Positions 1-64,000 of a stretch of DNA of 64,000 nt are shown one piece after another. Origin of the DNA: a virus. How positions within the stretch are numbered: position 1 is the first letter of the stretch; each line of letters starts with the position of its first letter. The stretch is from UHGV virus genome UHGV-1351569; one strand, given 5' to 3'. Under the pieces are notes generated by a model that saw nothing but the letters and a program-made list of their open reading frames with translations, made no database searches and was not told the DNA's origin. The translations under genes were made by a program, and so were the position numbers.

Positions 1-2516
1 GATTTTCCTTTAATAATAGGATAATAACAGTCATTGCCGACGTAGCCAAAATCTACAAATATCGGCGCTTCTTGTCGCCATTGGTTTGCCCAATCGCCAG
101 CTTGGTGCGCAGTCCAGTATGCTCCATTTATATAAAGACGATCCCTATTAAAATTAAAAGTAGCAGACCCTTGAGGAGATAAAGCAATTTCTCCGACCTC
201 ATTAATATTAACACCGCTGTTAGTTTGGAAACTGTAAAATGATATAGTATTATCGGCGCCGCCGTTACCAACATACCAGTTATCAACTCCTGCCTTTTGT
301 CCTTTCATATAACCGGATTCGCTTGCAGCACTGTTAATAACAATAACATCCGAGTTGGCATTAAGAGTTAATCGACCGGTCATCGTGTCGCCTTCTTTCG
401 AAACACGAGTCGCAATAGCATCGCGAATATTTGTAGTATCACCGGCAGAAGTAAACGTTTTCCAGATATCAGACCAGATATTACCATTGCGAGCAATAGT
501 AGCTTCACCGCCGCCGACCTGAACGTTATCCGGGAAGTTAACAGTACCGTCTTGATTAAAACGAGACGTATGGCCTTGTGAACCATCTTCTTTCAGATGA
601 TGAATAACGAATGTACCCGAATTAATTTCAGTACCTAAAGACCAAACGGCTTTACCATTTAAAAACTTCTGTTTAACAATAGGATAATATTTGCTTATAG
701 CATCATCATCAATTTCCTGGAAAATAGGAGCCGCTTGAACATATTGAATGTCATAACCGCCGGCACCCGCTCCATGACCAACAAATTTAATATAACCGTT
801 AGCAGCAAACGTATTGTAACTTGATTGTAAATCTGGAATAGTAACTTTACCGGTATCTAAAGCCATACTAAACGGGCGAAGTGGACCGATATCACCATGT
901 TTACCTTCACCATAAGCAGTTGGAATAATATGAAGACTACCTTCTGAACGTCTAAAAATAGCTCCATAATCTGCGTTCCAAATACGAAGCGCATTCACAG
1001 CCCCAGATGAAATTTCGCCCGTTGTGTGAACTCCTCTATTTCCAGCAGTAACACCAGATGATTCAAATGAGCCATTGACGTTCATTTCTACTTCACCGGT
1101 AGTAAGTCTTTGAATATAGCTCATCCAGCTAGTTGCATCAGAAATTTCTATGACATTTTTACGGGTGCCTTCACTAGGATTAGTAAACGTATTACCCCAT
1201 ACAGAAATTGTCATATTATCAACTGAACTACTACCAGTGGTGTTACCTCTAAACATCAATGTAGAAGCATTATTTCTACCATCGATATTAACAGAACCAC
1301 CAATAACATCAATATTACCAGGAGTGACTAATAAACCGCCGTGAGTATTAATGTTTGTAGTACCCTTACCACGGAAATAATGATGATAATTACCGCCTTG
1401 ATAATATCCCAAAAGAGTCTGACCATCTCCAAACGCGTTATTATCATGATATGTAACGACAGTAGCGAGAGCATAGTTTTCAGTAGGAGGAGTAGTTAAA
1501 TCGGTTCCGTTAGTAGAATATCCAGCTACAAATTTTCTTAGGCTAGTTGTTTCGCTGGGACTAAATAAAAACGTTTTTGTTCCATTATTAACGCTGAAAT
1601 AATATCCGTCCTGATGCCATTTAAATCCGGTATCATTATCCCCAAGAACAATTGAGGCCGTTCCTAATTCAGAATATCCTTTTGGACCGCCTGGAGTACC
1701 TATAGAAATAGAATGACCCGCTTTCAACCCACCGGACCACGTAAACGACCAAAGATAAGCCTCCAACCCGTCACCGGCATACCAGGTTATCCCATCATTA
1801 TCTTTAACTTCATGGAAAATACCAGAACCAACGGCATTACGCATGACACGAAGATGATTAATAGCAGTAGTGCTTTCAGATAATGGGGTGTTATTTGCTA
1901 ATGAATAGATATCATAATCGCCTGCCTTCTTCCCGTCTGTAATGACTTTGTCGGTCAGAATTTGTGGAGACGAAATAGATTTCCATGCTGATACTTCAGG
2001 TGAAGTAAATAGGCCACTGCCTGAAAATGCATAAGTGCTTTCGCTACCAGCGGCATAGTCTTGAACCCTGATATTAAGTACTTGTGTAGTTAAACCGTCA
2101 TTAGCCGGGGCATAAATGATTCCACGTTCGCGACTATTGCCATCGAAAAAACGAACATGCGCTGTACCTGAACTTTTTGTAATAAGTTCTCCGCCTTCAG
2201 TCATAATCTGCCCGGCGGCAATAATATCACGAGTTACTCGAGCAATACCAGTTAAATTAAAATTACCTGTCTGAGTGAAGGTGCCATTTAAAGTATAATC
2301 ACCAGTTTGATTATAGTTTCCTATATGAATAACATTCCCGTCAATGCTACCGCCTTTAGCAAAACCCAGATCAATAATATTTCCTTGGTCATCTTTAGTA
2401 AAAAGTACACGGTCTTTTAAGTTTATAGCCAATTCACCTTCGGCTAATACTGAAGCGGCAGGACGCGCTCCTGCGGTTTTGCTTCTTTTAAATTGTATTT
2501 GTTTTAAAGTAGCCAT
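1..2516 (-). CDS. 37: long tail fibre distal subunit gp37, N-terminal ~838 codons; 3' end lies beyond window start
   Basis: Minus-strand ATG at 2516-2514; revcomp of 2461-2516 translates MATLKQIQFKRSKTAGARP, matching T-even gp37 N-terminus. No stop-bounded ORF in the track for this frame, so frame is open to the edge. Follows gene 36. Confidence 0.9.
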   Translation of the reverse strand, partial: MATLKQIQFKRSKTAGARPAASVLAEGELAINLKDRVLFTKDDQGNIIDLGFAKGGSIDGNVIHIGNYNQTGDYTLNGTFTQTGNFNLTGIARVTRDIIAAGQIMTEGGELITKSSGTAHVRFFDGNSRERGIIYAPANDGLTTQVLNIRVQDYAAGSESTYAFSGSGLFTSPEVSAWKSISSPQILTDKVITDGKKAGDYDIYSLANNTPLSESTTAINHLRVMRNAVGSGIFHEVKDNDGITWYAGDGLEAYLWSFTWSGGLKAGHSISIGTPGGPKGYSELGTASIVLGDNDTGFKWHQDGYYFSVNNGTKTFLFSPSETTSLRKFVAGYSTNGTDLTTPPTENYALATVVTYHDNNAFGDGQTLLGYYQGGNYHHYFRGKGTTNINTHGGLLVTPGNIDVIGGSVNIDGRNNASTLMFRGNTTGSSSVDNMTISVWGNTFTNPSEGTRKNVIEISDATSWMSYIQRLTTGEVEMNVNGSFESSGVTAGNRGVHTTGEISSGAVNALRIWNADYGAIFRRSEGSLHIIPTAYGEGKHGDIGPLRPFSMALDTGKVTIPDLQSSYNTFAANGYIKFVGHGAGAGGYDIQYVQAAPIFQEIDDDAISKYYPIVKQKFLNGKAVWSLGTEINSGTFVIHHLKEDGSQGHTSRFNQDGTVNFPDNVQVGGGEATIARNGNIWSDIWKTFTSAGDTTNIRDAIATRVSKEGDTMTGRLTLNANSDVIVINSAASESGYMKGQKAGVDNWYVGNGGADNTISFYSFQTNSGVNINEVGEIALSPQGSATFNFNRDRLYINGAYWTAHQAGDWANQWRQEAPIFVDFGYVGNDCYYPIIKGK

Positions 2517-2524
2517 AAGTCCTC

Positions 2525-3181
2525 TTAATAATAGCCGAAATCTTGAACAGAATCCTTAATAACAATTTGATCAAATCGTGGAACATGTGAGGGTTGAGAT
2601 GCAGGATTCTGTGAAAAAAGGTTTGGCGCAGTTAAATTTCCTGTCATAGTGTCTCCAGAGCGTAATACCCTAGAGTTTGCGTTTGCTGTAACAATATTTA
2701 TTGCTCCATCAACATAATCTTTCCGCGTAAGGTCATAATTATTTACTGGTGATAACGAAGTTACACGGATTTGTGATGCTTCAATTACGCCCTTTGAGCT
2801 AATATCTCCATTTCGTGTGTTAATTACTACAGTTCTACCTGCTGTTCCTTGTGATGATTTAAAACCAATACCATACCACGAAACAATATCCATATTTGTA
2901 GTATCATACGTGGCACTATCACCAGGACCAGCAAAAATACCATTATCGCCTGACCCTGCGCCAGGAACAGTCATTCCTTTATTAAAAATTACTTTATTTA
3001 AATAAGTACCACCATTAGCTTTAGAAACAAAATCGTTATCAGCAGCCTGCGGTTTGTTATATTCTGAATATATTTTAAATGATTTATAGAGTACATCGTC
3101 ACCGGCTGGATTCAATGGAAAATTTCCTTGATGCCAAATGACAGAGCCTCCGGTTGTTGAACCTACTTTTAAATCAGCCAT
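2525..3181 (-). CDS. 36: long tail fibre distal connector gp36
   Basis: Track ORF 218 aa, MADLKVGSTTGG...; size and position between 35 and 37 as in T4. Confidence 0.9.
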   Translation of the reverse strand: MADLKVGSTTGGSVIWHQGNFPLNPAGDDVLYKSFKIYSEYNKPQAADNDFVSKANGGTYLNKVIFNKGMTVPGAGSGDNGIFAGPGDSATYDTTNMDIVSWYGIGFKSSQGTAGRTVVINTRNGDISSKGVIEASQIRVTSLSPVNNYDLTRKDYVDGAINIVTANANSRVLRSGDTMTGNLTAPNLFSQNPASQPSHVPRFDQIVIKDSVQDFGYY

Positions 3182-3204
3182 TGTATGCCCCTTTATTTTA
3201 ATAG

Positions 3205-3212
3205 TATTTATA
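3205..3212 (-). promoter_or_regulatory. late promoter TATAAATA for gene 36
   Basis: Plus-strand TATTTATA 24 nt upstream of the gene 36 ATG. Confidence 0.65.
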
Positions 3213-3238
3213 AAGAAAAAGGGAACCCGAAGGCTCCC
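3211..3238 (-). terminator. rho-independent terminator after gene 35
   Basis: Minus transcript GGGAGCC-uucg-GGUUCCC (one G-U pair) followed by UUUUUCUUU. Confidence 0.7.
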
Positions 3239-3243
3239 TCAAT

Positions 3244-4362
3244 TTAAACTTCTCTAAATTCTTGTCCAAACACTTTACCAGTTTTAGACGATGTTTGTGT
3301 AGGAAGTACCATTATATTTGGAGGTGAAGCAGATTCACAGACATAATTAACTCTAATACCATTGACGCCAAATTCTGCAGGTTTTGAAATTCCGCCATTT
3401 CTTGATACTTCAGAAAAACTTAAATTCCTCATACCACCTTGACCTGCTTGCGCAGTTCTTTGTGCATATATCGTAAATCCTACTGCATTTTCTGGAATAA
3501 CTACATAATCTTCCTTTAATTCCCATGACCCAGCTTGTCCAGTAAACTCAGCATGTGTTGAAGAAATATATCCATTTGATGCATCATAAAAACGAATGGA
3601 TATATTTGTAGTTCCAAGATCAAGTAAATCAGCATCAGCATATAACTGTGCTTTAAGATAAAGAACATCGCCAGGAATTAAATTGTAGTCAGAAAGTTTA
3701 CTTATCGCGGATGAAGTTGGTAATCGCGCAATTTCGTTATTAGTTCCACCAACTGCTGACATAAATTGCTCGACACTTTCATATGTTCTTTTAGGAAATC
3801 CTGTAGCTCCGACGTCTTCTAAACTATCAAATACAACATCTAAAATAGTTTGATAGTCATCTGTGCTTTTTCTATTACTTAGTTTAACATGTTCTAATGC
3901 AATAGCTCTTTTAGAAGAAGTGTAAAAAGCGGCATATGATACGTCAAATCTTGACAATATAGAATCAGATGGAAAAGCAGACGTTCCGGCGGTTCTTAAC
4001 CAAGATACTACTTCAGGAGGAAAATTAACCTTTCCGTTAGTTAATATAGCAACAATTCGATTATTCGTCAAAGAATTCATGAAACTAACAAAAGCAGCAG
4101 ATGTTGTATCATTTGAAGTCGAAAAAGCATATGACTTACTATCAACTAATGCTCCTGTAGAAGGGTCAAAAACTCTTAAATGAAGTCCTGCGCTAAATGT
4201 TTGACTTCCAACAGGATTATCCTGAAATTTAACGTATGGTCCTTCTGCAGTAGAAAGCGGGCAAGAACCCGCTATACTTATTTTATATCTTACTGAATTG
4301 CTTTCCGATAAAAATGGCGTTTGGACATATCCTTGTCCAAACTCTGCCATAAATTTTTCCAT
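3244..4362 (-). CDS. 35: long tail fibre hinge protein gp35
   Basis: Track ORF 372 aa (T4 gp35 is 372 aa); position between 34 and 36. Confidence 0.9.
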   Translation of the reverse strand: MEKFMAEFGQGYVQTPFLSESNSVRYKISIAGSCPLSTAEGPYVKFQDNPVGSQTFSAGLHLRVFDPSTGALVDSKSYAFSTSNDTTSAAFVSFMNSLTNNRIVAILTNGKVNFPPEVVSWLRTAGTSAFPSDSILSRFDVSYAAFYTSSKRAIALEHVKLSNRKSTDDYQTILDVVFDSLEDVGATGFPKRTYESVEQFMSAVGGTNNEIARLPTSSAISKLSDYNLIPGDVLYLKAQLYADADLLDLGTTNISIRFYDASNGYISSTHAEFTGQAGSWELKEDYVVIPENAVGFTIYAQRTAQAGQGGMRNLSFSEVSRNGGISKPAEFGVNGIRVNYVCESASPPNIMVLPTQTSSKTGKVFGQEFREV

Positions 4363-4370
4363 AATACCTC

Positions 4371-7300
4371 TTATTCAACCCATTCAAATTTAACCGTTTT
4401 ATTCACTGGGTCAGGAATAATGCGAACATTACCAATTCGTAAGAAATCACGAATAGTAAGATTCCCCATTATAGCATTATCAGATGGTAAAGCACCGATA
4501 TCAGATGGCTGAGGAGGGTTACCTCCATCAAATACCTGAACAAAGCTTGACCAAGAATTTTTGGTTTTCTGCCATGTACGCGTCCAGCGAGTGGTGCGCG
4601 CTTCTGGGGTCGTTGGATAAGTAATCCAATCTTGGTAAAGCGAATCAAGTGTGTTACCAAACTGAGTCAATGTACCAGGAGATTTAACTTCTTCACCACG
4701 TTCTAAGTATGGAAGTCCAGTCACTTCATTAGTTTTTTCAACCATCTTAAAATAACCTGGGAACTGGTTATAAGTGGCTGAATCATTAATATCGATTGAC
4801 CAGAATCCTACAGTATCAGATGTTGGCACACGAGTATATAAATCAGAGGTTTTAGTACCCTGAGAACGAATTCTCGAGTTAACAGTTAAACCGCCTGAAT
4901 TTATAGTAGCACCTTTGGCAATAATTAAGCTTTCGCCAATCGTTACTTGGCCAGATGCATTATTAATAGCTAAAGGACGTAATCCATTAAATCCACCAGT
5001 CTGATCACCCGATGCAGTAAGCATAAAATTCGTTACTGATCCATCATTGCGAACAATGAAACCATAATTTCCGTTAATAGCACGGAAAGCATTTGCGCTT
5101 CGAGAAATAATTTCACCAGTTGCAGTGACTGAATTACCAAATGTTGCTACGCCATTTGCATTCAATGTTCCTGAAGCATTAACATTTATCGGTGTTACTG
5201 TACCGTTGATATTAAATGTTATATTTCCGGCTTTATTGCGCTGAGAATAAAAATGACTAGATGTTTCATCACTAACTTCAAATACGGTAGAACGTGTTGT
5301 ATCTAATTCCCCACTAAATTGATTTCCCCACACTCTAACAGTCATCGTTTGGGCTGGGTTTGTTCCAGTTTGAGGTCCTTTCTCAAAAATCAATCGAGTT
5401 GCTGTTCCAGTATTAGAAATAGTTAATGTACTATTTGCTGAAACTGATCCACCGAACGTAGCAGTACTAGATGATACAAGAGGGGCACTCAGATTCGTTT
5501 GTTGGGTTAAGGTTAGTGAACCATTAACTGTCTGCGCAATATCCCTACGAATGAACTGAGATGAATCTAGACCATCCAATAAATTTGTATCAGCAGCTTT
5601 TGCTTTTAACGGCAGATAATTTGCTAATACACGGTTTAATTCATATGGTGATACTGCATAGCTATTTTTCTCATATGATTCTAATGGCTGTGTTGAACCT
5701 ACCGTATCATTACCAACGAATGTAATTGAACCAGATGAAGTTTTAACAAAACCTCTTATCAGAGTAGTTGCTGCCCAAGTAGGTTCACTCTGCACAATCC
5801 ATTTTAAATTTTTTGGAGATACAGCAGTATTTGCTGACGTTCCAGCTACAGTTTCAACTTGAGTTGCAACTTTAATAACGCCTTCTTGTGCTTCAGTAGA
5901 TTTAGTACCTAAAAGCTTTTTAGGAGTTATTAGAACATTATCTAATGCTCCTGCAGCAGCTTCAACTTGTGTAGCTACACGAAGTGTACCACGCTGTGTC
6001 TCATTTGCTTCAAGAATATTAAGGGTATAATGGTCCCAGAGAGTTCCTGATTCAACTAATCCAGATAGAGCAACAACAGAAGTACGATCAGTACTATCAA
6101 ATCTAGTTTTAATTTTTAATGGTGTAGAGATACGAGTATCGTCGACGCCTGCGTCGAATTCAACTTGTGTAGCAATTTCAGCTATACCACTTAAACTTTC
6201 AGTTGCTATACGGTCATTTAAAGTTTTCGGAGTGACTGCACGAGTATAATCAGTTCCTGTATTAACTTCACTTTGCGTAGCAATTTCAATTAAACCAATT
6301 CTTGCATCAGTTGATGTCTTTTTATGTAACGTTTCTGGCGTTACAACCGCATTTGCCCATCCTTCTTGGCTTTGTCCAGCAATTACTTCACTTTCAACTG
6401 CTAAAATTACTGCACCTTGCTGTGTTGGAGTAGCTTTATACTGATCCAAAGCTTTAGGCGAAACAACTAAATTATTAGTGTTTTTATTATAAACATTTGT
6501 ACCATTTAATTCACGACTAGAAGCTGGAGTAGCTCCTGCGGTAGATACAAAGGTTACAATACCAGATAATGTTTCAGAACCTTGACGAGCTTGAAGCTTT
6601 TTAGGAGTGATGATTGCAGTATCATCAGTACCTGCGTTAGTTTCTTGCTGCGTAGCAATTTCAGCAACACCTCTGCGAGTTTCTGTGGCTGTTCTTTCAT
6701 TCAGCTTTTTAGGAGTGATGATAATATCGTCAGCAAAAGAGAATGTAGTATCCTGATTCACTTGAGCAGTGGTTGCTATTCTTGCGATACCTCTACGAGT
6801 TTCTGTAGCAGTACGGTTAGCTAATGTTTCTGGAGTAATTGCTAATTCTTTTTGTGGAGAATTTTCTAAATCGACGTTAGCTTGAGCTTGTGTAGCTAAA
6901 GCAATTACGCCTAATCTTGCTCTAGTAGAATCATTTAAAGAATCAACTCTTTCTACAGTTGGAACATTTTGTTGCACAACCCAGTATTTTCCATCAGAAT
7001 CTTCTATATAAGCAAGTTGTAAAACTGGAACATAATTAGTTTCACCATTAAAAACTAATTCTTGAACTGTTACCCATTCAGCCTCAGGTGGATATTCTGA
7101 ACGTTTTGGGAATTGCAACAATTGAACTGAAGAAGCAATTTTATCTTCACCGGCAGCTTTGATTTTAACTGTTTGGCCTTTTCTCATGTAATTCATGGAA
7201 ATTTTAACAGTATCACCAACAGAAATATTAGTTGGAAGCTGAAGTTCAATTGTTTGAGTTGTTCCGTTATTCGCACCAAATACCATAACTTCTTCATTTG

Positions 7301-8240
7301 GACGAATACTAGAATTAGTTGTTATAATACGTAAACGTGCTTTACTATCCCCGTCAAACAATCTCCACAATTTTTCGTTATCATCATACATCAAGAAACC
7401 ATCAATCGATGTACGACCTTCAATGGAATGAGTTCCAACTTCTTGTACAGAAGTAGTTTCATCGTATGTAGTAACAATTGTATGATAAAGCGGATTTAGT
7501 TTATCTAAATCGACGAAATTAATAATATCGCCGTGATTAGCAAATCTCGGAAGTTTAATATTAATCGCCGCGGCTGAAGTAAATCTACGCACGATAAAAT
7601 CGTTAGATTGCGCCTGATAAAGACTTGCCGGTGTTACAACTACAGCTTCTCTGCTATAATCAGCAACATACATTTGCCACAGACGATTACTAAAAATTAA
7701 AACTATCTGCGATTTTGGATGAGTCATTAGTACTGATCGTACTTGCTGACCTCTAAAATTTACAATGCTTTGCACCGGAGCGGTAATTAAAACTTGGTTA
7801 ACTCCAGGTTTTCCTCCAATGTCTTGGAGAACGATAGTATCTCCATCAATTGGGGAAGATGGTAAAGTAAATGTAATGTCATTACCGGCTGCAGTATCAA
7901 CTGAAATTGATTCACCTGACTTTAATTGATAAGGTCCTGATGAAACAGTTGTCCAGTTTGCATCAGTACGTAATGCTCTCCAACGTACGCTATTAAAAGC
8001 TCCCGCTGGTTTTGGAATATCATTTATAGCAGCCCAAAAGCGGTTATCATAAATGATTACAAAATCTTTTAAATATCCACGAGTTGGATCATATTGTTGA
8101 ACTGTGTTTTCTTGAATTAAGTAATCAACGTTAACACCGTCAGTTCCTACGGCACGATCAGCTAAAGCTACGTTGATTATTTTATCGCCACCTGCGTCCA
8201 GACCATCTTCTGCTCTGAACTTTCTTTTAATCTCGGCCAT
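4371..8240 (-). CDS. 34: long tail fibre proximal subunit gp34
   Basis: Track ORF 1289 aa (same length as T4 gp34); N-term MAEIKRKFRAEDGLDAGGDKI; internal ~40 aa fibrous repeats. Confidence 0.95.
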   Translation of the reverse strand: MAEIKRKFRAEDGLDAGGDKIINVALADRAVGTDGVNVDYLIQENTVQQYDPTRGYLKDFVIIYDNRFWAAINDIPKPAGAFNSVRWRALRTDANWTTVSSGPYQLKSGESISVDTAAGNDITFTLPSSPIDGDTIVLQDIGGKPGVNQVLITAPVQSIVNFRGQQVRSVLMTHPKSQIVLIFSNRLWQMYVADYSREAVVVTPASLYQAQSNDFIVRRFTSAAAINIKLPRFANHGDIINFVDLDKLNPLYHTIVTTYDETTSVQEVGTHSIEGRTSIDGFLMYDDNEKLWRLFDGDSKARLRIITTNSSIRPNEEVMVFGANNGTTQTIELQLPTNISVGDTVKISMNYMRKGQTVKIKAAGEDKIASSVQLLQFPKRSEYPPEAEWVTVQELVFNGETNYVPVLQLAYIEDSDGKYWVVQQNVPTVERVDSLNDSTRARLGVIALATQAQANVDLENSPQKELAITPETLANRTATETRRGIARIATTAQVNQDTTFSFADDIIITPKKLNERTATETRRGVAEIATQQETNAGTDDTAIITPKKLQARQGSETLSGIVTFVSTAGATPASSRELNGTNVYNKNTNNLVVSPKALDQYKATPTQQGAVILAVESEVIAGQSQEGWANAVVTPETLHKKTSTDARIGLIEIATQSEVNTGTDYTRAVTPKTLNDRIATESLSGIAEIATQVEFDAGVDDTRISTPLKIKTRFDSTDRTSVVALSGLVESGTLWDHYTLNILEANETQRGTLRVATQVEAAAGALDNVLITPKKLLGTKSTEAQEGVIKVATQVETVAGTSANTAVSPKNLKWIVQSEPTWAATTLIRGFVKTSSGSITFVGNDTVGSTQPLESYEKNSYAVSPYELNRVLANYLPLKAKAADTNLLDGLDSSQFIRRDIAQTVNGSLTLTQQTNLSAPLVSSSTATFGGSVSANSTLTISNTGTATRLIFEKGPQTGTNPAQTMTVRVWGNQFSGELDTTRSTVFEVSDETSSHFYSQRNKAGNITFNINGTVTPINVNASGTLNANGVATFGNSVTATGEIISRSANAFRAINGNYGFIVRNDGSVTNFMLTASGDQTGGFNGLRPLAINNASGQVTIGESLIIAKGATINSGGLTVNSRIRSQGTKTSDLYTRVPTSDTVGFWSIDINDSATYNQFPGYFKMVEKTNEVTGLPYLERGEEVKSPGTLTQFGNTLDSLYQDWITYPTTPEARTTRWTRTWQKTKNSWSSFVQVFDGGNPPQPSDIGALPSDNAIMGNLTIRDFLRIGNVRIIPDPVNKTVKFEWVE

Positions 8241-8274
8241 TCTCCCGGGCTCCTATTGTGTTTTCAATAATAAG

Positions 8275-8282
8275 TATTTATA
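8275..8282 (-). promoter_or_regulatory. late promoter TATAAATA for gene 34
   Basis: Plus-strand TATTTATA about 35 nt upstream of the gene 34 ATG. Confidence 0.6.
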
Positions 8283-8285
8283 CTT

Positions 8286-8315
8286 GTTTACTTTAAGATT
8301 CAGATGGTATATAAT
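8286..8315 (+). promoter_or_regulatory. T4-type early promoter for rnh
   Basis: GTTTAC 8286-91, 18 nt spacer ending TGG, TATAAT 8310-15; divergent from the gene 34 late promoter. Confidence 0.6.
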
Positions 8316-8344
8316 AGAAATCTCACTAATTGAACGAGGTTCAT

Positions 8345-9262
8345 ATGGATTTAGAAATGATGCTGGATGAAGATTACAAAGAAGGAATTTGCTTAATTGA
8401 CTTTAGTCAAATTGCGCTTTCAACTGCTCTGGTAAACTTCCCAGATAAAGAAAAAATTAATTTATCAATGGTTCGTCATTTGATATTGAACTCAATTAAG
8501 TTTAATGTCAAAAAAGCAAAAACTCTTGGATACACTAAAATTGTGCTGTGTATTGATAACGCGAAATCTGGATATTGGCGTCGTGATTTCGCGTATTATT
8601 ATAAGAAAAACCGTGGAAAAGCACGAGAAGAATCTACTTGGGACTGGGAAGGTTATTTTGAATCCAGTCATAAAGTCATAGATGAATTGAAAGCTTATAT
8701 GCCATACATTGTTATGGATATTGATAAGTATGAAGCAGATGACCACATTGCTGTTCTTGTTAAAAAGTTTTCTTTAGAAGGACACAAGATTTTAATCATT
8801 TCATCGGATGGTGACTTTACACAGCTTCATAAATACCCAAATGTTAAGCAATGGTCACCGATGCATAAGAAATGGGTTAAAATTAAAAGCGGTTCTGCTG
8901 AAATTGACTGTATGACTAAAATCCTTAAAGGCGATAAAAAGGATAACGTTGCTTCAGTTAAAGTACGATCTGACTTTTGGTTTACCAGAGTTGAAGGTGA
9001 ACGAACTCCTTCAATGAAAACATCTGTTGTTGAAGCTATTGCTAATGACCGTGAGCAAGCTAAGGTGCTTCTCACCGAATCTGAATATAATCGATATAAA
9101 GAAAATTTAGTTCTAATTGATTTTGATTATATTCCTGATAATATTGCTTCAAACATTGTGAATTACTATAATTCATATAAATTACCACCGCGCGGCAAAA
9201 TTTATTCATATTTTGTAAAAGCGGGTCTTTCTAAATTAACTAATAGCATTAATGAATTTTGA
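8345..9262 (+). CDS. rnh: RNase H (5'-3' exonuclease / flap endonuclease)
   Basis: Track ORF starts at TTG 8330; ATG at 8345 gives 305 aa MDLEMMLDEDYKEGICLIDFSQ..., matching T4 RNase H. Confidence 0.95.
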   Translation: MDLEMMLDEDYKEGICLIDFSQIALSTALVNFPDKEKINLSMVRHLILNSIKFNVKKAKTLGYTKIVLCIDNAKSGYWRRDFAYYYKKNRGKAREESTWDWEGYFESSHKVIDELKAYMPYIVMDIDKYEADDHIAVLVKKFSLEGHKILIISSDGDFTQLHKYPNVKQWSPMHKKWVKIKSGSAEIDCMTKILKGDKKDNVASVKVRSDFWFTRVEGERTPSMKTSVVEAIANDREQAKVLLTESEYNRYKENLVLIDFDYIPDNIASNIVNYYNSYKLPPRGKIYSYFVKAGLSKLTNSINEF

Positions 9263-9270
9263 GGTGAATA

Positions 9271-9540
9271 ATGGCTAAAAAAGAAATGGTTGAATTTGAT
9301 GAAGCTATCCATGGCGAAGACTTGGCTAAATTTATTAAAGAAGCATCTGATCATAAACTGAAAATTTCCGGTTATAATGAACTGATTAAAGATATTCGAA
9401 TTCGCGCCAAAGATGAACTTGGCGTTGATGGTAAGATGTTTAATCGTCTGTTAGCTTTGTATCATAAAGATAACCGTGATGTGTTTGAAGCTGAAACTGA
9501 AGAGGTAGTTGAACTTTATGACACAGTTTTCTCTAAATGA
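9271..9540 (+). CDS. dsbA: late-transcription dsDNA-binding protein DsbA
   Basis: 89 aa MAKKEMVEFDEAIHGEDLAKFIKEASDHKLK; T4 DsbA size and position. Confidence 0.9.
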   Translation: MAKKEMVEFDEAIHGEDLAKFIKEASDHKLKISGYNELIKDIRIRAKDELGVDGKMFNRLLALYHKDNRDVFEAETEEVVELYDTVFSK

Positions 9541-9856
9541 TATTCGTCCGGTCGATGAGACCGGTCTTTCAGAAAAAGAACTTTCAATTAAGAAAGAAAA
9601 GGATGAAATTGCAAAGCTTCTTGACCGTCAAGAAAATGGATTTATTATTGAAAAAATGGTAGAAGATTTTGGAATGAGTTATCTTGAAGCTACAACAGCA
9701 TTCTTAGAAGAAAATTCTATTCCTGAAACTCAATTTGCTAAATTTATTCCTTCGGGTATAATTGAAAAAATTCAGTCAGAAGCTATTGACGAAAATCTTT
9801 TACGTCCTTCTGTTGTTCGTTGTGAAAAAACTAATACATTAGATTTTCTACTATGA
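9518..9856 (+). CDS. 33: late promoter transcription accessory protein gp33
   Basis: ATG at 9518 gives 112 aa MTQFSLNDIRPVDETGL...; track ORF starts at an upstream TTG. Confidence 0.9.
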   Translation: MTQFSLNDIRPVDETGLSEKELSIKKEKDEIAKLLDRQENGFIIEKMVEDFGMSYLEATTAFLEENSIPETQFAKFIPSGIIEKIQSEAIDENLLRPSVVRCEKTNTLDFLL

Positions 9857-10506
9857 TTAAACTCCGCATGCCTGCTGGTGGTGAAAGATACATTGATGGT
9901 AAATCAGTTTATAAATTATACTTAATGATAAAACAACATATGAATGGAAAGTATGATGTAATTAAGTATAATTGGTGCATGCGGGTGTCTGATGCCGCTT
10001 ATCAAAAGCGAAGGGATAAGTATTTTTTCCAGAAGTTATCAGAAAAATATAAATTAAAGGAACTTGCTTTAATCTTTATAAGCAATCTTGTTGCTAACCA
10101 AGATGCTTGGATTGGTGACATCTCTGACGCTGATGCACTTGTGTTTTATCGTGAATATATCGGACGCTTAAAGCAAATTAAATTTAAGTTTGAAGAAGAT
10201 ATTCGCAACATTTATTATTTTAGTAAAAAAGTTGAAGTTTCTGCTTTTAAAGAAATTTTTGAATATAATCCAAAAGTTCAATCAAGTTATATTTTTAAAC
10301 TTCTGCAATCGAACATAATTTCGTTTGAGACGTTTATCTTGCTTGATTCGTTTTTAAATATAATTGATAAACATGATGAACAAACTGATAATTTAGTTTG
10401 GAACAATTATTCTATAAAGTTAAAAGCTTATAGAAAAATTTTAAATATCGATTCACAGGAAGCTAAAAAAGTTTTTATTGAAACTGTGAAATCTTGTAAG
10501 TATTAA
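9853..10506 (+). CDS. 59: helicase loader gp59
   Basis: 217 aa MIKLRMPAGGERYIDGKSVYKLY...; T4 gp59 length and position directly upstream of gene 32. Confidence 0.95.
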   Translation: MIKLRMPAGGERYIDGKSVYKLYLMIKQHMNGKYDVIKYNWCMRVSDAAYQKRRDKYFFQKLSEKYKLKELALIFISNLVANQDAWIGDISDADALVFYREYIGRLKQIKFKFEEDIRNIYYFSKKVEVSAFKEIFEYNPKVQSSYIFKLLQSNIISFETFILLDSFLNIIDKHDEQTDNLVWNNYSIKLKAYRKILNIDSQEAKKVFIETVKSCKY

Positions 10507-10539
10507 TTGCTTATTATAAATAAATTATAATTATCTCAC

Positions 10540-10605
10540 TGACCAGCTATGAGGTCATACATCGTCATAGCACCAACTGTTAATTAAATTAAAAAGGAAA
10601 TAAAA
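10540..10605 (+). promoter_or_regulatory. gene 32 translational operator: pseudoknot plus unstructured A/U-rich leader
   Basis: TGACC (10540-44)/GGTCA (10553-57) and GCTATGA (10546-52)/TCATAGC (10565-71) form interleaved stems; A/T-rich tract with SD AAGGA runs to the ATG at 10606. Matches the known gp32 autoregulatory site. Confidence 0.85.
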
Positions 10606-11514
10606 ATGTTTAAACGTAAATCTACTGCTGAACTCGCTGCACAAATGGCTAAACTGGCTGGAAATAAAGGTGGTTTTTCTTCTGAAGATAAAGGCGAGTG
10701 GAAACTGAAACTCGACAATGCGGGTAACGGTCAAGCAGTAATTCGTTTTCTTCCGTCTAAAAATGATGAACAAGCACCATTCGCAATTCTTGTAAATCAC
10801 GGTTTCAAGAAAAATGGTAAATGGTATATTGAAAACTGTTCATCTACCCACGGTGATTACGATTCTTGCCCAGTATGTCAGTACATCAGTAAAAATGATT
10901 TATACAACACTGACAATAAAGAGTACGGTCTTGTTAAACGTAAAACTTCTTACTGGGCTAACATTCTTGTAGTAAAAGACCCAGCTGCTCCAGAAAATGA
11001 AGGTAAAGTATTTAAATACCGTTTCGGTAAGAAAATCTGGGATAAAATCAATGCAATGATTGCAGTTGATGTTGAAATGGGTGAAACTCCGGTTGATGTA
11101 ACTTGTCCGTGGGAAGGTGCTAACTTTGTACTGAAAGTTAAACAAGTTTCTGGTTTTAGTAACTACGACGAATCTAAATTCCTGAATCAATCTGCGATTC
11201 CAAACATTGACGATGAATCTTTCCAGAAAGAACTGTTCGAACAAATGGTTGACCTTTCTGAAATGACTTCTAAAGATAAATTCAAATCGTTTGAAGAACT
11301 GAGCACTAAATTCGGTCAAGTCATGGGAACTGCTGTGATGGGCGGTGCCGCAGCAACTGCCGCTAAGAAAGCTGATAAAGTTGCTGATGATTTGGATGCA
11401 TTCAATGTTGATGACTTCAATACAAAAACTGAAGATGATTTTATGAGCTCAAGCTCTGGCAGTTCATCTAGTGCTGATGACACGGACCTGGATGACCTTT
11501 TGAATGACCTTTAA
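10606..11514 (+). CDS. 32: single-stranded DNA-binding protein gp32
   Basis: 302-codon [51 protein letters not shown]...; acidic Ser/Asp-rich C-terminus. Confidence 0.97.
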
Positions 11515-11536
11515 TAGATTATATTACTAATTAATT

Positions 11537-11561
11537 GGGGACCCTAGAGGTCCCCTTTTTT
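11537..11561 (+). terminator. rho-independent terminator after gene 32
   Basis: GGGGACC-ctaga-GGTCCCC followed by TTTTTT. Confidence 0.8.
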
Positions 11562-11586
11562 ATTTCAAAAATTTTTTCGCAAAACA

Positions 11587-11616
11587 GTTTACATCCTTGT
11601 CCTTCCATGGTACTAT
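11587..11616 (+). promoter_or_regulatory. T4-type early promoter (GTTTAC -35, TACTAT -10)
   Basis: GTTTAC at 11587-92, 18 nt spacer ending in TGG, TACTAT at 11611-16; upstream of ORF at 11660. Confidence 0.5.
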
Positions 11617-11659
11617 ACAACTATCGGCAATACTGCTGATGATTAAAGAGGAAAACAAT

Positions 11660-11887
11660 ATGGCTAAAGTTGATATTGACATCGTTGATTTTGAATATAT
11701 TGAAGAAATTATTCGTAATCGTTATCCTGAACTTAGTATCACAAGCGTACAAGATTCTAAGTTTTGGAGTATTCAAATCGTTATTGAAGGTCCTCTTGAA
11801 GACCTCACCCGCTTTATGGCTAATGAGTATTGTGACGGCATGGATTCTGAAGACGCAGAATTTTACATGGGATTAATTGAACAATAA
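11660..11887 (+). CDS. hypothetical protein (frd.3-like position)
   Basis: ATG 11660 with SD AAAGAGGAAAA upstream; 75 aa [25 protein letters not shown]...; track ORF extends from an upstream start. Confidence 0.7.
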
Positions 11888-11932
11888 TTATCAAGGGGCT
11901 ATAAAGCCCCTATTAAAATGAGGAAAATCAAA

Positions 11933-12319
11933 ATGGAAATCGGCAAAAAATACAAGTTAAATCCACATCGTATTAAATCTTTCATTGATATTAGTTCATC
12001 AAATGCTAATATGGTCGACATCATTCAAGAAAATGGTGGTTGGTTTGAAGTTAAATCAATATCAAATTTAGATGGCTTTGATTATGTAACCGAAATCATT
12101 TGTGCTAATGGCGAAATCTATAATGATGATGGTATGGGTGATGATTATTTTGAACTTAGTGAAGAAGAGTTTTATTGTTTCTGCGAGTATAAAGAACCGA
12201 ATTCTGAAGAAGATGAAATCGAAGACAAGGTTTCTGGCGTAACAAAAATCCACTGCATTGTTGACGAAAACAATGTAGATGAAATCATTGAACTTTTGCG
12301 AAAAACTTTCAAAAAGTAG
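11933..12319 (+). CDS. hypothetical acidic protein
   Basis: ATG 11933 preceded by GAGGAAAA; 128 aa MEIGKKYKLNPHRIKSF...; the track start at 11918 lies inside the SD. Confidence 0.7.
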   Translation: MEIGKKYKLNPHRIKSFIDISSSNANMVDIIQENGGWFEVKSISNLDGFDYVTEIICANGEIYNDDGMGDDYFELSEEEFYCFCEYKEPNSEEDEIEDKVSGVTKIHCIVDENNVDEIIELLRKTFKK

Positions 12320-12348
12320 TTTACAGAAGGGTAGTAGTGTGATACTAT
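12319..12348 (+). promoter_or_regulatory. T4-type early promoter with embedded inverted repeat
   Basis: GTTTAC 12319-24, TACTAT 12343-48; 10 bp inverted repeat GGGTAGTAGT/ACTATTACCC (12329-12353) spans the -10. Confidence 0.5.
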
Positions 12349-12378
12349 TACCCTATCAAAACTAATGGAGAAAAGAAA

Positions 12379-12447
12379 ATGTTCGCACCTTATATTATGG
12401 CAGCAGTTATGTTAGTTTGCTTATACCTTTTGATTAAAGCTTGCTAA
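12379..12447 (+). CDS. possible small hydrophobic peptide (22 aa)
   Basis: ATG 12379 with GGAG 9 nt upstream; MFAPYIMAAVMLVCLYLLIKAC then TAA. Below the track size cut-off; hand-translated. Confidence 0.35.
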   Translation: MFAPYIMAAVMLVCLYLLIKAC

Positions 12448-12457
12448 GGAGAATAAA

Positions 12458-12700
12458 ATGAGATTACAACGCCAGAGCATCAAAGATTCAGAAGTTAGAG
12501 GTAAATGGTATTTTAATATCATCGGTAAAGATTCTGAACTTGTTGAAAAAGCTGAACGTCTTTTGCGTGATATGGGATGGGAAGATGAATGCGATGGATG
12601 TCCTCTTTATGAAGATGGAGAAAGCGCAGGATTCTGGATTTACCATTCTGACGTTGAACAGTTTAAAGCTGATTGGAAAATTGTGAAAAAGTCTGTTTGA
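12458..12700 (+). CDS. hypothetical protein
   Basis: 80 aa ORF with SD AAGGAGAATAAA before ATG. Confidence 0.7.
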   Translation: MRLQRQSIKDSEVRGKWYFNIIGKDSELVEKAERLLRDMGWEDECDGCPLYEDGESAGFWIYHSDVEQFKADWKIVKKSV

Positions 12701-12710
12701 GAAAAATATT

Positions 12711-13066
12711 ATGTCTAACATTCATATAACTGGAATTACCCAAGTAAAAATTCGTTGCCAACTTAAAACCGCGCCTGGGACGACTTTTATTAATTTATCA
12801 CACGACATAGATTCCCGTGAAAGCCAGTTAATGGGTGTAATTACATTTTACGCTGGATTTGGCGGAAACGAATTTACTGTAGGCGAAATTGTCGGCCGTA
12901 AATTAAAAGTTCAGAAGAACGTATTAGAACTTTTTAATGACCTTTACGACGATAGTGACGAAGTTTTTGATGAAATCGCACAAGCAGTTAACAGAGGAAT
13001 GGTAACTTTAGTTAAAATGATTGACGCTAGCGGATATGCTCATGACCCTTTTCAATGGGAGATAAT

Positions 13067-13070
<4 letters not shown>
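12711..13070 (+). CDS. hypothetical protein
   Basis: 119 aa ORF, tightly packed in the early operon. Confidence 0.7.
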
Positions 13071-14095
<1,025 letters not shown>

Positions 14096-14096
<1 letters not shown>

Positions 14097-14956
14097 TGAA
14101 ACAATACCAATTTTTAATTAAAGATATCCTGGAAAATGGCTACGAAACCGATGACCGAACGGGCACAGGAACAATTGCTCTGTTCGGTACTAAATTGCGT
14201 TGGGATTTAACCAAAGGTTTTCCTGCAGTAACGACTAAGAAGCTCGCCTGGAATGCATGTATTGCTGAGCTTCTATGGTTTATTTCCGGTTCTACCAATG
14301 TTAATGATTTACGTCTTCGCACTCATGGTAGTCTTATTCAAGGTAAAACTATTTGGGACGATAACTATGAAAACCAGGCTAAAGACCTAGGATATCATAG
14401 TGGTGAACTTGGTCCTATATACGGTAAACAATGGCGTGATTTCGGCGGTGTGGATCAATTAGTTGAAACTATTGATCGTATTAAAAAATTACCAACTGAT
14501 CGACGTCAAATCGTTTCAGCATGGAATCCAGTTGAAATCAATCAAATGGCATTACCGCCCTGTCATATGTTCTATCAGTTTAATGTGCGTAATGGTTATC
14601 TTGATTTACAATGGTACCAAAGAAGTGTAGATGTTTTCTTGGGCTTGCCATTCAACATTGCCTCGTACGCTGCCTTGACGCATATTGTGGCTAAGATGTG
14701 TAATCTTATCCCAGGAGATTTGATATTTTCTGGTGGTAATACTCACATCTATATGAATCATACGGCGCAATGTAAAGAAATTTTACGTCGTGAGCCTAAA
14801 GAACTGTGTGAACTTAAAATTGATTGGCCTATAGAGTTTGGAAATTGTGACACCGAAACACAGCTTTACTGGTTAACTGAATACATGAAACCGAAAGATT
14901 TTATCCTTGAAAATTATGAATCGCATCCAGCAATTAAAGGGAAAATGGCAATATGA
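14096..14956 (+). CDS. td: thymidylate synthase, uninterrupted (no intron)
   Basis: ATG 14096 gives 286 aa [38 protein letters not shown]...[11 protein letters not shown]...; contiguous reading frame. Confidence 0.95.
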
Positions 14957-15216
14957 TTTTACGATTTAAAGATACTTCTGGTATAGTTCTTTTTACACTT
15001 CCTAATCCAAGGGAGTTAGAAGTTCCAGGACCAGAACAGCCTATTATCATTTATGGTAAAAAATATTATACTCATAAAATGACTCGTGAGTATTTTGACA
15101 ATAAAATTTCCACAGTTAAAACTTCTTCCGATTGTTACTATGATATTACTGTATTAACGGAAAAACAATATGACGAATTATTCCAGCGTGGGCCGTCTAT
15201 GCCGGGTAGTGAATAA
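14953..15216 (+). CDS. hypothetical protein
   Basis: 87 aa ORF; ATG overlaps td stop. Confidence 0.6.
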
Positions 15217-15496
15217 ATACAAATCCGACTTTGATGTTAATATTCACCGCGGTACATTTTGGGGAAATTACGTCGGTAAAGATGCTGGCAGCCGGGAGGC
15301 TGCCATTGAATTATTCAAAAAAGATTTTATACGTCGAATTAAATCCGGAGAAATAACTAAAGCACATTTAGAGCCTTTACGTGGAATGAGGCTAGGATGC
15401 ACATGTAAACCAAAGCCGTGTCATGGTGATATAATAGCTCATATAGTTAACCGATTGTTTAAAGACGATTTTCAAGTTGAGGACTTATGCAATTAA
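15170..15496 (+). CDS. hypothetical protein with CxC...PxPCHGD motif
   Basis: 108 aa; contains [18 protein letters not shown]. Start uncertain (47 nt overlap with the upstream ORF). Confidence 0.55.
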
Positions 15497-17751
15497 TTAA
15501 TGTTATCAAAAGTAGTGGTGTTTCTCAGAGCTTTGACCCGCAAAAAATTATTAAAGTTTTATCTTGGGCAGCTGAAGGAACATCTGTAGATCCTTATGAA
15601 TTATATGAAAATATTAAATCATATCTCCGTGATGGAATGACCACTGATGACATTCAGACTATTGTCATTAAGGCTGCTGCGAATTCTATTTCAGTTGAAG
15701 AGCCTGATTATCAATATGTAGCTGCACGCTGTTTAATGTTTGCTCTTCGTAAGCATGTTTATGGGCAGTATGAACCACGTTCATTTATTGACCATATTTC
15801 TTACTGTGTAAATGAAGGTAAATATGACCCTGAATTATTGTCAAAATATTCAGCAGAAGAAATTACATTTTTAGAATCAAAAATTAAGCACGAACGGGAT
15901 ATGGAATTTACTTATTCCGGGGCGATGCAATTAAAAGAAAAATATCTAGTTAAAGATAAAACCACTGGTCAAATTTATGAAACTCCACAGTTTGCATTTA
16001 TGACTATTGGAATGGCACTGCATCAAGATGAACCTGTTGATAGATTAAAACATGTTATCCGTTTTTATGAAGCAGTATCTACTCGACAGATTTCATTGCC
16101 AACTCCTATTATGGCTGGTTGCCGTACTCCAACTCGACAGTTTAGTTCATGCGTTGTTATTGAAGCAGGTGATTCGCTGAAGTCTATCAATAAGGCTTCT
16201 GCTTCAATTGTTGAGTATATTTCTAAACGAGCTGGAATCGGCATTAACGTTGGTATGATTCGTGCCGAAGGTTCTAAGATTGGCACAGGTGAAGTACGCC
16301 ATACTGGTGTTATTCCTTTTTGGAAACATTTTCAGACTGCAGTTAAATCATGTTCACAGGGTGGAATTCGTGGCGGCGCTGCTACTGCTTATTATCCTAT
16401 TTGGCATTTGGAAGTTGAAAATCTTCTCGTTTTGAAAAATAACAAAGGCGTAGAAGAAAACCGTATTCGTCATATGGATTATGGTGTTCAGCTGAATGAT
16501 TTGATGATGGAACGATTCGGAAAGAACGATTACATTACTTTGTTCAGTCCGCATGAAATGGGTGGCGAGCTTTATTATTCTTATTTTAAAGACCAAGACC
16601 GTTTCCGTGAATTATACGAAGCAGCAGAAAAAGACCCTAATATTCGTAAAAAGCGTATTAAAGCTCGTGAACTATTTGAATTGCTCATGACTGAACGTTC
16701 AGGAACAGCAAGGATTTATGTGCAGTTCATTGATAATACGAATAACTATACTCCATTTATTCGTGAAAAGGCACCTATTCGTCAGAGTAACTTGTGCTGT
16801 GAAATTGCTATTCCAACAAATGATGTGAATAGTCCTGATGCTGAAATTGGATTGTGTACGTTATCTGCATTTGTGTTGGATAACTTCGATTGGCAAGACC
16901 AAGATAAAATTAATGAATTAGCAGAAGTTCAAGTTCGCGCTCTTGATAATCTTTTGGATTACCAAGGATATCCAGTTCCTGAAGCAGAAAAAGCTAAAAA
17001 GCGTCGAAATCTTGGTGTAGGTGTTACTAACTATGCAGCTTGGCTGGCAAGTAACTTTGCTTCTTATGAAGATGCTAACGATTTAACACATGAACTATTT
17101 GAGAGATTACAGTATGGACTCATCAAAGCATCCATTAAGCTCGCCAAAGAAAAAGGACCTTGCGAATATTATTCAGACACTCGTTGGTCTCGAGGCGAAT
17201 TACCTATCGACTGGTACAATAAAAAGATTGACCAAATCGCAGCTCCAAAATACGTTTGTGACTGGTCGTCGCTGCGGGAAGACCTTAAGCTCTTTGGCAT
17301 CCGTAATAGCACATTATCAGCACTTATGCCATGTGAGTCATCTTCCCAAGTTTCTAACAGTACAAACGGTATCGAGCCTCCACGTGGACCAGTCTCTGTT
17401 AAAGAATCAAAAGAGGGTTCCTTTAATCAAGTCGTGCCCAATATTGAGCATAACATAGACCTCTATGATTATACGTGGAAATTAGCTAAGAAAGGTAATA
17501 AACCTTATCTTACGCAAGTAGCTATTATGCTTAAATGGGTATGTCAATCAGCTTCAGCGAATACATATTATGACCCGCAGATTTTTCCAAAAGGAAAGGT
17601 TCCAATGTCAATAATGATTGATGACCTTTTGTATTTTTGGTATTTTGGCGGAAAAAATTTCTATTATCATAATACCCGTGACGGTTCTGGTACTGATGAT
17701 TATGAAATAGAAACTCCAAAAGCTGAAGATTGCGCAGCGTGTAAATTGTAA
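15487..17751 (+). CDS. nrdA: ribonucleotide reductase large subunit
   Basis: 754 aa (T4 NrdA length); N-terminal ATP-cone region, active-site cysteines (NLCCEI...). Confidence 0.95.
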   Translation: MQLINVIKSSGVSQSFDPQKIIKVLSWAAEGTSVDPYELYENIKSYLRDGMTTDDIQTIVIKAAANSISVEEPDYQYVAARCLMFALRKHVYGQYEPRSFIDHISYCVNEGKYDPELLSKYSAEEITFLESKIKHERDMEFTYSGAMQLKEKYLVKDKTTGQIYETPQFAFMTIGMALHQDEPVDRLKHVIRFYEAVSTRQISLPTPIMAGCRTPTRQFSSCVVIEAGDSLKSINKASASIVEYISKRAGIGINVGMIRAEGSKIGTGEVRHTGVIPFWKHFQTAVKSCSQGGIRGGAATAYYPIWHLEVENLLVLKNNKGVEENRIRHMDYGVQLNDLMMERFGKNDYITLFSPHEMGGELYYSYFKDQDRFRELYEAAEKDPNIRKKRIKARELFELLMTERSGTARIYVQFIDNTNNYTPFIREKAPIRQSNLCCEIAIPTNDVNSPDAEIGLCTLSAFVLDNFDWQDQDKINELAEVQVRALDNLLDYQGYPVPEAEKAKKRRNLGVGVTNYAAWLASNFASYEDANDLTHELFERLQYGLIKASIKLAKEKGPCEYYSDTRWSRGELPIDWYNKKIDQIAAPKYVCDWSSLREDLKLFGIRNSTLSALMPCESSSQVSNSTNGIEPPRGPVSVKESKEGSFNQVVPNIEHNIDLYDYTWKLAKKGNKPYLTQVAIMLKWVCQSASANTYYDPQIFPKGKVPMSIMIDDLLYFWYFGGKNFYYHNTRDGSGTDDYEIETPKAEDCAACKL

Positions 17752-18392
17752 TGAATTATCAAAAAATTTATAACGACCTAATTTCCCGAGCTCAGGCTCG
17801 GGAACCTTTATCCGAATATAAAGAGACTCATCATATAATCCCTAGATGTATGGGAGGTTCTGATGATAAAGAAAATTTAGTTGAATTAACAGGTAGAGAG
17901 CATTTTATAGCTCATTGGCTTTTATGCAAAATATATGACACCCCAGGATTAAAGAAAGCTTTTGGTTTAATGTGCTTGACTGGTAAAAATCGCTCATATA
18001 AAATTTCTTCTCAACTATACGAATTAGGTAGACGACGTTTATCTGAAGCTGCTATAGGACGTGAAGTTTCTATAGAAACCAGGGAAAAGATAAGTAGAGC
18101 TCTTAAAGGAAGGAAATTTACCAAAGAGCATTTAGCTCGCATGAGAAAACCTAAAACCGAAGAAGCTAAAAAGAATATAGCTGCTGCTAAAGTCGGCGTG
18201 CTTAATCCGATGTATGGTACAATCTCTCCGACAAGAGATGTTCCTCATACTAAAGAAACTCGTGATTTGATTTCTTTGAGAACTAAGCAAAGTATAGAGT
18301 ATCCGCCTTGTCCGCATTGTGGCAAGAAAGTTAATAAAGGCAATGCTCTAAGATGGCATTATGATAAATGTAAATTTAAGGATTCTAAATGA
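17751..18392 (+). CDS. mobE: HNH homing endonuclease, MobE-like
   Basis: 213 aa; ETHHIIPRCMGGSDDKENLVELTGREHFIAH (HNH motif) plus repeated basic NUMOD-like motifs; sits between nrdA and nrdB as T4 mobE does. Confidence 0.8.
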   Translation: MNYQKIYNDLISRAQAREPLSEYKETHHIIPRCMGGSDDKENLVELTGREHFIAHWLLCKIYDTPGLKKAFGLMCLTGKNRSYKISSQLYELGRRRLSEAAIGREVSIETREKISRALKGRKFTKEHLARMRKPKTEEAKKNIAAAKVGVLNPMYGTISPTRDVPHTKETRDLISLRTKQSIEYPPCPHCGKKVNKGNALRWHYDKCKFKDSK

Positions 18393-19567
18393 GTACAGTT
18401 TTTAATACATCCCCTGTTAATATTTTGACTGAGCCGATGTTTTTTGGTTCTGGATTGGGTTTAGCTCGATATGATATTCAACGGCATAGAGTATTTGAAG
18501 AACTTATTGAGAAATCTTTATCATTTTTCTGGCGTCCTGAAGAAGTAAACTTGATGATGGATGCTGCACAATTTAACAAGCTTCCTCAGTATCAGCAAGA
18601 TATTTTTACTAATAACCTGAAGTATCAATCACTTCTAGATAGCATTCAGGGTCGTGCACCGTCTGCTGTACTTATGTCATTAATTTCAGATCCAAGCCTT
18701 GATACGTGGGTTGCTACATGGACTTTTAGTGAAACTATTCACAGTCGTTCATACACTCATATCATGCGTAACCTCTATACAGACCCATCTAAGGTATTTG
18801 ATGAAATTCTGTTAGATGATGCAATTATGAAACGCGCCGAATCCATTGGTCGTTATTACGACGATGTTATTGAGAAAACACGTGAATGGGAAAATGCTAA
18901 AGAAATTTTTAAATGTTTTTCCGAAAATGAATATGATTTGGATGCATATTCAAATAGTCTTATGCATGTGGAAGAATGTAAACGTGCATTAATGAAATCT
19001 CTTTACCTCTGTTTGCATGTAATCAACGCATTGGAAGCTATTCGTTTTTATGTATCTTTCGCATGTACCTTTAACTTCCATAAGAACATGGAAATCATGG
19101 AAGGTAATGCCAAGATTATGAAGTTCATTGCACGTGATGAGCAGCTTCACCTTAAAGGTACCCAATATATTATTCGTCAGCTTCAATCCGGTACTGATGG
19201 TGATGAATGGGTTAAAATCGCCCAAGAGTGTGAACAAGAAGCAGTTGATATTTTCATGGAAGTTAACCGCCAAGAAAAAGATTGGGCAGTTCATTTATTT
19301 AAAGATGGTGATGTTCCTGGATTAAATACAAATAGCATGTGGAGCTTTATTGATTACTTAACCGTATCTCGTATGAAACAGTGCGGTCTTCCATGCCCAA
19401 TTACCGATGCTCCGGTTAAACATCCGTATCCTTGGATTCGTGAATATCTTAATTCTGATAATGTTCAATCCGCACCACAAGAAGTAGAACTGTCATCTTA
19501 CCTTGTAGCACAGATTGATAATGATGTTGATGATAAAGTTATGATGAGTTTTAAAAAATATTTTTAA
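18389..19567 (+). CDS. nrdB: ribonucleotide reductase small subunit, uninterrupted
   Basis: 392 aa contiguous ORF; di-iron ligand region (...ETIHSRSYTH...), C-terminal acidic tail. Confidence 0.95.
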   Translation: MSTVFNTSPVNILTEPMFFGSGLGLARYDIQRHRVFEELIEKSLSFFWRPEEVNLMMDAAQFNKLPQYQQDIFTNNLKYQSLLDSIQGRAPSAVLMSLISDPSLDTWVATWTFSETIHSRSYTHIMRNLYTDPSKVFDEILLDDAIMKRAESIGRYYDDVIEKTREWENAKEIFKCFSENEYDLDAYSNSLMHVEECKRALMKSLYLCLHVINALEAIRFYVSFACTFNFHKNMEIMEGNAKIMKFIARDEQLHLKGTQYIIRQLQSGTDGDEWVKIAQECEQEAVDIFMEVNRQEKDWAVHLFKDGDVPGLNTNSMWSFIDYLTVSRMKQCGLPCPITDAPVKHPYPWIREYLNSDNVQSAPQEVELSSYLVAQIDNDVDDKVMMSFKKYF

Positions 19568-19571
19568 GGAG

Positions 19572-19594
19572 TGGGCCGCAAGGCCCATTTTATT
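19572..19594 (+). terminator. hairpin with GNRA-type loop after nrdB
   Basis: TGGGCC-gcaa-GGCCCA followed by TTTTATT, immediately before the denA ATG. Confidence 0.55.
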
Positions 19595-21182
<1,588 letters not shown>

Positions 21183-21185
21183 GCT

Positions 21186-21215
21186 GTTTACAAGTCCCTC
21201 GTGTTGTGTTATAGT
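21186..21215 (+). promoter_or_regulatory. T4-type early promoter upstream of alc
   Basis: GTTTAC 21186-91, TATAGT 21210-15; followed by a leader able to pair CCTC...TGTTAT with ATAACA..GAGG around the SD. Confidence 0.5.
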
Positions 21216-21246
21216 AGTCTTACTGACATAACATGAGGACTTTATG

Positions 21247-21750
21247 ATGGATTTGCAGCTTATTACTACTGAAATGGTCGTTGAAGCATACGGTGATACT
21301 ACAGATGGGATTTCTGTATTCAAAGGAAATCGTCGAGTTGGATATATCACCGATCTTAAGAAAGATTTAGCTAAGCAAGTCAAGCGGAAAACGACCATTA
21401 AAGAATATCGAAATCGTCGTCTTGAGCAAGCCCGTGATATGCTTCCTGATGCGGTTGAAGAGATGAAAGTCTTTTTAGAAAATCAACTCGCTAAGTATGA
21501 TTGTGAAGTGTTCATTAATCAGACTCAACCTAATGTTCATATCAATAATTGCAAATGCTACATCATCGTTAATCCTTTGACGGGAAAACATCGTCTTGGA
21601 ATTAGTAATCCAAATCGTAGTGCATCGGATATGGCAGAAGATGTTGAGGCATGCTTTAAAATTTCTAAATCTCCGGCTGAACATCATATTTTAATTAACG
21701 GTCTTTCTCAAGATGATATTATAGAGGTTATTAAAACTTTATGCAATTAA
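21247..21750 (+). CDS. alc: Alc, inhibitor of host transcription on cytosine-containing DNA
   Basis: 167 aa MDLQLITTEMVVEAYGDTTDGISVFKGNRRVGY...; follows gene 63 as in T4. Confidence 0.9.
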   Translation: MDLQLITTEMVVEAYGDTTDGISVFKGNRRVGYITDLKKDLAKQVKRKTTIKEYRNRRLEQARDMLPDAVEEMKVFLENQLAKYDCEVFINQTQPNVHINNCKCYIIVNPLTGKHRLGISNPNRSASDMAEDVEACFKISKSPAEHHILINGLSQDDIIEVIKTLCN

Positions 21751-22094
21751 GTAATACGACAGCAGGCTTGTTATTAATTGTAATTGCATTAGGCGGAACT
21801 TCTTTAATTTTAAAAAATAAAATTGAAAGATTAGAAACGTCTGTTGTAGAAATTACAAAAACTGCTAATGAAAATGCTTTAGCATTAAATGATTTAAAAA
21901 ATCAATATAATTATATTGATGCAATGAATAATAAAAATCGTGAATCAATTGCTGCAATTGAGCGTGAAAATGAAAAACTGCGCAAAGACGCAAAGAAGGC
22001 GGATGTGGTGGCTCATAAGCCAGGATTGGTTGAAAAACAAATCAACAACTCCTTCAACAAGTTCGCAGAAGACATCCAGGACCTTTCTAAATGA
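21741..22094 (+). CDS. pseT.3: spanin inner-membrane subunit (i-spanin)
   Basis: 117 aa; N-terminal TM helix AGLLLIVIALGGTSLIL then coiled-coil-like periplasmic region; overlaps the next ORF. Confidence 0.75.
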   Translation: MQLSNTTAGLLLIVIALGGTSLILKNKIERLETSVVEITKTANENALALNDLKNQYNYIDAMNNKNRESIAAIERENEKLRKDAKKADVVAHKPGLVEKQINNSFNKFAEDIQDLSK

Positions 22095-22390
22095 TTAAAC
22101 TATCAGCAGTAATATTATCTATCGGTCTTCTAGTTGGTTGTTCGACAAAGCCTCTAGAAGTAAAGAAAGAAACAGTTCATCCTAATTGGCCTGTGCAAAT
22201 AAAGTCATATGATGAAGCTAAACTATCTTGGCAAGTTAAAGTTATTGATGGTAAAGCTTGGGTAGGTATGCCATTTGAAGATTCTCAGGAATTTCGTATT
22301 TGGCTTAATGATGTAAAACGATATGTACATGACCAGAAAACTATGATATGTTATTATCGTCAAGAGCTAAAAGAGGATAAATGTAAATGA
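22091..22390 (+). CDS. pseT.2: spanin outer-membrane lipoprotein subunit (o-spanin)
   Basis: 99 aa; signal peptide with lipobox LLVGC at residues 13-17; immediately downstream of the i-spanin. Confidence 0.75.
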   Translation: MIKLSAVILSIGLLVGCSTKPLEVKKETVHPNWPVQIKSYDEAKLSWQVKVIDGKAWVGMPFEDSQEFRIWLNDVKRYVHDQKTMICYYRQELKEDKCK

Positions 22391-22613
22391 TTTCATGGCA
22401 TCAATTTGAACATCTAAAAGAATTAATTTATGAATCCGAGATGGCTGCAATGATTTATGGACGACAGATTCAACGATTAGAATCTTTACCTCCAACTAAT
22501 GATGTTTTATTAGCTCAATCACGCGCTAATCTCAAAAATGAATATCAAAATAAGTGGGGTAAAGCATCTAAAGACCTGCATGATTATATTCAATCATTGG
22601 TTGAGAAAAATAA

Positions 22614-22617
<4 letters not shown>
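22387..22617 (+). CDS. hypothetical protein
   Basis: 76 aa ORF overlapping neighbours by 4 nt. Confidence 0.65.
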
Positions 22618-23817
<1,200 letters not shown>

Positions 23818-23818
<1 letters not shown>

Positions 23819-24015
23819 TGGCTTTACATCATGAAACTTGGTCTATTGTTATTGTAAATAGCGGTTTAGTTGGTACTAGTAATGGGCAATTTTGTGTATT
23901 CACTAGTGAAAACAGAGCTTGGGAGGAATGTCTTAAATTAAGAGAAAAGAATCCTAATGTTGAACTAACAGTAAAGAAAACTAAACTGCCTTTACCATGG
24001 AAAACTTATGAATAA
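23818..24015 (+). CDS. hypothetical protein
   Basis: 65 aa ORF, start overlaps pseT stop. Confidence 0.6.
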
Positions 24016-24208
24016 TCTAGAAAAGATTTATCGTCTTTGTGATAAAATTGAAAAAGAAAAGAAATATCTATTTTGTTTATGGCCTATTGTTGATGGAAGA
24101 GTAGGTTTAGATGTTCTTGATTATGAAACAGAAGACAAAGTAGATGGTTCAATTTTTGATAACGCTTTGGATGTTATTGATTGGCTTGAAGAAAATTATG
24201 TGAGGTAA
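24008..24208 (+). CDS. hypothetical protein
   Basis: 66 aa ORF. Confidence 0.6.
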   Translation: MNNLEKIYRLCDKIEKEKKYLFCLWPIVDGRVGLDVLDYETEDKVDGSIFDNALDVIDWLEENYVR

Positions 24209-24210
24209 AT

Positions 24211-24486
24211 ATGTTTCCGACTTATTCTAAAATCGTAGAAGTAGTGTTTAGCCAAATTATCGCTAATAACATGTTTGAAAAGCTTGATAATGCAGCTGAG
24301 CTTCGAATTCATGCTCAAGTGACTCATGTATTGAACACTTTGCTTCCAGACCAGGTGGATTCTATTGCAATTACGCTGTATCCAGGTTCCGCGCATATCA
24401 TTGTCGTATTCGGTCTTGATGCTGAACTAGTCATCAAAGGCGATATTCGTTTTGAATCACAGACATCAGAATTCAAAGCAATTTAA
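24211..24486 (+). CDS. hypothetical protein
   Basis: 91 aa ORF. Confidence 0.6.
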   Translation: MFPTYSKIVEVVFSQIIANNMFEKLDNAAELRIHAQVTHVLNTLLPDQVDSIAITLYPGSAHIIVVFGLDAELVIKGDIRFESQTSEFKAI

Positions 24487-24488
24487 TA

Positions 24489-24518
24489 GTTTACTTTACG
24501 GTAGAGTTGTGATATTAT
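24489..24518 (+). promoter_or_regulatory. T4-type early promoter with embedded inverted repeat
   Basis: GTTTAC 24489-94, TATTAT 24513-18; inverted repeat GGTAGAG (24500-06)/CTCTACC (24521-27) spans the -10. Confidence 0.5.
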
Positions 24519-24548
24519 AGCTCTACCAAAACAAATGAGGAAATTGAA

Positions 24549-25076
24549 ATGAGCGAATGGTTTGAAGAAGATAAGGTTTATCGCTTTAAAGCTGGATATA
24601 AAGATATTTTTAATGAAACTTGCGGGGCTAATAAACGAATTGCCCAGTTTATTGGGGAAAATTCATTTAAAGTAAAAATAGATCCTGCGAAAAATGTTAT
24701 TAGCATTAAACGCGAAATTGATGATTGTTGGTATAAAGCTGTTGATGTAATGGGTGAATCCTATAAAGTTAGCCCGTTATTTTCAATTGCTTATATGTTA
24801 GAATATTCTTTTTTCGAAGAAGTTCAAAAAGATGATTCTGTCAGTAAATTTGAAATTAAATCTGATAAAGAAATTAAGTGGAAAGTAGTAGGTATTACTG
24901 GTTGTATGTTTTATATCTATGCTCAAACTGATACGAAGGAAGAAGCTAAAAAGAAAGCTCTAGAATATCTTGAAGAGTATGAAGAAGGTCCGGTAATGAT
25001 TACTCAAGATGCTGAATTAGTTTCTGTCAAATTAGTTAAAAATGTTGAAAGTAAGGAGCTGGGATCAACATGCTAA
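24549..25076 (+). CDS. hypothetical protein
   Basis: 175 aa ORF with SD GAGGAAA before ATG. Confidence 0.7.
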   Translation: MSEWFEEDKVYRFKAGYKDIFNETCGANKRIAQFIGENSFKVKIDPAKNVISIKREIDDCWYKAVDVMGESYKVSPLFSIAYMLEYSFFEEVQKDDSVSKFEIKSDKEIKWKVVGITGCMFYIYAQTDTKEEAKKKALEYLEEYEEGPVMITQDAELVSVKLVKNVESKELGSTC

Positions 25077-25306
25077 GTGAAAAACCAATTACTGTTAAAG
25101 AATTCCAAGAAAAAGTTAAACTATTTGCACAGGAATTAGTAAATAGGGTTTCTGAACGATTTCCTGAAACATCGGTTCGTGTTATTACCGAAACTCCTCG
25201 TTCAGTATTAGTAATTGTGAATCCAGGTGATGGTGACCAAATAACACATCTTAAACTGGATTTTGATGGATTAGTTGAAGCACAAAGGGTGTATGGCGTA
25301 CTATGA
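25070..25306 (+). CDS. hypothetical protein
   Basis: 78 aa ORF. Confidence 0.6.
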   Translation: MLSEKPITVKEFQEKVKLFAQELVNRVSERFPETSVRVITETPRSVLVIVNPGDGDQITHLKLDFDGLVEAQRVYGVL

Positions 25307-25641
25307 TGAATTTAACTGATATAATTGATAATTGTCTTGAAAATGATACTGGCGATCATAGAGCGCTTGATTCTGAAACAGCACAGTTCATTAGAATAAC
25401 TTTAATGAATGATACTCTAGTGAATAGTATTCATCCTTCTGTGTATGATGCTATTATTGTGACGAAGTATCCAGTTGAGCTTCACAAAAAGATGGCTGGT
25501 GCAATTTTTATTGATAAGAAAAACCGCTTTAAAGATGGGCAGAATATAATTAGTTCTGTTATTAAAAGTATAACTAAACTTCGTCACGAAATTTATCGTG
25601 TTGAAACTGCTAAATCTGCTTATCTGGTGATTATGAAATGA
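25303..25641 (+). CDS. hypothetical protein
   Basis: 112 aa ORF; start may be the second ATG at 25306. Confidence 0.6.
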   Translation: MMNLTDIIDNCLENDTGDHRALDSETAQFIRITLMNDTLVNSIHPSVYDAIIVTKYPVELHKKMAGAIFIDKKNRFKDGQNIISSVIKSITKLRHEIYRVETAKSAYLVIMK

Positions 25642-26219
25642 AAGCGAGTACAGTACTTCAAATTGCATATTTAGTATCACAAGAATCCAAATGTTGCTCC
25701 TGGAAGGTAGGAGCAGTAATTGAAAAGAATGGACGTATTATTTCTACTGGATATAACGGCTCTCCGGCAGGTGGTGTGAATTGTTGTGATTATGCTGCCG
25801 AGCAAGGTTGGTTGCTGAATAAGCCTAAACATACTATCATTCAAGGTCATAAGCCTGAATGCGTATCGTTTGGTTCAACTGATCGTTTTGTCTTGGCGAA
25901 AGAACACCGCAGCGCTCATTCTGAATGGTCGTCTAAAAATGAAATTCATGCTGAACTAAATGCGATTTTGTTTGCTGCACGAAACGGTTCTTCAATTGAA
26001 GGTGCTACTATGTATGTAACACTTTCTCCTTGTCCAGATTGTGCAAAAGCGATAGCTCAATCTGGTATTAAAAAGTTGGTTTATTGCGAAACATACGATA
26101 AAAATAAACCTGGCTGGGATGATATTCTGCGAAATGCGGGTATTGAAGTGTTTAATGTTCCTAAGAAAAACTTAAATAAGTTAAATTGGGAAAATATCAA
26201 CGAATTCTGTGGTGAATAA
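25638..26219 (+). CDS. cd: dCMP deaminase
   Basis: 193 aa; zinc-binding deaminase motifs HAE...PCxxC (HAELNAILFAA...SPCPDCAKAIAQSGI). Confidence 0.93.
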   Translation: MKASTVLQIAYLVSQESKCCSWKVGAVIEKNGRIISTGYNGSPAGGVNCCDYAAEQGWLLNKPKHTIIQGHKPECVSFGSTDRFVLAKEHRSAHSEWSSKNEIHAELNAILFAARNGSSIEGATMYVTLSPCPDCAKAIAQSGIKKLVYCETYDKNKPGWDDILRNAGIEVFNVPKKNLNKLNWENINEFCGE

Positions 26220-26455
26220 TGAAATTTCGTTTGGTACAGCTCACAGCAATTAGTTCTTATTCTAACGAGAACATTTCATTTGCAGTAGAGTATAAGAAAT
26301 ATTTTTTCTCTAAATGGAAGCAGTATTATAAGTCAGAATGGGTTTGTATTGATAGACCATATAGTTGGAAATCTGATTTAGAAAAATGCCAAAAATTGCT
26401 TTCCACTCTTAAAGAACGTGGAACAACCCATATTAAAACTGTAATAGGTAAATAA
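26219..26455 (+). CDS. hypothetical protein
   Basis: 78 aa ORF. Confidence 0.6.
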   Translation: MKFRLVQLTAISSYSNENISFAVEYKKYFFSKWKQYYKSEWVCIDRPYSWKSDLEKCQKLLSTLKERGTTHIKTVIGK

Positions 26456-26764
26456 ATGAAACTGACGACTGAGCAGAAAGTAGCAATTCGTGAAATTTTG
26501 AAAACTAAATTGTCCATGGGTGTTTCAAACGTAGTTTTTGAAAAGTCTGATGGTACTATTCGTACTATGAAAGGTACTCGTGATGCAGACTTTATGCCAA
26601 CCATGCAAACCGGTAAATTGACTGAATCTACTCGGAAAGAATCTACTGATATGGTTCCAGTATTTGATGTTGAGCTTGGTGCATGGCGAGGTTTTTCTAT
26701 TGACAAATTGATTTCCGTTAATGGCATGAAAGTTGAGCATTTGCTTCAATTTATTGGTAAATAA
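26456..26764 (+). CDS. hypothetical protein
   Basis: 102 aa ORF. Confidence 0.6.
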   Translation: MKLTTEQKVAIREILKTKLSMGVSNVVFEKSDGTIRTMKGTRDADFMPTMQTGKLTESTRKESTDMVPVFDVELGAWRGFSIDKLISVNGMKVEHLLQFIGK

Positions 26765-26765
26765 A

Positions 26766-26790
26766 TGCTTTAAGAATTATTTGTTATTAT
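26766..26790 (+). promoter_or_regulatory. probable MotA-dependent middle promoter for gene 31
   Basis: MotA box TGCTTTA at 26766-72, TATTAT at 26785-90, spacing consistent with a box centred near -30. Confidence 0.5.
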
Positions 26791-26820
26791 TAATTCATCT
26801 GTTAACAAAAAGGAAAAACG

Positions 26821-27156
26821 ATGTCTGAAGTACAACAGCTACCAATTCGTGCTGTCGGTGAATATGTTATTTTAGTTTCTGAACCTGCACAAGCCGGTGA
26901 TGAAGAAGTTACAGAATCAGGACTTATTATCGGTAAACGTGTTCAAGGTGAAGTTCCTGAACTGTGTGTAGTTCACTCTGTTGGTCCTGATGTTCCTGAA
27001 GGTTTCTGCGAAGTTGGTGATTTGACTTCTCTTCCAGTTGGTCAAATTCGAAACGTTCCGCATCCTTTTGTAGCTCTGGGTCTTAAGCAGCCAAAAGAAA
27101 TTAAACAAAAATTCGTTACCTGTCACTATAAAGCTATTCCGTGTCTTTATAAGTGA
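26821..27156 (+). CDS. 31: co-chaperonin gp31 (GroES functional analogue)
   Basis: 111 aa [40 protein letters not shown]... Confidence 0.93.
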
Positions 27157-27164
27157 TATAAATA
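27157..27164 (+). promoter_or_regulatory. late promoter TATAAATA upstream of rIII
   Basis: Exact TATAAATA directly after the gene 31 stop codon. Confidence 0.5.
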
Positions 27165-27303
27165 ATAATATGAATTGGGTGTCGGAATAATAAGTTAACC
27201 GAACAATTCTACGTGGTAGTCTACAACTGAGAGATCTGTCGAAAGAAGATGAAATTCAGAAGAAGGTGACTACCGAGTTTTAATCTCTAATGAGAATTTT
27301 TAA

Positions 27304-27552
27304 ATGATTAAACAATTACAACACGCTCTTGAACTGCAACGAAACGCATGGAATAATGGTCACGAAAACTATGGCGCATCTATTGATGTTGAAGCCGAAG
27401 CTCTTGAAATCCTGCGTTATTTCAAACATCTGAATCCTGCTCAAACTGCACTAGCTGCCGAGCTTCAGGAAAAAGATGAACTTAAGTATGCTAAGCCTCT
27501 GGCTTCTGCTGCACGAAAAGCAGTTCGTCACTTTGTGGTAACACTGAAGTAA
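27304..27552 (+). CDS. rIII: lysis inhibition accessory protein rIII
   Basis: 82 aa MIKQLQHALELQRNAWNNGHENYGASIDVEAEALE...; T4 rIII size and position after gene 31. Confidence 0.9.
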   Translation: MIKQLQHALELQRNAWNNGHENYGASIDVEAEALEILRYFKHLNPAQTALAAELQEKDELKYAKPLASAARKAVRHFVVTLK

Positions 27553-27671
27553 TTATGTTGACGGGTTTATGGTTATCCTGGTCGTTAAATATTCAAAACC
27601 TAAGTACCCCTTGAGGGCTTTCGCAGGCAATGCCAATAAGTCCTGCATTTTCATTTAAAAGAGAATTTATA

Positions 27672-27848
27672 ATGGCAAAACAAGCTAAAGCAAAGAAAGC
27701 AGTTGAAAAGAAAGTTGGTGATTCTAAACGCGCTGGTTACAAGCGTGGGTCGAACTCTCGTATCAATCAAACTGTTGAGAAGATCATGCGCCGAGCACGT
27801 GCGGTTCTTCGAGATGATGCTTCTCGTTTTGGTAAGCAGAAAGCATAA
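27672..27848 (+). CDS. small basic protein (Lys/Arg-rich)
   Basis: ATG 27672; 58 aa MAKQAKAKKAVEKKVGDSKRAGYKRGSNSR...; followed by a strong terminator. Confidence 0.6.
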   Translation: MAKQAKAKKAVEKKVGDSKRAGYKRGSNSRINQTVEKIMRRARAVLRDDASRFGKQKA

Positions 27849-27853
27849 GTTGA

Positions 27854-27882
27854 GGACTCCTTCGGGAGTCCTTTTTTATTTT
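27854..27882 (+). terminator. rho-independent terminator
   Basis: GGACTCC-ttcg-GGAGTCC followed by TTTTTTATTTT. Confidence 0.85.
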
Positions 27883-27903
27883 CCAAAGATTGCACAAAGT
27901 TGT

Positions 27904-27933
27904 TTACAGTATGGTTCCTTTGTGATAGTATTA
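27904..27933 (+). promoter_or_regulatory. T4-type early promoter
   Basis: GTTTAC 27904-09, TGTGA-TAGTAT at 27928-33. Confidence 0.45.
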
Positions 27934-27958
27934 TCTTACACAAACAAAGGAGAATAAA

Positions 27959-28291
27959 ATGAAAACGATTAATCTGAACGCTACAGTTAAAACTAAATGC
28001 TTCAATGGTAAATATGATGAAACTATGTGGTTCTTAATGGCAGTTGAAGGTGATATTATTGAAGTAGAAACAACAGAAGGTATGGGAACAGATTTCACCT
28101 TTACAATTCAAGTTCATAATTTCTTTACTGGTTGGATTTATGAATTGAATACAGTAATCGTTGGAAAAATTGAACAAAATGAATTGGGTGAATGGTATTA
28201 TGTTACAGCTCGCCAACGTGCCGAACGCTTAATTGAGAAGATGAAAAAAGTTGGTAAACTTGACATGCAACATTGGAAAGTAGTAAAATAA
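27959..28291 (+). CDS. hypothetical protein
   Basis: 110 aa ORF with SD AAGGAGAA. Confidence 0.7.
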   Translation: MKTINLNATVKTKCFNGKYDETMWFLMAVEGDIIEVETTEGMGTDFTFTIQVHNFFTGWIYELNTVIVGKIEQNELGEWYYVTARQRAERLIEKMKKVGKLDMQHWKVVK

Positions 28292-28312
28292 TTGTTTACT
28301 TTGGTACAGGAT
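28284..28312 (+). promoter_or_regulatory. T4-type early promoter with embedded inverted repeat
   Basis: GTTTAC 28284-89, TATTAT 28307-12; inverted repeat GGTACAGG (28293-300)/CCTGTACC (28316-23). Confidence 0.5.
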
Positions 28313-28359
28313 ATGATATTATATACCTGTACCGCAATTAAACATCTTGGAGAATAAAA

Positions 28360-28725
28360 ATGAACTACATCAACTTTGAACGTAAATATGTTTCTAACGG
28401 TATTGCAGGTTCTATTGATACTATCTGCCTTTGGAAACATCAAAATGGATCAGTATGCGAAATTGAACAGTATATGACTCCTAACTACGTTTATATGCGA
28501 TTTGAAAATGGCATCACGGTTTCAATCACGAAAGAAGGTTCTTCTTTTAAAATCGCATTAGATGATGATTTTCGTCAACGCGATTTGGGGACTCATCCTT
28601 GCTGGAATGGCGTTAATCGTAAACTTCTAGTTAAAACTTGGATTCGTCACATCCTGAGCAACCGAGCTAAACCTGAGCATCTTGAAGCAATCTTTGATGT
28701 AGTTCTTAACGAATTTGATATTTAA
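28360..28725 (+). CDS. hypothetical protein
   Basis: 121 aa ORF with SD GGAGAA. Confidence 0.7.
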   Translation: MNYINFERKYVSNGIAGSIDTICLWKHQNGSVCEIEQYMTPNYVYMRFENGITVSITKEGSSFKIALDDDFRQRDLGTHPCWNGVNRKLLVKTWIRHILSNRAKPEHLEAIFDVVLNEFDI

Positions 28726-28764
28726 AATAAAACAGGGGCTTCGGCCCTTACTGAGGAAAATACT

Positions 28765-29052
28765 ATGTTTATGACTACTTATTTTGATACCCGCAAAAAT
28801 TTCTGTGAAGTGGTTTTCTCTAAGGCGCCTAAAGACCTTCCTGCTCATTTGCAGCCTACCAGTGAATCGATTAAAAACTACGTTAATGTAGTATGTCCTT
28901 TAGAGTTCCGTACTGTAAATGGACGTGATACTCTAGCAATCATTAAACTCAATCGTGAAATTGACATTGATCCTTCAATTGCGCGTGAAATTAACATTTC
29001 TGACATTGGCGGAGGTAATGTTAAATCACATGGCTTTCAGATGAGGTTTTAA
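28765..29052 (+). CDS. hypothetical protein
   Basis: 95 aa ORF, SD GAGGAAAA. Confidence 0.65.
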   Translation: MFMTTYFDTRKNFCEVVFSKAPKDLPAHLQPTSESIKNYVNVVCPLEFRTVNGRDTLAIIKLNREIDIDPSIAREINISDIGGGNVKSHGFQMRF

Positions 29053-29249
29053 TGAAATTCTTTTTAGGTCAAACTGTTGAATTAAAGGGAGTTGGTATAC
29101 CTGGATTAATTTCTAAGGTTCTACCTCCATTTAAATGGAGTGGTATTCAAATAAAAGAGGCTTATATTGTTTCCTGGGTAGATGGAAATGAAGACCTTCG
29201 TATGGGCGATGAATTATCTCCTATCTATGGATTAAAGGAATTAGTATGA
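29052..29249 (+). CDS. hypothetical protein
   Basis: 65 aa ORF. Confidence 0.6.
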   Translation: MKFFLGQTVELKGVGIPGLISKVLPPFKWSGIQIKEAYIVSWVDGNEDLRMGDELSPIYGLKELV

Positions 29250-29452
29250 ATATAATTAATAAGATTTTTGGAATTCAGTACATTAAGGTCACATATAGAG
29301 TAACGTATAAAGGTCCGTATACCGATGAACATGAAGAGCCACAAGTTCAGTCTATTATATTAGAAAAGGACCCTAACTGGCCAGTTGAATTTCGTCTTCC
29401 TTGCTACGGTCATTGGGCTGATGTTGAAATTATAAGCATTGAAAATGTCTGA
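29246..29452 (+). CDS. hypothetical protein
   Basis: 68 aa ORF. Confidence 0.6.
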   Translation: MNIINKIFGIQYIKVTYRVTYKGPYTDEHEEPQVQSIILEKDPNWPVEFRLPCYGHWADVEIISIENV

Positions 29453-29903
29453 GTTAGAGATAAGAAGCAATTTTAGATGGCCATCATGCGCATTAAGTAA
29501 TTTCGCCCAATGGCCTTTCGTTATGGATGGTATTCAATTTGGAGGTCTCGAAGGATTCCTCCAAGGATGCAAGGTGAAAAATGTTGAACAACAGCGTCGT
29601 ATATTTGGGTTATCCGGGCTTGCCGCCCAACAAGCTGGACGAGCTTATGCTAGAGCTCAGGACCGTGGGACCCTCTTCTGGCTTGGAGTTCCGTTTTCAA
29701 GATACTCTCCAGCGTGGAAAGAATTATACACAAATGCATATTTTGAAGCAGCGTTCCAAAACAAGGGCTTTCGCGATGCATTACAAGCCTCGAAAGGAAA
29801 AGTTTTGAAGCACAGCATGGCTAGTGGTCTAACAAAAGATGATACAATACTAACCGAAGCTGAATTTATTGATGTGTTAAACCTATTAAGAGACTCTCTA
29901 TGA
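29439..29903 (+). CDS. 30.3: NADAR (YbiA)-like domain protein
   Basis: 154 aa; LSNFAQWPFVMDGIQFGGLEGFLQGCK resembles the NADAR signature (FSNF..WP...DG.....E.F.Q..K). Confidence 0.7.
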   Translation: MKMSELEIRSNFRWPSCALSNFAQWPFVMDGIQFGGLEGFLQGCKVKNVEQQRRIFGLSGLAAQQAGRAYARAQDRGTLFWLGVPFSRYSPAWKELYTNAYFEAAFQNKGFRDALQASKGKVLKHSMASGLTKDDTILTEAEFIDVLNLLRDSL

Positions 29904-30751
29904 AGCCTACTATTTTAACTGATATTGATGGAGTATGTTTAAGCTGGCAATCAGGCCTTCCTTATTTTGCTCAGAAATATAATCTTCCGTTAGAACATAT
30001 TTTAAAAATGATCCAAGATGAGAAATTTATTTCTCCGGGTAAACTCTTTAATTGTGATGAAGAACTTGGCGTCAAGTTAATTGAAAAATACAATCGTTCA
30101 GATTTTATTCGTTATTTGTCTCCATATAAAGACGCCCTGTGCGTAATTAACAAATTAAAAGAAGATTATAATTTTGTAGCTGTTACAGCATTGGGTGATT
30201 CTATTGACGCTCTGCTGAATCGTCAATTTAATTTGAATGCTCTTTTTCCTGGTGCCTTCTCAGAAGTAATGATGTGTGGTCATGATTCTTCAAAAGAAGA
30301 GTTGTTCAAAAAGGCAAAAGAGAAATATAACGTGATTTGTTATATTGACGATCTCGCTCATCACTGCGACCACGCGAGTGAAATATTAAATGTTCCTGTT
30401 TATTGGATGGCTCGAGGAGAGCGTGACAATATTCCAAAAACCGCTCAGCGAGTTTATACATGGAATGATGTAGAAAATAAGCTTTTTTCACCAAAGGAAA
30501 ATAAAGAAAGTTTTGATAGTGAAAAAGCTATAAAAGATGTAATTGAGAAGATGGTTAAAAACGATTCTTTTCGTTGGAACACTACCTGGAGAACTCCTGG
30601 ATTTAATCCGTATAATCCATATTATACACATCCATATAATCCATATTATACACACCCGTACCATATGAATCCATTCCATACGTGGAGTTATACTAAGCCT
30701 GGTGATGCAGGGTATTTTAATAGTGATAATATTTTCCAAGGAGCATTCTAA
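29900..30751 (+). CDS. HAD-superfamily-like protein with C-terminal Pro/Tyr-rich repeat tail
   Basis: 283 aa; N-terminal ILTDIDGV (DxDG motif); C-terminal NPYNPYYTHPYNPYYTHPYHMNPF. Confidence 0.7.
   Translation: MKPTILTDIDGVCLSWQSGLPYFAQKYNLPLEHILKMIQDEKFISPGKLFNCDEELGVKLIEKYNRSDFIRYLSPYKDALCVINKLKEDYNFVAVTALGDSIDALLNRQFNLNALFPGAFSEVMMCGHDSSKEELFKKAKEKYNVICYIDDLAHHCDHASEILNVPVYWMARGERDNIPKTAQRVYTWNDVENKLFSPKENKESFDSEKAIKDVIEKMVKNDSFRWNTTWRTPGFNPYNPYYTHPYNPYYTHPYHMNPFHTWSYTKPGDAGYFNSDNIFQGAF
30611..30658 (+). repeat. 24-bp direct tandem repeat, 2 copies, inside a coding region
   Basis: TATAATCCATATTATACACATCCA then TATAATCCATATTATACACACCCG; encodes the duplicated YNPYYTHP peptide. Confidence 0.85.
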
Positions 30752-31020
30752 TGTTTGTCGTTCATACTATTTATGAAAATGAAGGTAATACTACACGTGA
30801 TTACGGTCACGTAAATCAATTTTTTAGATGCAATCCAGAATTCCGAGCTCAAAAAGACGAACGAATTTTTAAAAAATGTGTAGAGCAAGGTTTCATTTAC
30901 GTCAAGCACTGGATGCAAGGAAATAAAGTTAGAACTACATATCATAAGTCTTTGCCTGAGCTTAATGATGAATTGATTTATAATAGAGCTGTAAACCAAG
31001 CTTTGAAGGATGAGCAATGA
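30751..31020 (+). CDS. hypothetical protein
   Basis: 89 aa ORF directly upstream of DNA ligase. Confidence 0.65.
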   Translation: MFVVHTIYENEGNTTRDYGHVNQFFRCNPEFRAQKDERIFKKCVEQGFIYVKHWMQGNKVRTTYHKSLPELNDELIYNRAVNQALKDEQ

Positions 31021-32480
31021 TTCTTAAAATTCTGAATGAAATAGCATCTATTGGATCAACTAAGCAGAAGCAAGCAATTCTTGAAAAGAATAAAGATAAT
31101 GAATTGCTTAAACGGGTATATCGTCTGACTTATTCTCGTGGGTTACAGTATTATATCAAGAAATGGCCTAAACCTGGTATTGCTACCCAGAGTTTTGGAA
31201 TGCTGACTATTACCGATATGCTTGACTTCATTGAATTCACGTTAGCTACTCGGAAATTGACCGGAAATGCTGCAATTGAGGAATTGACTGGATATATCAC
31301 TGATGGTAAAAAGGATGATGTTGAAGTTTTGCGTCGAGTGATGATGCGAGACCTTGAATGTGGTGCTTCAGTATCTATTGCAAATAAAGTTTGGCCAGGT
31401 TTAATTCCTGAACAACCTCAAATGTTGGCAAGTTCTTATGATGAAAAAGGCATTAGTAAAAATATCAAGTTTCCAGCCTTTGCGCAGTTAAAAGCAGATG
31501 GAGCTCGGTGTTTTGCTGAAGTTAGAGGTGATGAATTAGATGATGTTCGTCTTTTATCACGAGCTGGTAATGAATATCTAGGATTAGATCTTCTTAAGGA
31601 AGAATTAATCAAAATGACTGCTGAAGCCCGCCAGATTCATCCAGAAGGTGTGTTAATTGATGGCGAATTGGTATACCATGAGCAAGTTAAAAAGGAACCA
31701 GAAGGCCTAGATTTTCTTTTTGATGCTTATCCTGAAATTAGTAAAGCTAAAGAATTCGCCGAAGTAGCGGAATCTCGTACTACTTCTAATGGAATCGCCA
31801 ATAAATCCTTAAAAGGAACCATTTCTGAAAAAGAAGCTCAATGCATGAAGTTTCAGGTCTGGGATTATGTCCCGTTGGTAGAAATATACGGTCTTCCGGC
31901 GTTTCGTTTAAAATATGATGTGCGTTTTTCTAAACTAGAACAAATGACATCAGGATATGATAAAGTAATTTTAATTGAAAACCAGGTAGTAAATAACCTA
32001 GATGAAGCTAAGGTAATTTATAAAAAGTATATTGACCAAGGTCTTGAAGGTATTATTCTCAAAAATACCGATGGATTATGGGAAAATGCTCGTTCAAAAA
32101 ATCTTTATAAATTTAAAGAAGTAATTGATGTTGATTTAAAAATTGTAGGAATTTATCCTCACCGTAAAGACCCTACTAAAGCAGGTGGATTTATTCTTGA
32201 ATCAGAGTGTGGAAAAATTAAAGTAAATGCTGGTTCAGGCTTAAAAGATAAAGCCGGTGTAAAATCACATGAACTTGACCGTACTCGCATTATGGAAAAC
32301 CAAAATTATTATATTGGAAAAATTCTAGAGTGCGAATGCAATGGTTGGTTAAAATCTGATGGCCGCACTGATTACGTTAAATTATTTCTTCCGATTGCGA
32401 TTCGTTTACGTGAAGATAAAACTAAAGCTAATACATTCGAGGATGTATTTGGTGATTTTCATGAGGTAACTGGTCTATGA
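31017..32480 (+). CDS. 30: ATP-dependent DNA ligase
   Basis: 487 aa MILKILNEIASIGSTKQKQAILEKNK...; adenylation motif KADGAR (FAQLKADGARCFAEV). Confidence 0.97.
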   Translation: MILKILNEIASIGSTKQKQAILEKNKDNELLKRVYRLTYSRGLQYYIKKWPKPGIATQSFGMLTITDMLDFIEFTLATRKLTGNAAIEELTGYITDGKKDDVEVLRRVMMRDLECGASVSIANKVWPGLIPEQPQMLASSYDEKGISKNIKFPAFAQLKADGARCFAEVRGDELDDVRLLSRAGNEYLGLDLLKEELIKMTAEARQIHPEGVLIDGELVYHEQVKKEPEGLDFLFDAYPEISKAKEFAEVAESRTTSNGIANKSLKGTISEKEAQCMKFQVWDYVPLVEIYGLPAFRLKYDVRFSKLEQMTSGYDKVILIENQVVNNLDEAKVIYKKYIDQGLEGIILKNTDGLWENARSKNLYKFKEVIDVDLKIVGIYPHRKDPTKAGGFILESECGKIKVNAGSGLKDKAGVKSHELDRTRIMENQNYYIGKILECECNGWLKSDGRTDYVKLFLPIAIRLREDKTKANTFEDVFGDFHEVTGL

Positions 32481-32665
32481 AAGCTTACTTAGAAACAATT
32501 GTCGTGGCTCAAAAAGAAGGTGGAGATGTTTCTACTTCTGTATCACAAATTATGATTGAATTTATAGATGCATATGCTTATAATAAATTCACAGAAACAT
32601 TTGATGCCTATGAAAAAGGTCCAAAGTTTGAAATATATCGTACTCTCTTACCAATAGATTATTAA
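32477..32665 (+). CDS. hypothetical protein
   Basis: 62 aa ORF overlapping ligase stop. Confidence 0.55.
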   Translation: MKAYLETIVVAQKEGGDVSTSVSQIMIEFIDAYAYNKFTETFDAYEKGPKFEIYRTLLPIDY

Positions 32666-32690
32666 AGGCCTTCGGGCCTTTAATTTTATA
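32664..32690 (+). terminator. rho-independent terminator
   Basis: AAAGGCC-ttcg-GGCCTTT followed by an A/T-rich tract. Confidence 0.7.
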
Positions 32691-32717
32691 AATAGAATAA
32701 ACACTAGAGAGGATATG

Positions 32718-34811
32718 ATGGAACTCATTACAGAATTATTTGACGAAGATACTACTCTTCCGATTACAAACTTAAATCCAAAGAAGAAAATACCACAAAT
32801 TTTTTCAGTTCATGTTGATGACGCAATTGAACAACCAGGCTTTCGTTTATGTACCTATACATCTGGAGGTGATACTAATCGCGATTTAAAAATGGGCGAT
32901 AAAATGATGCATATTGTTCCTTTTACATTAACTGCTAAAGGTTCAATTGCTAAATTAAAAGGTCTCGGTCCAAGCCCAATTAATTACATCAATTCAGTTT
33001 TTACTGTTGCGATGCAAACAATGCGTCAGTATAAAATTGATGCTTGTATGCTTCGTATTCTTAAGTCTAAAACCGCTGGTCAAGCTCGACAAATTCAAGT
33101 TATTGCTGATAGACTTATCCGTAGTCGTTCAGGTGGCAGATACGTCCTTCTTAAAGAACTCTGGGATTACGATAAAAAGTATGCATATATTCTTATACAT
33201 CGCAAAAATGTATCACTAGAAGACATTCCAGGAGTTCCGGAAATTAGTACCGAGCTCTTTACTAAAGTTGAATCGAAAGTCGGCGATGTTTATATCAATA
33301 AAGATACTGGAGCTCAAGTAACTAAAAATGAGGCAATTGCAGCATCTATTGCACAAGAAAATGATAAACGTTCTGACCAAGCTGTTATTGTTAAAGTTAA
33401 AATTTCCCGTAGAGCAATTGCGCAAAGTCAATCATTAGAATCTTCTAGATTTGAAAGCGAATTATTCCAGAAGTATGAATCTACTGCAGCTAATTTCAAT
33501 AAACCTGCTACAGCTCCTTTAATTCCCGAAGCAGAAGAAATGAAGCTTGGAATTAATTCATTAGCTTCTAAAACTAAGGCAGCAAAAATTATTGCCGAAG
33601 GAACCGCAGATGAACTTCACTATGACTATAAATTCTTTTCAAAAAGTGAGGTTAATGAAGTTTCTGAAAAAATTAAAGATGTAATTCTTAATGCGATTAA
33701 AAATGAACCAACTACTTCAATAAAATGTTTAGAGAAATACGCAGCAGCTGTTAATCAATTATTTGAAGAATATAAAGATAATTGGCTTGATAAACATAAT
33801 AAAACCCGTAAAGGACAGCCAGATGAAGTCTGGGAAGAAATGACTAAAAATTCCTGGAACGCAGCAAAAACTAAATTCCTCAAAAGAATGATTTACAGCT
33901 TTTCTGGAATTGGTGCAGGTCCAATGATTGATATTACTATTGCTCGTGATGGTTCTAAATATACTCCATCACAAAAGCGCGGCATTAGAGAGTATTGTGG
34001 TTCAGGATATACTGACATCAATAATCTTCTTTTGGGTCGTTACAATCCAGAACGATATGATGTAATGAGTGAAAAAGAAATTGAATCTGCTATAAATAAC
34101 TTAGATTCAGCTTTTGAAAATGGTGACCGTATACCAGAAGGCATTACAGTTTATCGTGCTCAAAGTATGACTGCTCCTATATACGAAGCACTAGTTAAAA
34201 ATAAAGTGTTCTATTTCAGAAATTTTGTATCTACTTCTTTAACTCCTATCATTTTTGGACGTTTTGGAATTACACATGCTGGTATTGGTCTTTTAGAACC
34301 AGAAGCTCGTAATGAATTAACAGTTGATAAAAATGAAGAAGGAATAACTATTAATCCAAACGAAATAAGAGCGTATAAAGAAAATCCTGAATACGTTAAA
34401 GTTCAAATAGGATGGGCAATTGATGGAGCTCATAAAGTTAATGTTGTATATCCAGGAAGTCTCGGAATAGCAACAGAAGCTGAAGTTATTCTACCACGCG
34501 GATTGATGGTCAAAGTTAATAAAATAACTGATGCTTCTAATAATGATGGAACAACATCTAATAATACAAAACTCATTCAAGCTGAAGTTATGACTACGGA
34601 AGAACTCACCGAATCAGTAATTTATGACGGTGACCGTCTAATGGAAACTGGTGAAGTAGTTGCAATGACAGGTGATATTGAAATAGAAGACAGAGTTGAC
34701 TTTGCATCATTTGTTTCATCAAATGTTAAACAAAAAGTAGAATCATCTCTTGGAATTATTGCATCTTGCATAGATATTACAAACATGCCTTACAAGTTCG
34801 TTCAAGGATAA
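32718..34811 (+). CDS. alt: Alt-like ADP-ribosyltransferase (capsid-packaged)
   Basis: ATG 32718 gives 697 aa MELITELFDEDTTLPITNL...; C-terminal motifs ...VYRAQ, FVSTSLTP, TEAEVILPRG (R / S-T-S / E-x-E). Confidence 0.9.
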   Translation: MELITELFDEDTTLPITNLNPKKKIPQIFSVHVDDAIEQPGFRLCTYTSGGDTNRDLKMGDKMMHIVPFTLTAKGSIAKLKGLGPSPINYINSVFTVAMQTMRQYKIDACMLRILKSKTAGQARQIQVIADRLIRSRSGGRYVLLKELWDYDKKYAYILIHRKNVSLEDIPGVPEISTELFTKVESKVGDVYINKDTGAQVTKNEAIAASIAQENDKRSDQAVIVKVKISRRAIAQSQSLESSRFESELFQKYESTAANFNKPATAPLIPEAEEMKLGINSLASKTKAAKIIAEGTADELHYDYKFFSKSEVNEVSEKIKDVILNAIKNEPTTSIKCLEKYAAAVNQLFEEYKDNWLDKHNKTRKGQPDEVWEEMTKNSWNAAKTKFLKRMIYSFSGIGAGPMIDITIARDGSKYTPSQKRGIREYCGSGYTDINNLLLGRYNPERYDVMSEKEIESAINNLDSAFENGDRIPEGITVYRAQSMTAPIYEALVKNKVFYFRNFVSTSLTPIIFGRFGITHAGIGLLEPEARNELTVDKNEEGITINPNEIRAYKENPEYVKVQIGWAIDGAHKVNVVYPGSLGIATEAEVILPRGLMVKVNKITDASNNDGTTSNNTKLIQAEVMTTEELTESVIYDGDRLMETGEVVAMTGDIEIEDRVDFASFVSSNVKQKVESSLGIIASCIDITNMPYKFVQG

Positions 34812-34814
34812 ATC

Positions 34815-36872
34815 ATGGAACTTATTACAGAATTATTTGACGGCGCTTCGGCGCCGGTTGTTAACTTAAATCCTAAGCATAAAATACCTCAAATTTTTGC
34901 TATTCAAGCCGGCGAAGAAAGTGTGCTTCCTGGATTTAGATTTTGTACATACACCTCTGGCGGTGATACAAATAAAAACGTTAAGCCAGGCGATAAAATG
35001 ATGCATATCGTAATGATAGGTGTCAATGAGAAACTGTCATTAGTTAAACTTAAAAACTTGGGTGGAAATCCAATTGGTGTCATTAATGCGGTTTTTGATA
35101 CTGCTCTTCAAACAATGAAACAGTATAAAATTGACGCATGCCTATTACGCGTACTAAAAAGTAAAACAAATGGCGCAGCTCGTCAAATGCAAGTTATTGC
35201 TGATCGTTTAGTACGTACTAAAGGAGCAGGTCGATATGTTCTTTTAAAGGAAATCTGGGATTACGATAAAAAGTATGCATATATTATGGTTTACCGTAAA
35301 AATGCCAATTTAGAAGACATTCCAGGTGTACCTCCTATTTCAACTGAGTTATTCACAAAAGTTGAATCAAAGGTTGGTGATGTTTATGTAGATGTTAAAA
35401 CAGGTAATGCTGTTCCTAAAGCTGTTGCTGTTGCTGCTTCTATTGCTTTAGAAAATGATAAGCGCACGGATCAAGCTGTTATTCAGAAAACTAAAATTAG
35501 TCGTCGATTAGCAGCACAAGCTCAATATTCTACTGTCGATGCTTCACTTCAGGGCGATAGCTTCGCTGCCAAGAAATATCAAGAGTTTGAATCTAAAGTT
35601 CCGGTATATAAAGCAGAAGGACCAATGAACTCTGGTGTTATTCAGATTGGTTCAAACTTCGGCAAAGGAGCTATCGGTGGTATGAGAAGTGCTTCTCGTT
35701 TTAAATCTAACGATTATGAACTAGAAAGCTTCCGAAATCATATTGCATTGGCCCATGCACGTTTACGTGATCCATCTATCAAGCTGCAGAGCGATATAAC
35801 ATATCAAGGTTCTCAAGAATATTTAAAGAATAAAGAATTCTTTGATTATAAAACCGATAAAATTTTAAGCGATCTCGCTGACATTAATATTTCTAATAGC
35901 TTTGATGTTATTAAGAAAATTATCAATGATTTAGTTAAAGGTTCTAAAGCCACGCCAGACGAAAAAGTAGCTATTATTCAATTTGTCATGAATAGCATTT
36001 ATAAATTGATTAATGAATCTGCTGCTCAGGCATATGAATACGCAAGCACCGAAGTAACTCCAAAAGGACTGACTCAGGCTGAGTCTGATGTAATTGAAGA
36101 TTATTGTGCAGATTCATATGTTGAAATGAACTCGTTCCTCCTGGGTAAACCAGATTCTACCCGTGAAGAATACATGGAACGAGCTATTAAACACATTGAG
36201 ACAATGGATTCTGCCTTTGCCAAAGGTTCAGTTCTTCCTCCAGGAACTACGCTTTATCGTGGACAAGAAGTTACCTTTAAAACTTTACGCCATAATATTG
36301 AAAATAAAATGTTCTATTTCAAGAACTTCGTATCAACATCGCTTAAACCAAATATCTTCGGTGAGCATGGTAAAAACTATATGGCTCTAGATGATTCCGG
36401 TGCAGTATTTTCTGGTGAAGGAGAAGGTTCTGTTGATGCTGAAGATTTAATGCATATGGGTAGTCATTCTGCATATGCTAATGAAGATGCTGAAACTAGC
36501 GTGGGTATGGTAATAAAAGGAGCTGAGCGAATTAAAGTTATCGTTCCAGGTCATTTATCAGAATTTCCATCAGAAGCTGAAGTTATTCTACCACGTGGAA
36601 TTTTGTTGAAGATTAATAAAGTAAGCACGTACATGATGAAAGAAACTGCTTATAACAAGTATTTAATCGAAGGCACAATCGTTCCTCCTTCTGAACAATT
36701 AGAAGAATCGGTATATGATGGCGATCATCTGATGGAAACTGGTGAAGTTCGTCCAATGGCTGGATTTAATCAATTCCTTGTAGAAGAATCAAAAGAAGAG
36801 GAAAACGAAGTTTCTCAAATCTTGGCTTCTTTGGTTAACATCAACGGAATGTCTAAAAAGTTCAAAATGTAG
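34815..36872 (+). CDS. second Alt-like ADP-ribosyltransferase paralog, intact
   Basis: 685 aa MELITELFDGASAPVVNL...; N-terminal ~230 aa and C-terminal motifs (TLYRGQ, FVSTSLKP, SEAEVILPRG) shared with upstream alt; central region divergent. Confidence 0.85.
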   Translation: MELITELFDGASAPVVNLNPKHKIPQIFAIQAGEESVLPGFRFCTYTSGGDTNKNVKPGDKMMHIVMIGVNEKLSLVKLKNLGGNPIGVINAVFDTALQTMKQYKIDACLLRVLKSKTNGAARQMQVIADRLVRTKGAGRYVLLKEIWDYDKKYAYIMVYRKNANLEDIPGVPPISTELFTKVESKVGDVYVDVKTGNAVPKAVAVAASIALENDKRTDQAVIQKTKISRRLAAQAQYSTVDASLQGDSFAAKKYQEFESKVPVYKAEGPMNSGVIQIGSNFGKGAIGGMRSASRFKSNDYELESFRNHIALAHARLRDPSIKLQSDITYQGSQEYLKNKEFFDYKTDKILSDLADINISNSFDVIKKIINDLVKGSKATPDEKVAIIQFVMNSIYKLINESAAQAYEYASTEVTPKGLTQAESDVIEDYCADSYVEMNSFLLGKPDSTREEYMERAIKHIETMDSAFAKGSVLPPGTTLYRGQEVTFKTLRHNIENKMFYFKNFVSTSLKPNIFGEHGKNYMALDDSGAVFSGEGEGSVDAEDLMHMGSHSAYANEDAETSVGMVIKGAERIKVIVPGHLSEFPSEAEVILPRGILLKINKVSTYMMKETAYNKYLIEGTIVPPSEQLEESVYDGDHLMETGEVRPMAGFNQFLVEESKEEENEVSQILASLVNINGMSKKFKM

Positions 36873-36901
36873 TTTACAAGTTCCTCGTGTTGTGTTATAA
36901 T
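36872..36901 (+). promoter_or_regulatory. T4-type early promoter; near-duplicate of the alc upstream cassette
   Basis: GTTTAC 36872-77 (overlapping the alt paralog stop), TATAAT 36896-901; about 85% identical over ~55 bp to 21186-21240. Confidence 0.5.
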
Positions 36902-36932
36902 AATTTTACTTACATAACATGAGGAACACAAA

Positions 36933-37223
36933 ATGAAATCTTCTTTACGCTTTTTAGGTCAAGAACTTGTAGTTGAAGGCGTTATTCCTGCTGATAATGC
37001 TTTTAATGAAGCAGTTTATGATGAATTTATCAAAATTTTTGGAACAGATAAAAAGTTCGGAATTTTTCCTTCTGAAAATTTTTCAAAGCCAGAACAGACT
37101 GAAAGTATTTTCCAAGGTGTAGTAACAGGTAAATTTGAGTCAGAAGCTCCGGTAAAAATTGAAGTTTATATTGAAGACAGTTTAGTTGCTTCAGTTGCTG
37201 CTTTTATTTCATTCCGTAAATAA
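36933..37223 (+). CDS. hypothetical small protein with N-terminal capsid-targeting-like sequence
   Basis: 96 aa MKSSLRFLGQELVVEG...; SD GAGGAA; adjacent to head-packaged alt genes. Confidence 0.7.
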   Translation: MKSSLRFLGQELVVEGVIPADNAFNEAVYDEFIKIFGTDKKFGIFPSENFSKPEQTESIFQGVVTGKFESEAPVKIEVYIEDSLVASVAAFISFRK

Positions 37224-37227
37224 AAAT

Positions 37228-37249
37228 ATGGGGACCGAAAGGTCCCCAT
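37228..37249. terminator. bidirectional hairpin terminator between convergent genes
   Basis: ATGGGGACC-gaaa-GGTCCCCAT; T-rich on the minus-strand side and moderately so on the plus side. Confidence 0.75.
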
Positions 37250-37251
37250 TG

Positions 37252-38217
37252 TTATATTGCTCCTAATATTTTACTTTGCGAGTTGACAATTCCCGTCATA
37301 GTATTAATGTTTGAAATGCTTCCCGCAGTTCCTCCTAATCTACTAAGTCGTGAAAGCGAATTAGATAGTCCAGTAACACCTCCACTATTTCCGAGAACGC
37401 TTTGAATGCCATTTATAGCAGCAGATTCAAGCCACTCAAGCGCAGCTTGTCTATCAACTGACCCAGCCTGCATGACTCTATACGCAAAAGTAACATCAAA
37501 TGTAGTTATTTGGTTATCTCCATCATATGATAACTCAGGAGCACTTACTGACACTGGAATGCATCCGGTGAACATCACAGCAGTATGAGGTAATCCATTA
37601 CGAGCATGAAGATTAACCTGAATATCTGCCTCGACATCTTGTGGCAAAGCACGCAATCCAGTTACTGGGTCTTGAACAGCGTTAACCCAGTCTTGCATTG
37701 CACGATAGTTACAAGCTTCTGAATCCATCCTAAATGAAATAACCAAAGGGTCTAATTCTCTCCCAGTTATACGAATATTAGGAGAATTATAGTTCCAGTC
37801 AGTTTCATAGGATAATCTATTCTCTGGCATTTTTACAGAATATATCATCAATCCAGATGAGTTATATGCCATGTTAAAGAAGTCAATTAAATATGTACCA
37901 ACTGTAAATGAGCCCAATAAACTTTGAACTGTACGTTGACTCATGGCACCAATAAGATATTTACTAACCCCTGATTTTCTTATCAGTTTTTGTGTGCCAG
38001 CAGTAATTAGCGTGGTAATTCCCTGATTAATATCGCCTTGAGTCAATCCTAACCAATCTGAATTTAGACCCAAGTTATTATAAGAAAAGTTGCTAATTGA
38101 ACTTATCAACGAAGAGCTTTTAGTTGATGGAGTTGTCGCAAAAACGCAGCTAAACATATTATTACGTTGGAAATCTGCGTTTATTGCTTGATTATTAAAT
38201 TCCTCTAAAGAATACAT
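37252..38217 (-). CDS. 54: baseplate tail tube initiator gp54
   Basis: 321 aa; T4 gp54 size and order 54-48-29. Confidence 0.9.
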   Translation of the reverse strand: MYSLEEFNNQAINADFQRNNMFSCVFATTPSTKSSSLISSISNFSYNNLGLNSDWLGLTQGDINQGITTLITAGTQKLIRKSGVSKYLIGAMSQRTVQSLLGSFTVGTYLIDFFNMAYNSSGLMIYSVKMPENRLSYETDWNYNSPNIRITGRELDPLVISFRMDSEACNYRAMQDWVNAVQDPVTGLRALPQDVEADIQVNLHARNGLPHTAVMFTGCIPVSVSAPELSYDGDNQITTFDVTFAYRVMQAGSVDRQAALEWLESAAINGIQSVLGNSGGVTGLSNSLSRLSRLGGTAGSISNINTMTGIVNSQSKILGAI

Positions 38218-39311
38218 TAAAAAGTCCCCGCATATAAAGAAGCACGGTTTAACGTGATAATTTCTCTCATAGTAATCTCAAGTGTAAATGTACTAGGGAG
38301 GTTTGGAGCAATAGCTAATCCGTTAAAGTTACCATTAGGCGTTTTATCAAATCTGATGCTCTGTATTTGGCATGGGCCAAATATTTCCGTTTTTCCATCA
38401 AACTTAGATGTTGCACCAAAGTTTTTCACCATCCAGATTGTCGGGTTTGAAACTACTAGAACGTTAGTTAAACTCGATGTCATTTTCTCAAATAGTGTTT
38501 TATTTTTAGCCGCGTCTTCCGGAGATAAAGGTTCAATTAATGTAGAACGATACCAATCATCTAAATATCCCTTTATTTCAGCAGCATATTGAGATTTACC
38601 CGTTTCACCATAAGAAAAATAGTTAAAATATTGATAGATATTAATAATAGCCATCAAATCTTCTGTTGAACGTGGCGTCAAATCCCATGTAAACACTTTA
38701 GTTCTATTCTCAGCACCGCCATACATACTTCTGGCTGTCGTATAAATCTGTTCATTATTATCAGCCATTATACCTTGCGTTATACTTTCCAGTGCCCCAA
38801 ATACTGCAGTTGAAGCAATATTACTTAACACGCCAGTAGCAGTACCTCCGCCTCTGCTGATGAGACTTTCTTGAACATCATTAAATCGGTGTGATGATGT
38901 ATCAACATCAGATTTAGATCTCGGCAAAAGAATATTTGCCACAGGAGCTTTACTTATTGTTCCTGAATTATTGTTTGATATTAATCCATTTGATAGTTTT
39001 GATACTGTACTACTAATAGTGTTTCTAGCTGTACTTAAAATACTCGAAGATGAAGAAGAGTAGTTAGATCTCATCGATCTAAGACTTCCAGAATCCCTAG
39101 ATGACATATTGTATGCAGTAAATAATAATCCATTCTTATATAGATCTGTTACCTGGAAGTCCCCTGTAGTGTCATTACCACTAGCACGCCCAGTTGGAAA
39201 CTGGGCAGTGTATGTTTTAGTTGCTACTTCTGATTTAGTACTCTGTCCGGCTGAAATTTTCTCACCGGACTTTTTAATTAAATCAGCAGTTATTTCTTTA
39301 ACAATTGCCAT
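38217..39311 (-). CDS. 48: baseplate tail tube cap gp48
   Basis: 364 aa (T4 gp48 length). Confidence 0.9.
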   Translation of the reverse strand: MAIVKEITADLIKKSGEKISAGQSTKSEVATKTYTAQFPTGRASGNDTTGDFQVTDLYKNGLLFTAYNMSSRDSGSLRSMRSNYSSSSSSILSTARNTISSTVSKLSNGLISNNNSGTISKAPVANILLPRSKSDVDTSSHRFNDVQESLISRGGGTATGVLSNIASTAVFGALESITQGIMADNNEQIYTTARSMYGGAENRTKVFTWDLTPRSTEDLMAIINIYQYFNYFSYGETGKSQYAAEIKGYLDDWYRSTLIEPLSPEDAAKNKTLFEKMTSSLTNVLVVSNPTIWMVKNFGATSKFDGKTEIFGPCQIQSIRFDKTPNGNFNGLAIAPNLPSTFTLEITMREIITLNRASLYAGTF

Positions 39312-39319
39312 ATTATTCC

Positions 39320-41092
39320 TTAATTAACTCCGGTCGCATCAAATACACCAGGAGCAGTCGTGCTCGTTACGGGTGTCATATTATGAACGACAGTATTTTT
39401 CTTAACAACATTATTAGTATTATTGATCGAAGGAGATGCTTGTTGAACAGGAGCTTGCTGTGCTTTGTTCTTTTCTATTACCTGGACTTGTTTTGCTTCT
39501 GGCGATTTAGCAGAAGTTTCAGGTTTGGCATTAGGCTGATTTTTCTTGAGCTCTTGATAAGTAGCATCAATTTTAGAAAATCTAGCAGCAAGTTCTTTTT
39601 TAACTGCCGGTGAATTATTTAAATCCGGGTCATCCATCCGTTTTTTAAGGTCTTCATAGGCAGCTTCAACTGATTTAACCGTTGAGTCTTTACTCATATC
39701 AGCAGAATCAGCATATTTTTCAAAACGAATCATCGCGGCCCGAGCTTCATTAGCCTTCATTAAAGCATTTTTTCTTTCTTCTGGTGAAAGTTGCTTTAAT
39801 TTTTCTTCTTCTGCTGCGCGTTCTTCATCGGTTGTCAATGCTTCTTTATTATCAACACCACGAATCCAGTTAGATGCACGAGTTTTCCAATTAGCAATTT
39901 TGTCTAATCCTTTTGCTATCGGACCAAGGTCTCCATTCATTCGTTTATCTTGATAATTTGCAACTTTTTCCTGGTCTTCTTTATTGAGAGATGCTCCAGT
40001 AGAATTTTGGAAATTTTCTAATGCTCTTCCTTCTACTTCATCAGCAGTATCCTTCATACCAGGAATGACTCGAAGAATTGCTGCAGATAATTTAGCCATA
40101 CCTAATTGAATAAGTTCACCTAAATTATAAAGAACCTTTCCAAGCCCTTCTACAATAGCTACCGTCAAACCGCCCCAATCTCCCTCTTCCCAGAACTTTT
40201 TAATTTCATCAATAGAACTAAAGATGCTCTGTAATAAAGGACCCCATGTTCCGGTTTCGCTAGAGAATTTAGTAAAGTCTGTACTAAATAAATCCCATGC
40301 CTGCGAAAATTTATCTGACCAATATTTAAAGTGAACCATCAGCAGATCTATTCCAACAACAACAGCCAATATCATTGCAGTCATTTTAGCAGCTTCAATA
40401 GCAGCACTGACGGTATACTTAAATAGCATGCTTGATATTTTATCAGTAATTGAAATAGATTTCTTAAATCCGAAATCAACAGTCTTTGTTAATTTATCTA
40501 AAGCTTGAGATAATTTTAAGTTAAATGCGTCTTTTTTCTGTTTTTCTTCTGGCGATTCTTGTTTAGGTTCAACTGGCTGAGGGGTAGGGAAAAAATCAGC
40601 ATCAGGATCATTATTAACTGCTTCAGGAGCCGGTAATAAAGGACCCACGGATTCAGCTGTATCGTCCTCAACAACTTTAACAGGAATAGCGCTTTCAACC
40701 GTAGCTAAACTAGTTCCAGTCTGTTGAATTCCAGCTGTCTGGATTTTTTGCTCCAGTAAACTCGTTAATTTATCTAATTTACTTCCGAGTGATTCACCGA
40801 TTTCTTTATTAATATTATTGCCAGTTTCAACAGTTTCAGCAATTAACTCAGAACCAGCAGTAGTATCACTCACTGCGCTTTCTACGTTACCAATTGCTCC
40901 AACTATTTCATTCGATTTTTCTTCGACAGTTTGAGCAATTAGTTCAGAAGCAGCTTGAGCATCATCCAATTTCGTAGATATATCGTTAAGTCCAGATAAA
41001 GTGTTAGAAGCGGATTTAGCCGCTTCCTGTGTTGGTTTATTATCTGAAATAACTTTTCTACGCATCGTTTGCATTTCTTGTGGCTTTTTCAT
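39320..41092 (-). CDS. 29: baseplate hub subunit / tail length determinator gp29
   Basis: 590 aa (T4 gp29 length); extended low-complexity Ala/Gln/Glu regions. Confidence 0.9.
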   Translation of the reverse strand: MKKPQEMQTMRRKVISDNKPTQEAAKSASNTLSGLNDISTKLDDAQAASELIAQTVEEKSNEIVGAIGNVESAVSDTTAGSELIAETVETGNNINKEIGESLGSKLDKLTSLLEQKIQTAGIQQTGTSLATVESAIPVKVVEDDTAESVGPLLPAPEAVNNDPDADFFPTPQPVEPKQESPEEKQKKDAFNLKLSQALDKLTKTVDFGFKKSISITDKISSMLFKYTVSAAIEAAKMTAMILAVVVGIDLLMVHFKYWSDKFSQAWDLFSTDFTKFSSETGTWGPLLQSIFSSIDEIKKFWEEGDWGGLTVAIVEGLGKVLYNLGELIQLGMAKLSAAILRVIPGMKDTADEVEGRALENFQNSTGASLNKEDQEKVANYQDKRMNGDLGPIAKGLDKIANWKTRASNWIRGVDNKEALTTDEERAAEEEKLKQLSPEERKNALMKANEARAAMIRFEKYADSADMSKDSTVKSVEAAYEDLKKRMDDPDLNNSPAVKKELAARFSKIDATYQELKKNQPNAKPETSAKSPEAKQVQVIEKNKAQQAPVQQASPSINNTNNVVKKNTVVHNMTPVTSTTAPGVFDATGVN

Positions 41093-41622
41093 TCAAATAA
41101 TCCAATAATATTGCCAATTCCGGTTATTGGACCATTAGGGCCAGGAATTGCTAAAGTTGTAAAAATATCATTTGCCCATTTTAAAACGAATGCTGGCATC
41201 TCAAGAAAATTAATTTCTTTAACTTCATCATTGACCTTAAGCAAGCATTTGGATAACATATCGCTCACCGTTAAAAATTGTTCAAATTTTCCAGGAGGTC
41301 TAAAATAAAATGTATTTCCTTGGTATTGAAATTCCAATCTTTGGCATACATAGACATCATTAATGTCATAAGTATAGCCATCTATTTCTTTACGAGATTT
41401 AATCTTTCCATTAAATTCCAATAAATGAATAGAAACGAAATCAACTTCTGCCGGTGATAAATTCGGACAAATAGAATCAATAAGAAGTTTTAAATTTTCA
41501 TCAGGACCTTTAACATCTTTTAAAATGTTATAATGTTTAAGACCCATTTTAGGAATAGAAACTTCTTTATTGCTTATTGGAAGAACTACTTTCTTCAGTG
41601 GTAGTATCAGATTTAAATTCAT
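41089..41622 (-). CDS. 28: baseplate hub distal subunit gp28
   Basis: 177 aa; overlaps the 3' end of gene 27. Confidence 0.85.
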
Positions 41623-42742
41623 TTTTAACCTTAACTGGGTCTATTGTTTCCAGTTTCGTTGCATTAGTGAACATATATAGATGAGTTACTGAATTATTAT
41701 TTGATAATTCATGGATGACTTCATCAACGTAAAATTCTGTTTTAAATTGGTTTTTACTATCGTTAAAAATAATTTTAACGCCAGGAGTCAAGTTAAAATT
41801 ACCGACAGTAGAACATTTAGCATAACCATCGTATTGTGCCATAGTTTGAAGACGAATAGCTTCTTCATATCCATTCCTATAAGTCATTTCAGAATAAGCA
41901 CCTGACCTTGATACTACAATAGAGTTTTCGCCCTTTCCCGTAGTAATCATTGGCAATGAAGAATCTAAAAATGAATGAGCATAGATAGTAGCATTTTTCA
42001 TTGGGTCACGTTTGTGAGGATTCGATTTAGTCAACCAAACGAAATCATATGCTAATGGGTATTTTAATTCTTGGATGAATTGACCTATTAAAGATGGCTC
42101 ACCGACAATCATTGGATATGGTTCTTGATTTATCATCATATCATAGTCCATCATGTTAACTCCCATGATGTCTTGCCACACAAATACAAATTTGTCACTT
42201 CCTACAGCTAGAGCAACTTCTCTGACATATGACAAATAGTTTTCAAATGTGCTAGTCCACGGAATATCAGGAACATAAGCATTTATAGCATTTATTGCTG
42301 GAGTTAATAATGTGCGATCTTGATAAATGACACCAAGCATTTCCTTTATAGATTCACCTGCATCAGAGAAAAACGGTCTGCCAAATTTAAGATTTTCTAT
42401 AGAATGAATAGTTCCCAATTCAATAGCAATGATGTTATCACCCTTTGAATCTACAGATACAGAAAAATGCTTACATCCATAAATTCGTGTTTTAACATTA
42501 TTAATATCGTTTGCATTAGCTACAGAAATCTGAATTATTTCATTTCCATCCATTTTTGTATGGATATTTTTAGAATCATAAAACTGCAGCATTCCTTCAT
42601 TTCGGCCATAAAGAGAATCCCGCATAGTTAATGTGGTAATAGTAGCAGCTAATTCAACAAATCTATTATTACTCCAAGCGTCGTAGCTATCAAATAATTT
42701 AACGCTGAGATTTGGATATCCTGGGCGTTGCAACATACTCAT
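41567..42742 (-). CDS. 27: baseplate hub subunit gp27
   Basis: 391 aa [28 protein letters not shown]... Confidence 0.93.
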
Positions 42743-43491
42743 TATTGTTTATCCTTCTCAATCAGTTTTAATACGAATCCGCGCTCAGCAGGAATCATTT
42801 TCATTATTGAATTTAAGCTATAATTACTTTTTACGAGCGTGTGATTGATTTGATAAAAAGTAAATATTTCATCTGGGTTAACTAATAGCTTAAACACATC
42901 TACTATATCAGTGTATTTTTTTACATACTTATTACAACATGACATATGCAATGTTAAATTAATAGGATTCATTGCATCGAGAATTTTTTCTAATGTTTCT
43001 ATTTCGATGGCATCAACAAGTTCTATTTGACTTGATTCGCTAATTTCCTTCCAATCATACCATGTTTCATCTACTTGAACAGAATGAATATTTTCAGTAA
43101 TCATCTTTGCTTTATTTTCATAAAACTCAGAAGGAAACTTTAATTTAATTTTAACATTAGCTACATCAAAAACAGGTTCCTTTAATTCTTTTTGATATAT
43201 TTCAAATGGAACCGTCTTTTCTTTTTTACATTTTGGGCATACAAATGTGACCGGTACTTTAGTTTTACCTATTGACCCTACAAATACCTGCAAAAATATA
43301 AATGGTTGCCAAGTCTTCGGATAGTCTCCAAAATAATCAGCAATTAAATCAGCAATTATTTCTTTTTGTTCTTGTGGTGACCGATGTTCTATATCGTTTC
43401 GAACTAACAAAAAATCTCGATAATCTTCTACCGTAAATGGTTTAAAACGATGAACACCATCTGGTAATTTACAACGAATAATGTTTGCCAT
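42742..43491 (-). CDS. 51: baseplate hub assembly catalyst gp51
   Basis: 249 aa; divergent from gene 26. Confidence 0.9.
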
Positions 43492-43508
43492 AGATGCTCC
43501 TTTTATTC

Positions 43509-43520
43509 TATTTATAAATA
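43509..43520. promoter_or_regulatory. palindrome TATTTATAAATA carrying divergent late promoters for genes 51 and 26
   Basis: Perfect 12-bp palindrome; TATAAATA reads on plus (43513-20) and on minus (43516-09). SD AAGGAG present on both sides. Confidence 0.7.
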
Positions 43521-43541
43521 TGATAAATAAAGGAGCTAAAT

Positions 43542-44168
43542 ATGTATGAATACAAATTTGATGTGAGAGTTGGTTCTAAAATAATCAACTGTCGCGCATT
43601 TACTCTTAAAGAATATCTAGAACTTATTACTGCTAAAAAGAACGGTTCAGTAGAAGAGATCGTTAAAAAGCTAATCAAAGAATGCACAAATGCAAAAGAT
43701 TTAAACCGCCAAGAATCAGAACTACTGTTGATTCATTTATGGGCGCATTCTCTTGGAGAAGTTAATCACGAAAACTCCTGGAAGTGCACCTGTGGAACTG
43801 AAATACCAACCCATATAAATCTATTACATACACAAATAGATGCACCAGAAGACCTCTGGTATACACTGGGTGACATTAAAATTAAGTTCCATTACCCTAA
43901 AATTTTTGATGATAAAAATATAGCCCACATGATAGTATCATGTATAGAAACGATTCATGCTAACGGTGAAAGCATTCCAATTGAAGACTTAAATGAAAAA
44001 GAGTTGGAAGATTTATATTCTATCATCACAGAGTCAGATATTGTAGCTATAAAAGATATGCTTTTAAAGCCTACTGTTTATTTGGCTGTTCCAATTAAGT
44101 GTCCAGAGTGTGGAAAATCTCACGCTCATGTAATAAGAGGACTCAAAGAATTCTTTGAGCTATTGTAA
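43542..44168 (+). CDS. 26: baseplate hub subunit gp26
   Basis: 208 aa (T4 gp26 length). Confidence 0.9.
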
Positions 44169-44566
44169 TGGCAAATATTAATAAGCTTTATTCTGACATT
44201 GACCCAGAAATGAAAATGGATTGGGACAAAGACGTTTCCAGATCCCTTGGATTAAGGTCAATTAAAAATAGCCTTTTAGGAATTATTACAACCAGGAAAG
44301 GGTCAAGGCCATTTGACCCGGAATTTGGATGCGATTTATCTGATCAGCTTTTTGAGAATATGACTCCTCTTACTGCTGATACTGTTGAGCGTAACATTGA
44401 AAGCGCAGTAAGAAACTACGAGCCGCGTATTGATAAATTAGCAGTTAATGTAATACCAGTTTATGATGATTACACTCTGATAGTAGAAATACGCTTTTCG
44501 GTCATCGATAACCCTGATGATATTGAACAGATAAAACTGCAACTGGCTTCTAGTAACAGAGTATAA
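44168..44566 (+). CDS. 25: baseplate wedge subunit gp25
   Basis: 132 aa [28 protein letters not shown]... Confidence 0.93.
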   Translation: MANINKLYSDIDPEMKMDWDKDVSRSLGLRSIKNSLLGIITTRKGSRPFDPEFGCDLSDQLFENMTPLTADTVERNIESAVRNYEPRIDKLAVNVIPVYDDYTLIVEIRFSVIDNPDDIEQIKLQLASSNRV

Positions 44567-44592
44567 TGCTTCACGTATAAACGTGGTATAAT
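44567..44592 (+). promoter_or_regulatory. MotA-dependent middle promoter
   Basis: MotA box TGCTTCA (44567-73), TATAAT (44587-92); spacer contains the small palindrome CACGTataaACGTG. Confidence 0.6.
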
Positions 44593-44632
44593 GAATCTAA
44601 GTCCATCCAATAACAATTGAATAGAGAATAAT

Positions 44633-45232
44633 ATGAAATTAGTACATTATTGTTACTTAACTAAAATTATTCATAATGATAAAATTAGACTATACTTTGG
44701 CAAACACTCAAGTAGATGTGGATTAGATAATAATTATATAGGTTCTGGCAAGTTTATTAAAAGCGCAAGAAAAAATCCAGAAGTAAAATTTGAGAAAACA
44801 GTACTTTGTGTCTTTGACACAAAAGAGCTCAATGCCGAGTTTGAAAATTTATTAGTATCTGAAGCTAAAGAAAAATTTGAAAACTGTGTTAATATAGCTG
44901 AAGGTGGAATTGGTGGTAAAACTTGGGGAAATAATCCACATCCGATGCAAGGAAGACGCATGCCAGCTTCGGAAGATAGAAAAGCTAAAATATCTGCTAC
45001 GATGAAAGATAAATTTTCAAATCAAATTCATTGGGCTAAAGACGTCGATAGACCAAGCAGACGTAGTTCTCGCATTCCATGGGAACACTATGATGCTCTT
45101 TATAATCTTTGGGTAAATAATAATTTTCCTAAACGCGGGAGTTTTAATAAACTTGCAAAAACGCATGGATATCCTGCTGTAGATTATGCTGGTATGGTTA
45201 TTAATTTTATGAGGAAACGTGATGAGACTTGA
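44633..45232 (+). CDS. Seg-like protein, degenerate GIY-YIG homing-endonuclease fold (putative)
   Basis: 199 aa; N-terminal HYCYLTKIIHNDKIRLYFGKH...NNYIGSGKF resembles GIY...YIG spacing; basic C-terminal region. Confidence 0.55.
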   Translation: MKLVHYCYLTKIIHNDKIRLYFGKHSSRCGLDNNYIGSGKFIKSARKNPEVKFEKTVLCVFDTKELNAEFENLLVSEAKEKFENCVNIAEGGIGGKTWGNNPHPMQGRRMPASEDRKAKISATMKDKFSNQIHWAKDVDRPSRRSSRIPWEHYDALYNLWVNNNFPKRGSFNKLAKTHGYPAVDYAGMVINFMRKRDET

Positions 45233-45635
45233 AGAGTTACAGGAAGAATTGAAGAAAGATGTGTTTATAGATTCGACTAAATTACAGTATGAAGCAGCTA
45301 ATAATGTGATGTTATATAGTAAATGGCTTAATAAGCATTCAAGTATTAAAAAGGAAATGCTTAGAATTGACGCACAGAAAAAAGTTGCTCTTAAAGCTAA
45401 ATTAGACTACTACTCGGGACGAGGAGATGGTGATGAATTTAGTATGGATCGTTATGAGAAATCAGAAATGAAGACAGTTCTATCGGCTGATAAGGATGTT
45501 TTAAAAGTTGATACTTCATTACAATATTGGGGAATTTTATTGGATTTCTGTAGCGGAGCTCTTGATGCTATTAAATCACGCGGATTTGCTATTAAGCATA
45601 TTCAAGACATGCGAGCATTTGAGGCTGGAAAATAA
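45222..45635 (+). CDS. uvsY: recombination mediator UvsY
   Basis: ATG 45222 gives 137 aa MRLEELQEELKKDVFIDSTKLQYEAANNVMLYSKWL... Confidence 0.95.
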   Translation: MRLEELQEELKKDVFIDSTKLQYEAANNVMLYSKWLNKHSSIKKEMLRIDAQKKVALKAKLDYYSGRGDGDEFSMDRYEKSEMKTVLSADKDVLKVDTSLQYWGILLDFCSGALDAIKSRGFAIKHIQDMRAFEAGK

Positions 45636-45859
45636 TGAAATATAGCATTGATGATGCTTTTAATTATGAAGAAGAATTTGAAACGGAAATTCAATTCTTA
45701 ATGAAAAAGTATAATCTCAAGCGTCAGGATATTCGTATCCTGGCCGACCACCCATGCGGTGAAGATGTACTTTATGTTAAAGGAAAATTTGCCGGATATC
45801 TTGATGAATATTTTTATTCCAAAGATATGGGCATTGATATGCATATGAGAGTTATATAA
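45635..45859 (+). CDS. hypothetical protein
   Basis: 74 aa ORF; start overlaps uvsY stop. Confidence 0.6.
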   Translation: MKYSIDDAFNYEEEFETEIQFLMKKYNLKRQDIRILADHPCGEDVLYVKGKFAGYLDEYFYSKDMGIDMHMRVI

Positions 45860-45887
45860 ATAGATATATAATTCAGAGGAGACAATC

Positions 45888-46037
45888 ATGTCAGATAAGA
45901 TTTGTGTTGTCTGTAAAACTCCAATCGATTCTGCATTGGTTGTTGAAACAGACAAAGGTCCTGTACATCCTGGGCCTTGTTATAATTACATTAAAGAACT
46001 ACCAGTTTCAGAAAGTTCGGAAGAACAATTAAATGAA
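45888..46037 (+). CDS. possible small Cys-containing protein (49 aa)
   Basis: ATG 45888 with SD AGAGGA 7 nt upstream; MSDKICVVCKTPIDSALVVETDKGPVHPGPCYNY...; hand-translated. Confidence 0.35.
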
Positions 46038-46079
46038 ACACAACTTTTGCTATAGTGTGACCTTTAGTCTATAGTTTTG

Positions 46080-46113
46080 GCCCTTCCTTTTTGGTTGGGC
46101 CTTTTTTAATTTA
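46080..46113 (+). terminator. hairpin terminator
   Basis: GGCCC-(13 nt loop)-GGGCC followed by TTTTTTAATTT. Confidence 0.6.
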
Positions 46114-46341
46114 AAAGCTTTCTTCTACTTCATCGTCTGAATCTTCTAATTCAGCTCTTTTTCCTGCCAAAGCATCTCTCACAGAGATGTCATCAGTATC
46201 TTTTAATTCAGTTTCTTTAACTCTTTTCTTATAATAAGCTTCAAGTTCTTCTAGACCTTCTAATGTTTGGCAAGAGGCAATTTTACCCATAAATTCATCA
46301 ATAGAAGCTTCATAAAGAAATTGTTTAAATTCTAGTAACAT
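46111..46341 (-). CDS. uvsW.1: UvsW.1-like small acidic protein
   Basis: ATG at 46341 gives 76 aa MLLEFKQFLYEASIDEFMGKIAS...; SD GGAG upstream; track ORF starts at an upstream TTG. Confidence 0.65.
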   Translation of the reverse strand: MLLEFKQFLYEASIDEFMGKIASCQTLEGLEELEAYYKKRVKETELKDTDDISVRDALAGKRAELEDSDDEVEESF

Positions 46342-46366
46342 CTTTTTCTCCAAAGGGCCGAAGCCC

Positions 46367-47059
46367 TTATAAATTAACTGTTTTTCTAAGTATTCTTAGT
46401 TTGTACATTGATAATCCAGTAGCTTTAGAAGCATCTTTCATACATTTATACTTAACACCATTTACTTCTATAGGTTTAGCAGCTGGGTTATTAGCTCCTG
46501 AATTATCTGGCATGTTATCTTTAATTTTCTGAATAGATTTAGCGGAATGTTTCCTTCCATACATGCCGTTATTTTTACCCGATTGATTGATTGAATGTAA
46601 TCTTTTAGCTTCTTCAGTCCATTTCGTTGGGTTCATTCTTTTAGTTTTACTAATTTTATTTCCCCATGTAATTGGACGACTTTTCATGAGTTTTGACATA
46701 TATTGTTTATGTTCTTCCGTGTGGTGTTTTCCGTAAAATGGATTACCTTCGCCGGATTGAAGTTCTGCCATTTTACGACGTTCCCATGCGTAAGATTTAT
46801 TGACGTGTCTTTCATGAGTATTTGAATTCATCCCCATACATATAACAGCTTTAATTATACCGTAATGGTTTGGATGAATTTTAGCTAAAAGTTTATGGGC
46901 TATAAAATGTTCTTCAGCCGTTAGTTCTACTAAATTACACTTATCATTTGTACCACCCATACATCTAGGAATTATATGATGTGTTTCAGTGTATCCATTA
47001 AGGCGAGCCCGATTCTGGGCTCTATTAATTAAATTATCATATATTAATTTATAATTCAA
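46367..47059 (-). CDS. HNH homing endonuclease (Mob-like) between uvsW and uvsW.1
   Basis: 230 aa MNYKLIYDNLINRAQNRARLNGYTETHHIIPRCMGGTNDKCNLVELTAEEHFIAH; NUMOD-like motifs; apparent TTG start overlapping uvsW TGA. Confidence 0.75.
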   Translation of the reverse strand: MNYKLIYDNLINRAQNRARLNGYTETHHIIPRCMGGTNDKCNLVELTAEEHFIAHKLLAKIHPNHYGIIKAVICMGMNSNTHERHVNKSYAWERRKMAELQSGEGNPFYGKHHTEEHKQYMSKLMKSRPITWGNKISKTKRMNPTKWTEEAKRLHSINQSGKNNGMYGRKHSAKSIQKIKDNMPDNSGANNPAAKPIEVNGVKYKCMKDASKATGLSMYKLRILRKTVNL

Positions 47060-48567
47060 AGTTTAACCTCTTTCATCACATAATTAAACTTTTCATCAGC
47101 ATAACGCTGAATACGATCAAGTCCATGTTTTAAAAGATAGTTTAAATGCGAGTATTTTTTAGAAGATGTTTTTGATTTAGAAACTACGCCCGCGTCATCT
47201 ATGAGGTCCCAGACCGTTGCGATTGTTTTAGAACCATGCTTACGTAATACGCGACCTATTGTTTGCAATACAATAATTTTAGATTTAACACCGTGTGCTA
47301 AAACGACGTGATGCAGATTTTTAACTGAAATACCAGTAGAAAATACACCATAACTAGCTACTATAATTATTCCTTTACCGTTTTCAGCTAGGGTTTTCAT
47401 TACGTTGCGTGTTTCGGTATCAACTTCCCCTGATACGTAATAAACTTTATCGTATTCATTTTTAATTAAATCGAAAATAGCTTTACCGTGCGATACGTGT
47501 TTAAACATGACAAAAGCGTTTTCATCTTTTTGTGCAAGCTTAATAGCTAATTTAGCGATCCATTTATTTCTTTTACTGAGTCCAGTAATAATTTTTATTT
47601 CTTCTTGGTAAGTTTTTCCCTTTAATTTAGTAGTGAACTCATCAGGATAACGAAGAAAAATACTATTAATTTTTAACTCAGTTACTTGTCCATCTTCCAT
47701 TAATTTAGAAGTCGTTACTGGCTTAAATATTTCACCAAACATTCCAACATACTGCATGATATTAGCTTTGCCATCACGTAATGAACCCGATAGACCAAAT
47801 TTGAACATGCAGTTATTTAAACCTGATATGATAGATGAAATACTTTTTCCTGTAGCAAGATGGCATTCATCATTCATCATCATTCCAAACTGTGAGAACC
47901 ATTCTTTTGGTTGTTTAACTACAGTTTGCCATGTACCAACAACGACCGGTGCATCATTTTTATATTTATCATCTTTTGATGCTCCGCCACCAATTTTCTT
48001 TATCATTGCATGACTGAATAAACGATAGTCAACAAAGTCATCAGCCATCTGAGTTGTCAAAGCAGTTGTTGGAACAATGATAAGAATTTTACCTTCATAA
48101 TTTTCCAAATAATATCGCGCAAGCAAAGCCTGAATTAAAGATTTACCGGCGGATGTTGGAAGATTAAGAATTCTACGACGATTAACTAATCCTTCGAACA
48201 CTGCATCTTTTTGATACCAGTGCGGTTCAATTCTTTTATTTCCTGAATAGATTTCTAATTTAGAAAGCCATTCATCAAAATCTTTTCTTGATAATTCTTC
48301 TTTTTCGTTAATTTGTGGGTCAATCCAGGCTTTATAGCCAAAGTTATCACAGAACTTTTTAATTTGCCCGACTAAGCCGAATGGAAGAAGACGATTATAA
48401 TCTAAAAGACGGATTCGTCCATCCCAGTTGCCATATCTGTACTTCGGATTAAAACGATACCCATCAGCTTCAAAGCTAAAGAAATCACGGAGTTCATGAA
48501 ATGTACTTTCTTCACAATCAATTCTCACGTGACTAAAATCATAAAAATGTACTTTAATGTCAGTCAT
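47056..48567 (-). CDS. uvsW: UvsW helicase
   Basis: 503 aa (T4 UvsW length); Walker A region LPTSAGKS, DECH box. Confidence 0.95.
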   Translation of the reverse strand: MTDIKVHFYDFSHVRIDCEESTFHELRDFFSFEADGYRFNPKYRYGNWDGRIRLLDYNRLLPFGLVGQIKKFCDNFGYKAWIDPQINEKEELSRKDFDEWLSKLEIYSGNKRIEPHWYQKDAVFEGLVNRRRILNLPTSAGKSLIQALLARYYLENYEGKILIIVPTTALTTQMADDFVDYRLFSHAMIKKIGGGASKDDKYKNDAPVVVGTWQTVVKQPKEWFSQFGMMMNDECHLATGKSISSIISGLNNCMFKFGLSGSLRDGKANIMQYVGMFGEIFKPVTTSKLMEDGQVTELKINSIFLRYPDEFTTKLKGKTYQEEIKIITGLSKRNKWIAKLAIKLAQKDENAFVMFKHVSHGKAIFDLIKNEYDKVYYVSGEVDTETRNVMKTLAENGKGIIIVASYGVFSTGISVKNLHHVVLAHGVKSKIIVLQTIGRVLRKHGSKTIATVWDLIDDAGVVSKSKTSSKKYSHLNYLLKHGLDRIQRYADEKFNYVMKEVKL

Positions 48568-48596
48568 GTCTAAATACCATGTAATAAATATATCTA

Positions 48597-48604
48597 TATT
48601 TATA
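48597..48604 (-). promoter_or_regulatory. late promoter TATAAATA for uvsW
   Basis: Plus-strand TATTTATA about 30 nt upstream of the uvsW ATG. Confidence 0.6.
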
Positions 48605-48617
48605 CTGAGGAAATATT

Positions 48618-49298
48618 ATGATAGATAAAGATTATATTGCAGAGCTGAAGGCTCTTGATGATAATAAAGAAGCTAAAGCTAAATTAGCTGAATATGCTGA
48701 ACAGTTTGGTATAAAGGTCAAAAAGAATAAATCTTTTGATAATATCGTTAATGATATTGAAGAAGCCCTCCAGAAGCTCGCTAGTGAACCTATGCCAGAG
48801 ACTGATGGGTTATCTATTAAAGACTTAATTGATGCTGCTGATGCCGCAGACGGATTAAAATATGACGATGAAGAAGTCAATCCAGAGGCAGCACTTCTGA
48901 TTGATTCTCCGGTTAAATCTGACATTAAAATTGAAGTAGTAGAAATGGATAAAATTCCTGAAAATACTGATGTTTTGATTGAAGACACTCCTTTTGTTGA
49001 AGAAAAATTCGAGCAGGCTGTAGCTGAGATTATTGAATCTGAAAAGCCGTCTATATTTACTCTTCCGGAAAACTTTAGCCCGAATCTTCAGCTGATTGGA
49101 AAAAATCCAGGATTCTGTACTGTTCCTTGGTGGATTTACCAGTGGATTGCTGAAACTCCGGATTGGAAATCTCACCCAACTAGTTTTGAACATGCGTCAG
49201 CACACCAAACTTTATTTAGCTTAATTTATTACATTAATCGTGATGGATCAGTTCTAATTCGTGAAACACGCAATTCTTCTTTCGTAACATTAAAATAA
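48618..49298 (+). CDS. inh: Inh-like protein (inhibitor of prohead protease), acidic
   Basis: 226 aa ORF at the T4 inh position upstream of hoc; assignment by size and position only. Confidence 0.6.
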   Translation: MIDKDYIAELKALDDNKEAKAKLAEYAEQFGIKVKKNKSFDNIVNDIEEALQKLASEPMPETDGLSIKDLIDAADAADGLKYDDEEVNPEAALLIDSPVKSDIKIEVVEMDKIPENTDVLIEDTPFVEEKFEQAVAEIIESEKPSIFTLPENFSPNLQLIGKNPGFCTVPWWIYQWIAETPDWKSHPTSFEHASAHQTLFSLIYYINRDGSVLIRETRNSSFVTLK

Positions 49299-49307
49299 GG
49301 ATAACTT

Positions 49308-50438
49308 ATGGCTTTTACAGTTGATATAACTCCTAAAACACCTACTGGAGTTATAGATCAGACTCAGCAGTTTACTGCTACACCCAGTGGTCAAACTGGA
49401 GATGGACCTATTACATATGCTTGGACTGTAGATGATGTTCCACAAGATGGAGCTGAAGCAACTTTTAATTATGTATTAAAAGGACCTGCCGGTCAAAAGA
49501 CTATTAAAGTAGTTGCAACAAACCCAGTTCCAGATACTGATGCTGAAACAGCAGAAGCTACTACAACTATCACAGTTCAAAATAAGACACAGACAACTAC
49601 CTTAGCTGTAACTCCTGATAGTCCTGCTGCTGGAGTGATTGGAACTCCTGTTGAATTTACTGCTGCTTTAGCTTCTCAACCATCAGGCGCATCTGCTACG
49701 TATCAATGGTATGTTGATGACTCTCAGGCTAGTGGGGAAACTAACTCTACATTTAGCTATACTCCAACTACAAGTGGAGTAAAAAGAATTAAATGCATAG
49801 CTCAAGTAACAGCGACAGATTACGATACAAAAGAAGTTACTTCTAATGAAGTATCATTAACAGTTAATAAGAAGACAATGAATCCACAGGTTACATTGAC
49901 TCCTCCTTCTATTAACGTTCAACAAGATGCTTCGGCCACATTTACTGCTAATGTCACTGATGCTCCAGAAGAAGCGCAAATTGAGTATTCATGGAAGAAA
50001 GACTCTTCTCCTGTAGAAGGATCGACTAATGTGTATACAGTTGATACCTCATCTATTGGAAGTCAAACTATTGAAGTTACTGCAACTGTTACCGCTACTG
50101 ATTATGATAGCAAAACTATCACAGCAGAAGGTCAAGTTCAGGTAACTGATAAAGTTGCTCCGGAACCAGAAGGTGAATTACCTTATGTTCATCCTCTTCC
50201 ACATCGTACTTCAGCTTATATCTGGTGCGGTTGGTGGGTTATGGATGAAATCCAAAAAATGACTGAAGAAGGTAAAGATTGGAAAACTGACGATCCAGAT
50301 AGTAAGTACTACTTGCATCGTTACACTCTTCAGAAGATGATGAAAGACTATCCAGAAGTTGATGTTCAAGAATCGCGCAATGGATACATCATTCATAAAA
50401 CTGCTTTAGAAACTGGTATCATCTATACCTATCCATAA
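49308..50438 (+). CDS. hoc: highly immunogenic outer capsid protein Hoc
   Basis: 376 aa MAFTVDITPKTPTGVIDQTQQFTATPSG...; repeated Ig-like modules, conserved capsid-binding C-terminus. Confidence 0.93.
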   Translation: MAFTVDITPKTPTGVIDQTQQFTATPSGQTGDGPITYAWTVDDVPQDGAEATFNYVLKGPAGQKTIKVVATNPVPDTDAETAEATTTITVQNKTQTTTLAVTPDSPAAGVIGTPVEFTAALASQPSGASATYQWYVDDSQASGETNSTFSYTPTTSGVKRIKCIAQVTATDYDTKEVTSNEVSLTVNKKTMNPQVTLTPPSINVQQDASATFTANVTDAPEEAQIEYSWKKDSSPVEGSTNVYTVDTSSIGSQTIEVTATVTATDYDSKTITAEGQVQVTDKVAPEPEGELPYVHPLPHRTSAYIWCGWWVMDEIQKMTEEGKDWKTDDPDSKYYLHRYTLQKMMKDYPEVDVQESRNGYIIHKTALETGIIYTYP

Positions 50439-50450
50439 TCATAATCATAA

Positions 50451-50477
50451 GGGGCTTCGGCCCCTTTCTTCATTTTG
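50451..50477 (+). terminator. rho-independent terminator after hoc
   Basis: GGGGC-ttcg-GCCCC followed by TTTCTTCATTTTG. Confidence 0.75.
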
Positions 50478-50533
50478 AAAGCACACAAAACACACTCAGA
50501 AAATGATGTATATAATGGCACCAACTCGATAAC

Positions 50534-50749
50534 ATGAGATTGATTATGAGAACTGAGGTTGTGGTGTTTACTCTTCATGAGTCTGGAAAGTCATTCATTG
50601 AAATTGCTCGTGAATTGAACTTACAGGCGAAAGAAGTGGCTGTATTATGGGCTCGAGCTATGACTGCTAAAAATAAATTTGAAACTCGAGAAAAAGTTGT
50701 CTATAGAAAAAGACATATCAATAAAAAGGTGAAAAATGGAACAGTATGA
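50534..50749 (+). CDS. hypothetical protein
   Basis: 71 aa ORF; basic C-terminus. Confidence 0.55.
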   Translation: MRLIMRTEVVVFTLHESGKSFIEIARELNLQAKEVAVLWARAMTAKNKFETREKVVYRKRHINKKVKNGTV

Positions 50750-51014
50750 TCTTTATGAAAATGAATCTTTTGCTAATCAATTACGTGAAAAAGCACTTAA
50801 AAGTAAACAGTTTAAGCTAGAGTGTTTTATTAAAGATTTTTCGGAACTTGCTAATAAAGCAGCTGAACAAGGTAAAACATATTTTAGTTATTATTGTACT
50901 GCTCGCGATAAATTGATTACTGAAGAAATTGGTGATTGGCTGAGAAAAGAAGGATTCAGCTTTAAAGTTAATAGTGATCAGCGTGATGGTGATTGGTTAG
51001 AAATTACATTTTGA
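50736..51014 (+). CDS. hypothetical protein
   Basis: 92 aa ORF. Confidence 0.6.
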   Translation: MEQYDLYENESFANQLREKALKSKQFKLECFIKDFSELANKAAEQGKTYFSYYCTARDKLITEEIGDWLRKEGFSFKVNSDQRDGDWLEITF

Positions 51015-51023
51015 GGATTAATT

Positions 51024-52028
51024 ATGTTTAAAAAGTATAGCAGTCTTGAAAATCATTACAACTCTAAATTTATTGAAAAACTTTATAGCCTGGGATTGAC
51101 TGGTGGGGAGTGGGTAGCTCGTGAAAAGATTCACGGCACAAATTTCTCATTGATTATTGAGCGTGATAAAGTAACTTGCGCTAAACGTACTGGTCCTATT
51201 CTTCCTGCTGAAGATTTCTTTGGGTATGAAATTATTTTAAAGAATTACGCTGATTCCATTAAAGCAGTACAAGATATTATGGAAACTTCAGCAGTTGTAT
51301 CTTATCAAGTCTTTGGCGAATTCGCTGGACCTGGCATTCAGAAGAATGCTGATTATGGCGATAAAGATTTTTATGTATTTGACATTATTGTCACTACAGA
51401 AAGTGGTGATGTGACTTATGTCGATGATTATATGATGGAATCATTCTGTAATACATTCAAATTTAAAATGGCTCCACTTTTGGGTCGTGGTAAATTTGAA
51501 GAACTTATTAAATTGCCAAATGATTTAGATTCTGTCGTCCATGATTATAATTTTACAGTAGACCATGCTGGATTAGTTGATGCAAATAAATGCGTTTGGA
51601 ATGCCGAAGCAAAAGGCGAAGTATTTACTGCTGAAGGATATGTATTGAAACCTTGTTATCCTTCTTGGATGCCTAATGGCAATCGTGTAGCGATTAAATG
51701 CAAGAACTCTAAATTTAGCGAAAAGAAAAAGTCTGATAAGCCTATTAAAGCTAAAGTTGAACTGTCAGAAGCTGATAACAAATTGGTGGGAATTTTAGCT
51801 TGTTACGTTACACTGAATCGTGTGAATAATGTTATTTCTAAAATTGGTGAAATTGGTCCGAAGGATTTTGGAAAGGTGATGGGGCTAACGGTTCAAGATA
51901 TTTTGGAAGAAACTTCTCGTGAAGGTATTACTCTAACTCAAGCAGATAATCCTTCTTTGGTTAAAAAGGAATTAGTTAAAATGGTACAAGATGTACTTCG
52001 TCCGGCTTGGATTGAATTGGTAAGTTAA
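51024..52028 (+). CDS. rnlB: RNA ligase 2
   Basis: 334 aa; ligase motif I KIHGTN (lysine nucleophile) at residues 35-40. Confidence 0.93.
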
Positions 52029-52035
52029 ATAAAAA

Positions 52036-52062
52036 GGGACCTTTCGGTCCCTTTGTTTTATT
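52036..52062. terminator. bidirectional terminator between rnlB and gene 24
   Basis: GGGACC-tttc-GGTCCC with T-rich flanks on both strands. Confidence 0.75.
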
Positions 52063-53341
52063 CATCAACGATAATTTTTGGTAGCTTAACACCTAATAAA
52101 ACAGACAAATCTGAACGACCCGCCATTTTATCCATGTCTCCACCATCAATTATTCTTGCTTCTTTTTCATCTTTTGCTACAGTATAAGGATTTGCAGATA
52201 AAGCATATCTAACTAATAAACCGATAGATGGCTGCAAACTTTCTGGATCAACTACAACTTTAAATGCACCTACATGTTCAGGGTCATCTAAGTCAAGACC
52301 TTCTGTATACGGAGCATAGAAAATTGATCCAACAATTTCTTTTTCACCAATATTTTCTACTACACCCACGATTACATAATCTAATGGGCTATTAGTATCG
52401 CAATAAAGCGGTAAACCATTAGCTAAGAACCCGTAGGCATTTTGTGAAAGATATTTGTCATCTTCTGGTTTATGTTTTAACCAACCTGATGCAGCAAGAA
52501 TCGCAGCGGCACGAGCTGAAGCAACACAGAACGTTGCAGTATAAGTTGATTCTTTTTGGATATGCGAAACCATTTCACACACCATTCGGTATAATGAACG
52601 ACCAGCTTCAGGCGCAGATGCATAACTCAAATCAATGAATCCAGTATCAGTAATTCCTGTAACTTTATAGCGTTTTGACACTGTAATCAAAGACTGCAGA
52701 ATATCTTTATTGATTTCATCCGCCATTTCAGTTGCAAGCAAATCTTCCAAGAAATTAGGAGCATCGAATCCATTTGCTTCTAAATCTTGTGCTAATTCAA
52801 CCGTAATGCCAGTTTTAAGTTTACGAGATTTAACTGCGGTTTGCCATTTATTAATCTGGAATCTAGCATCCGCAATTTCACTATCAGAGCTTTCAAATTT
52901 GCTTGTTACTGCAGCATCAGAAAATAAACGAACCTTTAAAAGAACAATTGCAATCTGAAGAGCTAATTCTAAATCGCTTTCTTCAATATCAGCAAATGGT
53001 GTATCTTCTAATACTTTATAAACGATATTATTATATTTGAATAAATCGCCTTTATTGAGAGTTAATTTAGACTCTTCTGTTAATTCTGTGATTTGTTCTC
53101 GGTCTACGTATCCAGCTTCGCCAGCGTAAGTAGCACCAGTTTTAAATGTAAATTCGTTATCTGGATTAAGGTATTTGATACCATAAAAAGCAGCAACAGG
53201 TTGATTAGTTCTTTGCGTTGCTACAATGTCAGAATATATTAATTTAGTGGTAGCGCGAGTCAAAGCAACGAGATTTGGGCGACCGATTGAGTTGCTATTC
53301 GTTGTGGTTGATTCGCGCAGAAGTTCGTTGATTTTAGCCAT
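52058..53341 (-). CDS. 24: head vertex protein gp24
   Basis: 427 aa; paralogous to the major capsid protein. Confidence 0.95.
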   Translation of the reverse strand: MAKINELLRESTTTNSNSIGRPNLVALTRATTKLIYSDIVATQRTNQPVAAFYGIKYLNPDNEFTFKTGATYAGEAGYVDREQITELTEESKLTLNKGDLFKYNNIVYKVLEDTPFADIEESDLELALQIAIVLLKVRLFSDAAVTSKFESSDSEIADARFQINKWQTAVKSRKLKTGITVELAQDLEANGFDAPNFLEDLLATEMADEINKDILQSLITVSKRYKVTGITDTGFIDLSYASAPEAGRSLYRMVCEMVSHIQKESTYTATFCVASARAAAILAASGWLKHKPEDDKYLSQNAYGFLANGLPLYCDTNSPLDYVIVGVVENIGEKEIVGSIFYAPYTEGLDLDDPEHVGAFKVVVDPESLQPSIGLLVRYALSANPYTVAKDEKEARIIDGGDMDKMAGRSDLSVLLGVKLPKIIVDE

Positions 53342-53368
53342 TGCGCTTTCCTTTTGGTTTATATGATT

Positions 53369-53376
53369 TATTTATA
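53369..53376 (-). promoter_or_regulatory. late promoter TATAAATA for gene 24
   Basis: Plus-strand TATTTATA about 28 nt upstream of the gene 24 ATG. Confidence 0.65.
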
Positions 53377-53379
53377 CCA

Positions 53380-53409
53380 TAAAAACAACTAAAGGGACCC
53401 GAAGGTCCC
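53380..53409 (-). terminator. hairpin terminator after gene 23
   Basis: GGGACC-cgaa-GGTCCC; on the minus transcript followed by a U-rich tract. Confidence 0.7.
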
Positions 53410-53424
53410 TTAAATCGTCAAAGA

Positions 53425-54990
53425 TTAGATACCTTTAACATATACACGGCGGAAGTAAGCGTTTTTACCAAGGCTATTCAGAATAGAAGGCATACCGCTC
53501 TGGATGCGAGAAGCCGGAGCCTGAGCAGCGGATTCTGCAAATGGGTTGATACCGATACCGTAACGAGTTTTGAATCCCATTACTGGTTGGAAGTTCTTCG
53601 GATCGGAACCACGCAGCGGAGTCAGAGCTACATATGGAGCGTAGTAAATACCAGCATCCATTTCGTTCGGACCTTTATAACCTACAGTGAAATAATCCTG
53701 TTTAGCATACTGGTCGATATATACACGGTATTTACCACCCAGAACACCAGCAAATACTGACTTGGTAGTATCAGTGTTAAAGCCGGTAGCCAGACCTTGT
53801 GCAGCATAAGAAATGCCAGTATCAACTGAAGCCAGAACGTTAACTACGTTACGGGAAGCGATAATGAAGTTACCTTCACCGCGACCGGTTTGACGAGCAA
53901 TTTCAACTGCTTCTTTGTCAATCTGGAACAACAGAGCTTTAAAGGATTCACCCGCCCAGCGAGCACCACGAATATCAATCGGATCCTGGAAGTCAAATAC
54001 ACCAGCTTTAGAACCCGGAGTCAGGGTCATACCAGATTTACCAACCTGAGCGGAGTAGTTAATCCAATCAACAACTTCACGGTTGATTTCCAACATGATT
54101 TCTGTAGCCAGAATACCAGACAGTTCAGCATCAGCATCCATACCGTGAACAGCGCGGAGGTCCTGTGCTAATTCGATAGAGTAAGCAGCTTTCAGCTGAC
54201 GAGATTTAGCTTCGATAACTTGTTTATCGATACGGAAGCCCATTTCATTCCATGGGTTATCGGTAGAACCGTTGAAACTTTCCTGAAGTTCAGCGATAGA
54301 AGTAGCCATACCTTCAGCGATTTCTACCAGTACACCAGCTTCCATTTGTTTCTTAATTTCAGCATCTAATTTAGCTGCGTCAGTTGCACTAGTATCAATT
54401 TGCTTAACTTCTGTAGCTTGCAGATACACAGTACCAGTGTCCTGGAAGAAGTGGGTGTAAATAGTTCCAACTTCAAGAGTATCACTTGCTTTCAAAGCAG
54501 CGAATTTCTTAGCAGCACCCTGACCAGAGAACATTGCATCTGGACCATACATTGGGTGGAATGCTTCTTTAGCACCGGCAGCGATTGGGTCTTTACCATA
54601 TACTGCGCGCAGTGCGAATACCTGACCGGTCGGGCTGTTCATCGGCTGAACACCGCAAATATCGAAAGCAATCAGGTTAGGAATAGCACGACGTACCATA
54701 CCCATAACAGCTGGGCCAATCTGAGTTACTGCGCCAGAAGTCTGACCAGCAGCGATGTTAGTAGCGTTGTAACCGTGGTCACCACCGATTTCAGCTTCTG
54801 TTAAGAAAGAACCGAATGCCTGAGCAATTTTTTCGTCTTTGTACTCTGGAGCTGTCTGGAAATCTTTTTCCTGGTTTTCAAAGATTTTAGCGATAATCGC
54901 TTGTTTGCTATTAGCAATTTCCGGTAAACCTTCACCTTCCAGTAATGGCTTCCATTTGTTCAAAAGTTCAGCTTTAGTTTTGATAGTCAT
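53425..54990 (-). CDS. 23: major capsid protein gp23
   Basis: 521 aa MTIKTKAELLNKWKPLLEGEGLPEIANSKQAIIAKIFENQ... Confidence 0.97.
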   Translation of the reverse strand: MTIKTKAELLNKWKPLLEGEGLPEIANSKQAIIAKIFENQEKDFQTAPEYKDEKIAQAFGSFLTEAEIGGDHGYNATNIAAGQTSGAVTQIGPAVMGMVRRAIPNLIAFDICGVQPMNSPTGQVFALRAVYGKDPIAAGAKEAFHPMYGPDAMFSGQGAAKKFAALKASDTLEVGTIYTHFFQDTGTVYLQATEVKQIDTSATDAAKLDAEIKKQMEAGVLVEIAEGMATSIAELQESFNGSTDNPWNEMGFRIDKQVIEAKSRQLKAAYSIELAQDLRAVHGMDADAELSGILATEIMLEINREVVDWINYSAQVGKSGMTLTPGSKAGVFDFQDPIDIRGARWAGESFKALLFQIDKEAVEIARQTGRGEGNFIIASRNVVNVLASVDTGISYAAQGLATGFNTDTTKSVFAGVLGGKYRVYIDQYAKQDYFTVGYKGPNEMDAGIYYAPYVALTPLRGSDPKNFQPVMGFKTRYGIGINPFAESAAQAPASRIQSGMPSILNSLGKNAYFRRVYVKGI

Positions 54991-55008
54991 TTGTGTTAAC
55001 CTTTAAAA

Positions 55009-55818
55009 TTAGAAACGAGATGCGACTTTCGCATATACACTTACAATATCTTCTGCACCAGGTGCAGCTTTATCTTCTACAGCTTCAGTGACGAAATTCA
55101 GTCCGGCTGCTTCAGTATCAGGAGTATTTATACCCTCAGTAATAGTGCTTTCATCTTTATTAGACTTCTTCACCATTTCTACGATGGCACTCAATTTATT
55201 TGAGAATTCATCTGAATAATCCATACCTTCGACCAGAGCAGAGACTTTTTCTTTTTGAGACTCAGTCAGATCTTTAGTACTTTCGCTCAATGCCACTTCA
55301 CGCTGCACATAATTGATATATGCGTCACGCTTATTGAGTTCTTCGAACAGACGAGCTGATTCTTCTTTATGTTCTTGCAGCTCTTCTTCCATTTCAGCTA
55401 CAACATCAACTGATTCTTCTGGAACAACAACGTTGTGTTCAACAAAGAGCTCTTTTAATCCACCAAGCATGGATTCAAACAGTTCGGCTTTGATGCCTTT
55501 ATCAACTGCTAATTTATTTTCAGCGAGCCATTCTTTCGCAAGATGGTCGATGAATTTAGAAGCTTGCTCAGCGATTTTCTTCTCAGCTTTTTCTTCGGCT
55601 TCTTCTTTATTTTTTTCTACTTCTTCTTCTGCTTTTTCAGCAATTTTAGCGATATGGGATTCAGCTAATTTAACGGCGTGCTGCTTGACGGTAGCTTCGA
55701 ATACAGTGCCGAAAGTTTCTTTTGCTTCCGGAGAAATATTAACTGATTCGAAAATACTATCAAGAGCAACGGAAGCATCAATTTTTTGCGCTTCAGCAAT
55801 CAGTTGTTCTTTAAGCAT
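55009..55818 (-). CDS. 22: prohead core scaffold protein gp22
   Basis: 269 aa, Glu/Lys/Ala-rich coiled-coil composition. Confidence 0.93.
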   Translation of the reverse strand: MLKEQLIAEAQKIDASVALDSIFESVNISPEAKETFGTVFEATVKQHAVKLAESHIAKIAEKAEEEVEKNKEEAEEKAEKKIAEQASKFIDHLAKEWLAENKLAVDKGIKAELFESMLGGLKELFVEHNVVVPEESVDVVAEMEEELQEHKEESARLFEELNKRDAYINYVQREVALSESTKDLTESQKEKVSALVEGMDYSDEFSNKLSAIVEMVKKSNKDESTITEGINTPDTEAAGLNFVTEAVEDKAAPGAEDIVSVYAKVASRF

Positions 55819-55845
55819 TTTGTAGTCCTGTTGTTTAGATAATAA

Positions 55846-55853
55846 TATTTATA
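55846..55853 (-). promoter_or_regulatory. late promoter TATAAATA for gene 22
   Basis: Plus-strand TATTTATA about 28 nt upstream of the gene 22 ATG. Confidence 0.65.
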
Positions 55854-56487
55854 ACGCTTTTTTCATGGCCTCTGCGAGAGCCATATAGGCGTCATCGGCA
55901 CTTGTATCGGCTTCCGCCGTCTGTGATTCGGTAATTTCCTTAGGAGTTACCCATGCATCTGGAGCACTTGGACCCCATACTGCATCAACACCTACAGTTA
56001 ATTTGAATCCTTCGTTTACGATACGATAACCTTTATTTGTGTCAGTCAATGAACCTAATCCACGAGAAGAAACTCCTGGAATCCATCCGGCACGAATATT
56101 AGCTGCTAATTTATCTCCAGGACCATGGTCACCTTCAATAACACGAGCTCGTCCGTATACGTCATTTCCTTTCCACCACATATCTTCTATAATGATAGCG
56201 GCTTGCATCGGGTCAACATTAGCGCGTGGAGGATGATTTAATTCTCCGAGAGCTTGTTTAGTTAAAACTTGCTCATTAATATAGTCTTTTACCGCTTTTT
56301 CTAATATGCGTTTTGGATAAAGACGTTTATTTCTATTGACGACTTCCGCCTGCATGAATATTCCTTCGATGTATAAACCAGGTTTTAAACCTAAGTCTTT
56401 TCCATCGTGGGATTCAAGCATTGGCACACCATCAATAATTTCGCCAGGTTGACCCCAAGTTTCAATTAGTAATTGGGGTTCATTCAT
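55849..56487 (-). CDS. 21: prohead core protease gp21
   Basis: 212 aa [33 protein letters not shown]... Confidence 0.95.
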   Translation of the reverse strand: MNEPQLLIETWGQPGEIIDGVPMLESHDGKDLGLKPGLYIEGIFMQAEVVNRNKRLYPKRILEKAVKDYINEQVLTKQALGELNHPPRANVDPMQAAIIIEDMWWKGNDVYGRARVIEGDHGPGDKLAANIRAGWIPGVSSRGLGSLTDTNKGYRIVNEGFKLTVGVDAVWGPSAPDAWVTPKEITESQTAEADTSADDAYMALAEAMKKAL

Positions 56488-56912
56488 TAGCTTAATCCTA
56501 ATGCTTTACGGCGTTTAAGAGCTTTTTTACGCTTACGCTGAGCACGAGATTGACCTGCTGGATTGGCAATCTTCGTTTTGGTAGCTTTGCGAGCAATTTG
56601 TCTACGTTTTGCTTTAGACAGCCCAGTGGTTTGAAATGCATTACGTTCGCGTGTTTTGCGGTCTTTAGTACGTGTAATTTCACCACGGGCTGAAACATGC
56701 TTAACAATGAATTCATTTAACGGCATATTTTCATTAATAGAAGCTAATGCAACTGCTAAATCAGTTTCATCATCAAGCATATTCTCGACAATTGTATTTA
56801 TATCGTCTTTATTTAAAGCAGAAGACAATTCGTCAAAGCGACCCTGCGCTTCAGGAATAAGTGCTTCGACATTCTCGAGAACTAATTCATGAGTTTCAGG
56901 GATCAGAAGCAT
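56487..56912 (-). CDS. 68: prohead core protein gp68
   Basis: 141 aa; basic C-terminus. Confidence 0.85.
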
Positions 56913-57159
56913 TATTCATCATCCTCGTCTTCGTCATCTTCGTCAGAGTCTTTGTCTTTTTTGTCGTCTTTATCGTCACTATCTTCGTCTTCGTCATCAT
57001 CCTCGTCTTCAGGTTCTTCACCTTCGATTAAGAAATTACGAGCGATAGCGATTTTTTCTTCTTTAATTAAATCAATCGTTCTTGCAGCCATGGCTTCAGC
57101 AAATAATTTACGAGCGGCTACGAGGTCGTTTGATTTAATAGCTTCAATTAAACCTTCCA

Positions 57160-57160
<1 letters not shown>
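56912..57160 (-). CDS. 67: prohead core protein gp67
   Basis: 82 aa with a long Asp/Glu-rich C-terminal tail. Confidence 0.85.
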
Positions 57161-58785
<1,625 letters not shown>

Positions 58786-58817
58786 TTAAGCAGGATGGGG
58801 ATTTCTCCCCATTCATT

Positions 58818-59309
58818 TTATTCCCAATAATCGAGAGCGAGAGTTACTTCAAAGGTTTGGATTTCATTGTTTGAATCCCAATCTAATTGAAGTTCACCCA
58901 CGTTAGTAGGCCACAGGCCTTTAATTTCGACTTCTTTTGTTACAGTTTTAGCGTCACGAGCATATTGGCGTACAATAGCGCTCTTTTTATACTCTGCTGG
59001 TTTTCCACCAGTAATTTCGTTTCCTTGCCCAGCAGCAATGCTTTGCCAGTCAACAAACTTCTGGCGTGCATCATGCGCCTCATCATTCATTACTGTAATA
59101 GTCCAGTCATCGAATGTACGATCGCCTGCTACGTTAATTTTACGGTTCATAAATCCGACTGGAATTTTTTCTACAATACCAGCTGGTAAAGCAGTGGCTT
59201 TACATTGAAACGTAAAATTTTGTCCAAGATAAGAAATTTCTACTTGGAATAAGTTAGGTCGAGCAAAATCACCAGATTCAAACGCTCGTGTTACATCATC
59301 TACAAACAT
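58818..59309 (-). CDS. 19: tail tube protein gp19
   Basis: 163 aa MFVDDVTRAFESGDFARPNLFQVEISYLGQNF... Confidence 0.95.
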   Translation of the reverse strand: MFVDDVTRAFESGDFARPNLFQVEISYLGQNFTFQCKATALPAGIVEKIPVGFMNRKINVAGDRTFDDWTITVMNDEAHDARQKFVDWQSIAAGQGNEITGGKPAEYKKSAIVRQYARDAKTVTKEVEIKGLWPTNVGELQLDWDSNNEIQTFEVTLALDYWE

Positions 59310-59323
59310 ATTAGCCTCTGTAG

Positions 59324-59331
59324 TATTTATA
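59324..59331 (-). promoter_or_regulatory. late promoter TATAAATA, proximal to gene 19
   Basis: Plus-strand TATTTATA 14 nt upstream of the gene 19 ATG; SD GAGG between. Confidence 0.55.
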
Positions 59332-59382
59332 TCCCTATGTTTAACCTAGGGCATATAGAATTAAAGAATTAAGGATATAGTG

Positions 59383-59390
59383 TATTTATA
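59383..59390 (-). promoter_or_regulatory. second late promoter TATAAATA, distal, after HNH gene
   Basis: Plus-strand TATTTATA; adjacent hairpin GGCCTG-ccgaaa-CAGGCC (59391-59408). Confidence 0.5.
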
Positions 59391-59416
59391 TGGCCTGCCG
59401 AAACAGGCCTTTAGAA

Positions 59417-60022
59417 TCATTCTAGTAAATCCCAAAGATCTACGCTATTTCTTTTTGACTTTTCTCGATTAGATTCCCAAGTGATTATTTCTAAATTTTT
59501 TACGCTTGCTATAATTTCCGGCGGAATTAAATTATCAAATCCATATTTGATAGATACTTTATGATCGAGTTGGTAAGCACCTTCTACGCCACACACTCCT
59601 ATTTTATCAGCATTCGGCCATTTTGACCAGATTTTTCTTATTTTAGCTGACTTAGTTATAGAATGAACTCTACTAGCATATAATGCAAACTCTTTTCTTT
59701 TACCAGTCCATCGAGGATGTTTATCACCTCTTTGCCATGGTCTACTTATTCCAGATTGAACTTCCGAATTTTTAATAGCAACTTGTTTAATGCTACATTT
59801 TCTACATGCATGCGTGGGTGTTCTATTTAAAAGCTGAATACTTCTACTAAATTTAATACCACACAAATCACATTTAGCGTCAACTATTTTATTACTATTC
59901 TTTGGCATTAATTCTATTGGAACAGATACTGTATCATGATATGATACTTTATATCCCAGAATTGTCGACCACATTTTTGAATGATTTCTTGGTTTTATTG
60001 TAACAAACTTAGAAATAATCAC
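59417..60022 (-). CDS. HNH endonuclease with N-terminal Cys-pair zinc ribbon, inserted between genes 18 and 19
   Basis: Track ORF 59417..60061; C-terminal VCGVEGAYQLDHKVSIKYGFDN...NLEIITWESNREKSK (HNH) and CDLCG...HACRKCS. Start set at GTG 60022 (SD GAGGAAA 6 nt upstream); ATG 59974 is an alternative. Confidence 0.6.
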   Translation of the reverse strand: MIISKFVTIKPRNHSKMWSTILGYKVSYHDTVSVPIELMPKNSNKIVDAKCDLCGIKFSRSIQLLNRTPTHACRKCSIKQVAIKNSEVQSGISRPWQRGDKHPRWTGKRKEFALYASRVHSITKSAKIRKIWSKWPNADKIGVCGVEGAYQLDHKVSIKYGFDNLIPPEIIASVKNLEIITWESNREKSKRNSVDLWDLLE

Positions 60023-60061
60023 TTGTTTCCTCGAGAATAGGGGCCGAAGCCCCATAATCAA

Positions 60062-62041
60062 TTAACCTGCAAGACCAGTTAACTCATCAAAATCTGCACC
60101 AGTAGCAGTTGCGACGAAATTAAGTTGGATATAATTTATACTACGAGCCGGTTGGATGTAGAATGTTGCAACAAACTCATTTCTATCAATTACTGACGGA
60201 GTGTTATTTGTTGTATCGCAAACTACACGATATTCATAAATTCCACCGAGAGCTTTAATTCCCTGTAAGTATTGGGCAGTTTCTGTGCGGAATGATGAAC
60301 GAGTAAACGCGTTGTTTAATTCGAACAAACGATATTTTGAACTACGTCCGATATTCGTTTTCAACATATTAAACAGACGACGAACGTTAATACGATCAAA
60401 TGGAGAAGGAACAGAAGTAGCTGTTTTATCACCATATAATACGTAACCATCACCACCTGTACCAGTTACTGGGTTGATAGCTTCTTGGTATAAACGGTCG
60501 CGCTGAGCTTGGCGAGTTTCAATAGCAAGTTTAATAACGTTAAGAATCTGACCACGATTATAACCAGCTGGAGACATCCAAGTCTGAGAAACGTTATCGG
60601 TTCTTGCACATAAACCGGCAATATCAGCTGCTAATGGAACCCAGCGATTTACATCATTATATTTGTCATACTGATATTTGTAGTTACCATCAATTGCTGC
60701 ATAGGTTGAACTGATATTAAAGTTATTATCAGTGTATGAACCTGTTGCGGTTCTCCAATTGACTAAGTTGTCAACAGCGCGAGTTACAGGAATTCCAACT
60801 ACAGTTTCGCGCGGTGGTGAGCACAATACTAAGCAATCTTGGCGAGCATCCCCAATTGAAACGACGTGTTTTTGGACAGTAGATGCTGTTTCTAAAGATT
60901 CACCGGCACAAGAACCCGCAATAAACAACTGAACGTCAACAGATTCACGGTCAGCAAAGAAGTCCCAAGCTTCCATCAAATCTCCTGCTGTTACTTCAGC
61001 ATTTGATGATAATCCACCAGACAGAGTTAAAATTCCAGAGAAGCCTTCTGGCCAGTTTTGTGCAGTTGCAAAAATATATTCTGAACCACCTTTTGCGAAA
61101 AAGTCATCAATATAGATGTTACTATCGTAAATATCTTTTTCACCGCGCTTTGTTGAAAGAACAACGCTTTGAACAATAGCATCATTACGACGAACTATAA
61201 TAGCGTATTGTGAATCAGTTTGTGGTCCATATCCAAACACTGCCTTGGCAGTAGATGCGCGTGTTCCGCCACCCGGATAAATTGGGAGTAATGCAGAAGC
61301 CCCTTTTGCGTAGTCAGCTTTAGATACGATTTCGATTTCGATTTTATCGCCCAACTCGCCTGGATAAAGAGCTACTACTCCTGGAATTCCATATTTTTCG
61401 AGATTTGCCTGAAAGTCAACCGCTGTCATAGCAGCTTCGGCATTTTCAATTTCAGCTAATAAAATACCAGAATCAGTAATAATTTTTCCAAGAGTTATTA
61501 CTGCAGCTAAACCAGAGGAAGACGAAGAAATTTCCGCGGTCCAGTTAGAACCTAATGCTGGATATTCACCGACTTCTTTCGCTTTAGCGATAATTTTTGC
61601 GGTAGGAATATTAATTTTCTTAATTTTTCCATCAGCATCTACTTCGGTAATTTTACCCTCTGTTTCAACATTTTCTGAAACATACTTAACCGTGATTTTA
61701 TCTCCAACCGCGTAGTTACTACCTGGGGCTGAAATAGTGTATTCAATATTACCAGCAATCGGAGATGAGTTTTTAGCGGTATCTCTATCGACAGCACGCA
61801 CAACTCGCAAATCATTTCCATATTGTAAGAAATTCATTGCAGACATAAAATAATCAGCAGTTTCAGCTGTAGGTTGACCAAAAGTATTAACTAAATCTAC
61901 TTCATTTGTAACCTGTTTAATCTGAAAAGCAGGACCCCACTGGAATTTACCGGCCAAAGCTGCTGTACCAGTAGAGTTATTAACAACGGTGCTTTGAACC
62001 GTAGTTTCTTTGAGCTCAATGCCCGGAGATAATAAAGTCAT
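60062..62041 (-). CDS. 18: tail sheath protein gp18
   Basis: 659 aa (T4 gp18 length) MTLLSPGIELKETTVQSTVVNNSTGTAALAGKFQWGP... Confidence 0.97.
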   Translation of the reverse strand: MTLLSPGIELKETTVQSTVVNNSTGTAALAGKFQWGPAFQIKQVTNEVDLVNTFGQPTAETADYFMSAMNFLQYGNDLRVVRAVDRDTAKNSSPIAGNIEYTISAPGSNYAVGDKITVKYVSENVETEGKITEVDADGKIKKINIPTAKIIAKAKEVGEYPALGSNWTAEISSSSSGLAAVITLGKIITDSGILLAEIENAEAAMTAVDFQANLEKYGIPGVVALYPGELGDKIEIEIVSKADYAKGASALLPIYPGGGTRASTAKAVFGYGPQTDSQYAIIVRRNDAIVQSVVLSTKRGEKDIYDSNIYIDDFFAKGGSEYIFATAQNWPEGFSGILTLSGGLSSNAEVTAGDLMEAWDFFADRESVDVQLFIAGSCAGESLETASTVQKHVVSIGDARQDCLVLCSPPRETVVGIPVTRAVDNLVNWRTATGSYTDNNFNISSTYAAIDGNYKYQYDKYNDVNRWVPLAADIAGLCARTDNVSQTWMSPAGYNRGQILNVIKLAIETRQAQRDRLYQEAINPVTGTGGDGYVLYGDKTATSVPSPFDRINVRRLFNMLKTNIGRSSKYRLFELNNAFTRSSFRTETAQYLQGIKALGGIYEYRVVCDTTNNTPSVIDRNEFVATFYIQPARSINYIQLNFVATATGADFDELTGLAG

Positions 62042-62069
62042 TTTTAATCCTCTTTAATATGCTTTAATA

Positions 62070-64000
<1,931 letters not shown>

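What the first reader, a model, noticed from the sequence alone, without database searches (positions are those of the whole stretch)
15170..15496. Small protein with a CxC...PxPCHGD motif upstream of nrdA
The 108 aa ORF contains [18 protein letters not shown], a compact Cys/His cluster suggestive of metal binding. From memory, a similar signature marks a small domain family that co-occurs with ADP-ribose-processing domains in bacteria and phages. This window also encodes two Alt ADP-ribosyltransferases and a NADAR-like protein. The start is uncertain because of the 47 nt overlap with the preceding ORF.
Basis: inference. Interest (0 to 1): 0.45.

Follow-up and report, generated by a model that had tools for sequence, protein, structure and literature searches.

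The report
T4 nrdA.1, a DUF4326 protein
The small ORF is real and is phage T4's gene nrdA.1, a member of the described but biochemically untested DUF4326 family, which is often fused to ADP-ribose/nucleotide-processing domains; it is already catalogued, so this is not a new discovery.

Summary
Window 15170-15496 (+) encodes a 108-aa protein carrying [12 protein letters not shown]. It overlaps the upstream ORF by 47 nt and nrdA by 10 nt. It is 100% identical to T4 NrdA.1 (NP_049846) and matches Pfam DUF4326 at E 5.5e-22.

Across 155 diverse family members, C77, C79, P81, C84, H85, G86 and D87 are almost invariant. C11 is conserved only among T4-like phages.

DUF4326 is fused to or adjacent to SLOG, NADAR, Macro and TIR domains. 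The window does encode two Alt ADP-ribosyltransferases and the NADAR enzyme gp30.3/AdfN.

The most likely function is a cysteine-loop enzyme acting on phosphate attached to ribose, in ADP-ribose or nucleotide derivatives or at nucleic-acid ends. This is inferred, not shown. Zinc binding is not excluded.

In bacteria, mSLOG-DUF4326 sits in a DuOB-DUF488 operon that matches the PADLOC defence candidate PDC-M45. The family assignment is already known, and interest is modest.

The parts
15170..15496 (+). nrdA.1 coding sequence (108 aa plus stop), the DUF4326 protein
   Evidence: ORF list and sequence. 100% identical to T4 NP_049846.1. Protein detected in the T4 infection proteome: RNA class early, protein class late (PMC9697503 supplement).
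15200..15439 (+). DUF4326 domain (residues 11-90)
   Evidence: Pfam PF14216 at E 5.5e-22, 78.7 bits, profile positions 1-81 of 82. AF2 model has pLDDT 86.2, with strands 12-15 and 74-77 and helices 36-39, 42-59, 64-70 and 85-96.
15395..15430 (+). Signature loop G76-C77-T-C79-K-P81-K-P-C84-H85-G86-D87, the predicted active-site or ligand loop
   Evidence: C77 155/155, C79 153/155, P81 153/155, C84 155/155, H85 154/155, G86 146/155 and D87 142/155 across diverse representatives. The loop lies between strand 74-77 and helix 85-96. The degenerate DNA pattern for this motif retrieved 117 true DUF4326 genes among 120 genome hits.
14953..15216 (+). Upstream gene (T4 nrdA.2 equivalent, DUF5496), overlapping nrdA.1 by 47 nt in another frame
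   Evidence: Pfam PF17600 at E 2.2e-61. The same overlap is annotated in T4.
15487..17751 (+). nrdA (ribonucleotide reductase large subunit), whose start overlaps the nrdA.1 stop region by 10 nt
   Evidence: ORF list and T4 annotation.
15286..15305 (+). Hairpin GGCAGCC-GGGA-GGCUGCC inside the ORF, annotated as a stem-loop of the nrdA upstream region in the 1988 T4 record
   Evidence: GenBank J03968.1 features mapped to the window. Fold of 15240-15312: -25 kcal/mol, z = -2.49.
15306..15333 (+). -35 (TTGAAT, 15306-15311) and -10 (TATACG, 15328-15333) of the annotated nrdA promoter, inside the nrdA.1 ORF
   Evidence: J03968.1 annotation and identical sequence in the window. My own consensus scan showed no enrichment of promoter-like sites, so this rests on the depositors' annotation.
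15479..15482 (+). nrdA ribosome-binding site (GAGG) within the last codons of nrdA.1
   Evidence: J03968.1 annotation and the sequence.

Best explanation
The ORF is the T4-type early gene nrdA.1, a stand-alone DUF4326 domain protein.

Shown:
- It is a real, expressed and conserved gene.
- It belongs to DUF4326.
- The family's invariant residues (N15, D22, R27, G32-N33, then L75-G76-C77-x-C79-x-P81-x-x-C84-H85-G86-D87) include a cysteine-rich loop that joins the end of a beta-strand to the start of a helix.
- The family is repeatedly fused to or adjacent to SLOG, NADAR, Macro, TIR and DUF488 domains.

Inferred:
- The loop is an anion (phosphate)-binding catalytic loop of the kind found in the rhodanese/cysteine-phosphatase superfamily and in the RapZ C-terminal pocket.
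- C77 at the strand end is the likely nucleophile. C79/C84/H85/D87, together with R27/N33, would shape the pocket.
- The enzyme removes or transfers a phosphate attached to ribose. The substrate would be an ADP-ribose- or nucleotide-derived small molecule (for example a phosphoribose product of a SLOG or NADAR glycosidase) or a nucleic-acid end.
- In T4 it works as a solo enzyme made early from read-through transcripts of the frd-td-nrd block. It most plausibly cleans up or neutralises such products during infection, as housekeeping for the phage's own ADP-ribosylation and RNA-repair chemistry or as counter-defence.

The family assignment is essentially certain. The confidence given below is for the mechanism.
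For: Identity:
- Pfam E 5.5e-22.
- 108/108 identity to T4 NrdA.1.
- Protein detected in T4 infection.

Conservation of the loop across 155 diverse representatives and 109 cellular ORFs.

Topology is strand 74-77, loop, helix 85-96.

Fold:
- RapZ's equivalent segment, IGC247-TGGK-H252-R253-S, forms a sulphate/RNA-phosphate pocket, and C247S abolishes function (PMC9841335).
- A relaxed hhalign places LGC77...C84H85GD on IGC247...H252RS and WGN33P on PN-P-H190.

DUF488:
- hhalign gives score 23.3 and P 0.0026, aligning C77=C, P81=P and C84-H85=C-H.
- A DUF488 HMM ranks NrdA.1 first among all ORFs of the window plus T4 1-50 kb (E 0.073).

Context:
- Fusions to SLOG, NADAR, Macro and TIR.
- DUF488 sits immediately upstream in 26 of 30 mSLOG-DUF4326 loci.
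- Viral homologues occur in phages, haloviruses and giant viruses, including a 'NADAR domain with protein tyrosine phosphatase' protein.

Literature:
- From memory, not retrievable here: Burroughs & Aravind 2023, NAR Genom Bioinform lqad029, define a RapZ-C-DUF488-DUF4326 clade.
Against: - No biochemical or genetic data exist for any DUF4326 protein in the papers I could search.
- hhalign against RapZ-C is not significant (E 0.41). Against DUF488 the probability is only 11.6%.
- The canonical C-X5-R phosphatase signature is absent. Gly86 sits where RapZ and DUF488 have Arg.
- Three invariant Cys plus a His within nine residues would equally suit a zinc site.
- T4 has no SLOG or DUF488 partner in the 114 kb examined, so the substrate source in T4 is unknown.
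- NrdA.1 matches no PADLOC model.
Confidence: 0.45

Rival explanations
1. Zinc-binding module. C77, C79, C84 and H85 chelate a structural or catalytic metal. The protein then acts as a small metal-dependent enzyme or as a binding or regulatory factor, not as a thiol-based phosphoesterase.
For: Three Cys and one His are near-invariant within nine residues. A CxC knuckle followed by ligands at a helix N-terminus is a common zinc-site geometry (general knowledge).
Against: - The sister families keep the fold-defining positions but not all ligands. DUF488 lacks the C79 equivalent. RapZ-C keeps only C247 and H252 and binds sulphate or phosphate there, with no metal mentioned in the passages read from the structure paper.
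- Adjacent C84-H85 rarely ligate the same ion (general knowledge).
- C11 is not conserved family-wide.
Confidence: 0.2
2. Non-catalytic ligand or RNA sensor resembling RapZ-C. The loop binds a phosphosugar, a nucleotide or a nucleic-acid backbone phosphate, and the protein regulates a partner instead of turning over a substrate.
For: The closest solved fold is RapZ-C. Its pocket binds the RNA backbone and probably GlcN6P and has a regulatory role.
Against: The strict invariance of several potentially reactive residues (3 Cys, His, Asp, Arg, Asn) across very distant viruses and cells, and the fusions to enzymes of ADPr/nucleotide turnover, are more typical of an enzyme. Even for RapZ the authors suspect chemistry at C247.
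Confidence: 0.15
3. Redox or sulfur-transfer helper of nucleotide synthesis. A thiol/disulfide or persulfide (rhodanese-like) protein would serve the adjacent ribonucleotide reductase or the T4 dNTP-synthesising complex.
For: - The gene is overlapped by nrdA in T4-like phages.
- It stays within the td/nrd block in other Straboviridae: after nrdB in Slopekvirus and after td in L002.
- Its protein expression class is the same as NrdA and NrdB.
- The rhodanese branch of the proposed superfamily does thiol-transfer chemistry (general knowledge).
Against: - Outside Straboviridae the gene is not near RNR genes. Kuttervirus has it after SbcCD-like genes. L005 has it after a DNA polymerase. Bacterial copies lie in DuOB-DUF488 operons.
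- It has no thioredoxin or glutaredoxin fold or CxxC motif.
- T4 already encodes NrdC and NrdH.
Confidence: 0.1
4. Not a gene. The region is only the regulatory spacer of nrdA (promoters, hairpins), as annotated in 1988.
For: GenBank J03968.1 annotates promoters and stem-loops here and no CDS.
Against: The Pfam match is strong. Protein-level homologues exist in thousands of viruses and cells. The protein was detected in T4 proteomics.
Confidence: 0.01

Closest known systems
Pfam DUF4326 (PF14216); T4 NrdA.1 (NP_049846.1, UniProt P32279)
   Same: Identical protein (108/108). Full-length domain match with all family-invariant residues.
   Different: Nothing at the protein level. The host phage is a T4 relative, not T4 itself: td and nrdB lack introns and the mobE-like gene is longer.
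DUF488 (PF04343 / PF22751 'active DUF488-N3')
   Same: Collinear C...P..CH motif on a strand-loop-helix. Marginal profile similarity (P 0.0026). Encoded immediately upstream of mSLOG-DUF4326 in bacteria. Said to be the sister family in the literature (from memory).
   Different: DUF488 has CHRR where DUF4326 has CHGD, lacks the C79 equivalent, and is ~145 aa with a different N-terminal half. NrdA.1 does not reach the DUF488 Pfam threshold.
RapZ C-terminal domain (PF22740; PDB 5o5s, 5o5q)
Cysteine phosphatases / rhodaneses (PTP, DUSP, PTEN, Cdc25)
   Different: No C-X5-R motif, a much smaller sheet, and scores in the noise range. No activity has been shown.
T4 gp30.3/AdfN (NADAR) as a functional analogue
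   Same: A small solo early T4 enzyme from an ADPr-processing family that in bacteria is part of conflict systems. It lies in the same window.

Membership tests
Pfam DUF4326 (PF14216) | HMM score above the gathering threshold over the whole domain | tested here: met
   78.7 bits against a cutoff of 25, E 5.5e-22, profile positions 1-81 of 82.
Pfam DUF4326 (PF14216) | Family-invariant residues: VVN, D, R-G, W-G-N-P, and L-G-C-x-C-x-P-x-x-C-H-G-D | tested here: met
   All present in the window protein except Pro34, which is Tyr here. Frequencies across 155 representatives are.
Pfam DUF4326 (PF14216) | Predicted fold shared with other family members | tested here: met
   BFVD Foldseek gave 23 hits at E<1e-3, most of them named DUF4326 proteins, with TM-scores up to 0.87.
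Rhodanese-phosphatase superfamily (RapZ-C-DUF488-DUF4326 clade) | Structural similarity to a solved member | tested here: inconclusive
Rhodanese-phosphatase superfamily (RapZ-C-DUF488-DUF4326 clade) | Profile-profile sequence similarity to DUF488 and RapZ-C | tested here: inconclusive
   DUF488: score 23.3, P 0.0026, probability 11.6%. RapZ-C: E 0.41. The comparison alignments had low diversity.
Rhodanese-phosphatase superfamily (RapZ-C-DUF488-DUF4326 clade) | Conserved Cys at the C-terminal end of a core strand, followed by a loop leading into a helix | tested here: met
   AF2 model: strand 74-77 ends at C77, loop 78-84, helix 85-96. C77 is conserved in 155/155. This is a model, not an experimental structure.
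Rhodanese-phosphatase superfamily (RapZ-C-DUF488-DUF4326 clade) | C-X5-R (PTP) or C-X4-R (rhodanese) signature | tested here: not met
   The loop is [11 protein letters not shown]. No Arg follows, and G86 occupies the position of the RapZ R253 / DUF488 Arg.
Rhodanese-phosphatase superfamily (RapZ-C-DUF488-DUF4326 clade) | Phosphoesterase or thiotransfer activity through the Cys | not testable with these tools
   Needs biochemistry.
Zinc-binding Cys/His module | Four conserved ligands with suitable geometry, and bound metal | not testable with these tools
   Three Cys plus one His are invariant. C11 is not conserved.
NADAR (PF08719) | HMM match or clear structural match | tested here: not met
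Thioredoxin/glutaredoxin-type RNR reductants | Thioredoxin fold and CxxC motif | tested here: not met
PADLOC candidate defence system PDC-M45 | Match to a PDC-M45 component model | tested here: not met
   NrdA.1 and the bacterial mSLOG-DUF4326 proteins hit no PDC-M45 model. Only their operon partners do: DuOB matches PDC-M45A at 4.8e-56 and DUF488 matches PDC-M45C at 3.7e-68.

The most novel reading that the evidence does not exclude
NrdA.1 is an orphan counter-defence enzyme, acting like AdfN. Bacteria carry mSLOG-DUF4326 in DuOB-DUF488 operons that match a candidate defence system (PDC-M45). T4 carries only the DUF4326 module. T4 could use it to dephosphorylate, and so inactivate or reverse, a ribose-phosphate-bearing immune product. 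That product might be an ADPr-derived signal or a modified nucleic-acid end made by such SLOG/TIR/DUF488 systems.
Probability: 0.2. Interest if true: 0.65.

Novelty: already known. Interest (0 to 1): 0.3.

Why it matters
DUF4326 is widespread. About 10,000 cluster representatives match at E<=1e-3. About 3.5% of phage genome records carry a homologue. The family also occurs in haloarchaeal viruses and giant viruses. No member has a demonstrated activity.

T4 NrdA.1 is the most tractable member. It comes from a model phage, is a 108-aa single-domain protein, and is detectably expressed. Working out its substrate would give a function to the whole family. It could also reveal a missing step in phage handling of ADP-ribose- or nucleotide-derived metabolites, or a new counter-defence activity.

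The finding itself adds nothing beyond existing annotation and published predictions.

Tried and rejected
- Sequence search of the PDB found nothing, with the single protein or with a 96-sequence profile.
- Foldseek against the PDB found nothing significant. The afdb50 library was unavailable.
- hhalign of the DUF4326 profile against a single RapZ-C sequence and against a 95-sequence RapZ-C alignment was not significant. Only a relaxed alignment shows collinear motifs.
- The search for related loci with the diverse alignment failed because no stretch was conserved enough. I replaced it with a degenerate DNA pattern for the motif.
- I looked for a second DUF4326, an mSLOG or a DUF488 gene in the window and in T4 1-50 kb and found none. 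T4 50-92 kb and 156-169 kb were not examined.
- T4 gp49.2, annotated 'ribonucleotide reductase', is not a DUF4326.
- The PHROG name 'ribonucleotide reductase NrdA-like' (phrog_24867) looks like a mis-propagated name taken from the gene label. It is not evidence of an RNR function.
- A promoter/terminator consensus scan of 13000-16000 showed no enrichment.
- NCBIfam and PADLOC gave no hit for NrdA.1.
- The Burroughs & Aravind 2023 paper could not be retrieved. Its content is cited from memory only.
- Literature searches for nrdA.1, DUF4326 and DUF488 found no experimental characterisation.

Full report
**1. The observation**

The window is a T4-like (Tequatrovirus) genome segment. The local gene order is frd (13312-13893), td (about 14096-14956), an nrdA.2-like ORF (14953-15216, Pfam DUF5496), the target ORF (15170-15496), nrdA (15487-17751), an HNH/NUMOD3 endonuclease gene (17751-18392) and nrdB (18389-19567).

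The target ORF encodes 108 aa and contains [20 protein letters not shown].

The protein is 108/108 identical to T4 NrdA.1 (NP_049846.1, annotated 'hypothetical protein'), and T4 has the same overlap with nrdA.2. The surrounding DNA is about 98-99% identical to many T-even phages.

Two Alt-type ADP-ribosyltransferases lie at 32715-34811 and 34815-36872 (PF03496). gp30.3 at 29439-29903 (PF08010) is the published NADAR enzyme AdfN, a DNA ADP-ribosylglycohydrolase that counters DarTG1 (bioRxiv 10.1101/2024.07.11.602962).

**2. What it is**

The protein matches Pfam DUF4326 (PF14216) over the whole domain, at E 5.5e-22 and 78.7 bits against a cutoff of 25. It also matches PHROG 464, 'unknown function'.

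A profile search of 1.84 billion cluster representatives found 10,268 relatives at E<=1e-3 and 1,928 at E<=1e-10. By tblastn, 1,781 of 50,697 phage records carry a homologue. Those listed that carry annotation are named 'hypothetical' or 'DUF4326', apart from one weak hit labelled 'ribonucleotide reductase NrdA-like'.

The gene is expressed. In the T4 time-resolved omics data set, nrdA.1 (UniProt P32279) is classed as early RNA and late protein, the same class as nrdA and nrdB (PMC9697503 supplement).

The 1988 T4 nrdA record (J03968.1) did not call this ORF. It annotated the following inside it:
- a late promoter;
- two stem-loops;
- a -35/-10 pair for nrdA;
- the nrdA ribosome-binding site.

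Transcripts starting at that internal promoter cannot encode NrdA.1. The protein must therefore be made from read-through of the upstream frd-td transcripts. This last step is inference.

**3. Conservation and predicted structure**

In 25 T4-like homologues the invariant residues are C11, V13-V14-N15, D22, I25, R27-G28, G32-N33, I46, I62, L70, R74-L75-G76-C77, C79, P81, C84-H85-G86-D87 and V93.

In 155 diverse representatives the signature loop remains almost invariant: C77 155/155, C79 153, P81 153, C84 155, H85 154, G86 146 and D87 142. N15, D22, R27, G32, N33, L70, L75 and G76 are also conserved. C11 is mostly Thr or absent. Searches agree.

The degenerate DNA pattern for GC.C.P..CHGD is highly specific. 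Of 120 matches in bacterial and archaeal genomes, 117 are true DUF4326 genes.

AlphaFold2 gives a confident small alpha/beta model (pLDDT 86.2, pTM 0.78). Its elements are strand 12-15, helices 36-39, 42-59 and 64-70, strand 74-77 and helix 85-96. C77 therefore ends a strand, residues 78-84 form a loop, and H85 starts a helix.

**4. Relation to known folds**

No PDB chain is related by sequence, even with a 96-sequence profile. Foldseek against the PDB finds nothing.

In RapZ the segment IGC247-TGGK-H252-R253-S lies, together with H190 of the PNPH motif, at the sulphate/malonate pocket that contacts RNA backbone phosphates. C247S abolishes function (PMC9841335).

hhalign of DUF4326 against a RapZ-C alignment is not significant (E 0.41). 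The relaxed alignment is nevertheless collinear: yDVyIGRGSxWGNP pairs with vFDvRfLPNPH, and LGC...CHGDV pairs with IGCT..GGxHRSV.

Against a 19-sequence DUF488 alignment taken from neighbouring genes, hhalign gives score 23.3 and P 0.0026. It pairs C77 with C, P81 with P, and C84-H85 with C-H. A DUF488 HMM ranks NrdA.1 first among all ORFs of the window plus T4 1-50 kb (E 0.073).

These are weak, consistent signals, not proof. [quoted passage not shown] They also agree with my recollection that Burroughs & Aravind (2023, NAR Genom Bioinform lqad029) defined a RapZ-C-DUF488-DUF4326 clade. I could not retrieve that paper.

**5. Context across life**

Fusions:
- Among 53 representatives of at least 140 aa, partners are SLOG (YAcAr 6, mSLOG 6, YpsA 1, DprA-like 5), NADAR (3 plus 1), Macro (2) and TIR (1), and singly DNA polymerase A, RNase H and RNA polymerase.
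- In cellular genomes, Pfam finds 29 mSLOG-DUF4326 fusions of about 200 aa among 109 DUF4326 ORFs. A custom mSLOG HMM built from these N-terminal regions finds 30 such genes across the loci.

Neighbours:
- The commonest immediate neighbours are DUF488 (18-19) and YAcAr SLOG proteins (13).
- Of those 30 mSLOG-DUF4326 genes, 26 have DUF488 directly upstream. Where measured, this is on the same strand with a gap of -3 to +5 nt. 23 have a DuOB (dual OB, PF22557) gene in the locus, almost always just upstream of DUF488.
- DuOB and DUF488 match components A and C of the PADLOC defence candidate PDC-M45, at E 4.8e-56 and 3.7e-68. In L021 the operon lies beside an integrase gene and an AAA_23 ATPase gene.
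- NrdA.1 itself hits no PADLOC or NCBIfam model.

Viruses:
- BFVD fold matches are DUF4326 proteins of phages, haloarchaeal viruses, Pithovirus, Pandoravirus and Marseillevirus.

Gene position in phages:
- Within Straboviridae the gene stays in the early td/nrd/denA/rnlA block, but its position shifts.
  - It lies before nrdA in T4 types and in L003.
  - It lies after nrdB in Slopekvirus.
  - It lies between td and an unknown gene followed by rnlA in L002.
- Elsewhere it follows SbcCD-like genes (Kuttervirus) or a DNA polymerase (L005).
- Linkage to nrdA is therefore lineage-specific.

No second DUF4326, mSLOG or DUF488 gene was found in the window or in T4 1-50 kb.

**6. Most likely mechanism**

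Shown: NrdA.1 is a conserved, expressed single-domain protein. Its invariant residues include a strand-end Cys followed by a Cys/His loop and a helix. The family is embedded in SLOG, NADAR, Macro, TIR and DUF488 contexts.

Inferred: the loop is a phosphate-binding catalytic loop like those of cysteine phosphatases and the RapZ-C pocket, with C77 as the nucleophile. The enzyme would remove or transfer a phosphate attached to ribose, in ADP-ribose- or nucleotide-derived molecules or at nucleic-acid ends. This matches the published prediction.

In T4 the enzyme stands alone. It probably handles products of the phage's own ADP-ribosylation and RNA-repair chemistry or of host immune enzymes. I give this mechanism about 0.45.

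The rivals are:
- a zinc site formed by C77/C79/C84/H85 (0.2);
- a non-catalytic ligand or RNA sensor like RapZ-C (0.15);
- a redox or sulfur-transfer helper of ribonucleotide reductase (0.1);
- not a gene at all (about 0.01, refuted).

**7. Novelty and score**

The protein is T4 NrdA.1. The family is in Pfam, and its association with ADPr-processing domains and a predicted activity are published. The finding is therefore already known at the level of identification.

The metal-binding suggestion is untested and is not the favoured reading.

The open question, the biochemical function of DUF4326, is real, and T4 makes it directly testable. That justifies a modest interest score of 0.3.

The most novel reading still open is that NrdA.1 is an orphan counter-defence enzyme that mirrors a module of bacterial DuOB-DUF488-SLOG-DUF4326 systems (probability about 0.2).

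Noticed in passing
L021:2157-3876 (also L060, L043, L053 and about 20 other genome loci): Bacteria carry a conserved three-gene operon: DuOB (dual OB, PF22557), DUF488 and mSLOG-DUF4326. DuOB and DUF488 match components A and C of the PADLOC defence candidate PDC-M45. The mSLOG-DUF4326 gene has no PADLOC model. In L021 the operon lies next to an integrase gene and an AAA_23 ATPase gene.
   Followed up: partly
L024, L055, L057, L075, L077, L082 and others (MAG OZ241875.1 and related genomes): A second cassette pairs a 124-aa DUF4326 gene with a 319-aa protein that has a C-terminal YAcAr SLOG domain. The motif occurs at six places in one genome (OZ241875.1: L055, L057, L059, L075, L077, L082), and the cassette was confirmed at five of them, which suggests a mobile or amplified unit.
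   Followed up: no
window 15212-15333 and 15479-15482: The 1988 T4 record J03968.1 annotates, inside the nrdA.1 ORF, a late promoter, two stem-loops (the 15286-15305 hairpin is strong, fold z = -2.49), an nrdA -35/-10 pair and the nrdA RBS. In this window one base of the late-promoter TATAAAT is changed (TACAAAT).
   Followed up: partly
window 13890-14096: A 68-aa ORF lies between frd and td with no Pfam or NCBIfam match. In T4, frd and td abut, with no gene between them.
   Followed up: no
window 14096-14956, 17751-18392 and 18389-19567: td and nrdB are intron-less here, unlike in T4 (I-TevI and I-TevIII introns). The HNH/NUMOD3 endonuclease ORF between nrdA and nrdB is 213 aa, against 141 aa for T4 mobE.
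   Followed up: no
window 32715-34811 and 34815-36872: Two tandem Alt-like ADP-ribosyltransferase genes (698 and 685 aa), each with a C-terminal PF03496 domain (E 1.6e-37 and 2.9e-20).
   Followed up: no
PHROG 24867; T4 NC_000866 47506-47826 (gp49.2); Escherichia phage EK010 (H55): The label 'ribonucleotide reductase (NrdA-like)' is attached to small proteins. phrog_24867 hits NrdA.1 residues 37-100, so the name looks like a mis-propagated annotation derived from the gene label nrdA.1. T4 gp49.2, which carries the same kind of name, is not a DUF4326.
   Followed up: partly
L002:6001-8893: In a more distant T4-like contig the order is td, DUF4326, unknown, rnlA, unknown, then a weak Macro-domain protein. 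This puts DUF4326 close to RNA-repair and ADPr-processing genes.
   Followed up: no

Follow-up and report, generated by a model that had tools for sequence, protein, structure and literature searches.

Among T4-type phages, the PeSL (promoter-early stem-loop) is a cassette made up of an upstream stop codon, an AT-rich tract, an early promoter, a stem-loop, a Shine-Dalgarno sequence (SD), and a start codon (Arbiol et al. 2010, PMC2839356; Comeau et al. 2014, PMC4122927). The stem-loop lies mostly between the -35 and -10 elements or over the -10, and it has been read as a terminator or attenuator (PMC2839356; PMC4122927). In the PST/T4 pair, the strong, sigma-70-like promoter of the PeSL follows the pattern TTTACW-N17-TAYWAT.

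Another set of T4 leaders acts on translation. In the available text of a 2010 review (PMC3014915), the genes e, soc, 49, I-TevI, I-TevII, I-TevIII, mobE, and segB are described as having their SD, their AUG, or both sequestered in a helix in long transcripts. Transcripts from the genes' own promoters, which do not contain the 5' strand of the helix, are translated, and the same text states that the structure is kept in relatives. In addition, the internal-protein genes of T-even phages are flanked by repeated promoter and leader segments that serve as exchange points (Repoila et al. 1994, as cited in PMC4122927).

Here we analyze a 64,000-nucleotide stretch of the virus genome UHGV-1351569 (the window), in which a short promoter-leader segment occurs ahead of alc and again ahead of alt.-3. 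We describe the repeat, its predicted promoters and fold, and its conservation, and we weigh what the segment may do.

Results

Two copies of a -35-to-Shine-Dalgarno segment

A preliminary description of the window reported a near-identical cassette of about 55 bp at two sites. The repeat and its coordinates stand, although the identity is higher than the roughly 85% given there: the copies form a 54-nt unit that is identical, without gaps, at 49 of 54 positions (91%), or at 49 of 55 if the next base is counted. The gene context given there, ahead of alc and of a small alt-adjacent ORF (open reading frame), also holds, and that ORF is alt.-3. The local features are as follows.

21180-21182, plus strand: stop codon of rnlA (gene 63), 3 nt ahead of copy 1
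21186-21239, plus strand: cassette copy 1, in the rnlA-alc intergenic gap; T4 has the same sequence
21247-21750, plus strand: alc coding sequence (Pfam PF17527, ALC; E 2.5e-91)
34815-36872, plus strand: second full-length alt paralog, an ADP-ribosyltransferase by its Pfam domain, with its stop codon at 36870-36872; its transcripts run into copy 2
36872-36925, plus strand: cassette copy 2; it begins on the final base of the TAG that ends the second alt paralog
36933-37223, plus strand: alt.-3 (96 aa; Pfam DUF5498), the last early-strand gene ahead of the convergent gene 54
37228-37249, no strand assigned: bidirectional terminator-like hairpin at which the unit ends, past alt.-3

The plus strand of the window is the early-gene strand, and the T4 record has the same gene order, with nrdB, denA, rnlA, alc, and pseT.3 onward around copy 1 and alt, alt.-1, alt.-2, alt.-3, and the convergent gene 54 around copy 2. 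The T4 annotation starts alc at the second of two ATG codons (21247), and an in-frame ATG also lies at 21244. The homologous stretch runs from the G of GTTTACA to GAGGA, and the DNA flanking the two copies is unrelated; the unit is therefore exactly the segment from the -35 to the Shine-Dalgarno sequence. When we scanned the whole window with the first 28 nt as the query, allowing up to 3 mismatches, only the sites at 21186 and 36872 were recovered, and 0.00 sites were expected from shuffled sequences (n = 100).

The window belongs to Tequatrovirus, the genus of T4, and both regions are 97-98% identical to hundreds of Tequatrovirus genomes. T4 itself has both copies, identical to each other at 53 of 54 positions, and in one metagenomic Tequatrovirus (loci L064 and L065) the two copies are identical at all 54. 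A blastn search found the segment at 999 places in 500 GenBank phage records, all of them Tequatroviruses, with two places per complete genome; across these approximately 500 genomes, the two loci are those before alc and before alt.-3. An exact-pattern scan of IMG/VR returned only 7 stretches; every one sits at one of the two known positions, and the scan gave no third genomic context for the cassette. At alt.-3, the window has an unusual haplotype: 432 of the 500 GenBank records fall in a 90-95% identity band to this copy (the T4-like haplotype), and none of the 500 is at least 99% identical to it.

Copy 2 adjoins a variable alt duplication, which is full length in the window and present as the remnants alt.-1 and alt.-2 in T4. 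The window has tandem full-length alt paralogs at 32715-34811 (698 aa) and 34815-36872 (685 aa), with DNA stretches that are 72-94% identical; at the position of the second, T4 has only the short remnants, besides one alt. Between the convergent alt.-3 and gene 54, the hairpin at 37228-37249 is a perfect, GC-rich stem of 9 bp (ATGGGGACC-GAAA-GGTCCCCAT) that looks like a terminator on both strands.

Several other features of the window's gene content were observed in passing. The N terminus of a 65-aa open reading frame (ORF) at 29052-29249 (MKFFLGQTVELKGVGIP) resembles that of Alt.-3 (MKSSLRFLGQELVVEGVIP), with 71% DNA identity over 34 nt, and by sequence the two may be distant paralogs or alike by chance. 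The ORF at 18389-19567, presumably nrdB, is a single unbroken frame of 392 aa just upstream of the probable denA and rnlA. The T4 nrdB is split by an intron; in the entire window, Rfam detected no family and hence no group I intron. The imperfect short direct repeats at 56916-57022, such as TCATCATCCTCGTCTTCGTC, are spaced by multiples of 3 and are probably a low-complexity acidic stretch coded on the minus strand.

Predicted early promoters

Each copy contains a near-consensus early promoter of the extended -10 type, as had been claimed from the -35/-10 pair, and a promoter stands at the same position before alc in many genera. This assignment is based on sequence, and the elements are as follows.

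21187-21215, plus strand: early promoter of copy 1 (-35 TTTACA at 21187-21192; 17-nt spacer; TG at 21207-21208; -10 TATAGT at 21210-21215; 10 of 12 matches, with the TG)
36873-36901, plus strand: early promoter of copy 2 (-35 TTTACA at 36873-36878; TG at 36893-36894; -10 TATAAT at 36896-36901; 11 of 12 matches, with the TG)

Both fit the T4 early-promoter pattern of a -35, TGn, and a -10 (PMC2988021), and both are within the top three sigma-70 matches of an 18-kb scan. From the spacing, we infer transcription starts at A21222 (copy 1) and A36908 (copy 2). The -35, the -10, and the spacing between them are kept in 30 orthologous alc leaders, and in one GenBank record (NC_054924.1) the site homologous to the alt.-3 copy is annotated "promoter." The searchable literature yielded no mapped start sites, RNA-end data, expression data, or described leader structure for alc or alt.-3, although an older description may exist, and the T4 omics literature that we examined does not treat the two cassette sites.

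A predicted hairpin joins the promoter spacer to the Shine-Dalgarno sequence

We folded each leader both as read-through RNA and as RNA started at the cassette promoter. In the minimum-energy structures of the read-through RNA, the arms are as follows.

21192-21210, plus strand: 5' hairpin arm of copy 1, within the promoter spacer, with C21198 bulged
21225-21242, plus strand: 3' hairpin arm of copy 1, including the alc SD, GAGGA, at 21235-21239
36880-36895, plus strand: 5' hairpin arm of copy 2 (16 bp, with no bulge)
36912-36927, plus strand: 3' hairpin arm of copy 2, including the alt.-3 SD, GAGGA, at 36921-36925

Each hairpin thus pairs the promoter spacer, as its 5' arm, with a 3' arm that contains the SD, leaving the -10 and the predicted +1 in the loop. 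The loops are large (14-25 nt), and the stems are rich in AU and GU pairs. Read-through RNA folds with a dG of -24.4 (copy 1) and -23.5 kcal/mol (copy 2), which is below dinucleotide shuffles (z of -3.7 and -5.8, respectively), while the promoter-started leaders are no more structured than their shuffles (z of +1.0 and +1.8). Because the spacer, and with it the 5' arm, precedes the -10, any start at the cassette promoter leaves this arm out. The predicted probability that the SD is unpaired is 0.00 in read-through RNA of both copies and approximately 0.5 in promoter-started RNA (0.54 for copy 1). The preliminary description had proposed a stem that buries the SD in read-through transcripts and leaves it free in promoter-proximal ones. 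Folding agrees with both the burial and the freeing, but the stem is 16-18 bp long, not 10.

We also looked for signs of other RNA elements. The terminator scan called no terminator-like site at or before either cassette, or between rnlA and alc, and nothing in the whole window matched an Rfam family at the gathering score. An intrinsic terminator was considered for the hairpins and rejected: no T-run follows them, their tails being CTTTATGATG and ACACAAAATG, and they lack the GC-rich, short-loop form. To decide on which strand the structure forms, we also compared the stability of the sense and antisense strands, since a G.U asymmetry would prove a sense-strand RNA structure. The sense strand is favored by 8-9 kcal/mol in Tequatrovirus, where alone the comparison is informative; across genera it was null (sense favored in 14 of 30; p = 0.75).

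The predicted alc hairpin is maintained with different sequences across genera

For comparison, we used alc loci of ten other GenBank genera together with 42 loci taken from IMG/VR. Almost everywhere, rnlA and alc are separated by 57-64 nt, and in Gaprivervirus an extra ORF is inserted between the two genes. The alc leaders of Gelderland-, Karam-, Jiaoda-, Moon-, Braga-, Dhaka-, and Winklervirus have the same order of GTTTACA, 5' arm in the spacer, -10, and 3' arm; the 3' arm contains GGAG or GAGG, and an ATG follows after 4-9 nt. The arm sequences themselves differ by genus (TCTCCGTTTAGTT/AACTAAACGGAGA, TCCTCATCAG/CTGATGAGGA, and ACCTCTCATTTTT/AAAATGAGAGGT).

Because a plain MAFFT alignment of the leaders left the 3' arms out of register, we assessed the pairing with an alignment-free partner-swap test and with a covariance-model alignment, and we report the former alongside the latter because the latter is fitted to its model. 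For the partner-swap test, we took 30 unique leaders and drew foreign partners from leaders whose spacer differed at 5 or more positions. The mean duplex energy was -16.6 kcal/mol with a leader's own partner and -8.5 kcal/mol with foreign ones, and the own partner was better than every foreign partner in 22 of the 30 leaders. The covariance-model alignment, which leans toward the structure it was built on, covered 33 unique alc leaders, hairpin-less ones included, and had 80.7% of its cells paired, versus 38-54% when the 3' partner was slid and 61.6 +/- 1.9% (maximum, 69.4%) when partners were permuted; in the same alignment, 12 of the 13 pairs showed double-sided changes. Across the 30 leaders, the median predicted probability of an unpaired SD was 0.00 in read-through RNA (below 0.1 in 21 of 30) and 0.65 in promoter-started RNA. 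On these comparisons, the predicted SD-pairing hairpin at alc is conserved by compensatory change.

Some alc leaders depart from this pattern. Mosigvirus and the loci L050 and L052 have a small hairpin within the spacer only, L049 has none, and in L031, L037, and L048 a hairpin over the -10 ends short of the SD. Given that several alc leaders have no SD pairing, the device must be dispensable or replaceable. In addition, upstream of the extra small ORF of Gaprivervirus (L023, L024, L051, and L005) lie a terminator-like hairpin, a TGTACA-17-CATAAT promoter, and, over the ORF's own SD, a short hairpin (GGTTCCATCA / TGATGAGGACC).

The alt.-3 site and an apparent cassette exchange

We examined the alt/alt.-3 gap in eight other genera, with a comparison set drawn from Gapriver-, Dhaka-, Mosig-, Marfa-, Karam- (two phages), Kanagawa-, and Kagamiyamavirus. 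The gap is approximately 58-60 nt and contains GTTTACA and then a -10, and the spacer has a small internal hairpin of the CACCACAAGGATGTGGT type with no pairing to the SD. Given this different promoter in eight genera, the Tequatrovirus alt.-3 cassette is not the sequence ortholog of the promoter at that site. From these sequences, it looks like an alc-type cassette that was copied in, and at alc the geometry of this cassette is ancient. We infer that the alc copy is ancestral and that copying ran from alc to alt.-3, in which case the tract from the -35 to the SD at alt.-3 would have been replaced by the alc version within the Tequatrovirus lineage. The -35 and the SD, which all these cassettes have in common, are the likely edges of the exchanged tract. 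This matches PeSL exchanges, for which crossovers were shown to lie between the -10 and the SD (PMC2839356).

The repeat had been proposed as a dispersed substrate for recombination, and the apparent replacement at alt.-3 is evidence of such an exchange in the past. A crossover between the two direct copies would remove 15.7 kb, including genes 31 and 30; conversion, not deletion, is therefore the realistic outcome. We also observed that in Mosigvirus the alc (L035) and alt.-3 (L057) promoters are alike, with GTTTACAAACAC, a small spacer hairpin, and TATCAAYAACAYGAGGA, and that both belong with the spacer hairpins rather than with those that pair with the SD. This likeness in sequence hints that the alc and alt.-3 loci swap cassettes in more than one genus.

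Hairpins at other early promoters in the window

Inverted repeats over early promoters are common in the window, and those that reach the SD are a subset of them. One further member of this subset lies before gene 30.8.

27902-27961, plus strand: third early promoter-leader, before gene 30.8 (Pfam Phage_30_8), a covariance-model match of 31 bits

This leader shares the cassette geometry, with the SD of gene 30.8 (ACAAAGGAG) pairing with the spacer sequence UUCCUUUGU (dG, -12.1 kcal/mol), but its arms are unrelated to those of the alc cassette. The Dhakavirus ortholog of gene 30.8 keeps a complementary pair (UCUCCGGU / ACUGGAGA), and its minimum-energy fold does not use the pair; evidence for spacer-SD pairing in orthologs of gene 30.8 is suggestive only. 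The stretch 27852-27961 also contains a canonical terminator (GAGGACTCC-TTCG-GGAGTCCTT and a T-run) approximately 30 nt ahead of the gene 30.8 early promoter.

Other early promoters, at 24489-24551 and 28294-28362, read GTTTACT and then TATTAT and carry tight hairpins of 12-16 bp centered on the -10. The first of the two is the counterpart of the T4 early promoter between cd.2 and cd.3. The hairpins at 24489 and 28294 end near the +1, short of the SD, with a dG of -16.3 and -19.4 kcal/mol and a z of approximately -3.7 and -3.9, and they are PeSL-like. Since these hairpins make no contact with the SD, part of the selection on such structures serves something other than SD masking.

Discussion

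We favor, with moderate confidence, the interpretation that the cassette is an early-promoter unit of the PeSL kind that works as a translational gate. Each copy would be a self-contained cassette for early-gene expression, with a strong extended -10 promoter for host RNA polymerase with sigma-70, in which the 17-nt spacer is complementary to the ribosome-binding site approximately 30 nt downstream. Early, middle, or late read-through RNA from rnlA or alt would contain both arms, and the SD of alc or alt.-3 would be hidden. RNA from the cassette promoter would begin inside the loop, without the 5' arm, and its SD would be free. Under this model, probably only RNA begun at the cassette promoter is translated, which would limit synthesis of Alc and Alt.-3 to the first minutes of infection and would insulate both genes from read-through transcription.

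The middle promoters of T4 that lie upstream of alc include PI-TevIII (138939), PnrdB (139878), PnrdA, and Ptd, and those upstream of alt.-3 include P30 and P30.2 (PMC2988021, Table 1). With middle promoters upstream and no intervening terminator in the window, long RNAs are expected to enter both cassettes. The virion carries packaged Alt, and late transcription of alt is therefore also presumed.

The published reading of PeSL stem-loops suggests a different role, in which the hairpin, as a terminator or attenuator, would mainly stop or reduce transcription arriving from rnlA or alt, its overlap with the SD being secondary. The cassette has the PeSL layout of upstream stop, promoter, stem-loop over the -10, SD, and start; one PeSL stem-loop reduced lacZ read-through as strongly as rrnB T1 (PMC2839356); and hairpins over the -10 that stop short of the SD do exist at 24489 and 28294. 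The cassette hairpins, however, lead into CUUUAUGAUG and ACACAAAAUG rather than a T-run, the corresponding tails are A-rich in other genera, and the terminator scan calls nothing at either copy. Their AU- and GU-rich stems and 14-25 nt loops are unlike the polyG/polyC stems of PeSLs, and the 3' arm tracks the SD across genera. We consider this role unlikely as the main one, and it could coexist with gating. An element for RNA processing or stability, which would protect the 3' end of the upstream message or offer a nuclease site with no role in translation, would account for a stem this long and stable where the upstream coding region ends and for hairpins at other early promoters. It gives no reason for the 3' arm to be the SD in most genera despite the cost of a large loop, and we regard it as highly improbable. 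The loop also bears on the choice of target: because it is long and costly, and because a terminator or stabilizer would be better served by a compact hairpin such as those at 24489 and 28294, we favor the SD as what the hairpin acts on.

In every genus, the upstream stop codon lies within 0-4 nt of the -35, which places it 7-12 nt from the first paired base. This could instead point to translational coupling, in which the hairpin would hold the SD closed until a ribosome finishing rnlA or alt melts its base, and alc and alt.-3 would be translated from read-through RNA at a level proportional to translation of the gene upstream. Judging from the coordinates, a ribosome footprint of approximately 10 nt past the stop would open only 0-3 of the 16-18 pairs, so a ribosome that terminates 7-9 nt upstream would be unlikely to expose the SD. 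The close spacing may merely reflect the tight packing of T4 genes, and coupling leaves a strong promoter inside the hairpin unexplained; we judge it rather improbable. Finally, most Tequatroviruses have two nearly identical copies, as would be expected if a promoter had recently been duplicated along with an inverted repeat of no selected function. Yet both copies are kept in approximately 500 genomes, the pairing is kept with different sequences, double-sided changes affect 12 of 13 pairs, and own partners outperform foreign ones. We rejected a chance or incidental repeat on the basis of this covariation of pairing across genera, and we give it almost no credence.

If the translational gate works as proposed, T4-type phages would be applying the trick of the lysozyme gene at the start of infection and would give a gene a strictly immediate-early window even though read-through transcription continues. 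Since Alc shuts off host transcription in T4, the timing of its synthesis is basic to the takeover program. With a working gate, the promoter/stem-loop cassettes that are widespread in T4-type phages would gain a second role, beyond termination. The leader of alc, conserved and covarying, offers a clean candidate for a new family of cis-regulatory RNA. A broader proposal, which we put forward tentatively and hold to be possible but doubtful, is that spacer-SD hairpins are general, conserved translational insulators in Straboviridae (at alc, alt.-3, 30.8, and others) that would let immediate-early genes be translated solely from RNA of their own early promoters, regardless of middle or late read-through; that the -35-to-SD unit is mobile by conversion, with the common -35 and SD motifs as its edges; and that PeSL stem-loops, until now regarded as terminators, are at least partly gates.

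The cassette resembles the repeated segments of Repoila et al. (1994) in being a short repeated regulatory segment between early genes, a likeness drawn from the citation in PMC4122927, which describes no SD-masking hairpin for them. Like PeSLs, both copies are bounded by an upstream stop and a downstream SD and start, and both have a sigma-70-like promoter (TTTACA-17-TATAAT in copy 2 and, with one mismatch, TTTACA-17-TATAGT in copy 1, the -10 in each following a TG). By count, the 40 nt upstream of the -35 are approximately 75% (copy 1) and 70% (copy 2) AT, and these tracts are coding sequence. Like PeSLs, the cassette is repeated in the genome and tied to replacement, as seen in the alt duplication and in the different alt.-3 promoter of eight genera. 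A stem that overlaps the -10 is a described PeSL class. None of the five reported stem-loop positions, however, extends to the SD, nor do they include a stem that joins spacer and SD around a loop containing the -10 and +1, and translation is not discussed for them (PMC2839356; PMC4122927). Unlike PeSLs, the cassette has an SD as its 3' arm, AU- and GU-rich stems with no T-run, and two copies per genome, and the alc cassette stands among conserved genes with a structure conserved by covariation across genera.

Neither alc nor alt.-3 is in the list of gated genes in the available text of the 2010 review (PMC3014915), and an earlier mention elsewhere is possible. With the gates of e, soc, 49, and I-TevI, the cassette shares the predicted pairing of the SD in long RNA, a promoter of its own between the arms, and a structure conserved in relatives. 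Those T4 gates have late (TATAAATA) or middle and late promoters, which delay translation to the late period, whereas the cassette has an early promoter (-35, TG, and -10) that would limit translation to the earliest period. In our model, the cassette would thus join the layout of a PeSL and the mechanism of gene e with an early promoter.

Follow-up and report, generated by a model that had tools for sequence, protein, structure and literature searches.

Resistance of T-even phages to DarTG1 was mapped to gene 30.3 of T4 by Johannesman, Carlson and LeRoux, who used phage crosses and in 2024 renamed the gene adfN, for anti-DarT factor NADAR (PMC11257639). T4 AdfN is both necessary and sufficient to overcome DarTG1, and the purified protein strips ADP-ribose from DNA modified by DarT1 (PMC11257639). 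In vitro, the T4 phage NADAR hydrolyzes guanosine-ADPr but not thymidine-ADPr (PMC11125620). In agreement with this, in a HIDEN-SEQ transposon screen T4 insertions in 30.3 were lost on DarTG1 hosts only (10.1101/2025.11.20.689424). AdfN acts during T-even infection, but it does not save uninfected E. coli from DarT1, and phages whose DNA is unmodified are not rescued either (PMC11257639); its preferred substrate in vivo is possibly DNA containing hydroxymethyl-cytosine. The anti-DarTG1 function of gp30.3/AdfN is already published and is not new.

T4 AdfN is one of several phage “orphan antitoxin” hydrolases that undo the ADP-ribosylation of DNA by DarT toxins, together with the Bas32/Bas60-type phage NADARs and AdfM, the Tk.4 macrodomain of T4. 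The Bas32 and Bas60 proteins represent other NADAR branches and, unlike AdfN, neutralize DarT1 in uninfected cells, whereas AdfM is a macrodomain directed against the thymidine-modifying DarTG2. DarG1, the NADAR antitoxin of the BC4488 family (G. lovleyi, 8BAT; E. coli C7), possesses an electropositive channel formed by an N-terminal extension, while the phage protein is a bare core (PMC12945103); AdfN also differs from DarG1 in not protecting uninfected cells. A further relative, E. coli YbiA (2B3W; PF08719 family), is the product of a host gene located beside dinG and rhlE; its annotation is that of a riboflavin-related N-glycosidase. These groups can be told apart at the third catalytic position, which is occupied by His in phage NADARs, by Glu in the YbiA family, where it lies in the last strand, and by Asp in DarG1 (PMC11543638; PMC11125620; PMC12945103). 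According to published work, the gp30.3-type branch of NADARs is found mainly in the T4 superfamily.

Here we analyze a gene of this type in a stretch of viral DNA of 64,000 nucleotides (hereafter, the window), which an earlier note based on the letters of the sequence had pointed out as NADAR-like. We consider it highly probable that this gene is AdfN, a minimal, core-only NADAR that would reverse the DarT1-catalyzed ADP-ribosylation of guanine in phage DNA.

Orthology and gene coordinates

At positions 29000-31100, the window DNA shares 96-97% identity with hundreds of Tequatrovirus genomes, and over positions 29246-30100 it shows 96.5% identity to T4; the source is a T4-type (Tequatrovirus) phage and a different isolate from T4. 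The predicted protein is identical to T4 gp30.3 at 149 of 152 residues (98%), in a gap-free alignment and with an identical C-terminus. It matches Pfam PF08010 (Phage_30_3) with an E value of 1.8e-69 and 232 bits (cut-off 36), over the whole profile (positions 1-138 of 138), and phrog_652 with an E value of 2.3e-51. On these sequence grounds, we identify the window gene as that of the T4-type phage protein gp30.3 (AdfN), with which it has in common its length, its position between 30.4 and 30.2, the residues E36, K43 and H123, and the C-terminal helix.

The gp30.3 family is widespread: tblastn retrieves it from 1511 phage records, of which about half fall below 60% identity, and the hosts of these phages include Klebsiella, Aeromonas, Acinetobacter, and Vibrio. 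Proteins of this type with 31-39% identity also occur outside the Straboviridae, in Ackermannviridae and Pootjesviridae, as in Ralstonia phage RSP15 (Ackermannviridae; 2995-3513 of the fetched locus, next to a tRNA cluster) and Rhizobium phage RL2RES (Pootjesviridae; 3001-3453 of the fetched locus). Most public records name adfN “hypothetical protein”. In the RefSeq entry of T6 (NC_054907), the adfN ortholog (700-1158 of the fetched locus) is mislabeled “prohead core protein”, and that of gp30.6 (20-307) is mislabeled “terminase large subunit”.

The open reading frame (ORF) reported in the earlier note at 29439-29903 does exist on the plus strand; it opens with TTG at 29439, closes with TGA at 29901-29903 and encodes 154 amino acids. 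The true start of adfN is, however, most likely the ATG at 29445, a correction of 6 nucleotides. This start matches the annotated size of T4 gene 30.3 (459 bp, 152 aa), it overlaps the stop codon of the upstream gene 30.4 (ATGTCTGA), and the T4 and T6 annotations both begin adfN at ATG. The published catalytic numbering (E36/K43) fits the ATG start only, so that the two preceding codons are probably untranslated. We therefore placed adfN according to the T4 annotated length, the overlap with 30.4 and the published residue numbers that this start reproduces (Table 1).

Table 1. Position of adfN, of its main elements and of neighboring features in the window
Feature	Position	Strand	Description
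Terminator-like hairpin	27852-27873	+	Just after 30.9
Sigma-70-like promoter match	28260-28289	+	Before 30.7
Two extra codons, TTG AAA	29439-29444	+	Within the coordinates of the earlier note; probably untranslated
adfN (T4 gene 30.3 ortholog)	29445-29903	+	Putative 152-aa stand-alone NADAR-fold DNA ADP-ribosylglycohydrolase
N-terminal NADAR signature, residues 18-43	29496-29573	+	SNF(18-20)...DG(28-29)...E36-G-F-L-Q-x-x-K43; includes the predicted ribose-binding Glu (E36) and phosphate-binding Lys (K43)
ORF 30.3' (annotated in T4)	29581-29808	+	75 aa, in another frame inside adfN
H123 codon	29811-29813	+	His marking the phage gp30.3 branch of NADARs
Last 15 codons of adfN	29856-29900	+	Most of the C-terminal alpha-helix (residues 138-151 in the model)
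gp30.2, HAD-like hydrolase	29900-30751	+	ORF, downstream neighbor; phrog_420 match and weak phrog_415 PNK match
24-bp tandem duplication	30606-30654		In gp30.2
DNA ligase gene (30)	31017-32480	+	
First Alt-like ADP-ribosyltransferase gene	32715-34811	+	Matches PF03496
Second Alt-like ADP-ribosyltransferase gene	34815-36872	+	Matches PF03496

A NADAR fold reduced to its core

Taken alone, the window protein does not match the NADAR model PF08719 in a Pfam scan at E≤1, nor any NCBIfam model, and a phmmer search of the PDB with this single sequence retrieved a chance match only (3rjz, E 0.94). Since the single sequence misses the Pfam NADAR and NCBIfam models, we base its membership in the NADARs on profile and fold evidence. 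An alignment of 65 sequences served to build the family profile and to count conservation. Searched with hmmsearch against the PDB sequences, the profile had E. coli YbiA as its sole match (2b3w, E 0.0085); a direct comparison of the family with YbiA using hhalign yielded a probability of 92% and an E value of 6e-7 over residues 15-122, and 25 of 64 family members match PF08719 individually (best E 1.5e-7). The resemblance of the gp30.3 family to NADAR is well above chance. The earlier note had proposed an N-terminal motif of NADAR type resembling that of YbiA, and this proposal is confirmed: the ORF product contains the exact string that it quoted, ALSNFAQWPFVMDGIQFGGLEGFLQGCKVKN, the E. coli YbiA string that it gave for comparison, FSNFAAWPIKVDGKTWPTSEHYFQAQKF, is also correct, and the hhalign comparison covers both.

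An AlphaFold2 model of the window protein, built from the family alignment without the T4 row, is confident throughout (pLDDT 93.9, pTM 0.89). Foldseek found three credible matches only for this model in the PDB, all of them NADARs: YbiA (2B3W) as the top one (E 8e-5, TM 0.67), the Phytophthora NADAR (PnNADAR) with ADP-ribose (8BAU), and Geobacter lovleyi DarG1 (8BAT). As modeled, the protein has the YbiA fold, in which small beta-sheets flank an alpha-helical core. It shares ~20% identity with YbiA and carries an additional beta-hairpin insert, at approximately residues 70-88, without counterpart in the YbiA alignment; its 152 aa correspond to the core only, as compared with 219 aa for 8bat.

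The same fold as E. coli YbiA, together with the RefSeq name “N-glycosidase YbiA” and the roles of NADARs in riboflavin metabolism (PMC11257639; PMC12945103), would also suit a metabolic N-glycosidase similar to YbiA, acting on intermediates of the riboflavin pathway or on another small ribosylated metabolite instead of DNA. We regard this as extremely improbable, given that the phage branch has a His in place of the defining Glu of the YbiA family, that the T4 protein works on ADP-ribosylated DNA and its sole known phenotype depends on DarTG1, and that in distant phages the gene is found among genes of DNA metabolism (ligase, helicase, endonuclease V).

Catalytic residues

The residues S18, N19, F20, E36, G37, F38, Q40, H123, T134, L136, and T137 are invariant in the 65-sequence alignment, and K43 is kept in 63 of the 65 sequences. 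The two remaining members carry His at position 43; they could have an altered phosphate binding or be inactive copies. Both hmmsearch and hhalign align the signature stretch to SNFAAWP..DG..E..Q..K of YbiA, with E36 and K43, seven residues apart in LEGFLQGCK, facing the equally spaced E and K of YbiA SEHYFQAQK. The equivalent pairs are E43/K50 in PnNADAR and E88/K95 in E. coli C7 DarG1 (PMC11543638). H123, present in all 65 sequences, comes directly after the last beta-strand of the AlphaFold2 model (residues 120-122) and distinguishes the window protein from DarG1, with its Asp; as for its register with respect to YbiA, hhalign implies E125, and a five-sequence MAFFT alignment places H126 opposite. 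Within the active site, E36 would hold the distal ribose and K43 the diphosphate, with H123 standing in for the third acidic residue of other NADARs.

A catalytic site would be irrelevant if AdfN neutralized DarT1 stoichiometrically, by binding it, as AdfA and AdfB do, and other phage anti-DarT factors are indeed known to bind the toxin (PMC11257639). For AdfN this is hardly credible: a two-hybrid assay gave no signal of association between T4 AdfN and DarT1, the substitutions E36A and K43A each abolish function and the ensuing protection, and the purified enzyme removes ADP-ribose (PMC11257639).

According to the earlier note, the C-terminal half of the protein appeared less conserved, and catalytic competence was uncertain. 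The first part holds marginally, the mean fraction of the majority residue being 0.585 for residues 77-152 versus 0.64 for residues 1-76, but the C-terminal half still contains the invariant H123, T134, L136, and T137. The second part does not hold up: the window protein has E36, K43, and H123 as well as a complete C-terminal helix, and the alignment called for as a check revealed no loss of catalytic residues in the window protein. These features of the sequence support an active enzyme and settle the doubt on its competence in favor of activity.

An intact C-terminal helix

At the 3' end of the gene the window DNA reads ILTEAEFIDVLNLLRDSL, as in T4. The RB69 allele carries one extra T (ACTTGAAGC), a frameshift that leads to a stop after ILT and to the loss of the last 15 residues; this extra T is absent from the window, in which the helix is full length and the frame ends at the stop used in T4. 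Truncation of the RB69 allele correlates with sensitivity to DarTG1 (PMC11257639), so that a natural inactive allele is known, and one might suspect that the window allele is likewise weakened or inactive owing to its three substitutions with respect to T4 AdfN (S67A, I104F, and I125M), the more so as A67 and F104 are unseen in T4, T6, and RB69. We find this very unlikely because, in addition to the open frame, the substitutions are conservative and all located at positions that vary across the family: other members also have A or F at the respective sites, and at position 125 Met is the most frequent residue and is also found in T6. Moreover, the model is confident throughout, and phage records exist with full-length alleles that are 99.3% identical. 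The window allele would then behave like T4 AdfN, conferring protection against DarTG1 and hydrolyzing guanine-ADPr.

Genomic neighborhood

Between 26.8 and 36.9 kb, the window reproduces on the plus strand the T4 gene block 31 - rIII - 30.9 … 30.1 - 30 (ligase) - alt.1 - alt. adfN sits in the 30.9-30.1 cluster, 1.1 kb before the ligase gene, consistent with the early-gene cluster upstream of ligase in which the earlier note had located it. Its neighbors are 30.4, 30.2, 30.1, and the ligase gene; there is no DarT gene beside it, and thus no pairing of the DarG1 type.

The stop of adfN overlaps the start of gp30.2 (ATGA), which makes translational coupling of the two genes probable. In gp30.2, residues 7-12 (TDIDGV) form a HAD-type motif I, and the polynucleotide kinase family is matched weakly in PHROG. 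The Pro/Tyr-rich C-terminal tail of gp30.2 differs from the T4 tail and contains a repeat of NPYYTHPY, which is due to a 24-bp tandem duplication that looks perfect.

Klebsiella phage Miro (Slopekvirus) and Acinetobacter phage AB-Navy1 (Lazarusvirus) share the arrangement NADAR - (small ORFs) - HAD-like gp30.2 - ligase. In a KVP40-like Vibrio phage and in the phages RSP15 and RL2RES, the NADAR gene is placed elsewhere and without gp30.2; in RL2RES the gene directly downstream of it encodes a DNA helicase, and endonuclease V comes two genes later. Although more speculative, AdfN, gp30.2, and DNA ligase might form a conserved three-gene module in which the partners would process either the ADP-ribose set free by AdfN or a damaged DNA end. 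The gene order is maintained across Tevenvirinae, Slopekvirus, and Lazarusvirus, and adfN and 30.2 overlap by ATGA. We nevertheless consider such a module improbable: synteny is widespread in the Straboviridae in any case, and KVP40-like, Ackermannviridae, and Pootjesviridae phages have the NADAR without gp30.2. If true, the failure of AdfN in uninfected cells would be explained by its reliance on phage partners, or on DNA containing hydroxymethyl-cytosine.

T4 annotations include an overlapping ORF, 30.3', which in the window matches PF11097 (DUF2883) with an E value of 2e-48. We rejected it as a real feature, the same frame being open for only 34 aa in RB69; it may be a by-product of the conservation of adfN among close relatives and not a real gene.

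Downstream of the ligase gene, the window carries two Alt-like ADP-ribosyltransferase genes in tandem, with 41% mutual identity. Over approximately the first 505 residues of T4 Alt, the part contained in the fetched locus, the first is ~71% and the second ~44% identical. Only one alt gene is annotated within the fetched T4 stretch, and relatives such as AR1 list two. We considered a functional link between adfN and the adjacent Alt ADP-ribosyltransferases and found no evidence for it.

Neither promoter-like sites (25, versus 22.1±4.9 in shuffled sequence) nor terminator-like sites (4, versus 3.9±2.1) were enriched in our scans. Of the plus-strand promoter-like sites in the region, TTGACA-18-TAAAAT is the best match to a sigma-70 promoter (11/12), and a strong terminator-like hairpin has a 9 bp stem (GAGGACTCC…GGAGTCCTT) with a T-run after it. 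Tentatively, a single transcription unit might extend from near 28260 through the ligase gene.

Discussion

Our analysis of the window gene establishes its orthology to T4 gp30.3, a NADAR fold, the conservation of the three active-site residues and an intact C-terminus. The function suggested in the earlier note, namely that a phage NADAR removes ADP-ribose from DNA guanine to counter a defense of DarT type, finds its support in the experiments on the T4 ortholog (PMC11257639, PMC11125620, 10.1101/2025.11.20.689424), to which the window protein is 98% identical. We propose that AdfN would be produced early in infection by the T4-type (Tequatrovirus) phage, while the DarT1 toxin of the host would ADP-ribosylate guanine in the replicating phage DNA. 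By hydrolyzing the base-ribose bond, AdfN would release ADP-ribose and render the DNA replicable again, acting as an orphan antitoxin that mimics DarG1. Accepting this mechanism, the sequence predicts that the window phage resists DarTG1.

The window adfN brings no new biology. Its value lies in annotation: the gene deserves the label adfN, or NADAR DNA ADP-ribosylglycohydrolase, and not “hypothetical protein”. More generally, AdfN constitutes one layer of the T-even defense against DNA ADP-ribosylation, beside AdfA and AdfM, and exemplifies the co-option of an antitoxin-like enzyme by phages.

Follow-up and report, generated by a model that had tools for sequence, protein, structure and literature searches.

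Our analyses indicate that the pair of alt genes at positions 32,718 to 36,872 of UHGV virus genome UHGV-1351569 (the 64,000-nucleotide stretch analysed, here called the window) is probably an ordinary two-gene alt array of Tequatrovirus phages, whose products would be packaged and injected enzymes with different host targets. Such a tandem is already known and is a matter of routine annotation. Sequence comparison identifies its second gene as the intact form of a gene that is left in T4 as alt.-1/alt.-2.

Organization and prevalence of the locus

Two adjacent full-length open reading frames (ORFs) lie on the + strand, 3 nt apart (genes 1 and 2), and both translations begin MELITELFD, as a preliminary description of the DNA had stated. 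The pair sits between DNA ligase/alt.1 and alt.-3/gene 54, on the gene 30 strand, in an order identical to that of phage JS10 and within the same locus as T4 Alt (gpAlt, NP_049811: gene 30, alt.1, alt ... alt.-3, gene 54). An in-frame ATG 3 nt upstream of gene 1, at 32715, would give a product of 698 aa, and the second ATG gives the 697-aa form (MELITE...). The features of the locus are as follows.

32477..32665, + strand: alt.1 homologue, 62 aa (PF24647 Phage_blade, E 7.5e-29; position as T4 alt.1)
32661..32684, + strand: terminator-like hairpin, UUCG loop then U-rich stretch (fold energy -13.5 kcal/mol)
32687..32694, + strand: T4-type late promoter box TATAAATA (pattern match; 23 nt 5' of the first ATG)
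32718..34811, + strand: gene 1, alt, assigned to the T6-type allele, 697 aa (PF03496 E 1.6e-37; phrog_802 E 8.6e-273)
32718..32735, + strand: gene 1 propeptide MELITE (predicted gp21 prohead-protease cleavage after Glu6)
32718..33431, + strand: gene 1 N-terminal alpha/beta domain, aa 1-238 (68% identity with gene 2)
33432..33953, + strand: gene 1 central all-helical region, aa 239-412, T6 class (predicted helices, pLDDT about 71-91)
33954..34607, + strand: gene 1 ADP-ribosyltransferase (ART) domain, aa 413-630 (R480, S505-T-S507, E587-A-E589)
34815..36872, + strand: gene 2, second full-length Alt paralogue, 685 aa (PF03496 E 2.9e-20; phrog_802 E 1.1e-254)
34815..34832, + strand: gene 2 predicted propeptide MELITE (identical in gene 1 and T4 Alt)
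34815..35528, + strand: gene 2 N-terminal alpha/beta domain, aa 1-238 (alignment and predicted model)
35529..36059, + strand: gene 2 central all-helical region, aa 239-415 (predicted model, pLDDT about 85-93)
36060..36704, + strand: gene 2 ADP-ribosyltransferase domain, aa 416-630 (R482, S507-T-S509, E587-A-E589)
36873..36901, + strand: early-type sigma-70 promoter match, TTTACA, 17 nt, TATAAT, with TG (11/12 consensus positions)
36933..37223, + strand: alt.-3 homologue, 96 aa, DUF5498 (PF17602 E 1.4e-64; T4 synteny)
37228..37249, unstranded: bidirectional terminator-like hairpin between alt.-3 and convergent gene 54

The intact second copy had been presented as something unusual, a view that our survey does not support: most Tequatrovirus phages have it, and hundreds of records already annotate it, many of them as "Alt-like RNA polymerase ADP-ribosyltransferase (x2)". 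The locus is covered to 80% or more by no fewer than 354 phage records, and the gene 2 body occurs at 95% aa identity or more in 402 records (402 of the 544 locus-matching records of related phages). Tandem Alt-like pairs in the same order are annotated in ime09, Shfl2, PP01 and JS10; the pair is found in these relatives and not in T4 itself, and the present one shows no substantive difference from the annotated T-even pairs, being one more instance. Elsewhere in the Straboviridae, arrays of 2-3 Alt copies occur in three other genera. A tandem Alt-like pair has also been reported in 44RR (PMC1524935), and a 2026 paper on 6phi13/SHFML-11 gave the paralogues as 43.29% identical and proposed different targets for them (PMC13600099).

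Misassembly can make tandem repeats, and the two genes do have short identical runs, as would be expected had the tandem been duplicated recently in one lineage, or been created in this window alone by faulty assembly. The arrangement nevertheless recurs at 94-98% nucleotide identity in at least 354 independent records, and Dhakavirus JS10 has it in diverged form. Where their DNA can be aligned, the two copies are no more than about 71-73% identical, and the T4 remnant bears its own decay mutations. Recent duplication or misassembly was rejected on the basis of these records, the JS10 tandem and the catalytic-domain tree described below, and we consider its probability negligible.

Family membership and predicted fold

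Full-length profile matches place both proteins among the Alt-like phage ADP-ribosyltransferases (PHROG 802), the phrog_802 profile covering residues 1-696 of gene 1 and 1-685 of gene 2. Against a gathering score of 23.4 bits, Pfam PF03496 scored 129.2 bits with gene 1 and 72.9 bits with gene 2; family members carry precomputed matches to PF03496 and to PF26846, the latter on the N-terminal domain. The catalytic set R, S-T-S, E-x-E that had been read in both ORFs is present at the residues listed above, with none of the Arg, Ser and Glu missing from the second ORF, and its columns do not vary across a family alignment of 20 sequences. The Arg and E-x-E of gene 1 align with their CdtA equivalents, and the C-terminal domains are predicted to have a C3/VIP2-type ART fold, in models of moderate confidence (mean pLDDT 72-75) built from the 20-sequence alignment. 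The E-x-E motif and the fold matches suggest arginine specificity for both enzymes. In T4 Alt, the substitution E577A, at a Glu of the E-x-E motif, abolishes activity (PMC11404850); this position would map to E574/E576 in RefSeq numbering.

The R-S-E toxins C3, VIP2, iota and Vis have PF03496 and the catalytic triad in common with the phage proteins and are their best structural matches. Unlike the C3/VIP2 toxins, phage Alt proteins carry about 410 extra N-terminal residues (the head-associated domain and the helical region), and they are delivered by phage ejection rather than by secretion or a binary-toxin partner. T4 ModA and ModB differ from Alt in being short (about 200 aa), early-expressed enzymes without its N-terminal and central regions. 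They fall in the same R-S-E phage ART clade as Alt and are not injected (PMC5512222).

Divergence of the two paralogues

Genes 1 and 2 align by BLASTP as full-length paralogues, with 41% identity over 718 columns (E 4e-157), and a four-part build is likely in both proteins: a propeptide, an N-domain (about 230 aa), a helical middle (about 175 aa) and the ART domain. The N-terminal domain is at most a tentative candidate for the GNAT-fold acetyltransferases, when similarity of fold, support from sequence or profile and an acetyl-CoA-binding motif are required together. The N-terminal 238 aa, previously described as near-identical over some 230 aa, proved to be 68% identical (162/237; about 71-73% in DNA). 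They are followed by an unalignable middle of about 175 aa (ORF1 239-412, ORF2 239-415; 12-16% identity), which is of equal length and all-helical in the predicted models of both proteins. That the centres are unrelated agrees with the lack of similarity detectable by hhalign, although the length of about 250 aa attributed to them was too great: the centre of gene 2 matched the gene 1/T4 class at a probability of 0.4% and the P0013-P0015 class, a class nearest to the position-2 gene of Dhakavirus JS10, at 97.4%. The catalytic domains (413-630) are only 34% identical and the C-terminal tails 42%, so that the proposal of a swapped middle domain is right in that the middles differ, but not in making this the sole difference.

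Alignment assigns gene 1 to the T6-type allele of alt: across the entire gene, MM start included, it is 96.6% identical in nucleotides to T6 alt (X69894; Koch and Rueger 1994, cited in PMC11404850). The T6 record spans the first gene alone and is silent on a second copy. T4 Alt and gene 1 have in common the propeptide, the N-domain, the R-S-ExE domain and the C-terminal tail, and gene 1 differs by its T6-type allele of the middle and catalytic parts (identity 99.6% for aa 1-238 and 94% for the tail, against 32% for the centre and 66% for the catalytic domain). Identity of T4 Alt with gene 2 is 68% in the N-domain, 18% in the centre and 35% in the catalytic domain. Phage records number 170 with the T4-type alt body and 317 with the T6-type.

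Relative to other Tequatrovirus copies, gene 2 has a dN/dS of 0.03-0.05 (0.025-0.058 in the catalytic segment), values of about 0.04 that point to strong purifying selection, and it is an old paralogue, present at the same position in Dhakavirus. These data bear on whether gene 2 might be a redundant second dose, packaged, injected and directed at what Alt itself modifies (Arg265 of RNA polymerase alpha and the other Alt substrates), and kept for dosage or robustness. Such a role would suit the propeptide, N-domain, catalytic motifs and C-terminal block common to both genes, as well as the sequenced isolates with one copy or one chimera. It is, however, unlikely in view of the divergence of the catalytic and central regions, the maintenance of each type at 95-99% identity with a dN/dS of about 0.04 across hundreds of phages, and the distinctness of the types since before the Tequatrovirus/Dhakavirus split, since redundancy should homogenise or decay.

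The remnant in T4

The T4 region was correctly given in the preliminary description as one full-length alt plus the short ORFs alt.-1 and alt.-2 (T4 annotation), and its suggestion that these might be remnants of the second paralogue was confirmed. Both (NP_049810, NP_049809) match gene 2 aa 1-117 almost perfectly, and their PHROGs (23015, 15247) match gene 2 at 2e-40 and 2e-38, as against 1e-21 and 2e-19 for gene 1. T4 has no working second copy because 1,699 bp were lost between two 9-nt CTAAAAAGT repeats, whose positions in the window correspond to the mapped junction.

35154..35162, + strand: left CTAAAAAGT repeat, left end of the 1,699-bp deletion (T4 and SG1 comparison)
36853..36861, + strand: right CTAAAAAGT repeat, right end of the 1,699-bp deletion (T4 and SG1 comparison)

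The identical junction is found in Salmonella phage SG1, and the T4 remnant also has a 1-nt deletion, the frameshift that splits it into alt.-1 and alt.-2. Whereas the T4 annotation traces these ORFs to an ancient duplication of the initial part of alt, our comparison makes them the 5' remnant of a full-length paralogue.

Recombination and domain histories

The identical DNA run quoted for both genes occurs exactly twice and was produced by no shuffle. Crossovers of natural chimeric genes fall in an interval that contains this run and in a block near the C-terminus.

33162..33191, + strand: 30-nt identical run, gene 1 copy (within the ECML-134 chimera crossover interval)
35256..35285, + strand: 30-nt identical run, gene 2 copy (exact match to the gene 1 copy)
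34623..34672, + strand: shared C-terminal block (YDGDxLMETGEV), gene 1 copy (NIC06P2 chimera crossover site)
36714..36763, + strand: shared C-terminal block, gene 2 copy (alignment)

The single alt of ECML-134 is a chimera of an ORF1 head and an ORF2 body, with its crossover between nt 442 and 475, an interval that contains the 30-nt run, and the crossover of the NIC06P2 chimera lies within the shared C-terminal block; the shared blocks are thus prone to recombination, as had been anticipated. T4-type and T6-type bodies are flanked by sequence that is 99-100% identical. The gene 2 body is absent from T4, SG1 and NIC06P2 and the gene 1 body from ECML-134, and since all of these are sequenced isolates missing one body, neither copy is essential.

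Trees of the two conserved domains differ in their grouping, the N-domains clustering by phage genus (bootstrap 100, 100 and 98) and the catalytic domains by gene position (bootstrap 100 and 100), from which separate domain histories follow. Likewise, the position-1 protein of JS10 is 94% identical to gene 1 in the catalytic domain and only 46% in the N-domain. The shared N- and C-terminal blocks probably act as recombination points that homogenise the N-domain within a phage lineage and let effector modules be swapped or lost; independent duplications or co-adaptation to lineage-specific head proteins, and not gene conversion, could also account for the genus-wise grouping.

Expression, packaging and host targets

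What we infer for gene 2 is that it is co-transcribed late, that its product is packaged, injected and specific for arginine, and that its targets are distinct. Late transcription of both genes would start at the TATAAATA promoter that precedes gene 1, a late promoter being annotated at the equivalent site in the alt records X15811 (T4) and X69894 (T6). Co-transcription is suggested by the fact that gene 2 has no late box of its own and begins 3 nt past the gene 1 stop codon; its translation from the gene 1 transcript would use its own Shine-Dalgarno sequence (AAGGA, 34804-34808). In both genes, MELITE is predicted to be a propeptide of the kind in T4 Alt, removed by the prohead protease: the T4 record X15811 has the mature peptide beginning after 6 aa (residue 7), and the motif [LI]-x-E then [LV]F[DE] is present in most of 16 Alt copies across genera, RB49 having IE-SFE. 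Each head contains about 40 copies of Alt, a core protein that gp21 trims (PMC9958956), and T4 Alt is in the virion and is injected with the DNA (PMC9958956, PMC5512222). Both proteins may similarly enter the prohead core through their shared N-terminal part, undergo gp21 trimming and be injected with the DNA, to move ADP-ribose from NAD+ to arginines of host proteins.

A mainly structural or core protein, or a late, non-injected intracellular enzyme whose ART goes unused on the next host, is a still less probable role for the gene 2 product. The literature treats Alt both as an enzyme and as a core protein (PMC11404850, PMC9958956), and our literature search found no virion data on the gene 2 product, both of which would accord with that role. 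The catalytic residues are nevertheless invariant, the catalytic segment is under the constraint noted above, and gene 2 has the N-terminal processing motif of the injected T4 Alt; moreover, head assembly proceeds without Alt (PMC9958956), so a purely structural role leaves the conservation of the active site unexplained.

Two injected enzymes would most likely modify different sets of host proteins, because their middle and catalytic parts are so diverged. The literature search found no study of gene 2-type activity or targets; the target is possibly a defence or stress protein instead of RNA polymerase.

Implications

We tentatively propose that the gene 2 Alt is injected as an effector in its own right, directed at host targets of its own, and that the alt locus is a polymorphic-toxin-like cassette system. 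The likeness to polymorphic toxins, an analogy and not a membership, lies in the architecture of a conserved delivery domain and an exchangeable toxin domain: the N-terminal part of Alt tracks the phage lineage, and the middle and catalytic parts have their own phylogeny and are swapped at conserved junctions. Unlike polymorphic toxins, the locus has no immunity gene, no Rhs/PAAR and no secretion-system context. If the proposal is true, the alt locus combines a lineage-homogenised head-delivery domain with effector modules traded between phage genera and, since the T4 laboratory strain deleted gene 2, work based on T4 would have overlooked half of the ADP-ribosyltransferases that typical T-even phages inject.

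At this locus T4 is the exception: a second, well-conserved Alt-type enzyme is kept in about three quarters of the related records that match the locus. Were gene 2 injected and directed at different targets, it would offer a ready experimental entry point to the takeover or disarming of the host by T-even phages in the opening seconds of infection. The recombination points that we mapped provide a concrete case of effector-module shuffling on the conserved delivery domain of a virion-delivered enzyme.

Flanking elements

The alt.1 homologue is the upstream neighbour of the pair and comes after DNA ligase gene 30. The hairpin that directly precedes the alt late promoter has a z of -3.44, none of 200 shuffles being equally stable. 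Downstream, the neighbour of gene 2 is the alt.-3 homologue, and the sigma-70 promoter match lies immediately 3' of gene 2 and 5' of alt.-3.

Organization of the alt locus

The window derives from a T4-like phage of the genus Tequatrovirus, and downstream of DNA ligase gene 30 it carries two adjacent alt genes in a tandem that is the standard annotated alt array of T-even phages, to which T4 is the exception. The region comprises the following features:

31017-32480, + strand, DNA ligase gene 30
32477-32665, + strand, alt.1 homologue, 62 aa (Pfam PF24647 'Phage blade protein', E 7.5e-29)
32718-34811, + strand, gene 1 (alt, T6-type allele), 697 aa, with an additional in-frame ATG at 32715
34815-36872, + strand, gene 2 (second Alt paralogue), 685 aa
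36933-37223, + strand, alt.-3 homologue, 96 aa, DUF5498
minus strand, convergent with the alt region, genes 54, 48 and 29 (baseplate/tail)

A 9-bp GC-rich hairpin, terminator-like on both strands, separates alt.-3 from the convergent gene 54 at 37228-37249. In T4, mutants with a C-terminal extension of alt.-3 evade the CmdTAC defence system (PMC11618068). Further upstream, a 283-aa ORF (29900-30751) that precedes 30.1 and corresponds in position to T4 30.2 has a tandemly duplicated stretch of 24 nt (repeat 30606-30654), which encodes the repeated motif NPYNPYYTHPY close to the C-terminus.

Two full-length paralogues with intact catalytic sites

The products of genes 1 and 2 (ORF1 and ORF2) are indeed full-length paralogues, as the preliminary description had proposed (41% identity, E 4e-157). 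Both start with MELITELFD, both score well over threshold against the ADP-ribosyltransferase (ART) family PF03496 in Pfam and match PHROG 802 ('Alt-like RNA polymerase ADP-ribosyltransferase') over their whole length, and neither is matched by any NCBIfam family. The 30-nt identical run initially singled out occurs exactly twice. The N-terminal ~230 aa, described as near-identical, are nonetheless only similar (68% over aa 1-238), and the divergent centre, put at about 250 aa, shrinks to a stretch of ~175 aa without detectable similarity.

Identity between ORF1 and ORF2 by segment (ORF1 numbering)
aa 1-238: 68%
aa 239-412: 12-16%
aa 413-630, catalytic: 34%
C-terminal tail: 42%

The catalytic set is in place in ORF1 (R480, S505-T-S507, E587-A-E589) and equally in ORF2, the copy from which it might have been missing (R482, S507-T-S509, E587-A-E589), and the R, S-T-S and E-x-E columns are invariant in a 20-sequence family alignment. 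A Glu of the motif is required in T4 Alt, where E577A is inactive (PMC11404850); we infer that this residue is the motif Glu at RefSeq E574/E576. The Arg and E-x-E segments of gene 1 can be aligned to their counterparts in the binary toxin CdtA, and in a PDB sequence search gene 1 matched CdtA and iota toxins only weakly (E about 5e-4), while gene 2 had no match and neither query retrieved a solved Alt structure. An N-domain profile searched against PDB sequences and Pfam returned nothing relevant, so that a GNAT-like fold is only hinted at for this domain.

Compared with the copies of phages a48 and G3F9 (dS 0.16-0.17), gene 2 displays dN/dS of 0.03-0.05 in every segment and is thus under strong purifying selection throughout; on this pattern of substitutions it is best regarded as a functioning gene and not as a duplicate in decay.

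The divergent central region

The centres had been described as unrelated, and no sequence similarity between them is detectable: in profile-profile comparisons, which rest on small alignments, the gene 1 and gene 2 classes of centre were paired with a probability of 0.4%, and the gene 2 class matched with 97.4% a further class of Alt central regions (P0013-P0015), nearest to the position-2 gene (the second Alt gene of the tandem) of Dhakavirus JS10. Replacement by an unrelated module is not thereby established, because the length of the centre is nearly constant (170-192 aa in all family members examined) and both AlphaFold models are confidently all-helical in this region; ancient divergence of a single helical module is an equally possible explanation. 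Both centres match the same positions of phrog_802, which we did not count as homology, since a profile made from both types would match either. The gene 2 model aligned by Foldseek along the full length of other Alt proteins in BFVD with TM scores of only 0.3-0.45, owing to differing domain orientations, and this alignment does not settle whether the two centres share a fold.

As a sole query, the gene 2 centre found no match at E up to 0.001 among 1.84 billion representatives (HMMER) and a single 112-aa fragment in a word-indexed search. These near-empty results probably reflect the representation of Alt clusters by other allele types, and are uninformative, neither for nor against, as to the occurrence of the region in other architectures.

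Separate domain histories and recombination

The N-terminal and catalytic domains have followed different histories. N-domains are 55-80% identical between paralogues of one genome versus 32-62% between genera, whereas catalytic domains of Tequatrovirus and Dhakavirus resemble each other by gene position, gene 1 being 94% identical to JS10 position 1 and gene 2 56% identical to JS10 position 2 in this domain. Neighbour-joining trees (200 bootstraps) reproduced both patterns: in the N-domain tree all Tequatrovirus sequences formed one clade (100%), the Riv-10 pair grouped together (100%) and so did the PspYZU05 trio (98%), while in the catalytic tree position-1 genes grouped across the two genera, as did position-2 genes (100% each). 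The simplest reading would be that N-domains are homogenised between neighbours by gene conversion and effector modules exchanged between genera. The JS10 position-1 Alt (5032-7116 of its locus, L009), whose N-domain is only 46% identical to that of gene 1 despite the 94% identity of the catalytic domain, suggests a recent exchange of this kind between Dhakavirus and Tequatrovirus. Independent duplications, or co-adaptation of N-domains to lineage-specific head proteins, are possible alternative sources of the same domain histories.

The proposed proneness of the shared blocks to recombination is borne out by natural hybrids. The only alt gene of phage ECML-134, 686 aa long, is gene 1-like over its first 442 nt and gene 2-like from nt 475 onward, with the 30-nt identical run inside the crossover interval, and the single gene of Tequatrovirus NIC06P2 joins a gene 1 body to a gene 2 tail within the shared YDGDxLMETGEV block. 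At position 1, T4-type and T6-type alleles are 99-100% identical in their N-domains and 94-97% in their tails, versus 32% in the centres and 66% in the catalytic domains; these conserved flanks around divergent parts indicate cassette replacement.

Remnants of gene 2 in T4 and SG1

T4 has, as stated in the preliminary description, one alt plus short ORFs, in the transcription order 30, alt.1, alt (682 aa), alt.-1 (61 aa), alt.-2 (67 aa) and alt.-3. The suspicion that alt.-1 and alt.-2 are remnants of the second paralogue is upheld: they are near-identical with residues 1-117 of gene 2 rather than with T4 alt, and their PHROG families match gene 2 far better than gene 1. T4 DNA tracks the window to 35162 and picks up again at 36853, and the 9-nt repeat CTAAAAAGT is found at both ends (35154-35162 and 36853-36861), which therefore places the 1,699-bp deletion at microhomology; an upstream 1-nt deletion splits the remnant in two. 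Whereas the T4 annotation takes them for a copy of the initial portion of alt, our comparison identifies a truncated full-length paralogue.

Salmonella phage SG1 shares the deletion junction of T4 in gene 2 (locus L003, 2712-3134), but it carries a T6-type alt and its remnant is inactivated by another change, codon 6 having become a stop (GAA to TAA). Either a deletion allele spread by recombination or the deletion recurred at the 9-nt repeats.

Expression and delivery

A stable hairpin with a UUCG loop (32661-32684; -13.5 kcal/mol, z -3.4) just 3' of alt.1 is directly followed by a TATAAATA box (32687-32694), located where T4 and T6 records annotate a late promoter. The stop codon of the alt.1 homologue lies inside this hairpin. 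Gene 2 would probably be read from the same late transcript as gene 1, because it starts 3 nt past the gene 1 stop, has its own AAGGA Shine-Dalgarno 6 nt upstream and has no late box of its own. A second TATAAATA within gene 1 (34091-34098) was weighed as a promoter for late transcription of gene 2 from inside gene 1 and set aside, as one box per 2 kb is unremarkable with 18 in the window versus ~9 expected by chance. A strong early-type promoter match (36873-36901) follows gene 2, ahead of alt.-3.

In T4, Alt belongs to the prohead core, with ~40 copies, and loses its N-terminal peptide through cleavage by gp21 (PMC9958956); the T4 alt record annotates the mature N-terminus after six residues. 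The MELITE hexapeptide is identical in genes 1 and 2, and the [LI]-x-E / [LV]F[DE] motif is kept in most of 16 Alt copies compared from five genera; from this match to processed T4 Alt we infer that the gene 2 product would be packaged, trimmed and injected in the same way.

Distribution and previous annotation

Megablast with the 4.9-kb locus retrieved 544 phage records, 354 of which cover at least 80% of it; in many records the two genes are labelled 'Alt-like RNA polymerase ADP-ribosyltransferase' or alt_1/alt_2. Tblastn at ≥95% identity found the gene 2 body in 402 records, that of gene 1 (T6 type) in 317 and that of the T4 type in 170. In DNA, gene 1 is 96.6% identical to T6 alt (record X69894). 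Dhakavirus JS10 has the same tandem pair, and Dhakavirus ABTNLS3, Biquartavirus Riv-10 and Jiangsuvirus PspYZU05 carry arrays with two or three copies.

The tandem pair is consequently already known at the annotation level, and the preliminary description was real in its observation and largely sound in its biological reasoning. T4 alt.-1 and alt.-2 have been listed as paralogous duplications of alt, and a full-length alt duplicate was noted in Aeromonas phage 44RR (Nolan et al. 2006, PMC1524935); a 2026 genome paper reported a Tequatrovirus with two paralogous Alt-like proteins (43.29% identity) and suggested an expanded target range (PMC13600099). A literature search for functional study of the second copy yielded genome-description remarks only.

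RB49 differs in having one Alt copy plus an ART-only ORF, RB49p183 (locus L011, 5023-5847), which has no N-terminal domain and is annotated 'similar to C-terminal part of T4 Alt', and the records of Acinetobacter phages ZZ1 and Henu6 list a 'split RNA polymerase ADP-ribosylase'. Such copies without the N-domain may not be packaged. Lastly, a stretch of 52 residues with 100% identity to residues 589-640 of gene 2 is encoded at the extreme end of the Staphylococcus phage SAJK-IND record (MG010123.1, 32015-32170), probably as contamination or a chimeric assembly.

Follow-up and report, generated by a model that had tools for sequence, protein, structure and literature searches.

A putative Seg-type homing endonuclease gene inserted at the start of uvsY in a T4-like phage genome

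The 199-aa open reading frame (ORF) located between gene 25 and uvsY in the virus genome UHGV-1351569 is inserted in uvsY and probably encodes a functional enzyme, a free-standing homing endonuclease of the Seg group of T-even phages whose nearest counterpart is SegE; a probability of roughly 0.75 can be assigned to this reading, in which the activity of the enzyme is putative. The gene interrupts uvsY after codon 3 and depends on the promoter, ribosome site and start codon of uvsY, having none itself. The 3′ end of the insert brings a replacement ribosome site and re-coded first seven codons of uvsY, which is re-initiated as a second cistron. The product is most likely an active homing endonuclease directed at the 5′ end of uvsY. 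An earlier interpretation of this region, made from the sequence only (the first-pass annotation), was essentially right, with corrections concerning the motif, the ownership of the promoter and the position of the insertion.

Genomic context and insertion junctions

The whole stretch of DNA analysed, 64,000 nt in length and referred to as the window, is a T4-like (Tequatrovirus) genome. The gene order around the insertion is 27, 51, 26, 25, the 199-aa ORF, uvsY, uvsY.-1, uvsY.-2, uvsW.1, an HNH ORF and uvsW. The features that define the insertion are as follows.

44168–44566, plus strand: gene 25 (baseplate wedge), the left neighbour; Pfam GPW_gp25, E 1.4e-18
44633–45232, plus strand: Seg-like free-standing homing endonuclease ORF, 199 aa, putative; PHROG 314, hhalign with SegE, AF2 and dN/dS
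44633–44642, plus strand: captured uvsY start ATGAAATTAG (Met-Lys-Leu and the first base of codon 4), left junction; comparison with BYEP01
45211–45215, plus strand: new Shine–Dalgarno sequence GAGGA for uvsY, in the last codons of the endonuclease gene (TTT ATG AGG AAA)
45222–45242, plus strand: re-coded uvsY 5′ end ATGAGACTTGAAGAGTTACAG (MRLEELQ), right junction and putatively co-transferred flank; alignments
45222–45635, plus strand: intact uvsY of 137 aa, following the endonuclease gene; full-length match to Pfam UvsY, E 4.6e-52

The ORF is present as first described, with an 11-nt overlap with uvsY (ATG at 45222) and with the N-terminal peptide MKLVHYCYLTKIIHNDKIRLYFGKHSSRCGLDNNYIGSGKF, which matches the quotation in the first-pass annotation. 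The start of 44567 given there is the position of the MotA box; the ORF itself begins at 44633. The placement between gene 25 and uvsY holds for the neighbours, but the insertion is inside uvsY and shares the uvsY start codon.

The left junction is defined by comparison with insert-free BYEP01, whose uvsY begins with the same 10 nt, ATGAAATTAG; the homology stops after 44642 and picks up again at 45243 (GAAGAATTGAAG...). The GAGGA sequence lies 6 nt upstream of the uvsY ATG. The start of uvsY reads ATG AGA CTT GAA GAG TTA CAG in the window, ATG AAA TTA GAA GAT CTT CAA in BYEP01 and ATG AGA TTA GAA GAT CTT CAA in T4, so that the re-coded 21 nt differ from the two references at 6–7 positions. 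A 79-nt query beginning at 45222 matched 700 phage records; the re-coded version was found only in Salmonella phage GRNsp7, the next best records having 5–6 mismatches, and among these 700 records the re-coded flank occurs solely together with the insert. The re-coded junction had no match in a scan of IMG/VR.

The N-terminal Met-Lys-Leu was considered as a possible part of the element itself. This was rejected, as the upstream 66 nt and ATGAAATTAG match insert-free phages; it is also contradicted by the captured residues, which follow the local uvsY by genus (MKL, M and MSK).

Resident promoter and leader

The stop codon of gene 25 directly adjoins the MotA box of the promoter that precedes the ORF. 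The promoter region comprises the following elements.

44567–44573, plus strand: MotA box TGCTTCA of the middle promoter of resident uvsY (AATGCTTCA from 44565); the same in BYEP01 and T4
44572–44585, strand not applicable: palindrome CACGT-ATAA-ACGTG in the promoter spacer, native to PuvsY; arms conserved
44587–44592, plus strand: −10 hexamer TATAAT with a preceding TGG (extended −10); sequence and identity to T4
44600–44632, plus strand: 5′ leader of the resident uvsY with its ribosome-binding region, used here by the endonuclease gene; BYEP01 alignment

Thus, the MotA box and −10 hexamer that had been noticed directly upstream of the ORF are present at 44567–44573 and 44587–44592, respectively, and the 13-nt spacer between them contains CACGTATAAACGTG. 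Transcription would start at about 44600, judging purely by spacing. The leader has one mismatch to that of insert-free BYEP01. The pattern TGCTTYA-N11-13-TANNNT occurs seven times in the window versus 2.35 expected, and none of 100 shuffles reached seven.

The spacer palindrome described earlier is also present; its arms are kept in T4, BYEP01 and GRNsp7 and its 4-nt centre is variable. The promoter, including the CACGT-N4-ACGTG palindrome, is nearly base-for-base the T4 uvsY promoter, with the MotA box, −10 hexamer and leader conserved. Therefore, both the promoter and the palindrome belong to the resident genome, as native parts of PuvsY/oriF, and not to the insert.

The resident MotA box is the sole match in the region 44400–45700. 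Neither a late-promoter TATAAATA sequence nor a plus-strand terminator-like site occurs within the insert, and a search inside the insert for an internal middle or late promoter of uvsY found none. Accordingly, the endonuclease gene and uvsY appear to form one middle-mode transcript; the co-transcription suggested in the first-pass annotation is consistent with these signals.

RNA folding was used to look for a hairpin that would mask the ribosome site; for the uvsY restart and the three leaders examined (window, BYEP01, VPA32), the z-scores were −0.6 to +1.1, no better than shuffled sequences. Short inverted repeats in the leader were considered as regulatory elements and rejected, as they do not fold beyond shuffles. 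The hairpin-based translational control described for I-TevI, segB and mobE (PMC2988022) has no visible counterpart at the ORF.

Identification of the protein family

In the PHROGs database, the ORF belongs to phrog_314, ‘homing endonuclease’ (E 8e-19). The exact 199-aa protein is found in 51 indexed blocks of public assemblies and, among the matches listed, all ten are at the same locus. Searches of Pfam, NCBIfam and PDB sequences with the single protein gave no useful match (none in Pfam at E ≤ 1), and searches of the same collections with a small profile likewise yielded nothing useful. Weak PDB sequence matches to SLBP and ribosomal L7 were set aside as low-complexity basic similarity. The ORF protein does not reach the gathering threshold of Pfam PF01541 or PF19835. 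T4 SegE itself scores 21.6 bits on PF01541, under the 22.6-bit cut-off, and the Pfam miss therefore says little about the ORF protein.

More sensitive comparison places the protein in a large family. A word-indexed search returned only four relatives, with 52–64% identity, and a full HMMER scan with a profile of these four found 4,985 proteins at E ≤ 0.001. Among 75 aligned relatives, 24 are matched by Pfam GIY-YIG, 24 by SegE_GIY-YIG and 38 by NUMOD3. In BFVD, there were 99 matches at E ≤ 0.001, the best being T-even Seg-type ‘site-specific intron-like DNA endonucleases’. A chance ORF or an annotation artefact with no protein product, for which it could be argued that the curated family libraries, and only these, lack matches, has a negligible probability, given the relatives found with HMMER, a confident predicted fold and the preservation of an intact ORF in at least five lineages.

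Domain organisation and catalytic residues

The protein is predicted to consist of a catalytic domain, a basic linker and a C-terminal helical domain.

44633–44917, plus strand: GIY-YIG catalytic domain, residues 1–95, with Y8, Y21, G23, K24, H25, Y35, G37, S38, G39, E71, N87, G91 and G92
44921–45013, plus strand: basic linker, residues 97–127, containing one NUMOD3-like motif, PMQGRRMPASEDRKAKIS; aligns to the NUMOD3 of relatives
45074–45226, plus strand: C-terminal three-helix domain, residues 148–198; predicted fold

The accepted structure model was obtained with AF2 from 75 sequences and has a pLDDT of 88. It supersedes an earlier five-sequence model with a pLDDT of 70, for which a Foldseek search against the PDB gave noise only. 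The fold predicted for the catalytic domain, a three-stranded sheet with flanking helices, is of the type seen in I-TevI, UvrC or Eco29kI. According to hhalign, the 75-sequence family profile matches T4 SegE with a probability of 99.85% (E 1.2e-30, 106 columns) and I-TevI with a probability of 89.6% (E 1.9e-6); a BLASTP comparison of the ORF protein with SegE shows 27% identity (E 2e-12). The profile comparison and the predicted GIY-YIG-like fold bear out the initial description of a Seg-like protein with a GIY-YIG N-terminus, and no homology to an unrelated protein adjacent to uvsY in T4 emerged.

In the ORF protein, the GIY motif is HYCY (Y8) and the YIG motif is YFG (Y21, G23). These residues are conserved in 73 (Y8), 74 (Y21) and all (G23) of the 75 relatives. 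The motif recognised in the first-pass annotation was thus correctly identified; the spacing of 10/11 residues proposed for it is in fact 12 (Tyr8 to Tyr21), compared with 10 in I-TevI and SegE, because of a two-residue insertion in the hairpin. Alignment by hhalign pairs Y8, Y21, G23, E71 and N87 with I-TevI Y6, Y17, G19, E75 and N90, making E71 the equivalent of the catalytic Glu and N87 that of the conserved Asn. None of the 75 relatives departs from G23, Y35, G37, G39, E71, N87 and G91, and the window protein has each of these residues; the near-invariant Y8, Y21, S38 and G92 are likewise kept. The motif had been called degenerate, but it is normal for the SegE-like clade.

As for the catalytic residues, the Glu was found (E71) and the canonical Arg, R27 of I-TevI, has no aligned counterpart; I-TevI residues 21–31 are left unaligned by hhalign. 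The model has a loop at residues 28–39, where helix α1 would sit, and the SegE-like clade has a D-x-Y-x-G-S-G loop in place of this helix. Directly after the YIG glycine, the clade conserves K24 (54 of 75) and H25 (67 of 75, with Arg in a further seven). This K24–H25 pattern without an aligned Arg is read as a trait of the clade and not as decay, because it is shared by SegE, an enzyme listed as active (PMC2988022).

Residues 97–127 align with the Pfam NUMOD3 stretches of the relatives P0011 and P0021; the ORF protein itself has no Pfam NUMOD3 match, and the pLDDT is low over residues 96–110. The C-terminal half is basic, as first described: residues 96–199 have a pI of 10.2, with 20 Lys and Arg versus 10 Asp and Glu. 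For residues 150–198, a three-helix bundle is confidently predicted that weakly resembles DNA-binding domains of the Myb/homeodomain type, and this C-terminal domain is probably a helix–turn–helix DNA-binding module.

Homologues with the same layout

Homologues are located at the gene 25/uvsY locus in phages VPA32 (Karamvirus, 64% identity to the window protein) and KIT01 (Dhakavirus, 55%) and in metagenome contigs L019 and L021. The protein of GRNsp7 is 100% identical and that of vB_Ent31 is 64% identical. GRNsp7, VPA32 and KIT01 share both the locus and the architecture of the junctions; vB_Ent31 is known by its locus beside uvsY alone. In GenBank, the homologue of Klebsiella phage vB_KpnM_VPA32 (orf204) is labelled ‘intron-associated endonuclease’ and that of Enterobacter phage vB_Ent31 ‘endonuclease’, and those of Escherichia phage KIT01 (KIT01_193) and Salmonella phage GRNsp7 (USW07275) are labelled ‘hypothetical protein’. 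In the literature searched, there was no paper on the homologues of VPA32, vB_Ent31, KIT01 or GRNsp7, and no description of the start-capture arrangement or of the window endonuclease. Accordingly, what was already known is the annotation of homologues as endonucleases in GenBank, and what is undescribed in that literature is the endonuclease of the window and the capture of the uvsY start.

The insert-free references for these comparisons were COW86c for VPA32, with flanks 99.3% identical, and IME08 for KIT01 and L019. In VPA32, KIT01 and L019, the endonuclease gene starts at the local uvsY ATG and keeps 0–2 further codons. The captured uvsY start is MKL in the window, M in VPA32, ATGAG (M(R)) in KIT01 and MSK in L019; the uvsY of IME08 begins with MSKEIEY, matching the residues captured in L019. 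The Karamvirus and Dhakavirus homologues thus differ from the window in genus and in the number of captured uvsY codons.

The 3′ ends are also alike. The uvsY ribosome site AGGAAA is in the last codons of the endonuclease gene, at an equal position, in all five lineages. The window, KIT01 and L019 have the full TTTATGAGGAAA sequence (F-M-R-K), and the first two codons are TTT AAG in VPA32 and TTT GTG in L021. In each lineage, the uvsY restart is re-coded synonymously or conservatively, with a GAT to GAG change of codon 5 in both the Tequatrovirus and Karamvirus pairs.

Distribution and selection

A megablast search with the region 44100–45700 against 50,697 phage records matched 503 of them, mostly T-even-type Escherichia and Shigella phages. 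Most of the matching records are of Tequatrovirus, and the insert is present in only one, Salmonella phage GRNsp7, with 98.3% identity; the others are 97–98% identical on both sides and lack about 590 bp. In Karamvirus, two of about 30 records have the insert. The gene is free-standing, with no intron or intein, it is present or absent among collinear relatives and its junctions are exact to the base. The rarity of the insert may mean that drive is weak or that arrival was recent.

The dN/dS ratio, estimated by the Nei–Gojobori method for the window gene versus its VPA32 and KIT01 homologues, is about 0.16, with dS near saturation. Polymorphism was assessed at 12 insert-bearing loci. The mean pairwise difference in the gene is 0.43% (five sites, all synonymous, non-synonymous variation being excluded by construction as the loci were picked by exact protein identity), and that in the re-coded 21 nt is 0, this stretch being identical at all 12 loci. 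The flanks are more diverse: gene 25 differs by 3.4%, gene 26 by 2.6% and the remainder of uvsY by 1.3%, although selecting the loci on an identical protein overstates this contrast with the gene. The 12 loci have ten distinct left-flank haplotypes. The listed insert-bearing backgrounds also vary in the presence of segE beside uvsW and of an HNH gene between uvsW and uvsW.1. Low diversity of a gene on varied flanks is what an element in recent spread would be expected to show.

These data bear on the suggestion, also made in the first-pass annotation, that the ORF is an inactive or domesticated remnant. Such an ORF would persist since it connects uvsY with the uvsY promoter and provides the ribosome site and start codon from which uvsY is translated. 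The only recognisable ribosome site and start codon of uvsY lie in or right after the ORF and no internal uvsY promoter was found in the insert; the ORF could be retained because its deletion would take away this ribosome site and start codon. Host signals that lie within an endonuclease gene make it more likely to be kept (PMC2988022). The failure to place the canonical Arg and the lack of a Pfam match for the protein point in the same direction. A role in spacing, however, would not conserve the protein, yet the dN/dS ratio is low over the full length and across three genera, and every family-invariant residue is kept, the equivalents of the catalytic Glu and Asn among them. The presence/absence polymorphism, varied flanking haplotypes and low diversity within the gene fit recent spread better. 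With purifying selection and this polymorphism taken together, a domesticated remnant is disfavoured and appears unlikely.

Proposed homing mechanism and target

An active homing endonuclease at this locus would be produced in the middle phase of infection from the first cistron of the uvsY transcript. On mixed infection, it would cut the intact 5′ region of uvsY in a related insert-free phage, and recombinational repair from the insert-bearing genome would then copy both the gene and the re-coded flank. The insert-bearing allele would be immune, because the insertion divides the target and the substitutions change it. Catalytic activity, the target site, homing and promoter use are proposed here by analogy with characterised Seg enzymes (PMC2988022).

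The comparison of interrupted and insert-free alleles gives a short candidate target, uvsY codons 1–7. The 10-bp palindrome GAAGATCTTC found in the uvsY of insert-free Tequatrovirus phages was considered as the target and rejected, as it is absent from insert-free Karamvirus phages.

Relation to the replication origin oriF

The T4 RefSeq record places oriF (ori uvsY) at nt 7 in the coding sequence of uvsY, whose transcript is given as the primer. The origin consists of a middle promoter and a downstream unwinding element, in which R-loops form and which can be replaced by heterologous unwinding sequences (PMC3016281). The insert begins at about +44 from the probable transcription start, 3 nt past the annotated T4 oriF point. 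A+T makes up 79% of the first 100 transcribed bases when the insert is present, against 72% in its absence, and origin function may well survive the insertion, judging by base composition.

The location allows a different function to be considered, namely that of a competition (‘marker exclusion’) nuclease or of a DNA-binding regulator, with the spread of the gene secondary. Such a protein would chiefly cut or bind uvsY/oriF in competing phages or in its own genome, thereby biasing replication or repressing PuvsY. Apart from the insertion close to the annotated oriF and behind the promoter of the origin, this is suggested by I-TevI, which is also an autorepressor at an operator resembling its homing site (PMC2988022), and by the left half of the presumed target, which persists directly upstream of the gene. 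The presumed target sequence is not repeated in the promoter, however, and no structured RNA or operator-like feature was seen (fold z −0.6 to +1.1), so a dedicated function of this kind is considered distinctly unlikely. With SegF and SegG, a single cleavage event results in both marker exclusion and homing, so the competition reading is more a nuance of the homing reading than an alternative to it.

A further idea, which is speculative and rather doubtful, is that the insert represents a dedicated ‘restart cassette’, by which this endonuclease clade could reside within a conserved coding sequence, a third way beside introns and inteins. The gene would occupy the first codons of uvsY, use the promoter, ribosome site and AUG found there and restore the uvsY start from its 3′ end. 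As PuvsY and the first ~45 transcribed bases also constitute the R-loop origin oriF, the endonuclease mRNA would double as the oriF primer, cleavage would strike the origin of rivals and the spread of the element would be coupled to the control of replication initiation.

Comparison with known homing endonucleases

If active, the protein would be an uncharacterised Seg-type endonuclease at a locus outside the classic T4 list. SegA is found at uvsX and SegE at uvsW (PMC2988022); with the window gene counted in, none of the three ‘uvs’ recombination genes would be without an associated homing endonuclease. Base-level mapping of the junctions in three genera shows how a promoter-less and start-less cassette fits in a gene without an intron, and the site, inside the best-studied T4 R-loop origin, offers a natural experiment on the replaceable extent of the downstream unwinding element. 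Current understanding is not overturned; the element is of an ordinary type in an unusually neat arrangement.

T4 SegE, a free-standing GIY-YIG homing endonuclease encoded between inh and uvsW that targets uvsW, is the closest known system. The catalytic domains are homologous and share the pattern H-x-x-Y ... Y-I/F-G-K-H-S ... D/N-x-Y-x-G-S-G ... E ... N-I/M-x-x-G-G. Both genes are free-standing, encode about 200 aa, have the same orientation as their neighbours and adjoin a recombination-repair gene. They differ in locus, inh/uvsW versus 25/uvsY, and their C-terminal halves have no convincing alignment. In addition, a promoter lies in the non-coding DNA that precedes the segE ORF (PMC2988022), whereas the window gene uses the promoter, ribosome site and start codon of its target gene.

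I-TevI is more distant. It is encoded in the T4 td intron, and the window gene is outside any intron; the window protein has no aligned counterpart of helix α1 with Arg27 and gives no match to the DNA-binding domain of I-TevI. The host gene of I-TevI is saved by RNA splicing, whereas here the interruption is tolerated through translational re-initiation.

Aeh1 mobE is reportedly a case of insertion within a coding sequence that still functions, as here. In their expression, many seg and mob genes resemble the window gene, being promoter-less cassettes that rely on upstream resident T4 promoters and join a polycistronic message (PMC2988022). In contrast to these promoter-less genes, only the first 1–3 codons of the host gene are split off at the uvsY locus and fused in frame to the endonuclease, and the cassette restores the host gene by providing a re-coded start.

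PuvsY and the uvsY leader

The resident MotA-dependent middle promoter of uvsY, PuvsY, carries a palindrome in its spacer:

Window 44572..44585: palindrome CACGT-N4-ACGTG, PuvsY spacer; also present in the uvsY promoter of the T4 locus (L006, − strand).

The arms of this palindrome are constant and its centre is variable: T4 has TTAA, the window shares ATAA with the insert-free Tequatrovirus phage BYEP01, and Salmonella phage GRNsp7, which carries the Seg-like gene, has GTAA; the right arm contributes the extended −10 TG of PuvsY. The T4 uvsY leader and oriF unwinding region (L006, − strand) contain a 10-bp tandem duplication (CCAATAACAA ×2), which is present neither in the window (compare 44600..44632) nor in the BYEP01 leader.

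The Seg-like gene, its candidate target and its relatives

In insert-free Tequatrovirus (BYEP01, L002), codons 4–7 of uvsY include a perfect 10-bp palindrome, GAAGATCTTC, with an internal GATC; in the insert-bearing allele (window 45231..45240), it is broken and reads GAAGAGTTAC. The palindrome could be part of the target of the Seg-like endonuclease; however, its equivalent in insert-free Karamvirus, GAAGATTTAC, is non-palindromic.

Comparison of window region 43542..46055 with two 168,202-bp metagenome contigs, L009 and L015 (JGI 3300045988, ENA ERZ27229741), showed that at the listed variable sites (44400–45500) the window has the bases of both contigs, unlike GRNsp7. A homologue of the Seg-like protein, P0005, is encoded in metagenome contig L021 (~1480–1500), where the gene call begins at an internal ATG (MTEII...). 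Upstream of this ATG the frame stays open as far as a GTG; starting there, the protein reads (M)EKIHYCYMTEII and regains the GIY strand. The database protein therefore probably lacks part of its N-terminus.

Other endonuclease genes around uvsY and uvsW

A further endonuclease gene is found near uvsW:

Window 46367..47059, − strand: HNH/NUMOD3 endonuclease ORF, 230 aa (Pfam NUMOD3 7e-14, HNH 0.011; TIGR01453 5e-7).

This ORF lies between uvsW (47056..48567), whose stop codon it overlaps, and uvsW.1 (46111..46353). It is missing from T4, GRNsp7 and most contigs with the Seg-like gene, and is present in L015 and another of the compared contigs, L016; the L009 version is cut to 197 aa. The ORF seems to be another mobile endonuclease gene, independent of the Seg-like one and about 1.1 kb away from it.

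A different Seg-like ORF, 31% identical to the window protein, is found in some Dhakavirus phages, namely IME08 (L005 ~1501–2157, where it is not annotated), IME281 and IME341. It is located across uvsY from the position of the window's insert, in the usual place of uvsY.-1; thus, endonuclease insertion sites exist on both sides of uvsY in different phages. The segE gene adjoining uvsW also varies among the contigs with the Seg-like gene, some having it and some not (L007 and L010 versus L008 and L011–L014; right end of the loci). This presence or absence of segE shows that mobile endonuclease genes reassort freely around the uvsW–uvsY block.
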